Source: Selaginella moellendorffii (lineage: Eukaryota > Plantae > Lycopodiophyta). From it: DNA of 64,000 nucleotides. Numbering within the stretch: position 1 is the stretch's first letter; every line of letters starts with the position of its first letter. Below are positions 1-64,000 of the stretch, one piece after another. The DNA lies in the NCBI RefSeq assembly GCF_000143415.4, contig NW_003314264.1, positions 1,931,710 to 1,995,709 on the forward strand. Reading direction: 5' to 3'. The translations under genes and the position numbers were made by a program. Below the pieces are notes generated by a model. The model was not told the DNA's origin and ran no database searches. It saw only the letters and a list, made by a program, of their open reading frames with translations.

Positions 1-1
1 T

Positions 2-1789
2 CCAGCGGTCAGGGATGCCTCCTCGGATAGCTCCTCGGATGAGGAGGCGGAGGATCGTCCACCCAGGGGTAGCAACAGGAATATTACGAGCGCAAGGAGC
101 GATCTCGCTGTTGTGAATCCCTCTGCGGCGGGTTCGTCGCTGGATCTCCCCGCAGCAGCGGCGGAATCCAGCCTCGCCGCCGCCGAGAGCTCCGAGAGCT
201 CCAAATCCCTCTCGCTCGTCGCTCGCAACGTCCTCCTGATCGCCAGCGACGAGGACCACGACTGGGCGAGCAAGGCCGAGTACTTGCAGCCGTGGAGCGG
301 CATGGCCACCGAGGACGACGTGATCCACGTCCTGGAGAACATCAAATCTCCCAAGCTCGCCTCCCGCGTCTTCAAATGGGCAGCTCGCCAGGAGGATTTC
401 GAGCACACGGTCTTCACCTACAACGCCTATCTCAACGCTCTCGTCAAGGGCGGCCATGGCTCCAAGGCGCGCAAGATCTTCGACGACATGCTCTACAAGG
501 AGTGCCTCCCAAACATCTACACTTATGGGATCGTTCTCCGCGGCCTCTGCGACGATGCCAAGACCGACGCGGCGCTGGAGCTCCTCCAGGACATGGAATC
601 CAAGATGCTCACCCCGACCACCTTCATCGTCAACATGCTCGTCAGCTGCCTCTGCAAGAACGGGAAAGTTGACGCGGCCTACGAGCTCTACAAGCGGCTC
701 AGCGACGAGTGCTCGCTGGACAGGATCTCCTACAACATGCTGACTTACGGGCTGTGCAAGGCGGACCAGATCGACCGTGCGCTGGCGGTGTTCGGAGAGA
801 TGGAGGAGAATGCCGTGGTTCCATCGCTGCTCACGTACAACGGGCTGCTGTATGGGTACTGCAGAGCCGGCAGGATGGAGCAAGCGATGACTTTGCTGGA
901 AGAGATGATCGAAGGGAAGAAAGGCAGCGACGTTGTCCCGGACATGTACTCGTACAACACGGTGATCAGCGGGTTTTGCAAGGCCAGGCAGCTGCCTACC
1001 GCGCGGTACGTGCTGCGGAGGATGATCAAGAGTGGATGCAGCCCGAATGTGGTAACTTTCAACACGCTGCTCGACGGGCTGTGCCTGACCGGGAAGCTGG
1101 ACGAGGCCAACGCCATGTTTGAGTACATGGTGGAGAGGAACTGCGAGCCGACGGCTGTGACTTACACCGTGCTCATAACCGGGCACGCCAGAGCTCTCCG
1201 CATCGACAAAGCCAACGATTACTTCGTGGACATGCTTCGCCGGGGAGTGGAGCCGAATGTTTACACGTACACCGCGCTGATCGGGGGGCTGTGCGACGCC
1301 AACAAAGTCGAGGACGCGCTGGAGATCCTGAAGCGGATGTCGAGCACCGGGAGGGAGCCGAATGTGGTTACGTACACGAGAGTGATCGGTGCTCTCTGCA
1401 AGGGCGGACAGATCGAGCGAGCGACGAAGCTGTTCAATGACGCGATGGGGAGTAGGACGGCCAAGTGCAAGCCGGACTCGTACGCGTACAGCACGATCAT
1501 CTACTGGCTGTGCCGGCAGAGCAAGTTCCTGGAGGCGTACGAGTATTTCCTCCGGATGGTGGAGTCCAAGCTCGTGGCCAAGCCGCACATATACAAAGCT
1601 ATGGCGGACGGGCTGGAGCTGGTTCAGGAAACGGAGAAGGTGGAACGCGTCTGCCTGGAAGCAAGTGCTCACGGCATTGAGCTTCAGCAGAAGGACGCGC
1701 CGCAGCCGCTGAATCCACATTTACCACGGAGGAAGGCCAGGAAGGAGGTCTTTCTTCACAAGTGGGAGATAACCAAGAGAGCTCTGTAG
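2..1789 (+). CDS. P-class pentatricopeptide repeat protein (5' end outside window)
   Basis: Frame is open from position 2 to TAG at 1789. Tandem 35-aa PPR motifs (TYNAYLNAL, TYGIVLRGLC, SYNMLTYGLCK, TYNGLLYGYCRAG, SYNTVISGFCK, TFNTLLDGLC, TYTALIGGLC). Confidence 0.95.
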   Translation, partial: PAVRDASSDSSSDEEAEDRPPRGSNRNITSARSDLAVVNPSAAGSSLDLPAAAAESSLAAAESSESSKSLSLVARNVLLIASDEDHDWASKAEYLQPWSGMATEDDVIHVLENIKSPKLASRVFKWAARQEDFEHTVFTYNAYLNALVKGGHGSKARKIFDDMLYKECLPNIYTYGIVLRGLCDDAKTDAALELLQDMESKMLTPTTFIVNMLVSCLCKNGKVDAAYELYKRLSDECSLDRISYNMLTYGLCKADQIDRALAVFGEMEENAVVPSLLTYNGLLYGYCRAGRMEQAMTLLEEMIEGKKGSDVVPDMYSYNTVISGFCKARQLPTARYVLRRMIKSGCSPNVVTFNTLLDGLCLTGKLDEANAMFEYMVERNCEPTAVTYTVLITGHARALRIDKANDYFVDMLRRGVEPNVYTYTALIGGLCDANKVEDALEILKRMSSTGREPNVVTYTRVIGALCKGGQIERATKLFNDAMGSRTAKCKPDSYAYSTIIYWLCRQSKFLEAYEYFLRMVESKLVAKPHIYKAMADGLELVQETEKVERVCLEASAHGIELQQKDAPQPLNPHLPRRKARKEVFLHKWEITKRAL

Positions 1790-1825
1790 CTCCTTTGGTC
1801 GAGGTAAGCTATCAATCATTCTCCA

Positions 1826-2023
1826 GGAGGGGCCATGGACGGAGCTCAAATTCGCTCCAAGGGACTGTGCCATGAACCGGAAGGCCTGAAGCCCGACCTC
1901 GAGAGGTACCTGTTTTGAGATTTTCACCTCGCTTCTGCGGGACTTAGCGCATTGTGATTGCGGCAGAGATGTGGGTGCGAGTTCTCTCCCGGAGAGAAAA
2001 CGGTGGTGAAGATGCAACAAGTG
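1826..2023 (+). pseudogene. Degenerate fragment of the neighbouring DUO1-like MYB gene (R2 part, intron 1, start of R3)
   Basis: Colinear similarity to about 3131-3440, including the intron (gaggtacctg..gagattttcac..gcattgtgattgcggca) and gttctctccc..ggtggtgaagatgcaa. Many indels. Confidence 0.9.
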
Positions 2024-2425
2024 CGTAGAGGAAGAGACGTGGCTGATCGAAAAGAATTGAAGCGTTCGGAAGCTGAGGCGATTGTCATAGCTATAGTTGA
2101 TACGGTTTATAAAAGATCGAAGATTTGGCGTCACGGGACAAGAAGGTTTGATCGCGCGGGAATTTTAGAGTGAATTTCAAAAGCCCTGAAGCCCTAGGTC
2201 TATTTCCCGCGGTGGAGGATCTTGCGAGAGCTTCATCCACCTCCAGTGGCACCGTGCGCCGAGCATCTCCTCCGGCGTTCCTCTCTCTTGGAGATCCCTC
2301 TTGTCGCCAGGGCTGTTCGCGGATCACAAGGTCCACCTGCAAATGTACGCCCTCGCTCGACCGGCGGAGGAGAGAACATCGTTTTTTATTCGCACTGGTG
2401 GCAGCACGGGATCATTCACAGCGGA

Positions 2426-2875
2426 GGAGCGGCATGGCCTCCCGCGTCTTCAAATGAATTTCCAGGACGCGGCCTCGCCTTCCTCCTCCATCCAAGATGC
2501 TCGCCCCGGCCAACTTCATGCTCGTCGGTCCGCAAGAACGGGAAAGCCCACAAGGGACGAGTGGTCGCTCAAGTCTTTTACAACAGACTTCCGGGCTGTG
2601 CAACTGTAGAGACCGGGAGAATGGAGCAGGCGATGGTAGAGATGATAGAAGGAAAGAAAGGCAGCGACGTTGTCCCGGGCATGTACTCGTACAACACGGT
2701 GTTCAGGGGCATGGTACGTGCTGAGGAGGCCGGCGGACGGGGTTGGAGCTCGAGAAGGTGGAACGCGTCTGCCTCGCAGCGAATGCTCATGGCATTGAGC
2801 TTTCGCTGCGCTCAATCCACATTTACCACGGAGAAGGTCTTCATTCTTGACGAGATAACGAAGAGAGCTTTGTAG
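2426..2875 (+). pseudogene. Deletion-condensed copy of the upstream PPR gene
   Basis: Ordered blocks match 294-1789: ggagcggcatggcc, tcccgcgtcttcaaatg, caagaacgggaaag, gaaaggcagcgacgttgtcccg, atgtactcgtacaacacggtg, and the terminal EITKRAL*. Confidence 0.92.
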
Positions 2876-3076
2876 ACGAGGTGCGTTTCGAATCACTCTC
2901 TCCGTACTTGCGTGTTTCGATCGTCTATCCGGATTGACTCGCCCAGGTAACGGTCACTCAAAAATGTTTTGGGCCACCTTGTACAAAAGAAGAAATGGCC
3001 GTCCTGGGAAATCTTGGCAGATGCCCGGAGAGGACGCTGCTCGTTGTTGGTCACGCTTGACGAGCCAAGAGCAACG

Positions 3077-4539
3077 ATGGTGGTGACCAAAACAATGCAA
3101 CACCAGCAGGGTGGCGACCAGGTGGTGCTACGGAAGGGCCCGTGGATGCCAGAAGAGGACGAAGTGCTGCTTGAGTACGTTCGTCAATACGGTCCCAGGG
3201 ACTGGAGCTCCATTCGCTCCAAGGGACTGTTGCCACGAACCGGGAAATCGTGCAGGCTGCGCTGGGTGAACAAGCTCAAGCCCGACCTCAAGAGGTACCT
3301 GTTTGAGATTTTCACTTCTTCTTTTCCCTCGCTTGTGTGGGACTAATCGCATTGTGATTGCGGCATAGAAGTGGGTGCAAGTTCTCTCCCGAGGAGGAGA
3401 AAATGGTGGTGAAGATGCAATCCAAGCTTGGGAACAAGTGGGCTAAGATCGCTTCGTATCTCCCTGGACGCACGGACAACGACGTGAAGAACTTTTGGAG
3501 CACCAGGCAAAAGCGTCTGCTGAGAGCCTTGCAGCGTCCAAAGATGGGGTCCGGCGCGGCCCCTGGAAGCTGTGAGGCCTCCGCGGCTTCGTCCTCGGAC
3601 GCGATTTACGAGACTACTGCTGCCAGTGAGCTGACAGCCTTCCAGGTGCGATGTTCAAAAGAAAACTCTTACAGTTCTTACGCTGATACGCTGAATCAAC
3701 AGGTTCCTGGAGCAACAGTGCCAACCAACTTTGAGACGGCATTCTACTTTGGAGAAGACGAGCACCATGCAGGCTTCGAGGGCGGGAAGATGGAGCCATC
3801 GGAGCTTCCAAGTTTCGAGAATGGCGATCTCAGCATGGTGCCTAGCATGGAGCACATTGCAGCAGCTGGAGACCACCACTTCTTTCCGGAGTCAGGTTTC
3901 TACTTGCCCGAACAACAACGAGACGACAGTGACGATGGTGCCATCGCGGCCCCCGCTTGCTACCAGAGCTTCCAGGGAGGCTCCGGCGGATCGTCGTCAA
4001 GGATCTCCTCCAAGGCTGGAAGCCGACGCTCAAAAGTGATCAAGCGTGAGCAAGCGCGGTATGGTGTGGAAGAGAACGCGTCGGAAGAAGAGAGCTCCCA
4101 TCACGATCATCGCCATCACGCCTTGCGCGGCAGCGGCGGTGGAGTTTTTGGCGTCAACTTCCTGGTGGAGCAGAGCAGCATCGGCGAGGCCAGCAGTGAG
4201 TTTGAGTTTCTTCTCCAGCAGGAAAGCCAGCAGCAGTGCTTGCTCGTCCACCACCACGACGAATTCCCGCTGCCAGGCTTGGGCGGCCATCACGGCCACT
4301 GGGACAAGCTTCCGAGCCTGGACTACTCCGCCGAGGTGAAAGGTAACGCCACCACCGCCGCCGCCACCGCGAGCATCGCCATTAGCAGCAGTAGCAGCAG
4401 TAGCAACTCCAAGACGGTGGAAGATTCATGCAGCCCCGACAGTGTTCTTGCCACTGCTCTTCCAGGGGACGTTTTCGACTGCTTGGAGCCACTCTGCCCG
4501 GCATCGTCCTCCGAGTGGTGGATGACTAGAACAAGCTAG
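3077..4539 (+). CDS. DUO1: R2R3-MYB transcription factor, DUO POLLEN 1 clade
   Basis: KGPW..EEDEVL..YGPRDWSSIRSKGLL.RTGKSCRLRWVNKL.P.LK|SGCKFS..GNKWAKIASYLPGRTDNDVKNFWSTRQKR matches the DUO1 signature, including the GCKF lysine. Intron from 3295 to 3368 or 3371; probable second intron 3646-3702. Confidence 0.9.
3203..3223 (+). promoter_or_regulatory. miR159/miR319-type target site in the DUO1 coding sequence
   Basis: TGGAGCTCCATTCGCTCCAAG (codons WSSIRSK) pairs with the miR159/319 core UUGGA(U/C)UGAAGGGAGCUC with two mismatches and a G:U. DUO1 is a known target of this family. Confidence 0.75.
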
Positions 4540-4659
4540 TTCCTTTGTGTTGTTCGTAAGAACTTATCACCATCTTTTTCTTTGTGAAAGTCATTATTTT
4601 CTAAAGATGTACGAGTTAGTTTCTGCCATTCCAAATGTTAAGCATGTACCGTTCGACCT

Positions 4660-5666
4660 CGTCTCCCTGGGACACCAGCCATAAGATGGCGAGCCCCGGG
4701 GAGAAGCGCTGGCTTGGAGCCCTCTTCCGCTGAATTACCTTCCGAAAGAGCTCCTCCGGGTGTGAGCGGCAACTTCGACGGGCTTGTTCCTAGTGACCAC
4801 GCAAGCCCAGCTGTTCATCACTTCTCGCTTGCTGCTGGACTCGACCTCCACCACTACACTGGAGCCCCAGATTGCGGGCTTCCATTGCCACTTTCCAGGC
4901 GTTCCCAGACTCGAGCTTCCGGGTGGTCTATGCCTCAGAGAGTACGTCGATCGCCTTCAACAACTACGATCATCGCTGTGGTGCGGCAGTAGCGGCAGCC
5001 GGGGAGTGGACACTGGAGCTGGCCAGGTGCTCGCCTCCAGATGGAAGCAACGTTTTTTCATCACCAAGACGAGCTTGGCATCGGTCACAGGAGTACTCGC
5101 TCAAGTCTTCGTTGATCGTGGCTTGGTGGTGAGGACTCTGGCGCGATGGAAGAGCCTGCCGCCGGAATTCATGGTCAGTGATAATTTCGTATCCCTCCCA
5201 GTTGTCTGTGGTCCTCCCATGCATGCAAACGAGCAGCAGCGGTGATGGAGTGATAGCAACCACGGCTTTGCTGCGCCTGGACGAAAGGCTGGAGCCGAGA
5301 GATCTTTCCAAGGATTTGCATCAGAGTGGTGTATCCGCGCGTGGGCTCGTGGGGAGGAGGTGGTCCTCAGCCTTCTTGAGCTTGACTTCCAGTGCGTCTA
5401 CAGGATGTCGAGCCGGACATGGTCGGCACTGCCGCTGCCGGACCCCGACAACAGGATGGACTTCTACATGGGCCCTATACCGGCGGAGTGCCCTCTTTTT
5501 TCTTGCCAGGAACCATTTTGTTTTTCTTTGCAGGTGCTGCGGATGTAAGATCTGATGTTCGCTCGCAAACTCGAGACGTTACGTAAGTTTCCATTCCTTG
5601 AAACGAAAACAGTACCCGCATATCACTTTTTCTTCAGAGAGGAGTGAAGACTTCGAAGGAATAGAA
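4660..5666 (+). pseudogene. 5'-truncated, frameshifted copy of the F-box-like gene at 41970
   Basis: Colinear with about 42080-43240 (agccccggggagaa, gcgttcccagactcgagcttccgggtggtct, tggaagagcctgcc, gagccggacatggtcg). Retains the 3' intron. Confidence 0.9.
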
Positions 5667-5669
5667 CTG

Positions 5670-5766
5670 CTCTGCCCGGCATCGTCCTCCGACTGCTAGA
5701 TGACTAGAGCAAAGCTAGTTTCTTTGTGTTGTTCGTCCATTCGAAGAACTTGTCAAAGTGATTATT
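5670..5766 (+). repeat. Direct repeat of the DUO1 3' end and stop region (4492 to about 4600)
   Basis: ctctgcccggcatcgtcctccga..gatgactaga..aagctagtt.ctttgtgttgttcgt occurs at both 4492 and 5670. Confidence 0.9.
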
Positions 5767-5798
5767 CATACAAATAAACACGATAAGAGGTTTCTTAC

Positions 5799-7225
5799 TT
5801 AGTTATGACTTGCATTTGCGATTCCAACAAGGTTGAGCATGTTTCGCTCTTCCTTGAACCTCTCCAGAATGGTGCCTTTAGGACCCACTGCCACGCCTTT
5901 GTCGCCCTCTTCGCCACCTTTCACCACAATGCCCCAGCACTCTATGACGTCGGGAGTTATGGCTGCTTGGCTCGACAGCGCTGGACTGTTGAATGTCACC
6001 GACGGATACGTGCTTCCCCGATCGAATGCCGAGTGGATGAACAGCCCAAAGTGGTGAATCTGGCCCCCAAAGCCGATTCCGTTTGGTATGTTGGGAGAAG
6101 TGTAGTTTATCGCGCACTGTACGTTGGAGAAGTTTGAGAAAAGCAAAAGAAATGCGAAGAAAATTTACCCATTGCAAGTTTGAGTTTGAGCCGGATGGCC
6201 GATGGATAGCCGCTTCTGGGTACAATGTGAACAAAAAGCACTTCATGTCGCCGTAGAATTCGCTGTGCTTTTCCCACGGTTGAGAAGCATAGCCACCATA
6301 GATGCAGCCCTCTTTGTCCTTGATCACCAAGATCGTGCATCCTTTCGAAACACTGGAGATGGATCGTTCACAGAAAAGAATCTCATTGAAGAAAAGGAAA
6401 AGAGAGGAACACTACCTCACACTCTTCAAGAAGGTGTTGAAACTCGCTCCATTCACTGAGCTGTGGTAGAGGAGCATCCAGTCCTCGCACTCTTGCGGTT
6501 GTAGCTTCCCGGCGATGTGCCAAGCGTGTTCTCTTCTCAAAATAATGTTTTGGTTGTCAAGCTTTGGTGGGATCAAGAACTGAGGGACCTGGCGCCCACG
6601 GATGACTGCACTGTAGAAACAGATCTAGCTAGTTATACAGTACAGAAGAAGGAAAACTCACGAACCTGTTCCTGGAGAGTGTAATATGTTCGTGAGAAAC
6701 TTTTTTGCTGAGGGCACCAGCTTACACCACCGATGAAACTCTTGAGGGGTCATCAAGAGCTTTCCTTGATCCTCCGTCCATCTCACGGGTTTTAGAAACG
6801 CTTGGACGCTTGAGTCTGGCAAGCCATCGCCAGTGACGGCGTCCTTGGGGCCAAGAACAGTCTCTAGAATGGAAAGAATCACAGCTTCAACCTCCTCTCT
6901 GACAATAACAACAAATACATGGTTTCGTTTCTTTGTAATTCCTAAAACCGAACCTGTCAACGAGATCGTCGCCATTCAGATCGAGCAGCTTAAACATGAA
7001 CTCCTCCACTTCGTCAGGAAAGCCTTTCTCATATTTTGCCTGTGAAAAGGAAAGAAAGAACGAAACTGAGAGTTGAGATGTCGCGAAGCAAACCTTAGCG
7101 GTGACGAAATCTCGATAAGTCATACGCTGGTCTTTCCGGAGCTGAGTAACCAGATCAAAGAGACGAGATCCAAGAGCGCCATGGATTCCGTAGTAAGCCT
7201 GCCAAAGAGAAAAGAGACTCAGTGG

Positions 7226-7273
<48 letters not shown>

Positions 7274-7517
7274 CTTGTGTACCTGGAAGACTGAAGCGAT
7301 GATATACTCTCCATTGCTTCGGGACTGCGCAGCAAGCGAGAGGTAGAGCTTCTTGAGCTGATTCACCTCCGATTCCGAGAACCTCCTGATCAGATCAACG
7401 TAGCGCCGATCGCGAAAATGTGAGAGACTAGCGCATCAATGCAGCGCCGATCGAGAAATGCGACACGCACCTGCAAACAAGCCCGAATTCCTCGTCGCGA
7501 CTCTCACTGTTCCCCAT
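5799..7517 (-). CDS. TLDc-domain protein with EF-hand-like N-terminal region (TLDC1/MEAK7-like), multi-exon
   Basis: Start MGNSES; DLNGDDLVD EF-hand-like loop; TLDc motifs WMLLYHSSVNGASFNTF, IYGGYASQPW, CFLFTLYP, GIGFGG..HFGLFI, IECWG. Confidence 0.9.
7228..7270. repeat. (GA)n microsatellite in a TLDc intron
   Basis: About 21 uninterrupted GA units. Confidence 0.98.
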
Positions 7518-7723
7518 CGAAAACCCTAAAACAACGTGTCAAAAGAGAAATCGCCACTTCACCGCGAAGAACGTTAAGACATTGGAGCAAATCTTTTATA
7601 AACAATGGATATAAACTTGCGAGCGATCGATTTAATTACAAAAAGTACGTCCTCTTTCTCGATCACGATTTCACGACTTCTTCGTCATGCCTTCTTTCCT
7701 CGAGCTGGTCGACGATCGATCAC

Positions 7724-8888
7724 TCACGAGTGATTGACCGCTCGGCAGCTCTTGCGGATCTCGCCCTGCTGCCCCGTCTTCACCTTGACGCTGCCCATCT
7801 TGATCATGGCCGCCGCGAACTTGGCCCGCCAGCTCTCCTCGTCCACGGAGCTCGTCTTGATGGCCTTGCTGGTGGCCGCGTCCGAGAAGAGCACCTGGTC
7901 CGACCCCAGCACGCCCTTTTGCAGCGCCAGATTCACGTAGTAGCTGTTGTCGAAGTGGATGGGAGTGTGGGAGTCGAGCACCACCGAGTTGAATGCCGCG
8001 GCTTTCCCTGGCGGGCACTGCTTCTTCAAGGCGGTCGCGAAGTTTGGATCCAGGGTGGGATCCGTGGAAGCGTTGGCGCTGAAGTTGTACAGCCTGGGGC
8101 TGAATGTGAAGCAGTGCGCGATCCCGATCGTGTGAGCTCCTGAAGGTCAAAGTTTTTTTTTCTTTAGCGCGGCTAGAGAGTTTAAAAATTTGATTTTTAC
8201 CCGAGAGAACGATCATGTCGTCTTGAGAGAGGCCCTGCGCTGCGAAGTTCTGGGTGAGCTGCGCCACGTTGAAGAACGGAGCTGGCAGGCTCGCATTTGC
8301 CTCCTTCATTCGCGAGATCGTCCCGTCTCTTCTCCCGACCGGCACCTCCCAGAACGGCCCTCCAAGCTGAGAAAGAAACGAAAAACAAGATGTGAGTTTG
8401 ATCTGGAAAAGATGAGGAAAGAACAGTGCCTTGAAGACGCTGTCTCGAGCAGCGTACGCCACGATGTCTGCGCAGGACACCACTCCCGGGCACTGCGTCT
8501 CCAACGCTGCTTTGGCTGCGTCGATCACCTCGAATCCCCTCAAGCTTATGTTGGGTGGAGCGTCCTTCTCGGCAGAATTGTTCTTGGTGGAATCTATAAG
8601 CACGGAAGCGTCACACCCCTGGAATCAAAAGAAGAACAGCATGAAACTTTTAGTAGACAAAAACATAGAGAGAAATCTTACTTGGACAAAGCAGTCGTGG
8701 AACTGTAGGCGAAGCAGCCCAGCTCCAACTCCCGGCTTCCTGGTGATGGCATCCTGGACGAAGCTCTGGACCACCGCTTCCACTTGCGGGCATTGCTTCT
8801 CGTAAAATCCCACGCTCAGCTGCGAGCTAGCAACGCTTGCGAGGATCCCGATCGTTCCAAAGACCACTGCAATCCAGAGCTTCGCCAT
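7724..8888 (-). CDS. Class III secretory peroxidase (4 exons)
   Basis: Signal peptide; LLRLQFHDCFVQ|GCDASVL, VVSCADI, GRRDG, LS|GAHTIG, FDNSYY, MIKMG..GEIRKSC; canonical three-intron layout. Confidence 0.97.
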
Positions 8889-9247
8889 CTTTCTCACAGG
8901 CCAAAGTTCCTGCTGTGAGCCTCTTCTTCCTTCGCTGCCTTGGAGCTCGAGCTGCTTTGTCCAGGAGTTTGTCAGCTCGGGATTTTTATACCTCCCAAGA
9001 TGTTTCCAATGCCTTCGCGATTTGGTTGGAAGGTTGAGTAGCTTGTGAACAAGTACATTGTCAACCACCTCCTTATGAACAGCTTTAAGCCAAAGTTTAC
9101 ATTTCTTCAGAATAACTCTTGACGCTTGTCAAGATCACTAGTTTGCTGCGTTGGTTGAGAGTGGAGTATTGATAAATCCTAAAAACGTTAAAGTAATATT
9201 TGTTGTCTATGAACAGCGATAATAAAATTCGCATAAACAAAAAACTC

Positions 9248-12200
9248 TTATCTCTTGCGCTTAGTACCACTCCCCTTGCCTTTGCTTGCCGAGGCACTCG
9301 GAGTGGTAGCCTTTCCTCTGGTCTGCTTAGTTTTACTAGCACTACCATTACGCTTAGCTGCAGAAAGATTGTAATATTAGTACGCGTCCTAAGTTTTAGG
9401 TAGCTCACCTCCACTGAAATTTTCGCCTACAACATTAACTTCATACCCCGCCTTTGCCATCTTCAGTGCATCTGGAGAAAGCCAATCAGAACCATTGAAA
9501 CTGAAACTCAGAGACAAACCTAGGCCGCTTTCCTTGTTCTCAACTTCGTCCACTTCCTCGTCAGCTTCGTCTAAAAGCTCCATTAGCACAAACTACGATG
9601 TAAAACCTTCCAACGTACCTTCATCCTCTTCTTGTTTGAGTACTTCATCCCCCTCTGCATCGTCTTCCGGTGTGACAAGTCGAGCCTTCTTCTTCGAAAC
9701 TTTCTTCTGGCCCGGAAATACAGAAGGCAAGAGGTCGGCGGTTTTCACACGCCGGGATTGAAGACTTTGGGTAAATCCTCTTGTAAGTGCTGCTTTTACT
9801 GCTGGAAGAACTCCCTCCAACGGGTCAGGACGCCCCTGAAACGCCACACTTGAGCACACAGAGTAACTCTCAAGAACATACTACCTCGAACTTAGTGATA
9901 TCCAGAATCGTGTCCATGTCCCCTTGAGTCAGCGAGTATTCCTCCATGACATCAATCACAGCTCGTACTGCATCGCTCTGCAATCGAAACATATATGTTC
10001 AACATATAACTCCTATAAGTCATAGCTTTGAACCTTGTCCATGATACGTAATGGTTGAGTCAATTGCGTACTTAAAACTGGGAAATAATCTAGCCGCAAG
10101 TCCCTCCTGAAAATCACACGGTCAGAGTCACGTTTTTTCAAGACAACTAAATACCGAGTAGGCTCGCCAATACGAGAGCAAAGCACGTGCGCGTGAACAT
10201 CTTCTAGCAAACGGGTTTTCTTGCCAAACGTGGAGTTTTTACCAAGCCAGCCCCCAAATCTATTGAAGTTTCGTTCCCCCTACAAACAGGTGACTGAGAA
10301 ACTCCGGTTCAAGTAGCAAAATTCTAATTATGAAATGACTGTACCTGAGTAAGCACTTCCCTTTTCCCATGCATAAGGGAAGCACTGCACGATAGAAACT
10401 CACATAAAAATTAAAGCAGACAATATTAACATCTACTTACGGAATGATAGAAGACATGAAAGCACTTGACCGAGAGAGTTGCCATTGCCGAAACCTTCGA
10501 ATTTGAACATTTAGAATGTCAGCACTCGCTATACTTGTAGCCGCCTGAGCAAGAAGATCCATACGAGCTGTTCCATTGGCGTCTCGCCCAGCACCAGATG
10601 GTACAAAATTTAGATAATTTTCCTGGTTGAACGCAAATAATCACAGTCGAGCTTCAGGCAAGCAGTTAGTTACCTGTATAATAAGTGGAACCAAATCCAT
10701 GTCCGACATTGCCAGGTCTATTCTGTCGTCCATTTTCAGCCTGCCTCCCTCAAATCCCATTAATCTAACAAGAGAGTAAATGTCAGCCAATGCATAACGA
10801 AAACACGACCTACTTGTCAACCGCAGAAAACGGGCTGATATCTTCGTCTTTCCCACTGGCCACTGCGTACTGTTTGATATCATCATACTTCAAAACACTT
10901 GTATGCAAGCTCATGTATTGAAGCTGATTCAGAGCGAGCCGCATATCCCCGTGGGTACGTTCTGATAGTTCCTCGAGTGCTATCTGCAGAGGTGACAACC
11001 GGTAAGAACTGGAATTGATTTTCAATGGATTACCGTATCAATGTTTAGCTTTTCTGAACGTGCAATATCTTGGAGTCTTTTAGCCATCTGAAACATGAAG
11101 TCAATCAACACTGAATAACAGCAATGCTTTCACAGTACCTGTTGTTTAGTGGGTTTCCTGTACGACAATAAAAGACAATAGTTGACGAGGCTTTTCAGCT
11201 TTTGACTGTAGCGATCATTGCAGATACAGATGATCGGAACTTTGCTGATCTTGATACTTGCAATAAGATCTGCTACTCCACCACGATCACCCGCCGACAT
11301 GCCGTCAACTTCATCCATAATAAGTACCGATTGTTTTCCCGCCCTGTAACACGTGCACAGAGTTATAATCTTGTAAAGCCCTTTTGATATCGTACCAGCC
11401 TCCCAGAGATGCATTGCTGACCATTTCTTTCACGGCGTTGGACGTAGAGCCTCCTATTCCTCTTACTATTTTAGAATCTGCTTTACCACGACTATCACTT
11501 GCATTTACCTGTAAAGAAGAGTAAGAAAATGACCTTCAGAACTATAGCAAGACAGACCTCTACAGCTTCATATCCCAGCTCTTCGCATAGAAGCCTAGCA
11601 GTTGTAGTTTTTCCAATGCCAGGTGGCCCGCACAGAAGCACAGCCTTCTTTGAAGCACTGCTGCTGGCAGCCTTCTTACCTTTGGCACTTGCAGCCACAG
11701 CGTTGTTGTTTTTCTCCCAGTCTGAGAGCCAGTCTTTTAGTTGTTTTACCTGTGCCAGGCACGTGAATCAAACATTGTTCCGAATAAAGAGTTGAGATAC
11801 TTACAATGGACTGATTTGCAATAATATCAGCAGTTGTTTTTGGTTTGTGCTTAAATGGCCACGTTTCTTCTTCAGTCACTCCAGCTCGACTTGACTGCGG
11901 CGCTGATGCTAATCCTTTTGAAGGTGAGATCTTTGGAGGCGGCTGTTTCTCTTCCACTTTCGGCTTCTTGTCTACGTGCAGTTGCGCACTAGTTCCTGTG
12001 AAATACGCAAAGAAAACTTATTGCGCACTATATGAAGCAAGTAATTACCTTCTGCTGGGCGCTTCGCAGGTACTTTCGAAGGCGAATCAGCCTTTGGTTT
12101 TGACGCACGAATTTTGTCAAAGAGGCCATCCTCGGTAATAAATGGAGTTCTGCAAAGACGTCTAGCGATGAGTAGCTCAGAAGAGAGATGAAACACTCAC

Positions 12201-13046
12201 CCCAAGTCATGAGCCTTCTTGGACTTTTGACCCCCTACATCTTCATCCGCAAGTAAGAAACTCTGCAATGCCTCAGCTCTATTTCATTAATCTAAGACAT
12301 CCTCAAAACGCACCGTTTTCTTGCTGACCGCAGACGTCACTCGACCACCATGTCTCTTGATCAGATCTTCAGCTTCTTCGCGCTCGAGACTGTCCAGTGT
12401 TCCACTGATAACAAACGTAAGACCAGCCAACGCATTCTCGGCTCCCTCTGGAACTTCCTACATTCTCAAAAGTAATGAATACCACCACCAAGAAAAAACT
12501 AGGAGAAAGAAGCATGCTTTACCTTCTCTCCTTTGTGTGGAGGCGCCTCTCGAGCACCAAAGTTGAAGTTTCCACGACCACCTCCTCGGCCTCTACCGCC
12601 GGCTGGCTTTTCACCCGCAGCACCCCTCCCTCTCCCTCGTCCACGGCCTCCTTTTGGAGAAACTTCCGCCACGGAATCATCCTTGGATACGTCAGCTTGC
12701 GCTGGCTTCTCACTCACGCTATCGCTCTTTGGTCTACCACGTCCCCGGCCCTTAGGAGGGGCCTCCTTCTCATCCTTGGTTGATTGCGCTGGTTCCTCGC
12801 TCACAACCTCCTTTGCTTTACCTCTTCCTCTCTTGCCCTTTGGCGAGATTTCTTCCTTGGCAGCTGCTGGCTTGTCGCTCTTGGCTGCTCTTCCCTTGGC
12901 CGGCTCTTTCGCATCGCTCGATTGCTGCTGCTGCTCTTCCCCCTTCTTTTGATGCGGCTTCAAGAGCCACTTCCGGAGATCGCCAGACTGCCAGGCCAAG
13001 AGCACACGATTCGAATCAGAGAGAAAGAGATCGCCTTTCTTACCAT
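9248..13046 (-). CDS. RFC1: Replication factor C subunit 1, multi-exon
   Basis: ATG-only first coding exon, then SGDLRKW; BRCT ([24 protein letters not shown]), Walker [10 protein letters not shown], Walker [15 protein letters not shown]; C-terminus KRKR*. Confidence 0.97.
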
Positions 13047-13073
13047 CGCGATTCGCGACTACGCGCTCCGCAT

Positions 13074-13082
13074 TTAGGGTTT
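13074..13082 (-). promoter_or_regulatory. Telo-box (AAACCCTAA) upstream of the RFC1 start codon
   Basis: Exact motif about 30 nt upstream of the ATG. Telo-boxes are common in plant replication and translation genes. Confidence 0.55.
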
Positions 13083-13359
13083 AAGCTAGGGCTTAGGTGT
13101 AGTATCTTTCGCGAATATCCCAAGCTCTGTCTCGTGGTTAGACCATAAACGTTAAAAGCCTCACGATTTCAAATGGGCGTTTAAGCGGGAGTTTGTCAAC
13201 GCGGCGCGTGACTTGACGTCCGTCAAGTCTAAACGGCAGAAAGGCTATAGAGTAAATAACACACTCAGAACTTTAGGGTTCTTGAGAGCGCTCTCTCTTC
13301 TTCTTCCCGGCTTCCCAGATTTCCCTCTTGCGCGTAGCCTGGTGCTCTAGGCAGGCACA

Positions 13360-14539
13360 ATGATCGGATCGTTCGCGACGCGGGGGATAACGTGAGCTCG
13401 CTTTCTTTTGTTTTTATTTCCTTCCCGGACTGAGCGATCCGTGCAGGATGTTCGTGGGGTACCTCTATCCCGCCTACGAATGCTTCAAGGTCGTGGAGCA
13501 GCGGAGACCCAGCGTGGAGAGCCTCAGATTTTGGTGCCAGTACTGGTGAGAAGAATTCGAATTCCGGCACTGTGTGATTCTTGAGTCGGTCCCTCTTCCA
13601 GGATTCTCATCGCCTTGGTCACTGTGATGGAGAGATTTGCTGACACTTTCATTTCGTGGTAAGCACGGTTATTTGTTTTCTTCAGCGGTCAGTCAGAGTT
13701 TTTGTCCCGCTTTGCAGGATTCCGATGTACCAGGAAGCTAAGCTCGCATTCATCATCTACCTCTTTTATGCAAGAAGGGTAAGCAAATTTTCTTCCAAAG
13801 GTTTCCTTAGATTCACAATTCTCCTCTTCCAGGGAACGGCATACATTTACACCACATTCTTGAGACCTTACGTTGCGAGCCACGAGTCCGAGATCGATCA
13901 GCACCTAAACGAGCTAAGAACCAGAGCTCTTGACTTCGTGGCTGCGTACTGGGAGAGGAGCTCAGCGTTTATGCAAACCAAGTTCTTCGAGATCCTCCAG
14001 TACATTGTTGCTCAGGGCCATAGGACAGCAGCTGCACAGCCCCCGCCACCACCGCCACCGCCACCTCCTGCTCAGGTAATTCTCAAGGATTGTTGAGGAG
14101 TTTATCAGAAACTGATGACTCAAACTTCTCTCTTTTTTAGGATCCTCCTCCTCCTCCCGGCAATTATCCGCCGCCTCCTCAAGTTCCTATCCGACCAACT
14201 GGAGCGTTTTATCCGCCTGCGCTGCCTCCTGGCTACGAGGCATCAGCTCCTCCAGCTCCAGCAGCTCCACCCGCAGCAAATTTCGGGCCAGCGGCAGCGG
14301 ACGCTGGATACAATCCTGGCTTTTATCCTCGCTTTCCAATGGTTCAAAGTCCGCCTGTAGCTCCACAGAACCTGCATACGGTGATCCGCGAGCCCATTGA
14401 TCTGGAGGAAGAGGAAGAAGAGATTGTGATGAGGCCAAATGGCAATGCCGCTGGGGCGGTAGCATCATCTTCGTCAGCTGCCAGGTACATGACAAGGAGC
14501 AGGCAGCGAGCGACTGCCAGCGGTAATCGAGCTCGGTAA
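13360..14539 (+). CDS. HVA22-like (TB2/DP1) protein with a proline-rich C-terminal tail
   Basis: MIGSF..GYLYPAYECFK..LRFWCQYW|ILIA..|IPMYQEAKLAFIIYL..|GTAYIYTTFLRPY. Confidence 0.93.
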
Positions 14540-15065
14540 GAAGCAGAAAGCATTTTTGGGAGCTGGCATGTACAGGGATTGTTTCTTTTTTTTGCTCGCC
14601 TTATAACTTTTTGCCTTCGCAAGCACGCAGGCAAGAAGATCTGTACACATTTAATCATTCCTGCAAAGCAAACTTAGTTTTCTCGCCCATCAGTTTGGTG
14701 ACAAGTCGAGGTCAGCCAGCCTTGTCTCTGTATCTCTGCTTGGTTTCCAGGTTCTTCTTTAATAATGGTGCTGGCAAAAGTATGACCGTGTCGATAGAAC
14801 CTGGGAGCACTGTTGAAGCACGAGGAGAACTATGTTGGAAGAAGACACAAGACTTTTTCGTAAAGGTTGGATTTCTAAGAAGCTACGAGCTTTTTTGATT
14901 AAGCTCAATGTGCTCACTCTTTTGGATTGTTCCATGCAGCAGCTTCCTCCACAGGCTCGTGGCAGCATTTAGCGGTGAGTCTATCTTTGCTAGTTTCTGA
15001 CTTTGATTTTCTACAGCTTATTAGTGACAACAAAATAGTGATACCGCCACCCATAGACGAGCACG

Positions 15066-16315
15066 CTATAACTTTTGGCTAACTTCTTCTTGTAGAACAT
15101 GAAGCAGCATTTGGTTCCACATATCGATTGGCCCTGGTAAGCACCAGTGCAGGCAGTCGTGGACTACGAGATCCTCCTGACCTCTGTATCTCCCAGGATG
15201 TCCATCTGGCCTCAAGAACATACTCCTGGTGATGTCGATGATCCTGAACTTGGCGCGGCTTTTTCTGGTAAGCACCTCCCTTGACGCTTCAAGTTGTAAT
15301 CTCCTCATCTCGCTTGGCGTCCAAGTGACTTCACTGCTCTGGTTTGCTGTGGGCTTGGTCTTGTTACAGGTGCCACCCGAGTTCCACTGCCCGTGCTCAT
15401 AGTGCGACATTGCTTCCGTCCGGAGGATCAGCAGGCCACTGAAGCCGGCACTGTGAAGCACATATTCCAACGCGCTTGCAAACGCCATCTTTAGTCCATA
15501 TGTGAACTTCACGTCTGGTAAGCTGCTGTGTGGAAGCTGCTCATTGCGTCCAACTGTGGTGTTCTTGACGTAATAGATGCTTGGCCGGAAGAACCACTGT
15601 CCTGCGGAGATGACCACGATGTCGTACGAGGAAACCTCCGAGGCCCAAACCGCTTCTGGAGTGTCGAGGTGGATCTCAAAGGCCTGGGAGGTTCTCCGGT
15701 GCTGGACGAGCAGCGGCGACCAGAGGATCGCGAGAACGAAGCCGTGAGAGGGGAACTCGAGCTTGATATCCTTACGTCCTCGCGCGTAGAGCTCGCGGGG
15801 CGTCTCTACCTAGAACACTAGAAAGATCGAGAGGTTGTGTAGCAGAAACGAAATTTCTACCTGTGATAGGGAGCACAAGAGCGACTGGTGGTGATTCCGG
15901 GCCAGCGAGTCTCCAAGGAACAGTAGCTTCTTACCTCTCACTAAACTCAAGTAGAGGCTGGGATCGAAATGTGGCAGCTCGCAACTATCCGGTTTCCATC
16001 GCCACTTAAGGTACTCGTTATCTGGTCTTCCATTCTTCTCGCAATTTTGAGCTGGTTGGATGAACTCGCAGGTCCCGTTTGTGTACAGAGGACGTCCTGT
16101 TGGATCTCGTATCCACTTCCCATGGGAGAGATCACACTCTGTTTGTGAGCATTAAATTTTCGCTTTTGTCCATTGCTGTTTGTCTTCTTACCTTCATGTT
16201 TGGTTGTAGGATCCCAAAGTAGGCTCTTGTAGGTGATGAACCACGCTGGACAAATGAAAACGATTAGTCCTGTGAACCTGGAAAGTAGAGTTGGAACCGA
16301 TCTTTTGGCTCTCAT
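15066..16315 (-). CDS. Trichome birefringence-like (TBL) polysaccharide O-acetyltransferase
   Basis: N-terminal TM segment, PMR5N region (NCEKNGRPD..WRWKP..CELP), GDS motif, DCLHWCLPGPID.WN. Start codon uncertain. Confidence 0.93.
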
Positions 16316-18189
16316 TCGCTTGTGTGGAGTTTACGGGGGATTTTGAGAAAAAAGAGAAAAAAGAGAAGACGAAGAATGTGGTCGTTTGGATGTTGGCATC
16401 CGTTTCAGGAGGCAAGTCATTCTCCTTCGTAGTGGGGCTTTCTCTTTCTTTGGAAATTCTCTTTGGAAATTTCTAACCCTGCTGACAATAAAGTGATGCA
16501 TTCAAAAATTATAAATACAATAACACTTTAATTTGCAGCACAATAATTTGGTTTGCTTTGTTTGTGTGAAAGTTCTGTTCTTTGTGGTTTGTAGGTGAAC
16601 CCTAACTGAAGCCGACACAACGGGAACTGCTGATGTGTCAAGTGGAGGGGTGACAGCGATGTGTCCATGAATGTGAGACGATCCCTATTAGACTGCTACA
16701 ATGTTCCTCATTTTACTGACAAAGACAACATAAGTTCTAATTATCCATCTCAGGACTGTAATACTAAACTTACATACTAATCTATGTGGAAAAATTTCCA
16801 GCTTTTAAATTTGTTATTATGTATTTTCAGTTTCAGTTTGGGAAAACAACTGGAACAAACTATTTGATGATTGCATTTAAGGCACAACTCCAAAGCAGCA
16901 CTTCCTATGATCTATATCATTATGCCACTATTAGACTGTAATCCATGCAAATAAATAGTTTACTAACTCACCCAAAATGCCCCATGTCTTCTCATTTTAA
17001 TACACTTAAATTAATCTTTTTAAAGATTATTATAAAATACCTTATAGATGGAGTAATAGAACAACAGTAAAGGCAAGTTTGAAGTTCTTTTTTAGCACTT
17101 AGAACTTGGAAAGTGGTGTTTGAAGGAAGTGGGATGAAGAGAAATTATCATATAATGATATGAAGGGATTAATGCCAAATATGTGAGGGTTCTTGTTAAG
17201 GTAATGGAAGATAGACAAGATGGTTTAAGATTTTAACCCTATATCTTACCTATAGTGAATTATCATATGGTAGCCACAAAGCAAAATTTAACTTTTGGAC
17301 ATGTGTGCTAAGGGCAATAGAATTTAAGGGTCGTGGGCCATTAAACAAAGGGATAGAACCAAATAAGAACATGAAATAAAATTGGAATAGTTTTAGAGCT
17401 TTCAACATCCCAATGCTAAGACTAACACATAAAACAAAGTTAAATAGAATTTAATGCTATTTTAGTATTAGAAAATATATACTCCATTAGCAAATATTTG
17501 AATATTTGAAATAGAAGTGCTTTGTACAACATTGTAACAAGTTGCACTACCTACAGACCTATTGTGTTTCCTCCTAATATTTTTGTAAATCCTAGCTTAT
17601 TAAAATGAGAACCTTAATTGACTTCTATCTTTTCAAGAGGAAGGGATGGTATAAAGTCTATATATGTATGGGTATAATGCTATATACTATTAATTGTGTA
17701 GTTTGATTCTAATAGCTTTTGAATTGGTTTTAATTTGGACCACTCATTTTTGCATATAAGCTAGGGTTTTTAAGCTAATAATATATTTATTTTTCTCACT
17801 TCTATACTTTAAAATAGAATTTTTATATAGATATCTTATGGAAGGTTCTAAGATTGACAGATTTAATAATATAATAGACATAGTTAATATCTACATATGG
17901 GCTATGCCAATATCCACATACAAAAAAATAAATTTTCTTTTCTTTATTATACTAGAATTATCATTGTCATAATATGTGTAAATAGTTATATATAATAAAG
18001 AATAGTAAATAAATTTAGAACTATGTTTATTGTATTATTACATCTATCAATATAAAATTGATCTACAATTAGTACTTAGAAATTCATAAAATGTACTATT
18101 TTAAAGTATATAATAAATTTTCTGCATGTTGCATGCAAGAATGCTTGGTTTGTTTAATAGTAGTGTCATTGAATAATCCAATAGACATA

Positions 18190-18392
18190 GTTAATTTATA
18201 ATTTATAAATCAAGATTAATATTATTGTTTATTAACCACTTGATGGTAGAATAAAAATGAATATACTAAGAAGTGTTTAGGAAAGTTTGTAAATTGTAAA
18301 TATGTTTATAAATTATAAATACAAGATTAATTTAAATGAATAACAACCGTTAGATAGTAGAATATTCTAGAATATCCATGTATATTCTAGGT
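18190..18392 (-). repeat. AT-rich dispersed repeat, copy 1 (inverted relative to the copies near 49.0 and 55.2 kb)
   Basis: Reverse complement contains ctaacggttgttattcatttaaattaatcttgtatttataatttataaa, shared with about 49010 and 55180. Confidence 0.8.
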
Positions 18393-18801
18393 ATATCCTC
18401 TACCAACAGGTATTTCTTAAGCAAACCAAACATTAGTATATAATCATGCTATTATACTAATGAATCATCCTTAATATTTATTTGTCATCTCAACAAATTA
18501 GAATAGCAACATTGCCAAATCATTTTTTCTGATGCATATATAGATATAATTCTAATGTCCATGAGAATGTTGCCTATTATTGGAGGTATTTGTAATGACA
18601 CTAAATGTCAATTGGTGGTGTTGTATGTTTTAAACAATCAATCACATACTCTAGTGAGTATGTAATTGAACATGCCTGCATTATATATTTATACATATGT
18701 GGATTTATTTTTTTACTTTGAGTTGCATATAAAATTATTATACACACAATCACTTTATGATTGCTATATAAGCAATCAAAACATGATTGTATGTATAATC
18801 T

Positions 18802-19430
18802 TTTTGTTATGAGAGCATGGGGCATGACACTTTAGATTGTCATATAAGACTAATGCCACATCATCTCAGACAATATAACATAACCACAAATCTAATGAAG
18901 GTTTTTTATCTCCTTGTATTATTGAGTGCAAATTTGTAATCTTTTGATTGTGATCATCTCTCTCATTTCATTTCACATGGCTATGGCTCATCTCTTATAT
19001 TTTTGAGGTATATTTCAATTGTAACATACCCTAAGTGATTCAATCACTATTGCATATGCCTTGAGTTTAGTCAAAACGAGACTAGTGCAAACTTGTTTAA
19101 ATTAATGACACAAACCACAGAAATATTCTAAGAATATTCTATGGCCTATTGCCTTAAGGGTTGTAGCCTAGGGTTTGCTCCTTGTCATTTCATTGGTATC
19201 GAAATGGTGGCATATACAATATTTTTGTTATGAGATATCCGTGTATGCATGGGACATGACACCTCAAACTGCCACGCAAGACTAATGCCACATAATAATA
19301 TAACAATATAACATAACCATAAATTTAGTGAGGGTTTTTATCTCATTTTTGTGTTATTGAGTGCAAATTTGTGATCTCTTGATTATGATTATCTTTCTCC
19401 TCTCATTTCATGTGGTTATGGCTCATTTCT
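18802..19430. repeat. Two diverged direct repeats of about 190-205 bp (about 18802-18995 and 19223-19430)
   Basis: Shared aagactaatgccacat, acaatataacataacca, ttattgagtgcaaatttgt, tatggctcat. Confidence 0.85.
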
Positions 19431-19632
19431 CACATGTATAACACACTCTAATCATAGCCTTCTTGCAACATAGCACCTTAATCTATATAGTAATTGATTG
19501 ACATAGAGGAAAGCATCTCTTTAGGTGCTTGGGGCATTGAGTGTGATGGTTTTACTACAAGCAAATAGATCTTATTATAACCATGGTAAGGCATTAACTC
19601 TATTGATTTCTCACGTTTATAATCATGTGTTA

Positions 19633-19930
19633 AAGTTTTTGGCATTATAATGATTTATTGCACAAAATGCTTTTCATTACCCTCACTAAAAATGAGATCC
19701 ACATGATAAATATCTGTGAGATAACAAATCTTTACTACAAATTTTTTTGTCTCTAGACCATTGGTTCAATTTATAGGGTTTATAAGAGGGGTTTAACCAA
19801 TTAACAAAGAAAGAGTTTAAAATATATAATGGTGAGTTTTTGGCATTGTAATGATTTGTTGTGCAAAATGCTTTTCATTACCTTCACTAAGAATGAGATC
19901 CACACAATAGATATTTGTAAGATAACAATA
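19633..19930. repeat. Two direct repeats of about 95 bp (about 19633-19728 and 19835-19928)
   Basis: ttttggcatt.taatgattt..caaaatgcttttcattacc.tcactaa.aatgagatccaca occurs twice. Confidence 0.88.
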
Positions 19931-19944
19931 TATATGATCTGGTT

Positions 19945-20050
19945 AAAAATATATATATGATTAAATTGTTGTAACATACATGTGTAACACATAAAATATT
20001 TTATGTATTACACATGTATGTTACAACGATTTAATCATATATATGTTTTT
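19945..20050. repeat. Near-perfect spacerless palindrome of about 105 bp
   Basis: Arms of about 53 nt centred on aaaat|atttt (19997/19998), with about 3 mismatches. Confidence 0.95.
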
Positions 20051-20843
20051 TTTTTCATATATTTTGTAGTATTACACAGGTTTTTGCCTAGCCACCCACC
20101 CTAGGTAACCCCCCCCCCCCCAAACCCCCAAATTGCTATCACAAACTACTTGCGATACACTTACAAAAAGAGAATCACACAAAATGAATTTAAATAAAAA
20201 ACACTTAATCAATGCTAAAATATACAGCAGCATATATATCGATATTCAGATAATTTGCAAAGATAAGATTTAAATCAATAGATCATAACACAATAAGGTG
20301 CCAAACACAAGAGAAAAGAAAAAATCAAATAAAAAAGAATCCATAAAAATATTAAGGTATCAAACTCTTTTCTTCTTAAGTAATTTAGACAGAAGAAGAT
20401 ATAATTATTAAGATGAAATATAACTATGTGCTAGACTTCATAAAATTTGCTGAGGTAAATTATATTATTAAACCAAACGAAGCAATAAACAATGAAGCCA
20501 AAGATGGAAATAACCCCTATCCATAACAATTTCAAACTATTATACTCTGTTTTCATCTTTCTACAAATTCAATTCTCAAATATTTTTCAAGCACAAACAT
20601 GCATCATTTATCAATTAGACACTAAGAATATGAGTAATTTATAACATATTCATATCCCATAGAAAGTAGCAAATGAGTAGTATCAATAAATCATATCTTA
20701 TAGCACGTCCAAAACTTTGATCTAAAGATAATATAACAATAAATATTAGTATCTTTAAATATAATATATAAGCTTAAGTAAATTGATCATAATATTGTAA
20801 GAAAATGAAAAACAATCAATGTTTAAAATAAAATATAAAGTAT

Positions 20844-22346
20844 TTATTTATTCAAATGTCTTTCCCATGTGTTTACTCTTCCTTCCAAGCTTTGTAAAGG
20901 TTCCAACAGCGCCACCACCTGGTCCATACCCGGTCTGAGATGAGATTCCTTCCTTAAGCACTTGAGTGCCACAGCAGCCAGCCTTCTCATCGAGGGTAGC
21001 AGCTCTGGCTCACTCCTCAGTTCCGAGTCCACCATCTCTTGTAGCTTACTCTCCTCACGCAACAGCCTGGGAATCCATCTTGTGGAGCCATCGTTCCTTG
21101 CAAGCAGCCTCTTCATATTCTTGCTTCCAACGAGCAGCTCTAGCAGCACCAAGCCGAAGTCGGCAACATCCCTTTTGATGCACTCGTCCCATTTAGAAGA
21201 GTCCAAGGCCTGTCAAAGTAAACAAGAACGAAACTTATGGACAAAACTCAAACTGACGCATTTCCTTACCTTTGGCCTATCCAAGCCCAGACCGTAGTCC
21301 GAAAGTTTGGCATTGAAATCCTTGTCAATCAACACACTCGCAGGAGTAAGGTCTGTGTAAACAACCTGCGATATCAACGTTGAAATCTGAGACGTCAGTA
21401 TAGAGCTTGCTTGCCTGAAAGTAAGCTCTTTCGTGTAAATAAGCGAGACCTCTGGCCGCACCAAGAGCGATATTTACTCTCGTCGACCAGTAAAGAGGAC
21501 GTATATACTGGCTCTTCGAGAGCAGGACGTTCAGGCCTCCATAGTCACAGTGCTCGAACACCAAAAGCCTCTCCAGCTGCCGGTCTTTGTGCTGTGCCGA
21601 CGCACAGAACCCGATCAGTTTGCAAACGTTGGGATTTTGCATCCGTGCAATCCATTTCACCTTGGTGATCCAAGTTTCGAGGTCCTGCAAAAACTTCTGA
21701 CACAAAAGCTTAAATAGGAACTTTCAAGTACCTGAATACTGTCACGGAGCCTGAACACTGCAACTTCAATCTTCCTCTTTCCAATGTGTTGACCATCCCG
21801 AATGTGCATGAGGCACTTGTACACTTTCCCAAAGACGCCTTCCCTGATGCAGCACCCGGAAGAGAATTCCTGGCAGGCCGAATAGAGCTCCTCAAATCTG
21901 AAGCACTTCAACTTCACTCCCCATATGTCTGGTGAAATCGGCAGCGAAGAAACGTTCGTTCTTGGCACTAGAGGAGGCACCAGGCAGTCATCTTCCAATT
22001 CCTTTGGTGGGGGAGGAAGTGGCAGCGGCGTTCCTTTGAATGTCCCCTTCTCAATCAGCACATAGAGCGGCTCCCACTTTGCAAATGACTCGCAGGATCT
22101 TCTCATCGTGTTCTTCCCACCACCTTCCCAAAGAGGTAATGGATTTCTTCCTGCCAGCGGTATTGAAAGTGTGTGTCTGTGAAGCGGACGAGTTGACGTT
22201 GGTGCGTGGATCCATCGGAGGCCTGGAAAAACGGACACCTTTTGAGAACTTCTCATCAGTTCCAAGGATTTCAGGACCAACTCTGCTTCATCCTCAGTTT
22301 TCAATGAATGCCGATTCCTGTCCTTGTGAAACCAGAAGCAGCCCAT
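20844..22346 (-). CDS. Receptor-like cytoplasmic kinase, RLCK-VII-related, probable pseudokinase
   Basis: MGCFW start; EGVFGKVY, CKLIGFC, WSTRVNIALGAARGLAYLHE, IDKDFNAKLSDYGL, FGLVLLELL, RPGMDQVV. Three introns. Confidence 0.88.
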
Positions 22347-22648
22347 TCCTGCATCTAGGAGAATGAGGCACCATCAGAAACATGGAAAGGTTGAGTACCT
22401 CACTCGTAGCAGTTTGAGAACGTGGCACATAGCCTCGTGCACTGTGGTGGACCAGCGAGTTTACTAAAGTTTCTTTCATGTTGCCTAACACGCTCTGAGA
22501 AAGAAAAAAAAAAATCCCAAAAATCATGCCACAGTCCGGACGCTCTAAATAATAGTCCTGAAATATGTTCCCCATTATTTCATCAAAAGAAAAGAAAAGA
22601 ATAAAAGAATAAACTCCATGCGAGTGGTCATGAAAATAATAGAGCGAA

Positions 22649-24127
22649 TCACTCCTTTCCCAGAATCAAGCGCTTCGTCTACACAACAAGATCAGCAAAT
22701 CAGCAGTTAGACCAAAAAAAACATGTTGGACAGACCTGTTCTAGAGTCAAAAACATCACCACGTTCCATGAGCCCAGCCGGACAAAATTTGGAACAAATC
22801 CTTTGTAAAACGCAGTCACACCCTACAAAACCACCACCACAGTCATGAGCTTGAAATCGAGATTGCGAGGAAACGTTACATCGTTTTGTAAAGTCTTTAC
22901 AAAACAGTCGATAGTGCCCTTGTATTTGGAAGAATCTCCCATCATCCTCGATTTCACCTACAAAAGATAAAATGAATTTCTAGTTGGAATCACTGCTACA
23001 TACCACATGCTACATACCACATCCACCGGAGATCCAACACAAACGGCAATAAATCCAGCTCCCAATCCGGACAATACGTGAGTTAAACTGTTGTCTGGAA
23101 GGCCAGCTTTTAAAAGTGACTGAAACGAACGTTATGGAGTTGGAAGCTCGTCGAAACTGACCGACACGAACCTGTTTTACTTGATCATAGCTAGCGAGCT
23201 CGGCCGCGTTGATGATAGCGTTACGGGCCACATTTGGACCCAGGCCAGTCCAAAGTTTTGCGAAACCTTCCTGTATGAGATGAAGAGTCGGACTTGAGAT
23301 GAAAAGACAGTATGTTCGCCATACCTGTTTCACTATTTTCCCGTAAGCATCCATTGCTCCGGAGTACCGCCGAGGAACTCCGGGTGCCAGTTTTCCTTCG
23401 GCCTGTAGCCGAACCTTCACAAGATCAGTAGGATTCGCAACAGTTATGGCTAAAGCACCTGCCAAAAGAGATTAATCGTAAGCAAAGACACCAAAATCAA
23501 GGAACGAAACAGGCCAAAGTAGCAGACCTGTCGTGAGTCCCGCGGCAATTTTCTTGACCAAAGGCACGTCACCGGTGTGATCTTTTCCAACATATAGCAT
23601 TTTGACCTGCAGCAATCAGTCCATAGCTCATTAGAGATGAAAGAAAAAGAAGGAAAAAGAAAAAAAAAAGAGTAGAAGAGCCTCGATCAACTTACAGGCT
23701 CATAAAGCCCAATTCGAAGACCTCCAAACAAAACCTGGCGGTGCAAGCCAGGAACGATTCCTTTCCACAGCGCTCCGGCGCCCTCTTCCTTGGCAATAGT
23801 CGTCACGGTACCCAACAATCCCCTATACTTCAATCGCGAGGCATCGGCTCCCTCGGCAGCCTTCCCCTGGAGCTGGAGCCTCACCTTAGCAGTATCGATA
23901 GGAATGGTAGTGACCTACACAAGCAAGCTACTCGTCAATCCAGCCCAAATGCATCACTCCTATCACTAAATCCCGAAATAAACGCGACCCGATCGGCAGG
24001 GAGGAAGAGGAAGGGAGGAACAAGCACTGACCTCGGCGAAGCAGGCGCTAAAGGCACTGCACGCAAAGTTCTTGGCGATGAGCGACACTGCCGACGGCTG
24101 GTGCTGGAGCTTCTGATCTGCCGCCAT
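22649..24127 (-). CDS. Mitochondrial uncoupling protein (PUMP/UCP1-2 type carrier)
   Basis: SAFSACFAE|..[74 protein letters not shown]. Confidence 0.95.
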
Positions 24128-24403
24128 GCCTGGAGCTGGAGGCGCCACAGCCGGACCTTCGCTCCCGATCGATCCGATCGGCTATGGCGCAGCACGCATT
24201 CAGCTGAAAAAGACGAGAGGAGCCCTCACTCCCAAGGCAAAATATATATTCCCTAGCTTCCTTTTCTCACTTAAGCAAATCAAGCCATCAGTTTAGATTA
24301 GCGCATTATGCTTAACACCACAAAGGAGAGAGCTTCTATACAAAATTTACATACAAAAGAAGGAGATCAACTCTTCTCCTTCCTCCTCCTTGGCTTGTTC
24401 TTG

Positions 24404-25561
24404 TCATTTCCAAAACGCGAGGCGAGAGATCTTCTGCGGCAAGCACATCAGCGGCGACGAGAAATTCGTGCTTGAGTCCATGGAGGGCGAGGAGGAGGAG
24501 GAGGAACCCGCTGCCACCACGGACGAGGAAGACGAAGACGACGAACTCCCCTGTGAATTCCTCCTCCAAAACTTGAGGACGTGCAAGCTCTCCTCCTCGG
24601 TGTGGCGCTGCACCGCGATCCGGGACGCGAATCCCTTGCTCTGCATTATCCGGCAGATCTCTCCCGGATTGTTGGCGGTGAGCGTGACCAGGTAGAAGCA
24701 GCCCCGGCTGGAGATGATCCCGTCCACCACGCCCAAGAGCCGGTCGATCACCACCCTGCCTCGATCACCCCCGGCCCAAGTCCCTGTGATCCCCGGAGCT
24801 CCAACTTCGTCCTCGGGTGTGGGGACGTATGGAGGATTGAAAACCAGCAGGTCTACGCTGCCGGCCAGCCGCCTCTCGAGGCCCGAGACGAGATCGGTGC
24901 GCACGACGTCCGCCGAGACGCCGTGCGCCTTGAGCGTCTCGAGCGTCGTCTCGGTGGCGGCCTGGTTGATATCTGTGGCAACGTATTGGGACGACTCAAC
25001 TTCGTCGCGCAGCATCAAAGCCAGGGAGGAAATCACGTACCCACTGCCACAGCCAATCTCCATGCACAGCTTGGGCTGGAGCTCCGCAAGGTGGGAGCGG
25101 TCGGCGAGGAGGGCGTCCACCAGCGCGAAGGAGTCGTCGCAGGGCTCGTAGACGTCGGCGTGGCGGGCGACGAGGCGGATGTCGGCAGATTTTCTTCGCG
25201 GCGAGAGGACCTGGAGGAACGAGCACGAATCCGATGAGACAAAGCACGTAGAAAACTCGAGCCTGACTCTGAAAGAAAGAGAAGACAATGCAAGACTCTA
25301 GATGCTCGCTCGGGAAAATGCGAAGGAAAGAAATCGTTTGAGAAGGAGAAGGAATGCCAGAGATCCAAAGGGAAAGAGCTCACAAGAAAATGCGAAAAAC
25401 AACCAAACTGGAGGGGAGAGAATTACGTTGTTGGCGCTGTAGGTGTGGCGGAGCTGCTCGCGTAGCGACGGCGCCACACTGTCCATGCTCAGGACGCAAT
25501 CCATGCTCCGCTTGTGAAAGAGCTGCTTGCGCGAGGGCGAAACCTCAGCTGCTGCTGGCAT
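24404..25561 (-). CDS. HemK2/N6AMT1 (Mtq2)-type eRF1 glutamine methyltransferase
   Basis: VYEPCDDSFALVDAL, EIGCGSG, FNPPYVPT, WAGG..GR. Upstream exon 25561-25427 joins 25210 in phase 0; the 5' end is less certain. Confidence 0.88.
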
Positions 25562-25854
25562 CAATCACAGATTCGTCAAACGCACGCGGCAGAGCCAAAA
25601 TCTCACCCATGATTGATTTCTTCACGCGACGCGCCCGGGGAGAAAAGATCCGCAGATCAATCGCTCGCTCGCTCCGCTCGCTCTCGCTAAGACCTAAACG
25701 CAGAGCCCTAAAATCGTAAAACCGGGGATAAGGAGGAATCGTGCTCCTCTTTGCGGCAGGTGTTCGCCTGTGCCGAGGCGATCCGCGATCGTCTTTCAGG
25801 GAAGAAGCTTCCTCGAAAAAGACCTTTTGAAAAGGGCAAAACGAACAAAGGAAT

Positions 25855-28350
25855 CTAGGGCTCCTCAAAACATTTTTTAGGGTTCTTCGCTCGCGCTGCT
25901 CGAAGAAGCTCCAAATTCGCGGGCTCTTCCAGCCACATTCCTCCGGCATCGCTTCTCAGGCACTCCGCCAGCAGCAGCTCACCGCCGTAGGCCATCCCGG
26001 GCAAGAGCAAGCAAGCGACGAGCCCAGATCTCACGGCCTGGTAGACTGCAAATTTGCTGCCGCCGCTCTCGCGCTGGATCATCGCCCACAGGCACTCGAC
26101 GATCGCGCCTGCGAGATCATCCTCGCCCGGATCGTCACGATCCACACCCGCGCGCGCACTGCTCCTCCTCGCGAGCAGCCGCGTGAGCTGCCGGACGCCG
26201 TCGACGAAGACGATCCTCTGGAGCAGCCCTGGCTCAACGGCCAGGTTCTGGATCAACTTCACGAGGTTGTACCGCGCAGCCTCTCCCTGATCTTCGCGCG
26301 ACAGTAGCTCCACCACCCCCTTTAGATTCCGGCTGTGAGGCCCCGCGACTAGCATCCTCCCCCCTCTCGAGCAGCAGGAGATTTGGACGAGACGATTGCT
26401 CGCCCAGGCCGCGTCCTCCATCGCCCCGGCGGTGATAGTTTCCATCAGCTCCTGGATAGCGGCGATAAGATTTCCTCCCTCGTCCTGGCGCTCGAGCGCC
26501 ACCTTCAAATTCTCGCTAGCTTCACTCTCGCTGCGATCGATGAGGCCGAAGCTATAGCATCGCCCAAGCTCCACAATCGCGTTCGTGTAGTCCTTGGCGG
26601 CCGATTCTCGGTAGAGACACATCGCTTGCACGGCATTGGCTTGGATCCCTCCTCCTCCACGCTCGTAGATCATTCCTAGCCGCCACAACGCCTCTGGATC
26701 GCCCAACAACGCCGCCATCCTATACCACGTCCGGGCTTCCAAGAACTTGTGCTCGCTTCCTCTCCAGTCCGCCATGAGATCGCCCATCCCGACCTGGATC
26801 TTGATCTTCGTGGCTTCAGAAAGAGCGCTAGAGTCTTGGATCCATTCCCTAAGTGCTCCGAGTGGAATCGTGCGCTGTTCAACCGCATTGCGCAGTAGCC
26901 AATTCTCTCCCAAGTAGTAGACCAGCGCCTCTAGCTCGTCGGCAGAGAGATCGGCAAGGAAAGATCCGCCAGTGTTCTTGGTGTTCTTGGTAATCCTGCT
27001 TCGCGTCTCGAGGCCCCGGATCATCCCCAGAAAGTCGCAAATCTCCGAGAACTCGGGGCGCATTCGATCCTCTTCATGGCGGCACCTAGAGAGAAATTCA
27101 GCAATGTAGTCTGGAATTCCGCCTAGTCCATCGTCGCCACCCAAGATCTCGTAGCATACTATCGCGAAGTCGCGAATGTCGGCTTCCCTGGAGTACAAAC
27201 TTCCACCGTTCTGATCGAAAACCATCCTCTTTCCCGAGCCTGTTCTTGAGGAAGTTCTTGCGATCCTGGACAGGATCTTCGCGAGCCCGAAATCCGAGAG
27301 CTTGACGATGAAATCTCCAGCGCGAGAGAAGCTCACGAGAGCGTTCCTCGTCTTGAGGTTCGTGTGAATGATCCTGAGATCGTGCAAGCACCTCATCCCC
27401 CGGGCGATCTGGAGCATAATATCCAGCGATTGATCCAGGGAGAAGGGCCCCGGCTGTGAATCCTCACCTCGAGCTCGATCCCTCGCCTTCCCCGCGATCA
27501 CGGCCGAGAGATTTGTGCTCATCAGCTCCATCACCAGCGAGCAGCCCTGGTCTCCCCGCGGCGCGATCCCCAGGACGCGCACCAGATTGGGATGGATTGC
27601 GTGGAAGAGCGGCGCAGCATTGCTTCCCAGATCGACCGGCAGCACCTTCTCCGCGAAGCTCTGCCGCAGCCATCGTGTTTGAAAAACCCTAATGCCCTGA
27701 CTTTGGCCGATGGTTTTCCCGCGCTGGAGCTCCGCGGGATTGATCCTGTATGCTCCGGCCATCTCGCGCGGATCGAGCCGAGCGATGAGCGTTTGCGCCA
27801 TCTGATGGAGCTGCTTGTTCTTCTCTCGATCTATCGTCTTGCACAAGGCCTTGGATTTCTGGAGGACTTCTAGCCGATCGCGCCGCGACAGCTCCTCCAG
27901 CGATGATGCTCGCAGGCTGCCCAGAGTCTCCTCCATGTAACCAAGAAGGACCCCCTCGTCGGGTAGAATGCGAGCGAGCGCCAGGGATTTGCACAGATCT
28001 TCCACCGCGACTTCGAATTCCTGCTGGTTTTCTTCCTTGAGCAGGGCCTTCTCCAGCCAGTGCGCCCTGGATCTGCCGCAGGAGGAGACGAGCTCGAGGC
28101 ACTTGATCACGGCTGCCTTCACGATGGTTTGGAATCCTCCATAGCTCTGTTCTTCCACGAACCCTTCCACGAAACAAGCGAGGAATTTGCACTGCCAAAT
28201 CGTGATCTCCGAATTCTCGGCCGCAGACGCTATCCGCTCTACCAGATCCGCCAGCGGCCGCTGCTGATCGATTGAAAAATCTTGCGAATCCGCGGCATCG
28301 AAGCAGCTGCTACTGCTAGAAGAGATATCTCTCCTGGAATCCAAAGACAT
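25855..28350 (-). CDS. Intronless multidomain protein: N-terminal helical domain, TKL-type pseudokinase, SEL1-like repeats, ARM-like repeats
   Basis: 831-aa ORF. Kinase motifs HPNLV, LVMELM, IMLQIARGMRCLH..IIHTNLK..N, KLSDFGL, RPEFSEI. SEL1-like WYRMAALLGDPEALWRLGMIYERG..LYRESAAKDYTNAIVELGRCYSFG. Helical C-terminal repeats. Confidence 0.85.
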   Translation of the reverse strand: MSLDSRRDISSSSSSCFDAADSQDFSIDQQRPLADLVERIASAAENSEITIWQCKFLACFVEGFVEEQSYGGFQTIVKAAVIKCLELVSSCGRSRAHWLEKALLKEENQQEFEVAVEDLCKSLALARILPDEGVLLGYMEETLGSLRASSLEELSRRDRLEVLQKSKALCKTIDREKNKQLHQMAQTLIARLDPREMAGAYRINPAELQRGKTIGQSQGIRVFQTRWLRQSFAEKVLPVDLGSNAAPLFHAIHPNLVRVLGIAPRGDQGCSLVMELMSTNLSAVIAGKARDRARGEDSQPGPFSLDQSLDIMLQIARGMRCLHDLRIIHTNLKTRNALVSFSRAGDFIVKLSDFGLAKILSRIARTSSRTGSGKRMVFDQNGGSLYSREADIRDFAIVCYEILGGDDGLGGIPDYIAEFLSRCRHEEDRMRPEFSEICDFLGMIRGLETRSRITKNTKNTGGSFLADLSADELEALVYYLGENWLLRNAVEQRTIPLGALREWIQDSSALSEATKIKIQVGMGDLMADWRGSEHKFLEARTWYRMAALLGDPEALWRLGMIYERGGGGIQANAVQAMCLYRESAAKDYTNAIVELGRCYSFGLIDRSESEASENLKVALERQDEGGNLIAAIQELMETITAGAMEDAAWASNRLVQISCCSRGGRMLVAGPHSRNLKGVVELLSREDQGEAARYNLVKLIQNLAVEPGLLQRIVFVDGVRQLTRLLARRSSARAGVDRDDPGEDDLAGAIVECLWAMIQRESGGSKFAVYQAVRSGLVACLLLPGMAYGGELLLAECLRSDAGGMWLEEPANLELLRAARAKNPKKCFEEP

Positions 28351-28450
28351 GGCGGAAAAAACTCCTCACCTTCGAAACTCGCGATAGACCTCAAAGAATC
28401 CCTGTTGAGGCGGCGGACTGTGCCCCTCATCGATCGATCCGGCGCGTGGA

Positions 28451-30064
28451 ATGCCGGCGGTCTTGGATCTTTCCCTGGACGCATCCGAGAGAGAGCTCGC
28501 CGATCGCCTCAGAAGCGCCAAGAACACCGCGCAATGTCAGCTCCTCCATGCCCAGATCCTCGCGAGCCGGCGCCACCGTGACAGCCTCTTCCTCGCGAAT
28601 GCGCTCATCCAGATCTACGGCAGATGTAACGAGGCCGGAGAATCAAAGCGCGTCTTCGATGGAATGGAACGCCATTGCTTCCTCACCTGGAAGCTCCTCC
28701 TCCAGGCATATGCCTTAAAGGGGCATCTGGAAGATGCCAAGCGAACATTCGAAGCCATGCCCGAGAGAGATGCCGTGTGCCACAACATCATGATCACGGC
28801 CTATGGAAGAGCCGGCCAGCTGGAGCGCGCCAAGCGTATGTTTGACACGTCGGTGGAGTGGAGCATCGTGACGTGGAATGCCCTACTGGCAGCATATACC
28901 GAGAACCGGCATTTTGACCAGGCGGTGGAAATATACCGGATTATGCCCGCCGTGAGCATCGTCTCCGCGAACACGATGATGCATGGCTATGCCCTAGAGG
29001 GCCGGATCGAGGACGCTGCCGCGATCTTTGATCGAATGCCGGAGATCAGCATGGTTTCGTGGACGGAGCTCCTCGCACTCCATGCCCAGAGGGGAAATTT
29101 GCGGCGGGCGAGGAAGATCTTTGCACAGGTGCCCGAGTTGAATGTAGTGATGGCCACGGCGATGATCCAGGCGTGCGCGCAAAGCGGGGAATTGCGGCGA
29201 GCAGTGGCGATCTTTGAGAGGATGGGCGAGAGGAATCTTGTGGCGTGGACGGCGATGGTGTGCGCATTCGTCCAGGGCGGGGATTTGGCGTCGGCGAAAG
29301 CGCTGTTCGATTCAATGCCGGAGCACGACACCGCCTCGTGCAATGCGATGCTCCAGGCGCTAGTTTCCCTGGGATTTCTCGAGGAATGCAAGGGAATGTT
29401 TGATTCCATGGTCGATCGAAACGAAATCTCGTGGGCAGTGATGCTCGAGGCGTATGCCCAGACAGGGGATCTCCAGCAGGCGAAGCAACTCTTCGATTCC
29501 ATGCCCGATCAAACGCTAGTGGCACGGACCGCGATAATGGGTCTCTTTGCAGAGAAGGGACACTTGCGCCTGGCAAAGAAGATCTTTGACACGATGTTCT
29601 TGCGGGACACGATCGCTTGGAATGCTATGGTAGCTGCAAATGCCCGGAGCGGGCATGCTACCGCATCGCTGGATCTCTTCCACCGCATGGCCGTGGAGGG
29701 CTATAACCGCGAGGAGCTCGCGTTCGTCAGCGTTCTTGCGTCGTGCGCGCAAATGGGCGCGCTGGAGCGCGCTCGGGGCTACTTTGTGTCGATGGAATTC
29801 GACCACGGTCAAGCGCCTGAGCTGGAGCACTACTCGTGCATTGTGGATGTGCTCGCGAGGCTGGGCTACCTCCGCCAGGCGCGAGAGCTCCTCTCCACCA
29901 TGCCCTTCGTGCCCAACGATTCGAGTTACAAGGCGGTGCTCAGCGCTTGCCGGATCCAACATAACGTCCGCCACGCGTCTGGGATCCTGCGCGAGTGCCA
30001 CACCAACCACTGGGACACGGCGGCGCCGCTCGTCCTCTTCTCCAACGCCGCCAGGAGCGATTAA
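28451..30064 (+). CDS. PLS-class PPR protein with an E domain and no DYW (organellar RNA-editing factor type)
   Basis: Repeated 31-aa motifs (A..LFDSMP....SW..M..AYAQ.G); HYSCIVDVLARLG..MPFVP..AVLSACRI E region. Confidence 0.93.
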   Translation: MPAVLDLSLDASERELADRLRSAKNTAQCQLLHAQILASRRHRDSLFLANALIQIYGRCNEAGESKRVFDGMERHCFLTWKLLLQAYALKGHLEDAKRTFEAMPERDAVCHNIMITAYGRAGQLERAKRMFDTSVEWSIVTWNALLAAYTENRHFDQAVEIYRIMPAVSIVSANTMMHGYALEGRIEDAAAIFDRMPEISMVSWTELLALHAQRGNLRRARKIFAQVPELNVVMATAMIQACAQSGELRRAVAIFERMGERNLVAWTAMVCAFVQGGDLASAKALFDSMPEHDTASCNAMLQALVSLGFLEECKGMFDSMVDRNEISWAVMLEAYAQTGDLQQAKQLFDSMPDQTLVARTAIMGLFAEKGHLRLAKKIFDTMFLRDTIAWNAMVAANARSGHATASLDLFHRMAVEGYNREELAFVSVLASCAQMGALERARGYFVSMEFDHGQAPELEHYSCIVDVLARLGYLRQARELLSTMPFVPNDSSYKAVLSACRIQHNVRHASGILRECHTNHWDTAAPLVLFSNAARSD

Positions 30065-30088
30065 CCGATCCATTGCCAAGCTTCTCCT

Positions 30089-31737
30089 TTACTGCTTGAC
30101 AACGGGAATGGAGGCCATCGCTGCCGCGGCTTTCTCGTCGGAATAGTCGAGATCTTCGATCTCTCCACTCAGAAACTTCTCGTACGAGGCGAGATCAAAG
30201 TGGCCGTGGCCGCACAGTGCCAAGACAATCACTTTGGCCTCGCCACTCTCTCGGCATCGCTCCGCTTCACGGATCGTAGCAGCGATCGCGTGAGTTGGCT
30301 CAGGTGCTGGAATTATTCCTTCGCTTCGAGCAAATTGTAGAGCTCCTGGACATACCAGTCTTTAGCCGGGAATACCAGTAAAAGAGCGATTTTTCTACCT
30401 TGGAAGCATTCTTTCTGCGGTATAGCTATGGCCTCCATGAGCTTAAGATTGTAGAGGTGTGATATCAGCGGTGCCATTCCATGGTACCTCAATCCTCCTG
30501 AGAAACTAGAAAGTTACAAAAGTTGGTAAACGCGAAACTTACCAGCATGGATGGGATCTGGAATAAAGTCGTGCCCGAGCGTATGCATCTTCATCAGGGG
30601 CGTAAACCCGGCAGTGTCACCATAGTCGTAAGCGTACACTCCTCTTGTGAGTGATGGACAAGCCGCCGGCTCGACTGCTCGGATCACCGGATTCATCTTC
30701 CCTGCGAACTTCTCCCGCAGAAACGGGAAAGCCAAGCCTCCAAAGTTCGATCCGCCGCCGGTGCAACCGATGAGTATGTCCACGTCGGTCTCTCCGGCTT
30801 TGGCCAGCTGAAGCAAGCATTCCTCGCCGATCACCGTCTGGTGGAGAAGGACGTGATTGAGGACGCTCCCCAGTGCGTAGTGCGTGTTCGAGTCTTGGAC
30901 AGCAACTTCCACGGCTTCAGAGATGGCAAGGCCCAGGCTTCCCGGACAGTTCGGATCCTCGGCTAGCATTTTGCGGCCCGTGGCTGTAATAGCCGAGGGG
31001 GAGGGGTAAACTTTCGCTCCCCACGTCTCCATCATCGTCTTCCTGTGTGGCTTCTGGTCGTAAGATGCACGAACCTGCCATACCTGCAACAAAACTATAT
31101 AGCTTCTTTCTCACTACGAACTTCAAGTGGTTATACCTCGCAGTCGAGATTGAAGATTGAGCAAGCAAAAGCCAGAGCGCTTCCCCACTGTCCAGCACCA
31201 GTTTCAGTGGTGAGACGCTTGATTCCTTCCTTGGCATTGTAAAACGCCTGTGGGACGGCCGTGTTCGGCTTGTGTGATCCCGCTGGACTCACACCCTCGT
31301 ACTTGTAGTATATCCTTGCAGGAGTTTCTAGCAACCGTTCTAGTCGCTTGGCCCTGGCATGCATAACAGTACAACTAAGCGATGAAGAAAAGGCTTCAAA
31401 AAAACTCAAACCTGAAGAGAGGCGTTGGCCTCCACAGCTTGTACACCGCGAGGACCTCGTCTGGAATGCCAATGTAGCGATCGCTGGACATCTCCTGGCG
31501 AATAAGTTCTTGGGGAAATAAAGCCCCCATGCCCTCTGCTTTCAACGGCTCCAAGCTTCTAGGATCCAGAGGAGGCGGCGGCGGCTGCGGCAAATCTGCG
31601 GTAATGTTGTACCATTTTGCTGGAAGATCCTTCTCATCCAGACTAACCTTTGTGTTGCTGCCACACCTTCTAACCGATAACAGCCTTCTCGTAGCAGGAA
31701 CATCATACAGCCGGAGCCGGAGAACTCTATGGTGCAT
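30089..31737 (-). CDS. Tryptophan synthase beta subunit, type 2 (TrpB2)
   Basis: [61 protein letters not shown]|[16 protein letters not shown]. Alternative ATG at 31761. Confidence 0.95.
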
Positions 31738-32099
31738 CGACGCAGCCGTGAGGTTAAACATCAGAAGGGCGTAAAAAACTGGTAAAAAAGTACCAAGACT
31801 TTCATAAAATGAAAACAAGAGTTTACCTGCACTGTAATCTGAAAGAAATAAGAATATAATATGAGGTAAAATTGCCACTATGGAGATCTTTAAGATTTCA
31901 TTGTCGGCGACCTTCGAGCGTGCCTCCTGTTAAAACTCGTTCTGATTTGCAGCGTGGAGGTGGCCGAGCAAAAAAATTTGAAACGAAGGATTCTTTGGGA
32001 GCTCTTCGGGACGTGCCGACCTTCAAAGAGATAAAATAAGAATTAAGAATCACCATATGATAAAAGAAAAACATCTATATACAAAAAGCCATCCTTGCA

Positions 32100-32893
32100 T
32101 GATCTTCCAAGGGCTTCCATCATCCGTGGTTCTGTGTCACAAACTGTCACTTAAATCGGGAAGCAATCAATATAGCTGTCCAGATCCATGTGTTTATCCA
32201 GGATTGCATGTAGGCGTAGAAGTCTTGGCATTCTCCTTCTAGAGCTGTGTGATGCCGACAAATATGAAGTCCATAATTGCAAGTGCCTTGTGAATTTCCC
32301 CTCCAAAGAGAGGATCTGCCACATTAACGAGTGTGTAGCCGGTCTGTCCGTCCATATGGATAATGATACGTTGGCTAACGTAAGCTCTCAGCAATGCAGT
32401 GGTTATTTCCAGGGGCCTCTTGTCTATGGCCTCGGAAACTGCTGGCACCGTCTTTTCTCCATCAGGGAGGAGAGGATCCCCTGTCCATTTGCCATCTCTT
32501 GGAGATGGGTGGCGGGTCTTGTGCCCATTCTTCATGTTGTCGTGGGGGAGAACGAAAAGGGGTGCGATACCTCCATGTAGTTGGAGAGTAGTTCAAGTGG
32601 TGTGTAAGCGGCTCAGAGAGTGGAGCTGAATAGACTGTTCCTCGGTCGAGAGCCTGTTCGTTAGCAAAAGGTCCACATCTCGTGAGGTGGGGTAAGATGG
32701 TATCTGTTGCAGTCCTACAGGAGGGCGTATGGGATATGAATGAGGGGCTGCAGCTGGCCCAAATGGTTCCTCCTGGGCCTACCTTGTGTCTTGCCAGATT
32801 GCAAATCCTGCTGGTGCTGTGACTAAATGCTGTGGGAGTTGGGGCTGATCTCCGGGCAACAATCCATTCTAGTGCTTGTGTTGATATGGTCAT
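32100..32893 (-). mobile_element. Possible highly degenerate non-LTR retroelement (L1-like ORF2 C-terminal) remnant
   Basis: Coding-like island with broken frames. KWTGDPLLPDGEKTVP loosely resembles the CCHC region of LINE ORF2. Weak evidence. Confidence 0.3.
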
Positions 32894-35695
32894 TAATAGA
32901 ATATGAACTTGCAGGAAAAAAAACTCTAAATTAGATTATGTGAATGAGATTATATATTACTACAAATCATCTATTGAAGAAAAGGTGATTTTATGTGTTT
33001 CAACCTTTGTCTCTAATGACTTTAGTTTCATATTTAACTTGACTAAACCTCAATGAGAAAAGTTTATAAGAGAACATAGTAATAATTCCCATAGAGGTTT
33101 ACTTTTATCTAGCAGCATGGTAACAATTAATAAAGTAATATCAATTCTGCCAACTCAAAATGTAACTTTATTCACAAGCCCAAATATAAGCATATGCAAA
33201 TAATATATTTTCATTTCATGAGCCAAGCAAAAGCTTATACAATATAGTATATGCCAAAACCCATATGCATGCAAAACCATAAAAATATATCATGTATTGA
33301 TTTTACCCTATACCATATGGTGAATTGGATTGTTCCACTAGTTAGTATGGTATAAATGTAGAATAAAACAAGATGAACAATGTCTCCAAGTTAGTCACTA
33401 TACCCAATTTACCTATCATACATTTAAAGCCCAAAATAAACCCTTAGTTTTGGCTTTACCCTAATCCCAAGAGTTAAGCAAAATATAAAATGGTGCTATA
33501 TTGTGAATTTTGTTTCAAGATTGTGTTCAACACTTACATTTCATAAATAACAAATCTAGACACTTTTCATAAATAGCTAATAAGAGTGAAATGCAATTAA
33601 CATACAAGGCATGATAGCAAAGGTTTTAGCAGATATAGTACACTATCATATAGCAATAAGTGTCTAATATACAAGGGTTTTTATTAAGCTTATGCAAAAC
33701 ATAGCAAAAGAGAACTAACAAACACTAAATATATTTAACTAAATAGACATTTAAGAAAAAAAATTTATGTTCATCTAAATGCTAAACATGAATAAAACAA
33801 ATTAATAAAGGGAACTAGCAATATCGATTTATTACAAAAGGAGCAAAAGGGTGAGTATTCTTGCAACTGTCATAGAACAAAAAGAATCTTTTACTTTGTG
33901 TGTTTCAATAGTCGTTTAATGCCTAATACCTCTTCAGATAGTGCCACATCTGCACACGAAAGAGTAAACCATAGATCCCCAAACTCAAGCCCTAGTGGCC
34001 GCTACTTTTTATCTTTGACTATTTAAAAGAATTTATTGATAATTAACTTTTGATACCCACAAACACATCTGTGACAAATAATTGTAGTAAAGGATGAAAC
34101 TTTTAAGGATAACATTGAATATTTTTCAATATTAAGAAAACTAAATAAAAAATAAAGAATGATAAAAGTTATATTTTCAACAGGATGTTTAGAATAAGAT
34201 AAAAGCTTCTCTTTTAAATTAATTATAGAAACTTTAAAATGATTTTATAAGAAAAATACTGATAAACATAGACAAATAATTTTAGTTATTGCTTTACTTG
34301 GTAATTTAGCATTTAATACAAATGAAACAATGATATATTCAACAATTTCATTTTTACCATAAGTCAAAAGAGAGAGAGTAATTTTAGCAAATGAAATTTT
34401 TCATAATATATACAAAAAAAATTAATATCTAATAATATTTGATACAATATATAATTAAAAGATGTGGGGTTTTATTTGAGATGATAACATAAGAGGAAAA
34501 ATTAATACCTATTTGAAATAGTCTAGAAATTTTGGAACCACTTTAATAAGAACCATCTCAACTACCTAGCAAAAGGCACAATTTTTTATGCTCAAGAAGA
34601 AGAGAATTGTCAAAAAAATTAGGCTTTTTCTTTTTAATTTTTTTAATATTTTTTCTAGTTTGCTCTTTTTAATAACAAAAAATCTCTATTTTTTCTAGTT
34701 GAAAGAGAAAGCTAGAATTTGATACACCCTTCAAATTTATAGCTTGAGCACCATGACATTTGCATAATGGCTAAAAAGGTTATTAAGAGTCTTATCAAGT
34801 AATTTGTAATTTGTACTCTGAACAATCCACTTTCACACCCAACTTACTAGTTATTCATTCTAGTGTCATTAACATAATGAGCCATTGAGCAAGAACAATA
34901 CCATGATAATTAAATTTTAGTTTGGTGAGTCTACTTATGAGCCTGGATGAAGTTTTGACACCTTTATAACACCAAACTCTATGATACACACTAAAAATAA
35001 CGAGGAAAACCTTTTACCACAGTATTTTACTTAAAATCTTATGGCATTCAGTTGGCTATTGCTCTTAACAATCTCAAAAATCAAGTTTTATTTATACAGG
35101 TTAGTAAAATAAATCACAACCATTAAAAATTGAAACCTTGGACATTGAAAAAAAAAGAGAATATACCAACTAAAATGGATTTAAAATTCAAGTTGCAAGT
35201 ATCACTTGCAAATAAATTTCCATAGTTATGAGCTTGCTCACTCCCCAAGAATCCTCACTTCCTTAAATCAAACTTAAATTCCCAATTATTAATCCCATGA
35301 TAATCACAGTCATCCTTTTTACCCAAACCTTATTGAAACAAGCTGCCCAGAATGAAGAAAACTCTTTAGAACAAACATAGTCTAATTAAAAATCTTATTG
35401 TTGATTCTGTGTTGCTTACTCTTTAACAATGCTCCTTTCAAGTTGCCATAAGAATGCTACTCCATCTTTGAAACATGGGGCAAACAGCTAGATTAGATTA
35501 TCAAACCTAGTTACTTTTCTTAAGAGTTATTCGCATGTATCTTTGTCTTGAGTAAAAGCCAAAGACAAAGATCATAGAACTCATAGAACTCATTCCCTTG
35601 ATCGTCATGGAACTCATTTTGATTTTTGTGCGAACTCTAAGTTTCATATGCCAAGCATACTTCCATTCCTTAAAGGGAATTTGACAGTTCACAGA

Positions 35696-37127
35696 TCAAC
35701 TTATTTCAAGAGTTTGTGCACTAATCTCAACGGAGTGGAAGTCCCCTGCCACTGGGTCTTGGTGCCAGTTGTTTGTGTCATCTGTTTAAAAAAACAAAAC
35801 CGTTTAAAACTGGTCGCAAATTGAAGTGTCACCTTCAATCTTCTGTAGAGACCGATACTGAAGTCGTACGCTTTCATTGTTATCGAGAGTTTTCACCAGA
35901 TACCTGCAAGGCACAGACACCTCTATTCAGATGCCTAAGCAAAAGAGACACTAACCATCCATTTAAGCACTGTGTCGTAATAATCGCTTGCTTGCCAACA
36001 AACCTCTCTGGGGTTCTCTTATTTCCCTGAAAAACACGGAGTAATATACTACGGAAAACAAAACAAGTACCAAACCTTGATCAAGACTTTGTCACTAACA
36101 ACATAAGGAAACTGGACGCCCTTCGGACGTCCGGCATCCACGGATTGATCGCCATCCTGTAGAAGAAGCGTCAAATGCCAGCTACAAACTCCATAAAAAA
36201 GCCTTACAGGATCTTTACCGGATCTCTTCTCCGCTTCGCTGCTGTTCCTTTGGGCACGACCCCAGACTTCGGAAAACCTCTGTCATGCCTGAAAGCCAGC
36301 ACAGCCGCTCGCAATGCTGCACACAAAAATACCTTGAAAGAAAATCACGAGAGAGTTGTTTTGCATCTTATACCCAAGTTTATGGATCCATCTGCAATAC
36401 GAGTAGGCACTTGGCAAATCTGGCACAAGCTCTGCGGAGGAAAAGAACTGACTCAAGCCTGAAAATAGATAAGCTTACTCACAGTTTCTTGTATCTTTTG
36501 AATACCCCCGGATCCAAACGTGTGACCGCAGGGAAATATAACGGCATCGTCCATTAGCTCGCCCCTGGAGGATCACTAGAAGGTAAGACACCAAGAAAGA
36601 AAAATCAAACACCATAAAACTTACGAGAATGGATCCGAAAGTATTTGCTTGAGCGATTGCTCGGCGGTTTGCAGGATCTCGTTCTGGTGGTGTCCTCGAA
36701 TGCAGCTCCCACCGGTGAGCAGCGACGTGTAGTAATTGTTTAGAGCGTCACCTCCATCTTTGGTGGAGGCACCATTGTTGCTGATCCCAGCCGCATTGGC
36801 GGCCGGCGTGGACTGGCTAACACTAGCGCTACCGTGAGAGAAAGAATTCAAAAAGAGGAAAGAATTGGCACTGGCAGCGGCAGCCGCCCCCGGCGTGCCC
36901 GATATTTCTTTCGATCTCTCCATTTTCTGCGAGCTAATGGCGGCTAACCTTGCCTGGAGCTGGGGCATGCGCCGGTGATTGCTGCTACCGGTGGCGGCGG
37001 ATTCGTAAGCTGCGGCGGCCGCGGCAACGGCGGCGCCACGCCTGGGGTGCTGATCGACCAGCTCCTCCTCCTCCTCCTCGTAATCATCGGATCCATCAGA
37101 CGCCCCGCCGCTCTCGCCTACGCTCAT
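35696..37127 (-). CDS. U-box protein, PUB62/PUB63-like, multi-exon
   Basis: ILSDPFS|GELMDDAVIFPCGHTFGSGG, LRAAVLAFR, KGVQFPY.VSDKVLIK|GNKRTPERFVGK.A.ITTQCLNGW|YLVKTLDNNESVRLQYRSL. Confidence 0.92.
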
Positions 37128-39088
37128 GCTTCCCCCTTGCGCTCGTAAACCCTAAGTTTACATCTCTCCACACGCATGGGGCGCCTCGCCATGCCCCATC
37201 TGGATATTCCATTCCGGAAGAGCCACTTTAATACCCCTTTTCTCCCATTTTCCAGTCCTGGTTGGTCAAACATGGATCATAGTATATGCTAGGATATTCA
37301 CATTTGCTTACTTTTCACTTAAACATGTTTATAATTTTAGTTTAAACCACTTACTTTGTCCAGCCCTAAAAGTTTTCCGCAAATGCCGTTGGATTTAGGG
37401 CAGTTCGAGCATACTTTCAAACCCTAAAAATCCTGGCAAGATTTGCAGGGGCTTTGCATTTGTCCACACAAGACCAGCTGTGACCGCCCTGGAACGGCAT
37501 TTAAGACTGTCTTCTCATCATCTGCGCTTTGGTGTGCTTGGCTTGGCTTCCTCGCTTGAATGAAAACAAGAAAACCAACCCCAGAAGAGGCGACTTCAAA
37601 GAATAGGGAGTGGGAGTTCGGCCATTAAACACACATCTCTTTCCTCCATCCCTTCGCGCGGTCTCTTTCCTCAATTTGATCCATCCCTCTCTCAAAATCA
37701 GTGATTTCTACTTGCTTTTCTTTTTGTTCTTCGTGGCGGATTCCATGGAAGTGCCCACCAGATGGACGGCCCAGATGTCCAGAATCCAGCGGCTCATTGA
37801 CTTTGTTTTGTTTCTTGTTCGATAGTGTTTGACGGATAGTATCGCGTGAGACCGTCGGAGGAGACACACGAGAGAGATTCATGACCTTCAGATAAGCATC
37901 AATCGAATTATATATATCTCTCTCTCTCGCTTTACTTTTTTCTTTCTGGAAAGAACAATGTTGTCAACGCGTTTAGCTTTTTTCTTTGGAGGCTTGCGTG
38001 AGCAAAGTCTTGCCTTGCGGAATGGGGCGATTTGATTGATTGTGATTTTGGAGTGGTGATCCACTAGAAAGATCCTAAGAGCAACACACACACTTCTCGC
38101 TCGTCTCTTCGACTACTTAAAAGTTGACCGTGGAAGAGAAGAATCTGCGAAACCACACTAAAACGCACAGTGCCAGTGGCCTCCATCATTCTGGGAGGAT
38201 TCCCTGGAGATTAGTCATAATCCTTGTCATTGCTTTTACAGCAATTTGGATCCAAAGCATGGATCCTAAGATTATTGTGGATGCTCTCCCCCAAAGTTTA
38301 TAAGCAAGTGCTTCTATGCAACCTTCCCACTCACAAGCTATAGTGAAAAAGCGAATAATTTAAAGAGACCACCAATGAATCATGGTCTCCCTGCCGGCCA
38401 TTCCCGGCCGGGAAGGGGGCCGTAAGAATTCCGGACCAGAATGCTGGTGAGAAAACTACGTGGGGGTAAATTTCCCAGTAAAGCTCCCAAAGGAGAATAA
38501 AAATTAAGTAAAGGGAAATTTTACAGCGCTCTTCATTGTAGTGAACGAGGAAGAGAAGAGAGCGAGGGACGAGAGGCTAGGTCAAGGCGCGATAGCGAGT
38601 GCTTGCGCGAGCAAGGAGAGCGCGCGCGAGGCAGCAGGGGCAAGGAAGCGGCGGGGCTATGGCTGGCTGCTAGCGGCGCCACGAGGAACGAGTAAGCATT
38701 TCCATGGATCTAGTGCCCCGGGGGCCGCGCCCGTCGTCTTCGCGCCATCCATCCACATTCCAGGGCGGAATTCCTTGCTCCAGATCCCGCTTGGGTCCGC
38801 CGGCATTGGGCTTCGATCGCAGCGCTGCCCGCGGCAAGCAATCGGGCGTGACGATGTAGAACAGGGTTAGAACTCCGGGTTATTCGTGATCACTCTTCCT
38901 CTTCCTTTCTTTTCCTCCTCCCTTCTCGAAGATGCTACATAGTGGTGGTTCTTGGGCATCCTCTCAACATGTTGCTTCGATCTAGAAGGCCGGCCGTGTG
39001 GATCGACTGCTACCAGCTTCTTTGGCATTGGCAGGAGATTGTAAACTCTTGGAGGCGCTGCTACTACTATGCGATTCTGCTAATAAGC

Positions 39089-41737
39089 ATGGGAGCTCTT
39101 TGCTCGAAGGGGATAGGAATATCATCGAGGCGGCGCTCCTCGTCGCTGGCCAGGGATCTCAATGCCCGCCAGCGCTCGCGAGAACAGGTGGTTTCTTACG
39201 TTGCCGACTCCGGGGAGCTCCGGATGGAGAGCAGCGACCTGGAAGAGGCCGATTCCTTGGAGAAGATGAAGCTGGGTTATAAGTTGGCGCAGGAACGGAC
39301 GCTGGAGAGCACGAATTCTTTCGAGAGGATGAAGCTGTCGAGAGTGCTGTCCAGCAAAGCGAAGTCTGCCCGAACGAAGACGACGACGGTGGCCAAGAAG
39401 GGAGCTGCAAAGGTACGTTTTGTCTCGAATTGTTGCTTCTCTAAGAGAACATAAATCCAGGTGTCTGAAGTGGGACTGCTTTTGGGAAGAGCTGGAACTG
39501 CAAGCCTGGGAAAAGCCGTGGAGGCGCTTGACACTGTAGGGAGTAGCCTAACGACGATAGGCAGTGGTTTTGGAGGTGGTGTTGCTCCAAAGGGCAGCAA
39601 GATTGGAATTCTAGCGTTTGAAGTTGCCAACACCATCGTTCGAGGCTTCAGCTTGATGCACTCTTTGTCCGACGAAGACGTGAAAGTCCTCAAGGAAGAG
39701 ATACTGCCTTCGGAAGGCGTGCAAAGGCTGATCTCCAGGGACATGGACGAGTTGTGGAGGATTGCGGCAGCGGATAAAAGGTACAAAAGAACCTCTATAG
39801 TCTCTTGTTTTGCTAAAGTTTTGAGAAGCTTTCGTTGTTTGCAGGAACGATTTGAAGGTGTTTACGAGAGAGGTGGTACGTTTCGGTAACCACTGCCGTG
39901 ATCCTAGATGGCATCAGCTTTGCCGAATTTTTGACAAGTATGTATGTGAGTGCACAGAACGTTCCAAGTTTACTTTTTTTTTTCTCCTCTTTCTTAAGGC
40001 TGGGATCAGAAGTAACTATACCCCGCCAATCGAAAGAGATTGCAGAAGCTGAGATGGAACATCTCATGATTATGGCACAACAAACAGCCGTGAGTGGTCT
40101 CCGCCTTTTCCTTTGTTTTCAGTTCCTTACACGAAAGCTTCTCTCAGGAACTTTATCACGAGTTGCATGCTCTAGACAGGTTTCATAATGATCTCAAGCG
40201 CAAACTGCAGCAAGAGGAAGAGATGTACAGCAATTCTCAAAGAGGTACCACGCCATTCTTTTGTGTTAAAAAGAAGCTCCATTCAAGCCCGTGTGTTTCT
40301 TATCAGGAGAGAGCATTGCCATGCTCAAAGGCGATTTAAAAGCCCAGCAGAAACACGTAAAAAGTCTAAAGAAGAGATCTTTGTGGTCAAAGATTCTCGA
40401 GGAGGTACGTAAGCTCTTGTGTCAAGTCTAAAGTGCTTACAAAATCGTCCAGGTAATGGAGAAGCTCGTGGACGTTGTTTATTTTCTACACCAACGGATT
40501 CATGACGTGTTTGGACCGGCTGGTTAGTTTTTCGCACTTTCTTTCGAAGAAACACGACTTTGTTGCCCTTTTTTTTATTTGACAGACGAAGATGCAAAGG
40601 TTTACGTCAAGGAAGGAATATGTAGGCTTGGTCCTTCGGGCTTGGCACTACACTATGCCAACATCATCAATCAGATTGACAATCTGGTACGAGCAGATCC
40701 AAGAATTTTTATTCTTAGCCTTTTTTATTATTGTGTAGGTGTCTCGTCCGAATTCTGTTCCTCCCAACACAAGGGACACATTGTACCAGGGATTGCCACC
40801 GAGCATTAAGGCAGCATTAAGGAGTAGACTCCAAATGCCTCGGAAAAACGAAGAGGTGCCTTTTCTTTTTCTCGTACGTTTTCTTCACTCATGCTCCTCA
40901 TCTTTGCTGTGATTTACAGATGACTATTCCGCAAATAAAAGCTGAGATGGAAAAGATTTTGGACTGGCTGGCACCTGTGGCTCTGAACACCACAAGGTTA
41001 ATTCATATGGTCAAGCTCGTGTGAACGCTAACCAGCCTCCTCTTTTTTATCAATCTCTAGAGCTCATCACGGATTTGGATGGGTTGGCGAATGGGCAAAT
41101 TCTGGGTGAGTATTTCGTTGTTAGTTTCTTCTTCGTTTCTCAACTGTTCTTCATCTTCAGGTCCGTTCTAGATCGAAGACTCCCAGGACACACAGAACTG
41201 ATACGCCTCCAAACACTCCACCACGCCGAGCAATCGACGGCGGAGTTCTACATCCTGGAGCTCATTGTGTGGCTCAACGTCCTGGTGAGCTGCGCAAGGA
41301 ACAGCATCAACGGACACAGGTCGCCTTTCAAGTCGCCAAACAGGTCCCCGGCGACGAAGAAATCTGACGAGGAGGCTTCCAAAGCAGCAGAAGAAGCTAA
41401 CGCGGTAGAATCAGCATCGAGAAAGTGTGGCCTCTCGCAGGAAGACCAGGAGATGCTCAAGGACGTTGTCCAAGCCAAGCGGCGAATGCCAGGAATCAGC
41501 AAGAGCCAAGAGTTCGACGCGACGAGCAGCAAGCCCAAGCTCTCCAAGAGGCTGAGCTTGAGCAACCGGCTAAGCAAGAGCAACAGCCACTCGCCTAGCG
41601 CGGCTCCCACGGCACAGTCGAGCTCTCCCAGGCACGCCAAGCGCCACCACCAGAGCGCCGCTCCTCCGCCGCTCGACCTCGACATCGATCGGATCAACGA
41701 GATCGACACTAGCAGCAGCAAGAGGAGTGGGAGCTGA
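39089..41737 (+). CDS. PSK SIMULATOR (PSI)-like DUF3475/DUF668 protein, multi-exon
   Basis: MGALCSK; LGRAG..LGKAVEALDT.GSS, ILAFEVANTI, ELYHELHALDRF, LGPSGLALHYANII, RLQTLHHA. Confidence 0.93.
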
Positions 41738-41969
41738 AAAACTCTGGACAAAGCTCTACTGGAAAGTTTGGCGCAAGAGCAAAGTTTCCAACCGGGTTTA
41801 TATGTGATGTGTTTGCTAGAAACTAAATGAAAGAACCCTAGCTCTCGAGAAGAATGTGGCGCGTCCGCGAGGTCCAAACAACGTTTTCCAGTGACAATTC
41901 TCAAAGGTATTTGCTCGCTATCAATTCCACATTCTTGCCAGATTTTCTTTCCATGGCAGCTCGCCTCCA

Positions 41970-43164
41970 ATGGACGCATCCATCTGGGCGAATCTCTCGC
42001 TCGATTTCCAGCTCAAGCTTCTCGATCACTTGCCTCTCCGGGCTCTCTTTCGCGCCAAGATGTGGCGCCAGGCCGTGCTCTCACTCTGGGAGACAAAGTT
42101 TTACTACGTCCACGGCAACAAGATCGCCAGCCCCGGGGAGAATTGCTGGAGTCCTCTTCCGCTGGATTACCTTCCAAACTACCCGGAAGAGCTCCCCCGG
42201 GCCGATGTGTGGCCGGCAGCATCGATGGGCTTGCTCCTGGTGGAAACCAGGCAAGCGCTGATCGTCACCAATCCCCTCACTCGCCGCTGGACTCGACTTC
42301 CACGCCTGCTCTGTGACCCGGGCTCGTACACTTGTATCATCAGCTTTCAGGCGTTCCCAGACTCGAGCTTCCGGGTGGTCTGTGCCTCGTCCGAGTGCCT
42401 TCACGTCTACACCACCTTGCAGCTCCTCGTGTACCATCATCGCTGTGGTGCGGCGGTAGCAGCGCCCTGGGAGGGGCGGGAAGTGGACATTGGAGATGGC
42501 CAGGTGCTCGCATCCAATCCGGAGCTTGGGCTATGCAGCGATGGAAGCAACGTTTTCTTCGTCACCTGGACGAGGTTGGCATCCGCCACGGAGGAGTTCT
42601 CGCTCAAGTCTATCAACTTCGTCGGTCGTGGCTCAGTGGCGAGGACTGTGGCGAGATGGAAGAGCCTGCCCCCGGGATTCATGGTCCTTGACAAGTTCGT
42701 CTACCTCCCAGTTGTCTGTGGTGGACGAATCCTCCTCCCGTGCATGCAAACGAGCAGCGGTGGCGATAGAGTGATGGTAACCCCGGCTTTGCTGCTTCTG
42801 GACGAGAGACTGGAGCAGTGGCAGCCCTTTGTGGCAATGCCGCTGGATGATCTGGGGCTGGTTCCTCGGGAGCTCGTTCCAAGAATGGCGTCGGAGTGGT
42901 GTATTCGCGCGCGGGCCTGCGAGGAGGAGGTGGTCCTCAGTCTTCTCGGGCTTGAATTCCAGTGCGTCTACAGGATCTCGAGCCGGACATGGTCGCCACT
43001 GCCGCTGGAGGGGGGGAGCATCTGCATTGGCACTATACCCTTCAAGTTCTCGTTGCTTGGCACAGTGCCAGGTTTTGTGCGCTCTGTTCCATTTCTTCTC
43101 GTCAGGAACCATTTTGTTTCTCTTTGCAGGTGTCTCGCTGAGGCTAAGATTTGCTGTTCACTAG
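41970..43164 (+). CDS. F-box-like protein with a beta-propeller-type C-terminal region
   Basis: IWANLSLDFQLKLLDHLPLRALFR F-box-like motif; GLLLV..LIVTNPLTRRWTRLP. Predicted intron 43072-43129 gives ..FAVH*. Confidence 0.75.
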
Positions 43165-43857
43165 CAAACTACGATAGACTAGCATTGTAGAGACGTTCAG
43201 CTCCTTCACGTAAGTTTCATTTCCTGAAACGGAAACAGTGAGACTCTTTTGGTCGATAGATGGATGATACACGGTTTCCAAAGCTTTATCTTTTCCACCC
43301 TCCACATGGTTTATTGTCTCTATCAAGGGAATGGATGGATCTCACCAGGTGACAGCCATCGAGGTGCCAGATCTCAGCTTGGTCCACCACCCAGGGGGTT
43401 ACTTTCCGTGGCTATGGCTGCTGGAGCTCCAAGCGATGAGCTCCACAGGATCTCTAGCTTCGCCTGGTTCCATCCCACTTATATAAGTGAAAAAGGCTGT
43501 ACAGACTGCCTGGCTTGCAATTATCGTCACACAGCATTTGTAACAGAGTCCGGTTCATGAAAAGCAGATGAGCAGTCATATATGCACGAAGAGCAAGGAA
43601 TAAAAGATTGTGTTCAATCTGTGTCTGCGCCTTTTCTTGCACTCGCTCTCCTTGTCGCTGTAAACATCCTCTCATCGTAGCATGGAGACAAGTGCTTGTA
43701 GCCAGCAGCAGCTATCCTGTGAAGAAGGTAAGTGGCAGCCGAGAAGCAGTAAATCAGGATCAATGGATATGGCGATTGGTAAGCCTCAAGGTTCAAATGA
43801 GAATGTTTTGATTCTCGCTTCTATCAAGTTCTTGTCCGAAACAACCAGCCTCCTCTT

Positions 43858-44205
43858 TCTGTAGAGCTCATCACGGAATTGGTCACGCCTCCACGCCGAG
43901 CAATCGACCACGGAGTTCTACAACCTGGAGATCGTTGTGTGGCTCAACGTCCTAGCGCAAGAAACAGCATCAACGGACAGACGAAGAAATCTGATGAGAA
44001 GGCTTCCAAAGCCACAGCAGCAGCAGCAGCAACTAACGCAGTAGAATCAGCATCGACCAAGCCAAGCGGAGGACGTCAGGAATCAGCAAGAGCCAAGAGT
44101 TTGACGCGACGAAGCTCTCCCCAGCTAAGCAAGAGCAATAGCGCGGCTCCAAGGCACAGTCGAGCGCCACTTGAGCGCCGCTCCTCCACTGCTGGACCTC
44201 GACAC
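43858..44205 (+). pseudogene. Deletion-condensed copy of the 3' part of the PSI gene
   Basis: Blocks tagagctcatcacgg, ccacgccgagcaatcgac, aacagcatcaacggacag, caggaatcagcaagagccaagagtt match 41058-41690 in order. Confidence 0.92.
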
Positions 44206-44349
44206 CGAGAGAGCGATTTGTTTGCACAGGTGGAATATGCTGGCATCCAACGGCTGGGATCTCCTGATAAACCCCGCAGCGACGGCAGCGATCACAGATA
44301 TCGATCCCACATTCTTCCCGGATTTTCTTTCCATCACAGCTCTCCTCCA

Positions 44350-45478
44350 ATGGACGCATCCATCTGGGCGAATCTCCCGCGCCATCTCCAGCTCGAGCTT
44401 CTCGATAACCTGGTGTCACAGAGGGAGAGCACGGCCTGGCGCCAGGATTAAGGGTTGGAGCCCTCTTCGACTGGATTACCTTCCAAACTTCCCGGAAGAG
44501 CTCCTGGACGTGTGTGCGGCGGCGCTTGCTCCTAGTGGAGACCACGCGAGCGCAGCTCATCGTCACCAATCCCCTCACTCGCCGCTGGGCTCGACTGCCA
44601 CCGCTGGACTCGGCGGATAGATCTTGCGCTTCTATCGCCAGTTTCCAGGCGTTCCCAGACTCGAGCTTGCGGGTGGTCTATGCCTCGGGTACGTCGTTCG
44701 CCTTGAACAACTTGAAGCTCCATGCGTACGGTCATCGCTGTGGTGCGGAGGTAGCGGCGGCCTGGGAGAGCTGGGAAGTGGACATTGGAGCTGGCCAGGA
44801 GCTGGCAACGTTTCCCAAGCTCGGGTTTTGCAGCGACAAAAGCAACGTTTTTTTCATCACCAGGACGAGTTCAGGGGAGGAGGACTACTCGCTCAAGTCT
44901 GTCACCTTCCTTGATCGGGGCTCGAGGGTGAGATGGAAGAGCCTACCGCCGGGATTCTCTGTCAGTGAGAAGCCCACCTTCTTCCCAACCGAGATGCATC
45001 CCCTACCGGTTATCTGCGGTCGACGAATCCTCCTCCCGTGCCTGCAAAAGAGCATCTGTGGTGGCGATGGAGGAATGTTGACCCCGGCTTTGCTGCGCCT
45101 GGACGAGCGGCTGGAGCACTGGCAGCCCTTTGCAGCAGTGCCGCTGGATGTGATTCCCCGGGAGATCGTAAGGATGGCGTGGGAGCAGTGTATTCGTGCG
45201 GTCGCCTGCGAGGACGACGAGGTAGTCCTCGGTCTCCTCGACGTTGGTTTCCAGTGCGTCTACAGAATCTCGAGCCAGACATGGTCGCCACTGCCGCTGC
45301 CGGACTCCAAGCAGAGGTCCCTCGGCACTGTACCGTTCAAGTTGTCGTTGTTCCAGGTTTCTGTGTGCCATTCTTTCCATTTCTTCTTGGAAGTATGTTT
45401 GCCATTAAACGATAGTTCACTGTTTCCTCGGGAGCCGCTACTTCAGAGAACTAGGAGAGTAGAATTACGGGAATAGAA
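44350..45478 (+). pseudogene. F-box-like copy 2, disrupted after the F-box motif
   Basis: MDASIWANLP start ends at a stop at 44451; the propeller region continues in another frame (44514-45476). Confidence 0.85.
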
Positions 45479-45521
45479 AAGGATTCTTGGCATGGACTCG
45501 CGTCTCCACAGAGTTTGAGCA

Positions 45522-45650
45522 CCTCCTCCTTTCGTTCGCGTGGATCACTGGCTGACTCGTCCATCCCGCGCTGGAGCTCCAGATTCTCTGCTATGTCGCA
45601 GTGGCGGAATTCATGGATTAATCGACTAATGGAAGAAGATCTAAACCCCA
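45522..45650 (+). pseudogene. GPAT exon-1 fragment
   Basis: ttcgcgtggatcactggctg..cgtccatcccgcgctggagctccagattctctgct matches 56384-56440. Confidence 0.88.
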
Positions 45651-46029
45651 TGGTGTTCGACTTTTGCGAGCTCCCGTAACCTGTGCCAAATCTGTAGAGC
45701 TCATCACGGGTTTGGCGTCCTGCGAGAGGCCACATTTTCCCGACACTGGTCTACTTCCTTAGGACGTTGAGCCACACAAAGAGCTCGGAATCATCGATTA
45801 CTCGGCGTGGTGGAATGTTTGGAGACGTATCAAATTTGTGTGTCCTGGGAGTCGTTGATCTAGAACGGACCAGGTCTGGAGTAGAATTCTTCAATTACTC
45901 AACTATTCTAGAATAGTTGAGAAACGAAAAGAAGAAACTGACGACGAAATGCTCAGCGGAGAACGCAATCAGAAAGTTGATCCCTCTGCGACACCAGGTC
46001 CTTCTATGGCGGCAAAATCGCGAGCCCGT

Positions 46030-46945
46030 TGAGGGGTTTGCTCGCTCAGCTGATCGTCACCAATCCCCTTACTCGCTGCTGGACTCGACTTAATGGGCCA
46101 CAAGATCACGCGCTCCGGGTGGTCTATGCCTCCACTGACGGAGTTATCAACTTGAAGCTCCACGATCCTCGCTAGCGGCGGGCGGGAAGTGGACATTGGA
46201 GCTGGCCAGTTGCCCGGCGATGGAAGCAAGTCCTTTTCATCACCAGGACTCGCTCAACTTCCTTGCTCGTGCTCGATGGTGAGGATTCTAGAGGCTGCTG
46301 CCGAGTCAGCCCAGGTCACTTGCCACCCATTCGACACGCGCAGTTGTTTGTGGGGGACGAATCGCATGCAAACGAGCGGCGGCGATGGAGGAGTGACGAC
46401 TCCGGCTTTGCTCTTCCTGGTCGAGAGGCTGCAGCTGTGGCAGCCCTTTGTGGCACTTGGTTCCTCGGAAGATTGTTCCAAGGATTGCAATCGAGCTGGA
46501 TGTTAGTGCGTCGGCCTGCGAGGATCCTGGCTCTCCTCGAGCTTGAGTTCCAGTATCTCCAGCCGGACATGGTCGCCACTGCCGCCGCTGGAATCCGAGC
46601 CGAGCAGTGGGAGCCCAGCTGCCCTTCAAGTTCACGTTGGTCAGCGAAGTGCCAGGTTTGTGTATTTCTTTTCTTCGTGTGAGGAACCACTTCCTTTTTT
46701 GTGTTTTTCTTTGCAGGTGAGGCTGCTACAAAAGTGGGAGCCCAGCTGCCCTTCAACTTCACGTTGGTCGGCGAAGTGCCAGGTTTGTGTATTTCTTTCT
46801 TTTCTTCGTGTGAGGAACCACTTCCTTTTCTGTGTTTTTCTTTACAGGTATCTCGGTCGAGGCTGCTACAAAACTAAGATCGCTAGCAAAAACTACGATC
46901 TACTAGCAGTAGTGTGGAGAACTCCATCACGTAAGTTTTCATATC
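46030..46945 (+). pseudogene. F-box-like copy 3, heavily degraded, with a locally duplicated 3' intron segment
   Basis: ctgatcgtcaccaatcccct, gggaagtggacattgga, agccggacatggtcgccactgccgc; about 46606-46718 is repeated at about 46733-46850. Confidence 0.85.
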
Positions 46946-47281
46946 ATGCGAGAAAGAATTCCCCCCCCTCCCCCGCTATAGAAAAAGAGGAGACTCGCGC
47001 GTCCAGTCAAGTTTCCTCCAAAGCTTACCCGATCGAGCCTCAATTTGCTCTTCCCAGATTCGTCTTTGAAAAGAGTCTCTCTCTCCACTGATCTCTGTTT
47101 TCTACTCGTACAGAAAAAGAGAGAATCTCCATCAATGGATGCGTTACAGTAGATTCTGGGCTTTTGTGGGTCTCATTTCTTTAAGAATTGGCTCTGTTTC
47201 CTAAACCCAACCGTAACCCTAAAACAGCGCACAAGCAAAGGTGAACAAGTGGATTTCCTAGCCTCTCTCTAAGTGATAGTG

Positions 47282-48812
47282 ATGGCAAGTGTTGAAGAGG
47301 TCAGGAACAGCTACAACTTTGCACAGGCTGGACTAAGCACTTTGGCTGTTGTAGCGTGTAGCGTTATGCCTGGCGAGGGGAAGGCTGGATTCAGAGATGG
47401 GCTTGGCAGATTTGTTCGGTACAACAAGGTTGAGGGCTCAGAACAATCACGGAGATCTGATTTCCCATGCGGGCAACAATGGCACCATTGTAGGAGTAAA
47501 CGTGCATGGACAGAATCCTAACACTGTGCATTGACATAACACTTGGGTTCTTGACAGCTGTTGCGTTCTGGTCCCGCTTTGGAGCAAGTATGAAGCAAGT
47601 TCAGCTGATGGCTGCACTTGTTGGCACATTCCAAGCATTACTTCCAAAGGCACTGGGAGAGATCCTACCCCTATCGTCAGTGGAGCAGCAGCTGTTGCAT
47701 CAGATCCACAATGTTCCTACATTCCCTCCTACCAGTGTGATGTTCATGGAAAGGGAATGATGCGGGATCTGCACGCCAGAGTAATACGAGACACTTTAGG
47801 AGGCTTGGCTTTGAATTCTATGATGCTGGAAGGGCTGAGCCAGCTCTACCAATGGATGCTCGAAGAAGACCAGCAGTGCACGTACTTGTTTGGGGTTGAC
47901 AAGTTTGGTGCTAATGCTCTTGCCAGAATGGTAGCAGAGAGCTTGGCCACGTTAGATTCCAGCCAGAAAGGAAGAACATCAGATTTGGTGGATTGGAGCC
48001 TGGGCAAGGTGCAACTCTCCAACAAACCCAACCTCCAATGGTTTAGGAATGCGGCAACTGTGGTTTTGGTTGACAGAGTTGACCTTGATCTTGCTCTTGT
48101 CTTTAGTGTTTGGGTTGGATCCTTTCGTGTCATGCCTGGGAGCTATAAGAGGAGTCAGATCACTTCGGCTGGGCAGCAACAGTGTCACACAGTTCGCCGA
48201 CTTACGGCTTTGGAAGGTCCAGGGCCGAGAAATCCACGATGTTAACGGCCGGAAAACCTCCATACTGGTGGTGAGGCCGAGACGAGACCTGAAGTTCTAC
48301 TATATGTGGATCGCGCGTTTAAGATCGTCGGTTTGCTCATAGCAGCAGCATTTTGGATGCTCACAGTGTTTGGGATAGTCCATCCTTTAGGTCTGAAGAG
48401 AGATTCTGCATGGGGAAGTGTAGGAATATGGGCAGCTTATGTAGTGCTGGTGGGGAATGTAGTAGGAATAGTGTCTTCAGGATTGCCATTGAGGTTGGAG
48501 AGCTCATTACCAGGTCAGAGGCGTGATCCTGGGTATGGAATGCTGGGTTATAGCTTAATGCAGTGCCTGGTGGAACTTGCTGTGACCAGTTTGAGGCTTG
48601 TGCCTAGGCTGGGTGATTCCAAGTGGTTGGTGAGGTGTTGGTATGTAGTGTTGGAGATTGGCATTTGGGTTGAGTGGTGTGCAGCCAAGAGGAGCTTGCC
48701 TACTGGGCCTCAGTCATCAGCACCTATTGCATGGGAGCTCACTGTGCTTCAAGCTGGAGCTCTGGCTAGAGCTGCAATCCTTGCTGCAGTTAGTGGCAAA
48801 TGGACCAACTAA
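47282..48812 (+). pseudogene. Frameshifted copy of the orphan membrane-protein gene at 53470
   Basis: Same start (MASVEEVRNSYNF) and end (AAVSGKWTN*), but split across several frames. Confidence 0.92.
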
Positions 48813-48974
48813 ACTCAATTATTCTATCAAATAATAGAAATAAATAAAAACCATGTACAATATGTTAATGCTAATGTTTGAAAATTACTTTACTTTAAGT
48901 AGAACATGTTTTACATTCTGTATTTTTGGTTTGCTTAAGCAAACCTATAGGGGACTAAGATGGTAGTGAATATT

Positions 48975-49330
48975 TCTAAAATATTCTTGGATATTCTAGG
49001 ATATTTTACCATTTAACGGTTGTTATTCATTTAGATTAATCTTGTATTTATAATTTATAAATCTAATGGTTGAAATGCAATAAAATTAATCTTGTGTTTA
49101 TAATTTATAAACATACTTATAACTACATGCAATGAGTAGCAATGTTTTAATTATTGGTCTGCTTAATAGAATATATCTAGAATATGGTTGAATAATCTAA
49201 AACATTCTACCATGTATTGTTTATAATTTATAAACTTTCGTAAACACTTCTTAGTATAACACTAAGAAAACTATTCAAATTATACATGTCATAAGTATTT
49301 TATAATTTAATTCCTAATACATCAGTTGCA
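48975..49330 (+). repeat. AT-rich dispersed repeat, copy 2
   Basis: taacggttgttattcattt..aatcttgtatttataatttataaa core shared with 18.3 kb and 55.2 kb. Confidence 0.8.
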
Positions 49331-50069
49331 TTTTGCAGCGTGTTTTTTTCTCTTATTGCTATATAAGTTGGGGTGAATTCATGCAGCTTTGAAGCTCCAT
49401 GCCTCCAACAAGCTCACTCACTTGAAGCCTTACATTCGTGAGAAGGTATTGTATGGCGGGAGACATCTTCTTAACCCTCAAACTCCTTGCAGCCAAACGA
49501 TGCTAGATGTGGAGATGCCGACGTCACCTGGTAGCAATAAACCAAGTTAGAAACAATTCTACAGGTAACCAACCTTTTCTTGCACTCGCTCTCCCTGTTG
49601 TAAACATCCTCACCAAATACTTCTTATCGTCGTCCAAGTTGAAGTTTGACTCTGCTCCTCGGCTGCTACAATCTCCCTCCGTCCTTTGTCGCTGTAAAAA
49701 AAGAGGAAGGAATAGTAATAGAAAGATTGTTTGCATGTACTTGCACATCCAAGTCAAAGCCCAGTGTTTATGTTATATTTTCCTCCAAAACTCGAAATTT
49801 AATCACCGTCTATTGATTGAGCTTCAATTTGCTCTTCCCAACGACTCCTCTTTGAAAAAACTCTCCTTCCTCCACTGATCTTTGTTTTCTAGCCCACTAC
49901 CCACTCGCATAATAGGGAGGAAGATCTAAGCTCCATCCATGGATATATGTTCCATGTCGATTGATTGATTCTGGGCAATCAATTGGTACCGCCTTGGTGC
50001 TTCTGGATCGTGGCTCTCGGCTCAATTCTCCAGGGAGAGGCGACCCACGATCGATTCACTGGTCCAAAT

Positions 50070-50820
50070 ATGATTTTCTTGACGCTTCCCAGGGACAAGA
50101 GCAATCCATTGGAGCCAGTGAAGAATGTGGTGGCCGGCGTTGACGATGCTAGATAGCATCGTGATCGATCTCGAGGGCGCTCTGCTCAAATCCCCGAGCT
50201 GGTTTCAATACTTCATGCTCGTCACGATCGAGGCACGAGTGCTCCTCCTCTTTTTCATTCTTCCCTTCGCATGGATCAGGCTGCCTCGTCCATCCCGCGC
50301 TGGAGCTCCAGATTCTCTGCTTCGTGGCGGTGGCCGGATTGAGGGCCTCGGCGGTGGAATCCGTGGGGCGGGCAGTTCTCGCTAAGTTTTTCCTTGAGGA
50401 TCTAAACCCCGAGACCTTCCGGGTGTTCAAGACTTGCGGGAAGAGAATGGTGGTGACGAGCTTGCCAGCGCTGATGGTGGAGCCTCTGGCGAGCCACTAC
50501 CTTGGCGCGAGCGCGATTGGATCCAAGCTGGACATCACAAGCAAGGGCTACTGCACTGGATTGATCAAGATGGTCGTTTGCAGCGAGAACAAAGCTCAGC
50601 TAGCTCAAAAACACTTCGGTGGGGATCGCGCTCCAATCAGCATTGGGATTGGAAGCGGTAGCGGCACCGATTTCCTGGGCGTTTGCAAGGTATGGATGGC
50701 CACTCGATCGATCCATTGAATTCTCTGATCTTTCTTCTCCCTCTCATAGAAATGCCTGGATGCTCGATCCAATCCCTCGCCCCCCTGCGCGACGGTGCCC
50801 AAGAAGGACTACATCAAGCC
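50070..50820 (+). pseudogene. GPAT pseudogene: frameshifted exon 1, truncated early in exon 2
   Basis: Near-identical to 56182-56939, with indels near 50150, 50235 and 50280; ends at KKDYIK. Confidence 0.93.
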
Positions 50821-51400
50821 TACACTGTGCCGTTCAAGTTCTCGTTGCTCGGCGGAGTGCCAGGTTTTTGTGCGCCATTCTTTCCATTTCTTCTTGTCAT
50901 TAACCGTTTTTCTGTGCAGGTGTCTCGGCCGAGGCTGCGGAAGTAAGGCTTGTGTAAGGTAAAGATCGATAGTTTACTGTTTCTTCGGGAACCGCCACTT
51001 CAGAGAACTCTGAGCGTAGAATTACAAGGAATAGAAAAAGATCGCTTGGTGGAAGTCCAAGCCCCAGTGTTGAGCCCCTGTTTCTTTTCTTCGTTCTTCC
51101 GTTCGCGTGGATCACTGGCTGACTCGTCCATCCCGCTCTCCAGGTTCTCTGCTACGTCGTGGTGGCGGAATTCAGGCTCTGATTAGAGGATCTAAACTCC
51201 GAGACCTTCGGAGTGTTCAAGGTTTGTGGTGACGAGCTTGCCGCTGATGGTGGAACCTCTGGCAAGCCACTACCTATCGAGCTCGAATGGATCCAAGCTG
51301 GGTATCATCAGGGGTTAATTACTGGATCGATCAAGGTGGTGAACAGAGCCGGTGGCGATCGCGGCGCTCCAATCAGGTTTGGGATTGGAAGCGCGTTTGC
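50821..51400 (+). pseudogene. F-box 3' tail followed by a condensed GPAT upstream and exon-1 remnant
   Basis: ccgttcaagttctcgttgct and the F-box intron, then ttcgcgtggatcactggctg, gagaccttc, ggatccaagctgg, ctccaatcag. Parallels 45325-45650. Confidence 0.85.
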
Positions 51401-52311
51401 AAACTATGGACATACATTTTGCAAAGCTCGATAATTACTATTGATCAATGGCAATTGAACAAGACCTTGTAATACGTGGTTATTAATATCAGCATTATCG
51501 GAAGCTTTCGGGGGCGAAGGGCTTATCATTTTGTGTAGACCAGTTCACATTACTATTAAAAAAACCAAGTGATAACACATAGCAAATTATTTTTAATAAT
51601 TCTGTATTTTTCTTATTTAATTTAAATAAGTATCATCTAGTCACTACAGGTATAATGCTTTATTAATCTTTTACTTAAGTTGTTAAGAATATAGAAGTGC
51701 ACTCTTGATAACATCTTTCTGCTTTGCACAAGGATATTCAGTCTCTTAATCTTGATGTTCGAATTAATAGAAGATGTTTTTTGGAAACTTTATTTTTTCC
51801 GGATCTCGTTGGGCATTTCTTCTCGTGGGGATTCGTGGCGCTGGTGGTGGTGCTGGGATTGATCAGCACGTTTTGGAACTGGCAGGAATCACAGTCGGCG
51901 GGCGGGGGATTGGTGTCATCCGCGAGGGAATTCGCGGAGATGGATTCAATGCTGCGCAAGTCCGTTCGATTAACTTGCTTAATAAGTTAATAAGCTACTT
52001 AGCGAGCCAGCGAGAGGCCACAATTTCCCGACACTGGTCTGCTGCGTTAGCTGTTCCTTGCGCAGCTCACCAGGACGTTGAGCCACACAAAGAGCTCGGA
52101 ATCATCGATTAGTCGGCGTGGTGGAGACGTATCAAATTTGTGTGTCCTGGGAGTCGTTGATCTAGAACGGACCAGGTCTGGAGTAGAATTCTTCAATTAC
52201 TCAACTATTCTAGAATAGTTGAGAAACGAAAAGAAGAAACTGACGACGAAATGCTCAGCGGAGAACGCAATCAGAAAGTTGATCCCTCTAATTGCGGCAA
52301 AATCGCAAGCC

Positions 52312-53100
52312 CGTGGAGCCCTTTGGCGCTGCCAACTTCCCGAAGGAGCTCCCTCGACGTGTGGGCAGCCGGGTTTGCTCGCTCAGCTGATCGTCACCAA
52401 TCCCCTTACTGGCTGCTGGACTCGACTTAATGGGCCACAAGATCACGCGCTCCGGGTGGTCTATGCCTCCACTGACGGAGTTATCAACTTGAAGTTCCAC
52501 GATCCTCGCTAGCGGCGGGCGGGGAGCTGGCCAGTTGCTCGGCGATGGAAGCAAGTCCTTTTCATCACCAGGACTCGCTCAACTTCCTTGGTCGTGGCTC
52601 GATGGTGAGGATTCTAGAGGCTGCTCCCGAGTCAGCCCAGTCACTTACCACCCATTCGACACGCGCGGTTGTTTGTGGTGGACGAATCGCATGCAAACGA
52701 GCGGCGGCGATGGAGGAGTGACAACTCCGGCTTTGCTCTTTGTGGCACTTGGTTCCTCGGAAGATTGTTCCAAGGATTGCAATCGAGCTGGATGTTAGTG
52801 CGTGGGCCTGCGAGGATCCTGACTCTCCTCGAGCTTGACTTCCAGTATCTCCAGCCGGACATGGTCGCCACTGCCGCTGCTGGAATCCGAGCCGAGCAGT
52901 GGGAGCCCTTCAAGTTCACGTTGGTTGGCGAAGTGCGTATTTCTTTTCTTCGTGTGAGGAACCACTTCCATTTTTGTGTTTTTCTTTGCAGGTATCTCGG
53001 TCGAGGCTGCTACAAAAGTAAGATATGCTGTTCGCTAGCAAAAACTACGGTCTACTAGTAGTAGAGTGGAGAACTCCATCACGTAAGTTTTTATATCATG
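52312..53100 (+). pseudogene. F-box-like copy 4, heavily degraded
   Basis: Near-identical to 46030-46945 and homologous to 42150-43215. Confidence 0.85.
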
Positions 53101-53469
53101 CGAGAGACTCTTTCCAAAACCAAGCGCTACCTCCAAAGAATCCGCCCCCCCCCCCCCCCCCCCCCCCCGGTATAGAAAGAGAGGAGACTCGTGCGTCCAG
53201 TCAAGTTTCCTCCAAAGATTACCCGATCGAACAGAAAAAGAGAGAATCTCCATCCATGGATGCGTTACAGTAGATTGATTCTGGGGGATCAATCCGTACC
53301 GTGGTGGGCTTCTGGTGCTGGATTGTGGGTCTCATTTCTTTATTGCTATAGCTATCACCAACCTTTAAGAAACGAATTGGCAAAGCTGAAGATGCTGTAC
53401 TGGAACCGTAATACTTGAACAAGTGGATTTCCTAGCCTCTTAGCCATAGCCATAGCGCAGTTCTAAGTG

Positions 53470-55011
53470 ATGGCAAGTGTTGAAGAGGTCAGGAACAGCT
53501 ACAACTTTGTACAGGCTGGACTAAGCACTTTGGCTGCTGCAGCGAGTGTAGCGTTATGCCTGGCGAGGGGAAGGCTGGATTCAGAGATGGGCTTGGCAGA
53601 TTTGTTCGGTACAACAAGGTTGAGGGCTCAGAACAATCACGGAGCTCTGATTTCCCATGTGGGCGACAATGGTACCATTGTAGGAGTAAACGTCCATGGA
53701 CAGAATCCTAACACTGTGCACTGGGTTGCACATAACACTTGGGTTCTTGGCAGCTGTTGCGTTCTGGTCCCGCTTTGGAGCAAGTATGAAGCAAATTCAG
53801 CTGATGGCTGCACTTGTTGGCACATTCCGAGCATTACTTTCAAAGGCACTGGGAGAGATCCTACCCCTATCGTCAGTGGAGCAGCAGCTGTTGCATCAGA
53901 TCCACAATGCTGCAAGATTCCCTCCTACCAGTGTGATGTTCATGGAAAGGGAACGATGCAGGATCTGCACGCCAGAGTAATCCGAGACACTTCAGGAGGC
54001 TTGGCTTTGAATTCTATGATGCTGGAAGGGCCGAGCCAGCTCTACCAATGGATGCTCGAAGAAGACCAGCAGTGCACGTACTTGTTTGGGGTTGACAAGC
54101 TTGGTGCTAGTGCTCTTGCCAGAATGGTAGCGGAGAGCTTGGCCACGTTGGATTCCAGCCAGAAAGGAAGAACATCAGATTTGGTGGACTGGAGCCTGGG
54201 CAAGGTCCAACTCTCTGACAAACCCAACCTCCAATGGTTTGGGAATGCGGCAACTGTGGTTTTGGTAGCCATGACAGAGTTGACCTTGATATTGCTCTTG
54301 TCTTTAGTGTTCGGGTTGGATCCTTTCGTATCATGCCTGGGAGCTAGAAGAGGAGTCAGATCACTTCGGCTGGGCAGCAACGGTGTCACACAGTTCGCGG
54401 ACTTATGGCTTTGGAAGGTCCAGGGCCGAGAAATTGGCGATGTTAACGGCCGGAAAACCTCCATACTTGTGGTGAGGCCGAGACGAGACCTGAAGCTCTA
54501 CCATGTGGATTGCACGGTTAAGATCGTCGGTTTGCTCATAGCAGCAGCCTTCTGGATGCTCACAGTGTTTGGGATAGTCCATCCTTTTGGTCTGAAGAGA
54601 GATTCTGCATGGGGAAGTGTAGGAATATGGGCAGCTTATGTAGTGCTGGTGGGGAATGTAGTAGGAGTAGTGTCTTCAGGATTGCCATTGAGGTTGGAGA
54701 GCTCATTACCAGGTCAGAGCCGTGATCCTGGGTACGGAATGCTGGGTTATAGCTTAATGCAGTGCCTGGTAGAACTTGCGGTGACTAGTTTGAGGCTTGT
54801 GCCGAGGCTGGGTGATTCCAAGTGGTTGGTGAGGTGTTGGTATGTAGTGTTGGAGATTGGCATTTGGGTTGAGTGGTGTGCAGCCAAGAGGAGCTTGCCT
54901 ACTGGGCCTCAGTCATCAGCACCTATTGCATGGGAGCTCACTGTGCTTCAAGCTGGAGCTCTGGCTAGAGCTGCAATCCTTGCTGCAGTTAGTGGCAAAT
55001 GGACCAACTAA
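53470..55011 (+). CDS. Intronless protein of unknown family: N-terminal hydrophobic segment, Cys-rich soluble region, several C-terminal TM helices
   Basis: 513-aa uninterrupted ATG-TAA ORF. Hydrophobic stretches TVVLVAMTELTLILLLSLVFGL, IVGLLIAAAFWMLTVFGIV, GSVGIWAAYVVLVGNVVGVVS and others. No motif recognised. Confidence 0.8.
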   Translation: MASVEEVRNSYNFVQAGLSTLAAAASVALCLARGRLDSEMGLADLFGTTRLRAQNNHGALISHVGDNGTIVGVNVHGQNPNTVHWVAHNTWVLGSCCVLVPLWSKYEANSADGCTCWHIPSITFKGTGRDPTPIVSGAAAVASDPQCCKIPSYQCDVHGKGTMQDLHARVIRDTSGGLALNSMMLEGPSQLYQWMLEEDQQCTYLFGVDKLGASALARMVAESLATLDSSQKGRTSDLVDWSLGKVQLSDKPNLQWFGNAATVVLVAMTELTLILLLSLVFGLDPFVSCLGARRGVRSLRLGSNGVTQFADLWLWKVQGREIGDVNGRKTSILVVRPRRDLKLYHVDCTVKIVGLLIAAAFWMLTVFGIVHPFGLKRDSAWGSVGIWAAYVVLVGNVVGVVSSGLPLRLESSLPGQSRDPGYGMLGYSLMQCLVELAVTSLRLVPRLGDSKWLVRCWYVVLEIGIWVEWCAAKRSLPTGPQSSAPIAWELTVLQAGALARAAILAAVSGKWTN

Positions 55012-55144
55012 ACTCAATTATTTCTAGAACTAAACACAATCCAATAACATAAATAAATAGAAAGCATGTATAATGTACTTTACTTTAATTGGAACACACT
55101 TTCAAGAAAGTAAAATTTTCTGTATGTATTTATTGGAGTTTACC

Positions 55145-55440
55145 TAAAATATATTTGGACATTCTAGGATATTTTATCATCTAACGGTTGTTATTCATTT
55201 AAATCAATCTTGTATTTTTAATTTATAAAAAAACACTTTCTAGTATATTATTTTTATTCTACCATCTAATGGTTGATATGCAATAAGATTAATCTTATGT
55301 TTATAAATTATAAATTTTTATTTGATCAACTGGATTAATAAGTAAGAATAACATTACTATTAGGGTTACTACAAACCCATATCAAATTTTTAATTATTCA
55401 AATTATATATGTCATAAGTACTTTATAATTTAATTCCTTT
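55145..55440 (+). repeat. AT-rich dispersed repeat, copy 3
   Basis: Same core as copies 1 and 2. Confidence 0.8.
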
Positions 55441-56181
55441 TCCATAATTTTTAATACAGGATTCAGTCTTCTAAGTTGCTTCTTTTTTTATTGCTAATAA
55501 GTTGGGGCGAATTCTTGCCGCTTTGAAGTCCATGCCTCCAACACACTCACTCACTTGAAGCTTTACATTCACTTGTATCGTGAGAGGTATTGTATGGCGG
55601 GAAACGTGTCCTCAACCTGCAACCAAACGATGATAGGACTCCTTGGACGTCACCTGGTAGAGACAATAAACCAAGTTAGAAATAATTCCACGGGTAACCA
55701 ACCTTTTCTTGCACTCGCTATCCTCGTTGTAAACATACTCGCCAAATACTTCTCATCATTGTCCAAGCTGAAGCTAGAAGCAGCCTCGGCTGCTACAATC
55801 TTCGTCGCTGTAAAAAAAAAGGAAGGAATAGGAATAGAAAGATCGTTTGTGGACTAGCGCGTCCAAGTCAAAGCCCAGCGTTTATGTCATGGTTTCCTCC
55901 AAAACTCGAGGTTCGGTCACCGTCCATCGATCGAGCCTCAATTTGCTCTTCCCAACGACTCCTCTTTGAAAAGACTCCCTCCTCCACTGATTTTTGTTTT
56001 CTAGCCCACTGCCCACTCGCATAATAGGGAGGAAGATCTAAGCTCCATCCATGGATATACGTCCCATGTCGATTGATTGATTCTGGGCAATCAATTGGTA
56101 CCGCCGTGGTGCTTCTGGATCGTGGCTCTCGGCTCAATTCTCCAGGGAGAGGCGACCCTCAATCGATTCACTGGTCCAAAT

Positions 56182-57792
56182 ATGATTTTCTTGACGCTTC
56201 CCAGGGACAAGAGCAATCCATTGGAGCCAGTGGAGAATGCGGCGGCCGGCGACGACGATAGCATCGTGATCGATCTCGAGGGGGCTCTGCTCAAATCCCC
56301 GAGCTGGTTTCAATACTTCATGCTCGTCGCGATCGAGGCCGGGAGCCCCCTACGAGCGCTCCTCCTCTTTTTCATTCTTCCCTTCGCGTGGATCACTGGC
56401 TGCCTCGTCCATCCCGCGCTGGAGCTCCAGATTCTCTGCTTCGTGGCGGTGGCCGGATTGAGGGCCTCGGCGGTGGAATCCGTGGGGCGGGCAGTTCTCG
56501 CTAAGTTTTTCCTCGAGGATTTAAACCCCGAGACCTTCCGGGTGTTCAAGGCTTGCGGGAAGAGAATGGTGGTGACGAGCTTGCCAGCGCTGATGGTGGA
56601 GCCTCTGGCGAGCCACTACCTTGACGCGAGCGCGATTGGATCCAAGCTGGGCATCACAAGCAAGGGTTACTGCACTGGATTGATCAATATGGTCGTTTGC
56701 AGCGAGAACAAAGCTCAGCTAGCTCAAAAACACTTCGGTGGCGATCGCGCTCCAATCAGCATTGGGATTGGAAGCGGTAGCGGCACCGATTTCCTGGGCG
56801 TTTGCAAGGTATGGATAGCCACACGATCGATCCATTGAATTCTCTGATCTTTCTTCTCCCTCTCATAGAAATGCCTGGATGCTCGATCCAATCCCTCGCC
56901 CCCCTGCGCGACGGTGCCCAAGAAGGACTACATCAAGCCGCTCGTCTTCCACGACGGCCGCCTCATCAAATCGCCCACGCCGCTCCACTGCCTGGCCATC
57001 GGGCTCTGGATCCCTCTCGCGCTCCCGCTCGCCATCATACGCGTCGTCGTCGGCCTCGCCCTACCCAGCCGCCTCGCCCTCCCCGCCGAGGCCCTCCTCG
57101 GCATCTCCATCCGCGTCGCCGGCTGCATACCGCCGGGCGCCGCCGGGTCAACGGACGAGACCGAGCCAACGCGCCGCACGGCACACCGCGGCGTGCTCTT
57201 CGTCTGCACGCACCGGTCGCTGCTGGACCCGGTCTTCATCTCCTACGCCCGAATGCGCCACGTCAAGACGGTCACGTACTCGGTCAGCCCCGTGTCGGAG
57301 GTGCTGTCCCCGATACGCACCGCCCGGCTCACCCGGTGCCGCGAGCACGACGCGCGGACCATGGCGCGGCTGCTGGACACGGGCGACCTGGCGGTGTGCC
57401 CCGAGGGCACCACTTGCCGCGAGCCATTCCTGCTGCGATTCAGCGCCCTGTTCGCGGAGCTCACGGACCGGATCGTCCCGGTCGGGGTCACGAGCAGCCT
57501 GACGATGTTCCATGCCACTACTGCGCGCGGCTGGAAGGCGCTAGATCCACTCTTCTTCTTCATGAATCCCAGGCCGGGATACGAGGTCCGGTTCCTGGCG
57601 CCACTGGCAGCGGAGGAGACGTGTGTGGGCGGTGGCAGGCCCAGCCACGAGGTGGCCAACCGCGTCCAGAGGATGCTGGCCGAGTCGCTGGGCTACCAGT
57701 GCACGAATCTCACGAGGAGGGACAAGTACCGGATGTTGGTAGGGAACGATGGCATCGTCGGAGGAGGAGGACCTTGTCCGTTTAGGAAGTGA
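56182..57792 (+). CDS. GPAT: Land-plant sn-2 glycerol-3-phosphate acyltransferase (GPAT), 2 exons
   Basis: [39 protein letters not shown] (HxxxxD), [37 protein letters not shown]. Intron 56809-56868. Confidence 0.95.
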
Positions 57793-59569
57793 TGTCCATG
57801 ATCTTCCATACAATACACTTCTTTCATTGTTTCTAAAATGGTCAATGTGGGAGTCAACAGTTGGTCAAAAGCTCAAAGCGTCAAGCATATTCTACGTACT
57901 AAAGTCAACCTTTACTGAGAACCAAAGACATAAACAGGCTTTGAAGGGGGCAGAGGAGCGAGCGGCGCAAGTTGGCGGCCATGAATGATCCTCTGCCTCC
58001 CCGGCCCGCAGATGGATCATCCGTTTGCGATCATTCTCAGCAAGCCCCTCGCGGCTGACATCGTCAGGAAACACCGCGTCGCTCATGGCGTCTTGCAGCA
58101 TGCTCTAGCGCCGGTGCTGCTACCACTGATGGTGACCATGAACCAGTAAGTGTGGATCCATCCTCTAGTGGGTGTTGATCTTTTCGGGATGAGTGACCGT
58201 CTGCTTCAATGCTACAGATCGCTGACCAAAGTTTCTCCAGCTTGAAGTAGGAGCAGGCTTGGTGTCGGACATCGAGGAGGACAGGCAGCTTCTATGGATT
58301 CAGCTGGTTTCTGGGTCAAGGTGCTCGATACTCATGTGTAAAAGAAGATTGCAGATGCATGGGTGGCTGTCCTCGTGGTTGACTGCCAATGTGATTGGCA
58401 CAGTCACTCAGATCTTACTAACTTGGTGCAGCCTGGCCGGGAATGGGATATGGCAAGCCATGAAGACTGCTATTAGGGAAGGATTGATCAACGTTGAGAA
58501 AGGTTGGATCTACGTGATGCAGCTGCTGGCATCATGCATGGGATCTCCAATAACTCCTTAGAAGGTCGGCTTCAAACTTCTCTCGTTTAGATTATATTCT
58601 TGTTTGCAAAAAAGAGTGTATAGTTCAAGTGGTTTGCAAAGTTTAAGATGCAGTAGAGATGATGTGGCATGTAATTATGTAGTAATTATGGTAATTATGT
58701 ATGTATATATACCCATCCATATACAGTTGACATATAGAATTCTTCTTCTTTATTCCACTACTATATACATAAAAACTACTACCACGTACATACCACGTCA
58801 TCTATACCTTTAACACTTTCATTCACTATTAGGCTGTTGATCCAAGCCTAAATCTAAACCTGAATCATACTAGCTAGATGAGAACAATATATATAAAAAA
58901 CTCATCAATCAACTACCTAAAACTTGGTTCTTGGTTTTGGCCTTGCTTGCATATCACTAGCATGTGGTCTCTGCTGTGAATTGCCAGATTCCCACTTTTA
59001 TTACTATCAGGCATTTGAATCTCCATAAGCATTTTTCTTAATTACTGGAAATTTCTGCAAAAAAAATTTATGCATTGTTTTTGAATTTTGACCCAATTTT
59101 TTATGTGGATTGTTAAAATCTCTTAATCTTTCATTAACTTTATGCTCTTTTTACTGCTACTTGTTGCTCAACACCTCTGCACAGTTTAGTGCTTTGATGC
59201 AATCCTCCTCTTTGTTATTGGCCTTATGGGTAACAAGCACCATGCTTAGGATCAAGGAGCCAATTGCTTTAATACCATGAAAGCAGTGGAGATAAGGAAG
59301 AAGAACTTTCCTATATATCAATTGTATATGGATGGGTACATATACATAGAATCTACTGTCACATAGGCATAATTACATGCCATATCATCTTTACCTTTAA
59401 CAAAACTGTCAACAAATTTGCCTTTTCCAGAGATCCCACTATTTTGTATACTTTTGCAGAAACATTACCTGCAAGGATCTAGGAGTGATTGTGTCACTAC
59501 ACAAGATGTTCTACAAAGGGCTGTTGAAGAACGTTCCAGCAAGAGAGTAGAGATATGGATGATAGAGGA

Positions 59570-60290
59570 CTCAACAGCTGCTATTGCTCCTGGGGGTTAT
59601 GGACAGTGGAATGGGCATTGCCATTGGGTAGACCAAGATTTCCAAAAGCATTTAGTGTGAAAGAGGCAAGAGAAGAGTAGGTTATGGAGGAGTGTGTGTC
59701 TTGGCCATCAATTATTGCCACAATAACAATGTCTTGATTGTGACTGACGACCCAAAAGAACTCCTTGGCGACAAAGAAGAAGAACAAGATGGGAAGAAGG
59801 AGAAGAGATTTTTCCCAAAGGAATCTAATCCTTGTGGTGGTGGTGGTGGTGATTCTTTCAAATGCAAGAGTTTCAACAGCTCAACCAAGGTATGCTTGCG
59901 ATGTTTCCAGCATCAACAAGCTAGATTGGAAGTGGTAAACAAAGTTCCAAACAGTGGCACACTTGAGGATCTCATCGAATTGTCAATTTCGACCAGCTGA
60001 AACTGGGGAAACTCATTGCAGAAGGGAGCTATGTATGAACATGTGTACTCAGCTAAGTGACTTCAATGTAAGTTTGCAGTGAAGATTTTGCTTTCACAGG
60101 AGATGAAAGCTCTGGCAAGTCTCAAGCATTCCAAAGTAAATCAAATGGTAGGATTTAGCAAGACTCCAAAGTGCATAGCCATCTTGGGAAGCTTTCATGC
60201 ATCTAAAGGATCAGATCTACTCCAGGAATGAAATTCTTGCATGCTTGTTTTATCGGGATCTCAAGCCCAAAAACATTCTGGTAGAGCTCA
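59570..60290 (+). pseudogene. Degraded TKL-type kinase pseudogene, resembling the kinase at 25855-28350
   Basis: Broken-frame translation: IVNFDQLKLGKLIAEGSY, VYSAK*LQCKFAVKIL, EMKALASLKH, GMKFLH, YRDLKPKNILV. Confidence 0.8.
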
Positions 60291-60752
60291 ATCATGATCG
60301 TTGACATGGAGATCTAGCCGGTGTTAGAACCTAAAGAAAAATTACCACTCTAACGTAGAGTAAATCACCATCTACACCACTCACTAGTCCTTGGAACTAA
60401 TCTGCCATAAAATAAGCTTACTAAATTTAACTTAGCCATACTTTAAGCTACTTGGATGAAGAGGACTCAATCACAGCGTTTACATCACGCCTGTCTCAAG
60501 GTTTTCAACTCCAAGTGAATCTTGGGATTGTTAGTTTTGAACAAGCACTTGTTACTTCATTTCTACTTCTATGTTTAATAATACTTAAAGATTTAAAAGT
60601 TCACGCTTTGTTAATAACAACATACTATGACTTTCACTTTTTCGTTTATTAAAAGGTTGTTGTTTGTTTTAATCATTATGATTAAAGTCAGTTAAGAATA
60701 TTCGTGCCATTCAGCTGACAATAACCGACACCTACAAAGAAAGAGTGTGGCG

Positions 60753-61585
60753 ATGGTTGCGACCACCACCACCAACAACAATGAATGGCACACCACAGTT
60801 GCAGTGTACCCCCGCTGCATTCGTGTCGCTTTGATGAGCACCCATGACGCACAAGAATTCAAAAACAAGCTCTACCAAGAACTTTGTGAAGCTGACCAAG
60901 TTTGCAAGAAAAACGGAGAAGTGTGGCTGGGAGATGTCCACCTTGGCTCACTCCCGATCCTTGGTCCTAATGGACATCGTCTCATCCTCATCCGAAGAAC
61001 TAGCACTTTGGTCGTTTGCCACAGCTTGGAAACTGGCAAGAGAGAGCCTCAAATTGATCCAGCAGACATCACCAACATGCTAGTTGACATGTTCTTCTCA
61101 AACTTTCAGGCCACTGTTTGGTACTGGGCTGTAGAGATCCTATGCAAGTTGAGTGGTTTTTCCAAGGGAAAGATTCAAGTGAATTGGAAACAAGCTCTCT
61201 TTGGACAGGGACTTGAGGGAGAGGAATGGGAAAGTCACCACACTGTTTATGTGTGGAATTTGTTGAGGAGGACAATCTTAACAGAGATATGGTGGCTCTA
61301 CAATCACTCTTTGGTGGAAGATACCAGCAAAGTGAGTGCGAGGTACCTTGTCCAGCAAATATGGCTAAGCTTGAGGCTTTATATACTACTCGAATGGAGC
61401 CAAGTCGTCAAGGAAAAGGATGAAACGCTGGCTAGAACTTTTGAAAAGAGGTGGCTTACCAATGGGTTTGCTGGGATGAGGACGAGAAACTGGGTACTGT
61501 GGATGTGGGAGGAGCCACTCTTGATTTCCAGGCTCAGCTTTTGAGCATGGAGATCTCAGCTTATTCAATGAATCAATCAATCAAG
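60753..61585 (+). mobile_element. ORF whose C-terminal half resembles the Trp-rich C-terminus of an L1-type LINE ORF2, followed by a short (AATC)n tail
   Basis: ATVWYWAVEIL..NWKQALFG..WNLLR..ILTEIW..IWLSLRLY..EW..FEKRW pattern; aatcaatcaatcaa at about 61571. Confidence 0.55.
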
Positions 61586-61639
61586 CTAAGAAACTTCTTT
61601 GAGTCAGCTTCAAAGTATGCAAAGAAACTAGTTCCTTTT

Positions 61640-62915
61640 CTTCAGTCTTGGAGACATTAAGAACGTGAAAAGCATTGCCAACAAGTAGCTTGTGTCGACC
61701 AGAGTGTAGAAATCTTTCCATTTCTCCGGACGCTTGGATCGATGCCAAAAATGAGCCTTTGAGGCGTGTCTGATTCCAAATAGACCTTGTGGAATGCAAT
61801 GAGTTACTTGAGAGGAGCGCCCTCCACTGGTGGAGGAGCCGAGAAGATCAGCACCAAGTGGCTTTTAGACCTAGGCCCGAGATTGTTTACTTCCAGAACA
61901 AGATGCTGTTTGCAAGTTTCCACTGGTAAATGAAAACAACCAGATTCAGCTTAGCTCCTCTTTATTGCTAGACAGTCTTAGGAGTTTCCTCTATTGCTAC
62001 TGAAAGAGCCTAGAAAATGAGTAAGTTAAGTAGGACAATCCATTGCCAAAGTTGTAGAATGGTGTGGTGTAGAATCGATAGCTTCTCCCTAGATATCCTG
62101 ACAGAGTTTTGGATTCAATCCATGTAAATTCTAAATTTGCAAAGAAGGAAAGAAAGAGAAGGAATACCTAGATTGCAAGCTCCAAAAAAGACATGAGAAC
62201 CTCTAGACTGACCAGGATACATGATCCAAATAACACTATTGTCCTTGAAACCCAAGATATCAATAGGTCCATAGATAGGACAAGTGATGGCATTTGCAAC
62301 ACTAGAGACAAATTGAAATTACATTCCAGAAGAAACAAACTTGCTCTATTGAAGGTCTCCCTCTCCTAGGACTGGTCTAGGCTGACCATCAAAACCACAG
62401 CATCCGCCTTGGTTGCCACCTCAACCATGGACATTACCAGGTCACCTCAACTGCATGTTACGTATTGCATGAATTTTCATGGATAAGTTCGTTGGTCTAG
62501 CTAGACAAAGATTTCTAGAACTTGACACCCTCTCCAATTGAGTAGAAGAGTGTGGGGTTGAATGACACAACCCTTTGTAACAGCCAGAGCAAGACCACCA
62601 AACTGGACTACGGGGAGCTTCTTGACACCATTGATAACTAAGAACTCCTGGTTGCCCAGACTCTTGGCCCAATCTGCAAAACCCCATTCATAACTTGATT
62701 CCATAGCAACAACTTCCTCCACCATCTTAGACATTAACCATGCTGCTGGTGTTGTCCTTCTATCAACTCGCACTCGAAACCTGCAGCCGGGGAATGACCA
62801 TCATGTCCACTTTCTCATCCAGAGTGAGCCTCAAAACCAAGTCTTGGACGCGAACATCAATGCTGAGCTTGGTATCCAAGGCTGGCATAGAAAACGACCA
62901 GGATTATGCAGAGTC
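61640..62915 (-). pseudogene. GH3 beta-D-xylosidase (BXL) pseudogene with large internal deletions
   Basis: DTKLSIDVRVQDLVLRLTLDEKV..IPRL, SYQWCQEA, ADAVVLMVSLDQS*ERE, GPIDI..IW..YPGQS, GRSYRFY..FGNGLSY, GAPLK*LIAF, GRHKLLVG appear in BXL order with stops and frameshifts. Confidence 0.9.
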
Positions 62916-63065
62916 ATCTCAGCAACAAGCGTTCCAAAGTGGACTAGATGATACTCCTAGCAGACCTTTGTAAATACACAATGAAGTCAAGATTTTGTTG
63001 TGCAATCTTTTGATTGATCAAATCGTGGCGCTGTAAAATATAGAAAACAGCCTCCAGACTGTGAT

Positions 63066-64000
63066 CTATCTTGCTCGGCGGCGCTTCATTTGCGAGCAGT
63101 CCGGGCAGTACCACTTGCCTTTAGGCCGCTCGCGAACTCCTGCGCACTCAAAGTGAAACCACTCGATTTTACACTGCGTGGAAAGAAGACAATGAAAACT
63201 TAGTCGATGAACAAGTGCTTGGTCGATTGAAACTTACGTCCGGGTTGTCGCAAGCGATCATCTCTCCGTATGAGACTTGGTTACAGAGGCAATACGTTGG
63301 CTCGTTTGGATCGACAGGTATGTCGAGATCTGTGCTGGGATTTTGTCGATCGTCCTCCCTGCACGAACTAGTGAGCCGAAAAATAGCTTGGAAGGAACAC
63401 TTCTTTACCCTGTAGCTCCAACATCCGCTTGTTGTTCGTCTCCTCCTTGCAAATCCTTTGCTGGTGTTTTTACAATCCCCAAATTATGTCACAAAACGAG
63501 ACCACGTAACGCGTGGAGTTTGTACCTTGCTCACAGTCTTCCTTGTACTTTTTGAGATACTTGTCAAGCCGCTGGATGTAATTGTCGACCTTGACACACA
63601 GCAGCTTTCTAAATGCGAGAAAGAAAGAAAGAAAGCTATAAGCCGATAGAGAGCGTACCATGTCATACGTTGAAAGAGCGAGTGCTACTTTCTCGTTTGC
63701 GACATCCACACAGGTCTTGTGCACCGAGGCAATGCTGCTTGCGTATTTGTTCGCCACAGCTTCCGCGGCGGCTCCTCCAGCTTTTAAAACTTGCTTGACA
63801 TCTTCCAGGCCGTGAGCACAGCATCCATGCATTTGTCTTTGAAGCTCTACGAGAAAATCACGTAAGGAAGAGAAGACTCTAACAAGTGAAAAGAATTACC
63901 ATTTTGTTGCTCATCGAGCTGCCGAATAAGCGAATAGTTTTGTTGGAGCTCCGCTGGTAGCGATGCTGTGCCTAAAGAACGCAGCGATGATACGTAAGCG
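63066..64000 (-). CDS. ING1: Inhibitor-of-growth PHD finger protein, ING1 type (first exon outside window)
   Basis: [26 protein letters not shown]|[27 protein letters not shown].|[20 protein letters not shown]. Confidence 0.93.

Follow-up and report, generated by a model that had tools for sequence, protein, structure and literature searches.

Does an unannotated open reading frame in the genome of the lycophyte Selaginella moellendorffii encode a protein of the MLKL type, and what lies beyond the MLKL-like part? The frame is on the minus strand of the 64,000-nucleotide stretch analysed here (the window, whose numbering is used throughout; all features below are on the same strand), where it runs from an ATG start through 831 codons to a stop (25855..28350; GL377568.1:1957564-1960059 in assembly GCA_000143415.2). 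The description of an intronless 831-aa frame in an earlier note on this DNA was therefore exact. From a base composition of about 59% GC, the probability that 831 codons would stay open by chance is ~5e-13, and RNA reads, whose coverage is thin, revealed no splice joints inside the frame. The S. moellendorffii annotation has no gene model at this position, the protein was not found in the protein collection, and tblastn detected no paralogue within the 64-kb window. We think that the locus is probably a real protein-coding gene of S. moellendorffii, of 2.5 kb in a single exon and missing from public annotation, and that its product belongs, as a strongly diverged member, to the plant MLKL / MLKL_NTD-kinase superfamily.

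The protein begins with a Ser-rich extension (aa 1-32; 28255..28350) to which AF2 gives a pLDDT of 52-64 and no helix. This is followed by a predicted four-helix-bundle domain of the HeLo or MLKL_N-like kind (aa 33-128; 27967..28254) and by a putative brace region (aa 129-199; 27754..27966) with helices at 136-172 and 179-192, both placed by AF2, structure search and profile match. The AF2 model of aa 1-200 (pLDDT 83.9, pTM 0.75) contains seven helices (33-45, 51-67, 74-90, 98-104, 109-128, 136-172 and 179-192), in agreement with the helical N-terminus read earlier from the letters. When this model was compared by VIA-align with 48,161 PDB chains, MLKL N-domains occupied ranks 1, 2 and 4: the human MLKL NTD 6ux8 (Z 11.3, 126 residues aligned, rmsd 3.6), mouse MLKL 4btf (Z 10.2) and AtMLKL3 6ka4 (Z 9.2, 167 residues aligned), all short of the Z of ~13 from which a helical-bundle match can be trusted not to reflect a common arrangement. 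The AtMLKL3 alignment extends over bundle and brace (model 28-200 against chain 2-225) and lays brace onto brace. Foldseek likewise put MLKLs at ranks 1, 2 and 4 (AtMLKL2, human MLKL and AtMLKL3), with E-values all above 0.7. Both searches thus bear out the four-helix-bundle assignment proposed in the earlier note.

Scores of this size invite the objection that the MLKL likeness is a mere common helical-bundle arrangement, and the protein no kin of MLKLs but a pseudokinase-Sel1 fusion whose N-terminal region is coiled. Unrelated helical proteins do stand close below the MLKLs in the VIA-align list (3ay5, Z 9.3; a designed cage, Z 8.7), and a Pfam scan of aa 1-200 produced no match, DUF1221 included. 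We nevertheless hold this explanation to be highly improbable, given that three of the top four chains are MLKLs from human, mouse and Arabidopsis, and given a homology that profiles detect. Kinship of the N-terminus is visible in sequence with profile methods only: phmmer with aa 1-200 against 153 hits returned nothing under default filters and weak collinear matches with the filters off, whereas an N-terminal profile of 84 relatives finds the protein in hmmsearch (E 1.8e-7, over aa 80-196, conserved D158 included) and aligns with aa 33-196 in hhalign (90%, E 1.5e-6). The N-termini of these relatives carry MLKL_N (16/85), DUF1221 (13/85, best 1.5e-57) or RPW8 (3/85) in a Pfam scan, and they likewise precede a homologous kinase; the kinase-like domain of the Selaginella protein, for its part, is nearest to those of AtMLKL2 and AtMLKL3 (see below). 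The family motifs W52-Q53-C54..L57 and C91..W98-L99..A102 are retained in the bundle, as is D158 in the brace, a residue nearly invariant across the family. The AF2 model of the N-domain was itself built on the relatives' alignment; otherwise the lines of evidence differ in kind. The prediction that aa 33-192 form an MLKL-type four-helix bundle/HeLo domain plus brace is thus supported. The bundle is acidic, with a net charge of -5; the lipid-binding face of animal MLKL is basic. A separate fold search of the ESM Atlas with the N-domain gave TM values up to 0.43, and its top row, plant proteins combining DUF7792 with Arm, is a lead and not evidence.

The kinase-like domain (aa 200-447; 27010..27753) was delimited by Pfam, PDB matches and an alignment with 11 relatives. 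It matches PK_Tyr_Ser-Thr at aa 245-404 (E 1.2e-19) and, one EGFR chain aside, its nearest solved structures are AtMLKL2 (E 2.4e-14) and AtMLKL3 (E 1.8e-13), with which it has the motifs WL..SFA, C.LVMELM and DIMLQIARGM..LH in common. Reading the kinase motifs from the 11-relative alignment verified all that had been said of them before: the Gly loop is degenerate (215-GQSQG), the alphaC Glu position is occupied by N244, HRD is replaced by H329-T330-N331 and APE is missing, while the beta3 Lys (K235) and DFG (353-355) are kept. K333 and N336 are also retained, about 26 residues are deleted in the alphaG region, and the activation segment is Ser/Thr-rich (aa 362-371, RTSSRTGSG). To judge from HTN, N244, the GQSQG loop and the loss of APE, the domain is catalytically dead.

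MLKLs had been regarded in the earlier note as proteins of animals and seed plants, a limit that does not hold: proteins that join this N-domain to a kinase abound in mosses, Selaginella and Klebsormidium, and MLKL-type proteins of non-seed plants already figure in NLRtracker-based surveys (PMC11218826). These are the best sequence relatives of the protein studied here (30-41% identity, E down to 7e-52), examples being Sphagnum KAH9557224 and KAH9558938, Ceratodon KAG0608811 and Selaginella XP_024542112. Most of them retain HRD and all catalytic residues and so are presumably active kinases; some have degenerate catalytic loops (HGN, HGE, HLD). Their C-termini vary from none at all to a second kinase unit, a jacalin domain (P0098) or ~450 aa of unknown sequence (Sphagnum). 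The sole relative found with the order brace, kinase, linker, Sel1 is P0181, a 992-aa protein from a JGI metagenome whose kinase is sister to that of Sphagnum magellanicum KAH9564270; it is collinear with aa 106-648 of the Selaginella protein at 26% identity (E 4e-42). P0181 has an intact HRD (MHRDLKARN) in place of HTN, and the last third of its sequence is hydrophobic, as if it spanned a membrane, whereas the Selaginella tail is predicted to be soluble and helical. In the kinase tree the Selaginella protein sits on an end branch of 3.07, against a family median of 1.1, and the tree permits a clade with the Sel1-bearing P0181 (AU p 0.35) as well as one with Pinus MLKL (AU p 0.31). Descent of both Sel1-bearing proteins from one fusion is compatible with the tree. 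Kinase-Sel1 proteins are common, and a search for a kinase-Sel1 gene adjoining the Selaginella relative P0018 found none.

Beyond the kinase-like domain, a helical linker (aa 448-517; 26800..27009), collinear with that of the moss-type P0181, leads to three Sel1-like repeats (aa 518-625; 26476..26799). Pfam recognises one repeat (PF08238) at 24.9 bits, which is below its gathering score of 30.7; PDB proteins with several Sel1 repeats align with aa 519-644 (E 5e-17 to 2e-16), all three repeats are visible in the sequence alignment (A2), and AF2 confidence is high around aa 535-615. The Sel1-like repeats are thus real, and this half of the earlier description of the C-terminal region stands. The other half, the ARM-like repeats, was not confirmed: the remaining tail (aa 626-831; 25858..26475), predicted to be helical, has no Pfam match and no PDB sequence match, and in an AF2 model of the last 386 aa (nine-row alignment; overall pLDDT 53, too low for a fold search) pLDDT drops below 50 for aa 638-831. 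In a protein language model the tail resembles ARM families in its features at 0.93-0.94, fewer than 170 features being shared, which makes an ARM-like fold a lead only. A word-index search with aa 640-831 returned nothing at E up to 10 from proteins of 457-1454 aa; among proteins of that length the tail is therefore without detectable relatives. The same search with the full protein gave three weak kinase matches and nothing else. A saposin match (E 0.25) was set aside as chance.

Transcription of the gene is very low and near background: in three stranded RNA runs, sense depth over the frame is 0-2, compared with 20-36 at the neighbouring gene, no reads cover aa 8-203 in the raw runs, and one run (X16) contains antisense reads. 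Contigs from run X2 differ from the frame in two contrasting ways. Over aa 417-663 there are 9 synonymous and 3 non-synonymous differences and one in-frame insertion of 3 bases, and over aa 50-291 there are 1 synonymous and 8 non-synonymous differences (Fisher p 0.0075 for the contrast). Read by region, the counts point to purifying selection on the linker and Sel1 part, with amino-acid replacements abundant in bundle and brace. The excess of amino-acid changes could reflect decay rather than diversifying selection. One could indeed picture the locus as an MLKL_NTD-kinase-Sel1 paralogue that is decaying or already functionless, its frame still open because too little time has elapsed. This would explain why the kinase is dead, the alphaG stretch lost, the branch so long and transcription almost silent, and it would sit well with a bundle and brace in which eight of the nine differences alter the amino acid, with the antisense reads, with the missing gene model and with a tail for which no relatives were found. 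We consider it unlikely, although it deserves serious attention. Immune genes are often silent before induction, and 831 stop-free codons at 59% GC, the preponderance of synonymous differences and the in-frame insertion in aa 417-663, the retention of the family motifs and of the brace D158, and an N-domain model that folds confidently all argue against decay. So does the fact that a dead kinase is the normal working state of MLKLs (bioRxiv 10.1101/681015).

Taken as a functional gene, the locus can be set beside the systems that it resembles. Plant MLKLs (AtMLKL1-3; PDB 6KA4, 6LBA) have the same order of HeLo/four-helix bundle, multi-helix brace and pseudokinase, and they were first described from seed plants, as a family whose extended serine-rich C-terminal region holds no known domain (Mahdi et al., bioRxiv 10.1101/681015). 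The Selaginella protein comes from a lycophyte, has HTN where they have HGD or HGE, lacks the alphaG stretch and a direct DUF1221 Pfam match, and carries a linker, three Sel1 repeats and a helical tail of 200 aa in place of the serine-rich region. Of the features of that family, a predicted bundle, a multi-helix brace and a kinase apparently without phosphoryl-transfer residues were found in it; the serine-rich C-terminus is absent. The Pm13-type proteins, named after the MLKL_NTD-kinase resistance gene of wheat/Aegilops (PMC10951266), and the moss, lycophyte and charophyte proteins have the layout of N-domain, brace and kinase in common with it, but the Pm13-type kinase has all catalytic residues, whereas the Selaginella domain is without the catalytic Asp and the alphaC Glu. 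Animal MLKL (PDB 6UX8, 4BTF), again a four-helix bundle, brace and pseudokinase, provides the best structural matches of the N-domain; its bundle has no detectable sequence similarity to the Selaginella one, which is acidic, and it has no counterpart of the extra Sel1/helical tail. We know of no RIPK3/RHIM partner in plants. With NLRs only an abstract layout is common (helical-bundle effector, central regulatory domain, C-terminal repeats), since Pfam identifies in the Selaginella protein no NB-ARC or any other NTPase domain and no LRR, in contrast to the NB-ARC (STAND NTPase) and LRR of NLRs; the NLR likeness is functional speculation, not homology. The literature searched yielded no described plant family with exactly bundle, brace, pseudokinase, Sel1 repeats and helical tail, so the statement to this effect in the earlier note is upheld to that extent. 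What the gene presents is a new domain arrangement within the known plant MLKL / MLKL_NTD-kinase family.

How such a protein might act can be envisioned from its better-known relatives. In Arabidopsis the HeLo and brace region of AtMLKL triggers cell death and is buried in the full-length tetramer (bioRxiv 10.1101/681015). Judged by AtMLKL and animal MLKL, the likeliest mode of action is that the Selaginella bundle would be kept inactive by pseudokinase and brace, and that the Sel1/tail solenoid would capture a partner protein (a kinase acting upstream, a guarded host protein or a molecule from a pathogen) or else contribute to autoinhibition. Phosphorylation or binding at the activation segment (aa 362-371), or at the tail, would then free the bundle, which would form oligomers and play its part in immunity at membranes or at other targets. 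Autoinhibition, a sensing role of the tail and a cell-death or immune output are what we infer for this protein from its analogues. A quite different outcome would be that of a non-lethal scaffold or adaptor, in which pseudokinase and Sel1/helical solenoid assemble a signalling complex, perhaps with active kinase-Sel1 proteins encoded elsewhere in this genome, or at the cytoskeleton, a site reported for AtMLKLs, and the bundle serves oligomerisation or localisation without membrane damage. Sel1 repeats, tandem helical hairpins of ~36-40 aa each, are generic protein-binding modules, kinase-Sel1 proteins are common and the bundle is net acidic, all of which agrees with a scaffold. We find it distinctly unlikely nonetheless: nothing direct in our data speaks against it, but bundle and brace are the cytotoxic part in every MLKL tested (bioRxiv 10.1101/681015). 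The most far-reaching proposal is a sensor, switch and executioner in a single chain, the Sel1/helical tail recognising a protein derived from a pathogen or from danger, pseudokinase and brace relaying the signal, and the bundle killing or signalling. We rate this, too, as rather improbable. If true, it would mean that an NLR-independent class of single-chain immune receptors existed in early vascular plants, and the rapid amino-acid turnover in bundle and brace would reflect an arms race.

To our knowledge, neither an upstream kinase nor a ligand has been identified as the activation signal of any plant MLKL. A lycophyte MLKL with a Sel1 tail offers a handle on MLKL regulation, since its tail can serve as bait for regulators. 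The jacalin, tandem-kinase and membrane-type C-termini of its relatives point in the same direction, and together these arrangements suggest an MLKL core that serves non-seed plants as a module, joined repeatedly to different recognition parts.

The open reading frame (ORF) described in the earlier note stands as one uninterrupted frame of 831 codons, beginning with ATG, on the minus strand at window positions 25855-28350. At the stop frequency estimated from base composition (about 3.3% per random codon; the region is about 59% G+C), 831 open codons would arise by chance with a probability of about 5e-13, and the ORF is therefore not a chance event. It corresponds to GL377568.1:1957564-1960059 in assembly GCA_000143415.2. 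A 7.6-kb segment of GL377568.1 is identical to window 25451-33064 and encodes the window's PPR protein; the same assembly also encodes P0018, a relative that carries the NCBI name Selaginella moellendorffii. Two expressed genes flank the ORF: a strongly expressed MTS/HemK-like methyltransferase gene on the same strand (24404-25830, minus), whose spliced 5' exons extend to about 25745-25828, and a divergent PPR gene on the opposite strand (28451-30064, plus), separated from the ORF by an ATG-to-ATG gap of only 100 bases (28351-28450). In the GL377568.1 record the methyltransferase and PPR genes are consecutive gene calls, with none over the ORF. The exact 831-aa protein was not found in a collection of 15 billion sequences, nor was a near-identical one found by word search among proteins of 457-1454 aa. 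We conclude from these results that the gene is unannotated, or annotated at most as a short fragment. Elsewhere in the window, G+C falls to 28-38% in two blocks (16001-20000 and 32001-36000) that lie between gene-rich DNA of 50-60% G+C and probably consist of repeats or intergenic sequence.

Residues 1-200 of the protein have no Pfam match of their own. An exhaustive search with aa 1-450 (E up to 0.001) returned 18,268 proteins, the best of them from mosses (Ceratodon, Sphagnum), Selaginella and Klebsormidium, along with a canonical Pinus MLKL. About 200 residues precede the kinase in 84 of the best 150 of these 18,268. When the N-termini of these 84 and of P0181, a 992-aa JGI metagenome protein, were scanned against Pfam, 16 matched MLKL_N, 13 DUF1221 (best 1.5e-57), three RPW8 and one DUF7792; in AtMLKLs, DUF1221 corresponds to the HeLo domain (PMC10951266). 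When the 84 N-termini, without the query, were made into a profile, this matched the query at aa 80-196 in hmmsearch (17.4 bits, E 1.8e-7 as a single test) and at aa 33-196 in hhalign (probability 90%, E 1.5e-6). The family motifs N..QC..L and C....W...A appear in the query as W52-Q53-C54..L57 and C91..W98..A102, and the nearly invariant brace Asp is D158.

The AlphaFold2 model of this region, made from the relatives' alignment (pLDDT 83.9, pTM 0.75), has bundle helices at 33-45, 51-67, 74-90 and 109-128, followed by long helices at 136-172 and 179-192. Searched with Foldseek, it placed AtMLKL2, human MLKL and AtMLKL3 at ranks 1, 2 and 4 of 350,542 chains, but with no significant E-value. In a fold search independent of Foldseek, over 48,161 representatives, the top two places went to the human MLKL NTD (Z 11.3) and mouse MLKL (Z 10.2), with AtMLKL3 at rank 4 (Z 9.2, over 167 residues spanning bundle and brace), although Z values of 9.2-11.3 are not by themselves safe for helical bundles. 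It is unlikely that the resemblance to MLKL is spurious: the fold search, the sequence profile and the adjoining kinase domain, which overlap only through the model built on the relatives' alignment, all name the MLKL family. We therefore accept aa 33-192 as an MLKL-type bundle and brace, established at the level of prediction; the earlier note had proposed the bundle.

The Pfam match to a kinase fold spans aa 245-404 (E 1.2e-19). Among kinase matches in a search of all PDB sequences, a tandem EGFR construct ranked first, followed by 6LBA (E 2.4e-14) and 6KA4 (E 1.8e-13), which by their titles are cryo-EM structures of AtMLKL2 and AtMLKL3; both share with the query the blocks WL..SFA, C.LVMELM and DIMLQIARGM..LH. 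Read in an alignment with eleven relatives, the domain retains the beta3 Lys (K235) and DFG (353-355). Its Gly loop reads GQSQG (215-219), the alphaC Glu position is occupied by N244 with a Pro three residues downstream, and the catalytic loop (H329-T330-N331-L-K333-T-R-N336) has lost the catalytic Asp. The activation segment is short and Ser/Thr-rich (RTSSRTGSG), without APE, and some 26 residues that make up the alphaG region in relatives are absent. By these motifs the domain is a pseudokinase, in agreement with the earlier note. In the kinase tree its branch is very long (3.07 versus a median of 1.1) and lies beside P0018 and a clade whose members lack HRD (SH-aLRT 89); AU tests did not reject a clade of the query with P0181 (p 0.35) or with Pinus MLKL (p 0.31).

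Beyond the linker, aa 519-644 match Sel1-repeat proteins of known structure (E 5e-17 and 2e-16), and the alignment shows three repeats, at aa 518-551, 552-588 and 589-625. The AlphaFold2 model of the C-terminal half is confident in this part only. The tail, aa 626-831, is predicted to be helical at pLDDT below 50, and searches of Pfam, PDB and the sequence database, the last over proteins of 457-1454 aa, yielded no relatives for it; its likeness to ARM-type families comes from language-model features only. Thus the Sel1 half of the proposed SEL1 and ARM-like array holds, and the ARM-like half is a lead.

P0181 (L003:92-3070) is the one relative found with the query's order of brace, kinase, linker and Sel1; the two are collinear over query aa 106-648 (E 4e-42). 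In the kinase tree P0181 groups as sister to a protein of Sphagnum magellanicum. Unlike the query, it keeps HRD and has a hydrophobic C-terminus, in which long stretches (aa 750-800) resemble membrane helices. Three Sphagnum proteins of 960-993 aa (P0162, P0169 and P0157) carry after the kinase about 450 residues with neither a Pfam domain nor similarity to the query tail; shorter members of their 90% clusters (519-552 aa) stop about where those tails would start. The N-domain of P0162 and P0157 is of the DUF1221 type, and the catalytic loop of P0169 is HGN. P0098, a 698-aa JGI metagenome protein with an N-terminal stretch of about 230 residues lacking a Pfam match of its own, joins an HRD kinase to a jacalin lectin domain at its C-terminus; this is a further recognition-type tail on the same core. 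Several moss proteins contain the complete N-domain-kinase unit more than once: P0004 (Ceratodon purpureus KAG0608811, 1479 aa) and P0005 have two to three per chain, all with HRD intact. The C-terminus is therefore variable in this family, as had been anticipated.

That the ORF is a decaying paralogue seems to us a minor possibility. Three stranded RNA runs, of which about 12% each was read, gave a sense depth of 0-2 over the ORF, 20-36 over the methyltransferase and 1-3 over the PPR gene, with no reads over the first 600 or so bases of the ORF (27740-28327). The few X16 reads over 25976-27298 are oriented as plus-strand RNA, antisense to the ORF; those of X17 and X18 are sense. Run X2 is only presumed to be RNA; its contigs span four parts of the ORF at depth 2-11, versus 141-160 for the PPR gene. 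With this gap of 30-fold or more, a region shared across the 100 bases would need to be a very asymmetric bidirectional promoter. Differences from the ORF, one from X18 and all others from X2 contigs that may represent another haplotype, accession or close paralogue, comprise nine synonymous and three non-synonymous changes at aa 417-663 versus one and eight at aa 50-291 (Fisher p 0.0075, on small numbers); the C-terminal part also carries a single in-frame insertion, CCT. On these few differences the linker and Sel1 part looks constrained, and the bundle and brace appear to change fast. In the neighbouring methyltransferase gene, introns are very short (68, 216, 55 and 52 nt), donor sites at 25551 and 25554, three bases apart, are used as alternatives and both join to 25607, and two bases occur at about 50% each in RNA at 25112, 25433 and 25537, which suggests expression of two alleles or haplotypes.

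MLKL-type proteins of non-seed plants have been counted in NLRtracker surveys (PMC11218826), and MLKL_NTD-kinase fusions are known resistance genes (PMC10951266). No relevant publication came up when the literature was text-searched for Sel1 in combination with MLKL in plants, and to that extent the layout is, as first suspected, undescribed: a new domain arrangement within a known family, in an unannotated gene. In AtMLKLs the bundle and brace are cytotoxic, the full-length tetramer buries them, and a phosphomimetic substitution in the pseudokinase changes activity (bioRxiv 10.1101/681015). A non-lethal scaffold strikes us as improbable. By analogy with AtMLKLs, the most likely working model is that the Selaginella protein is an autoinhibited executioner or signalling module, in which release of the bundle would be controlled through the pseudokinase and the Sel1 repeats and helical tail may provide a docking or regulatory surface.
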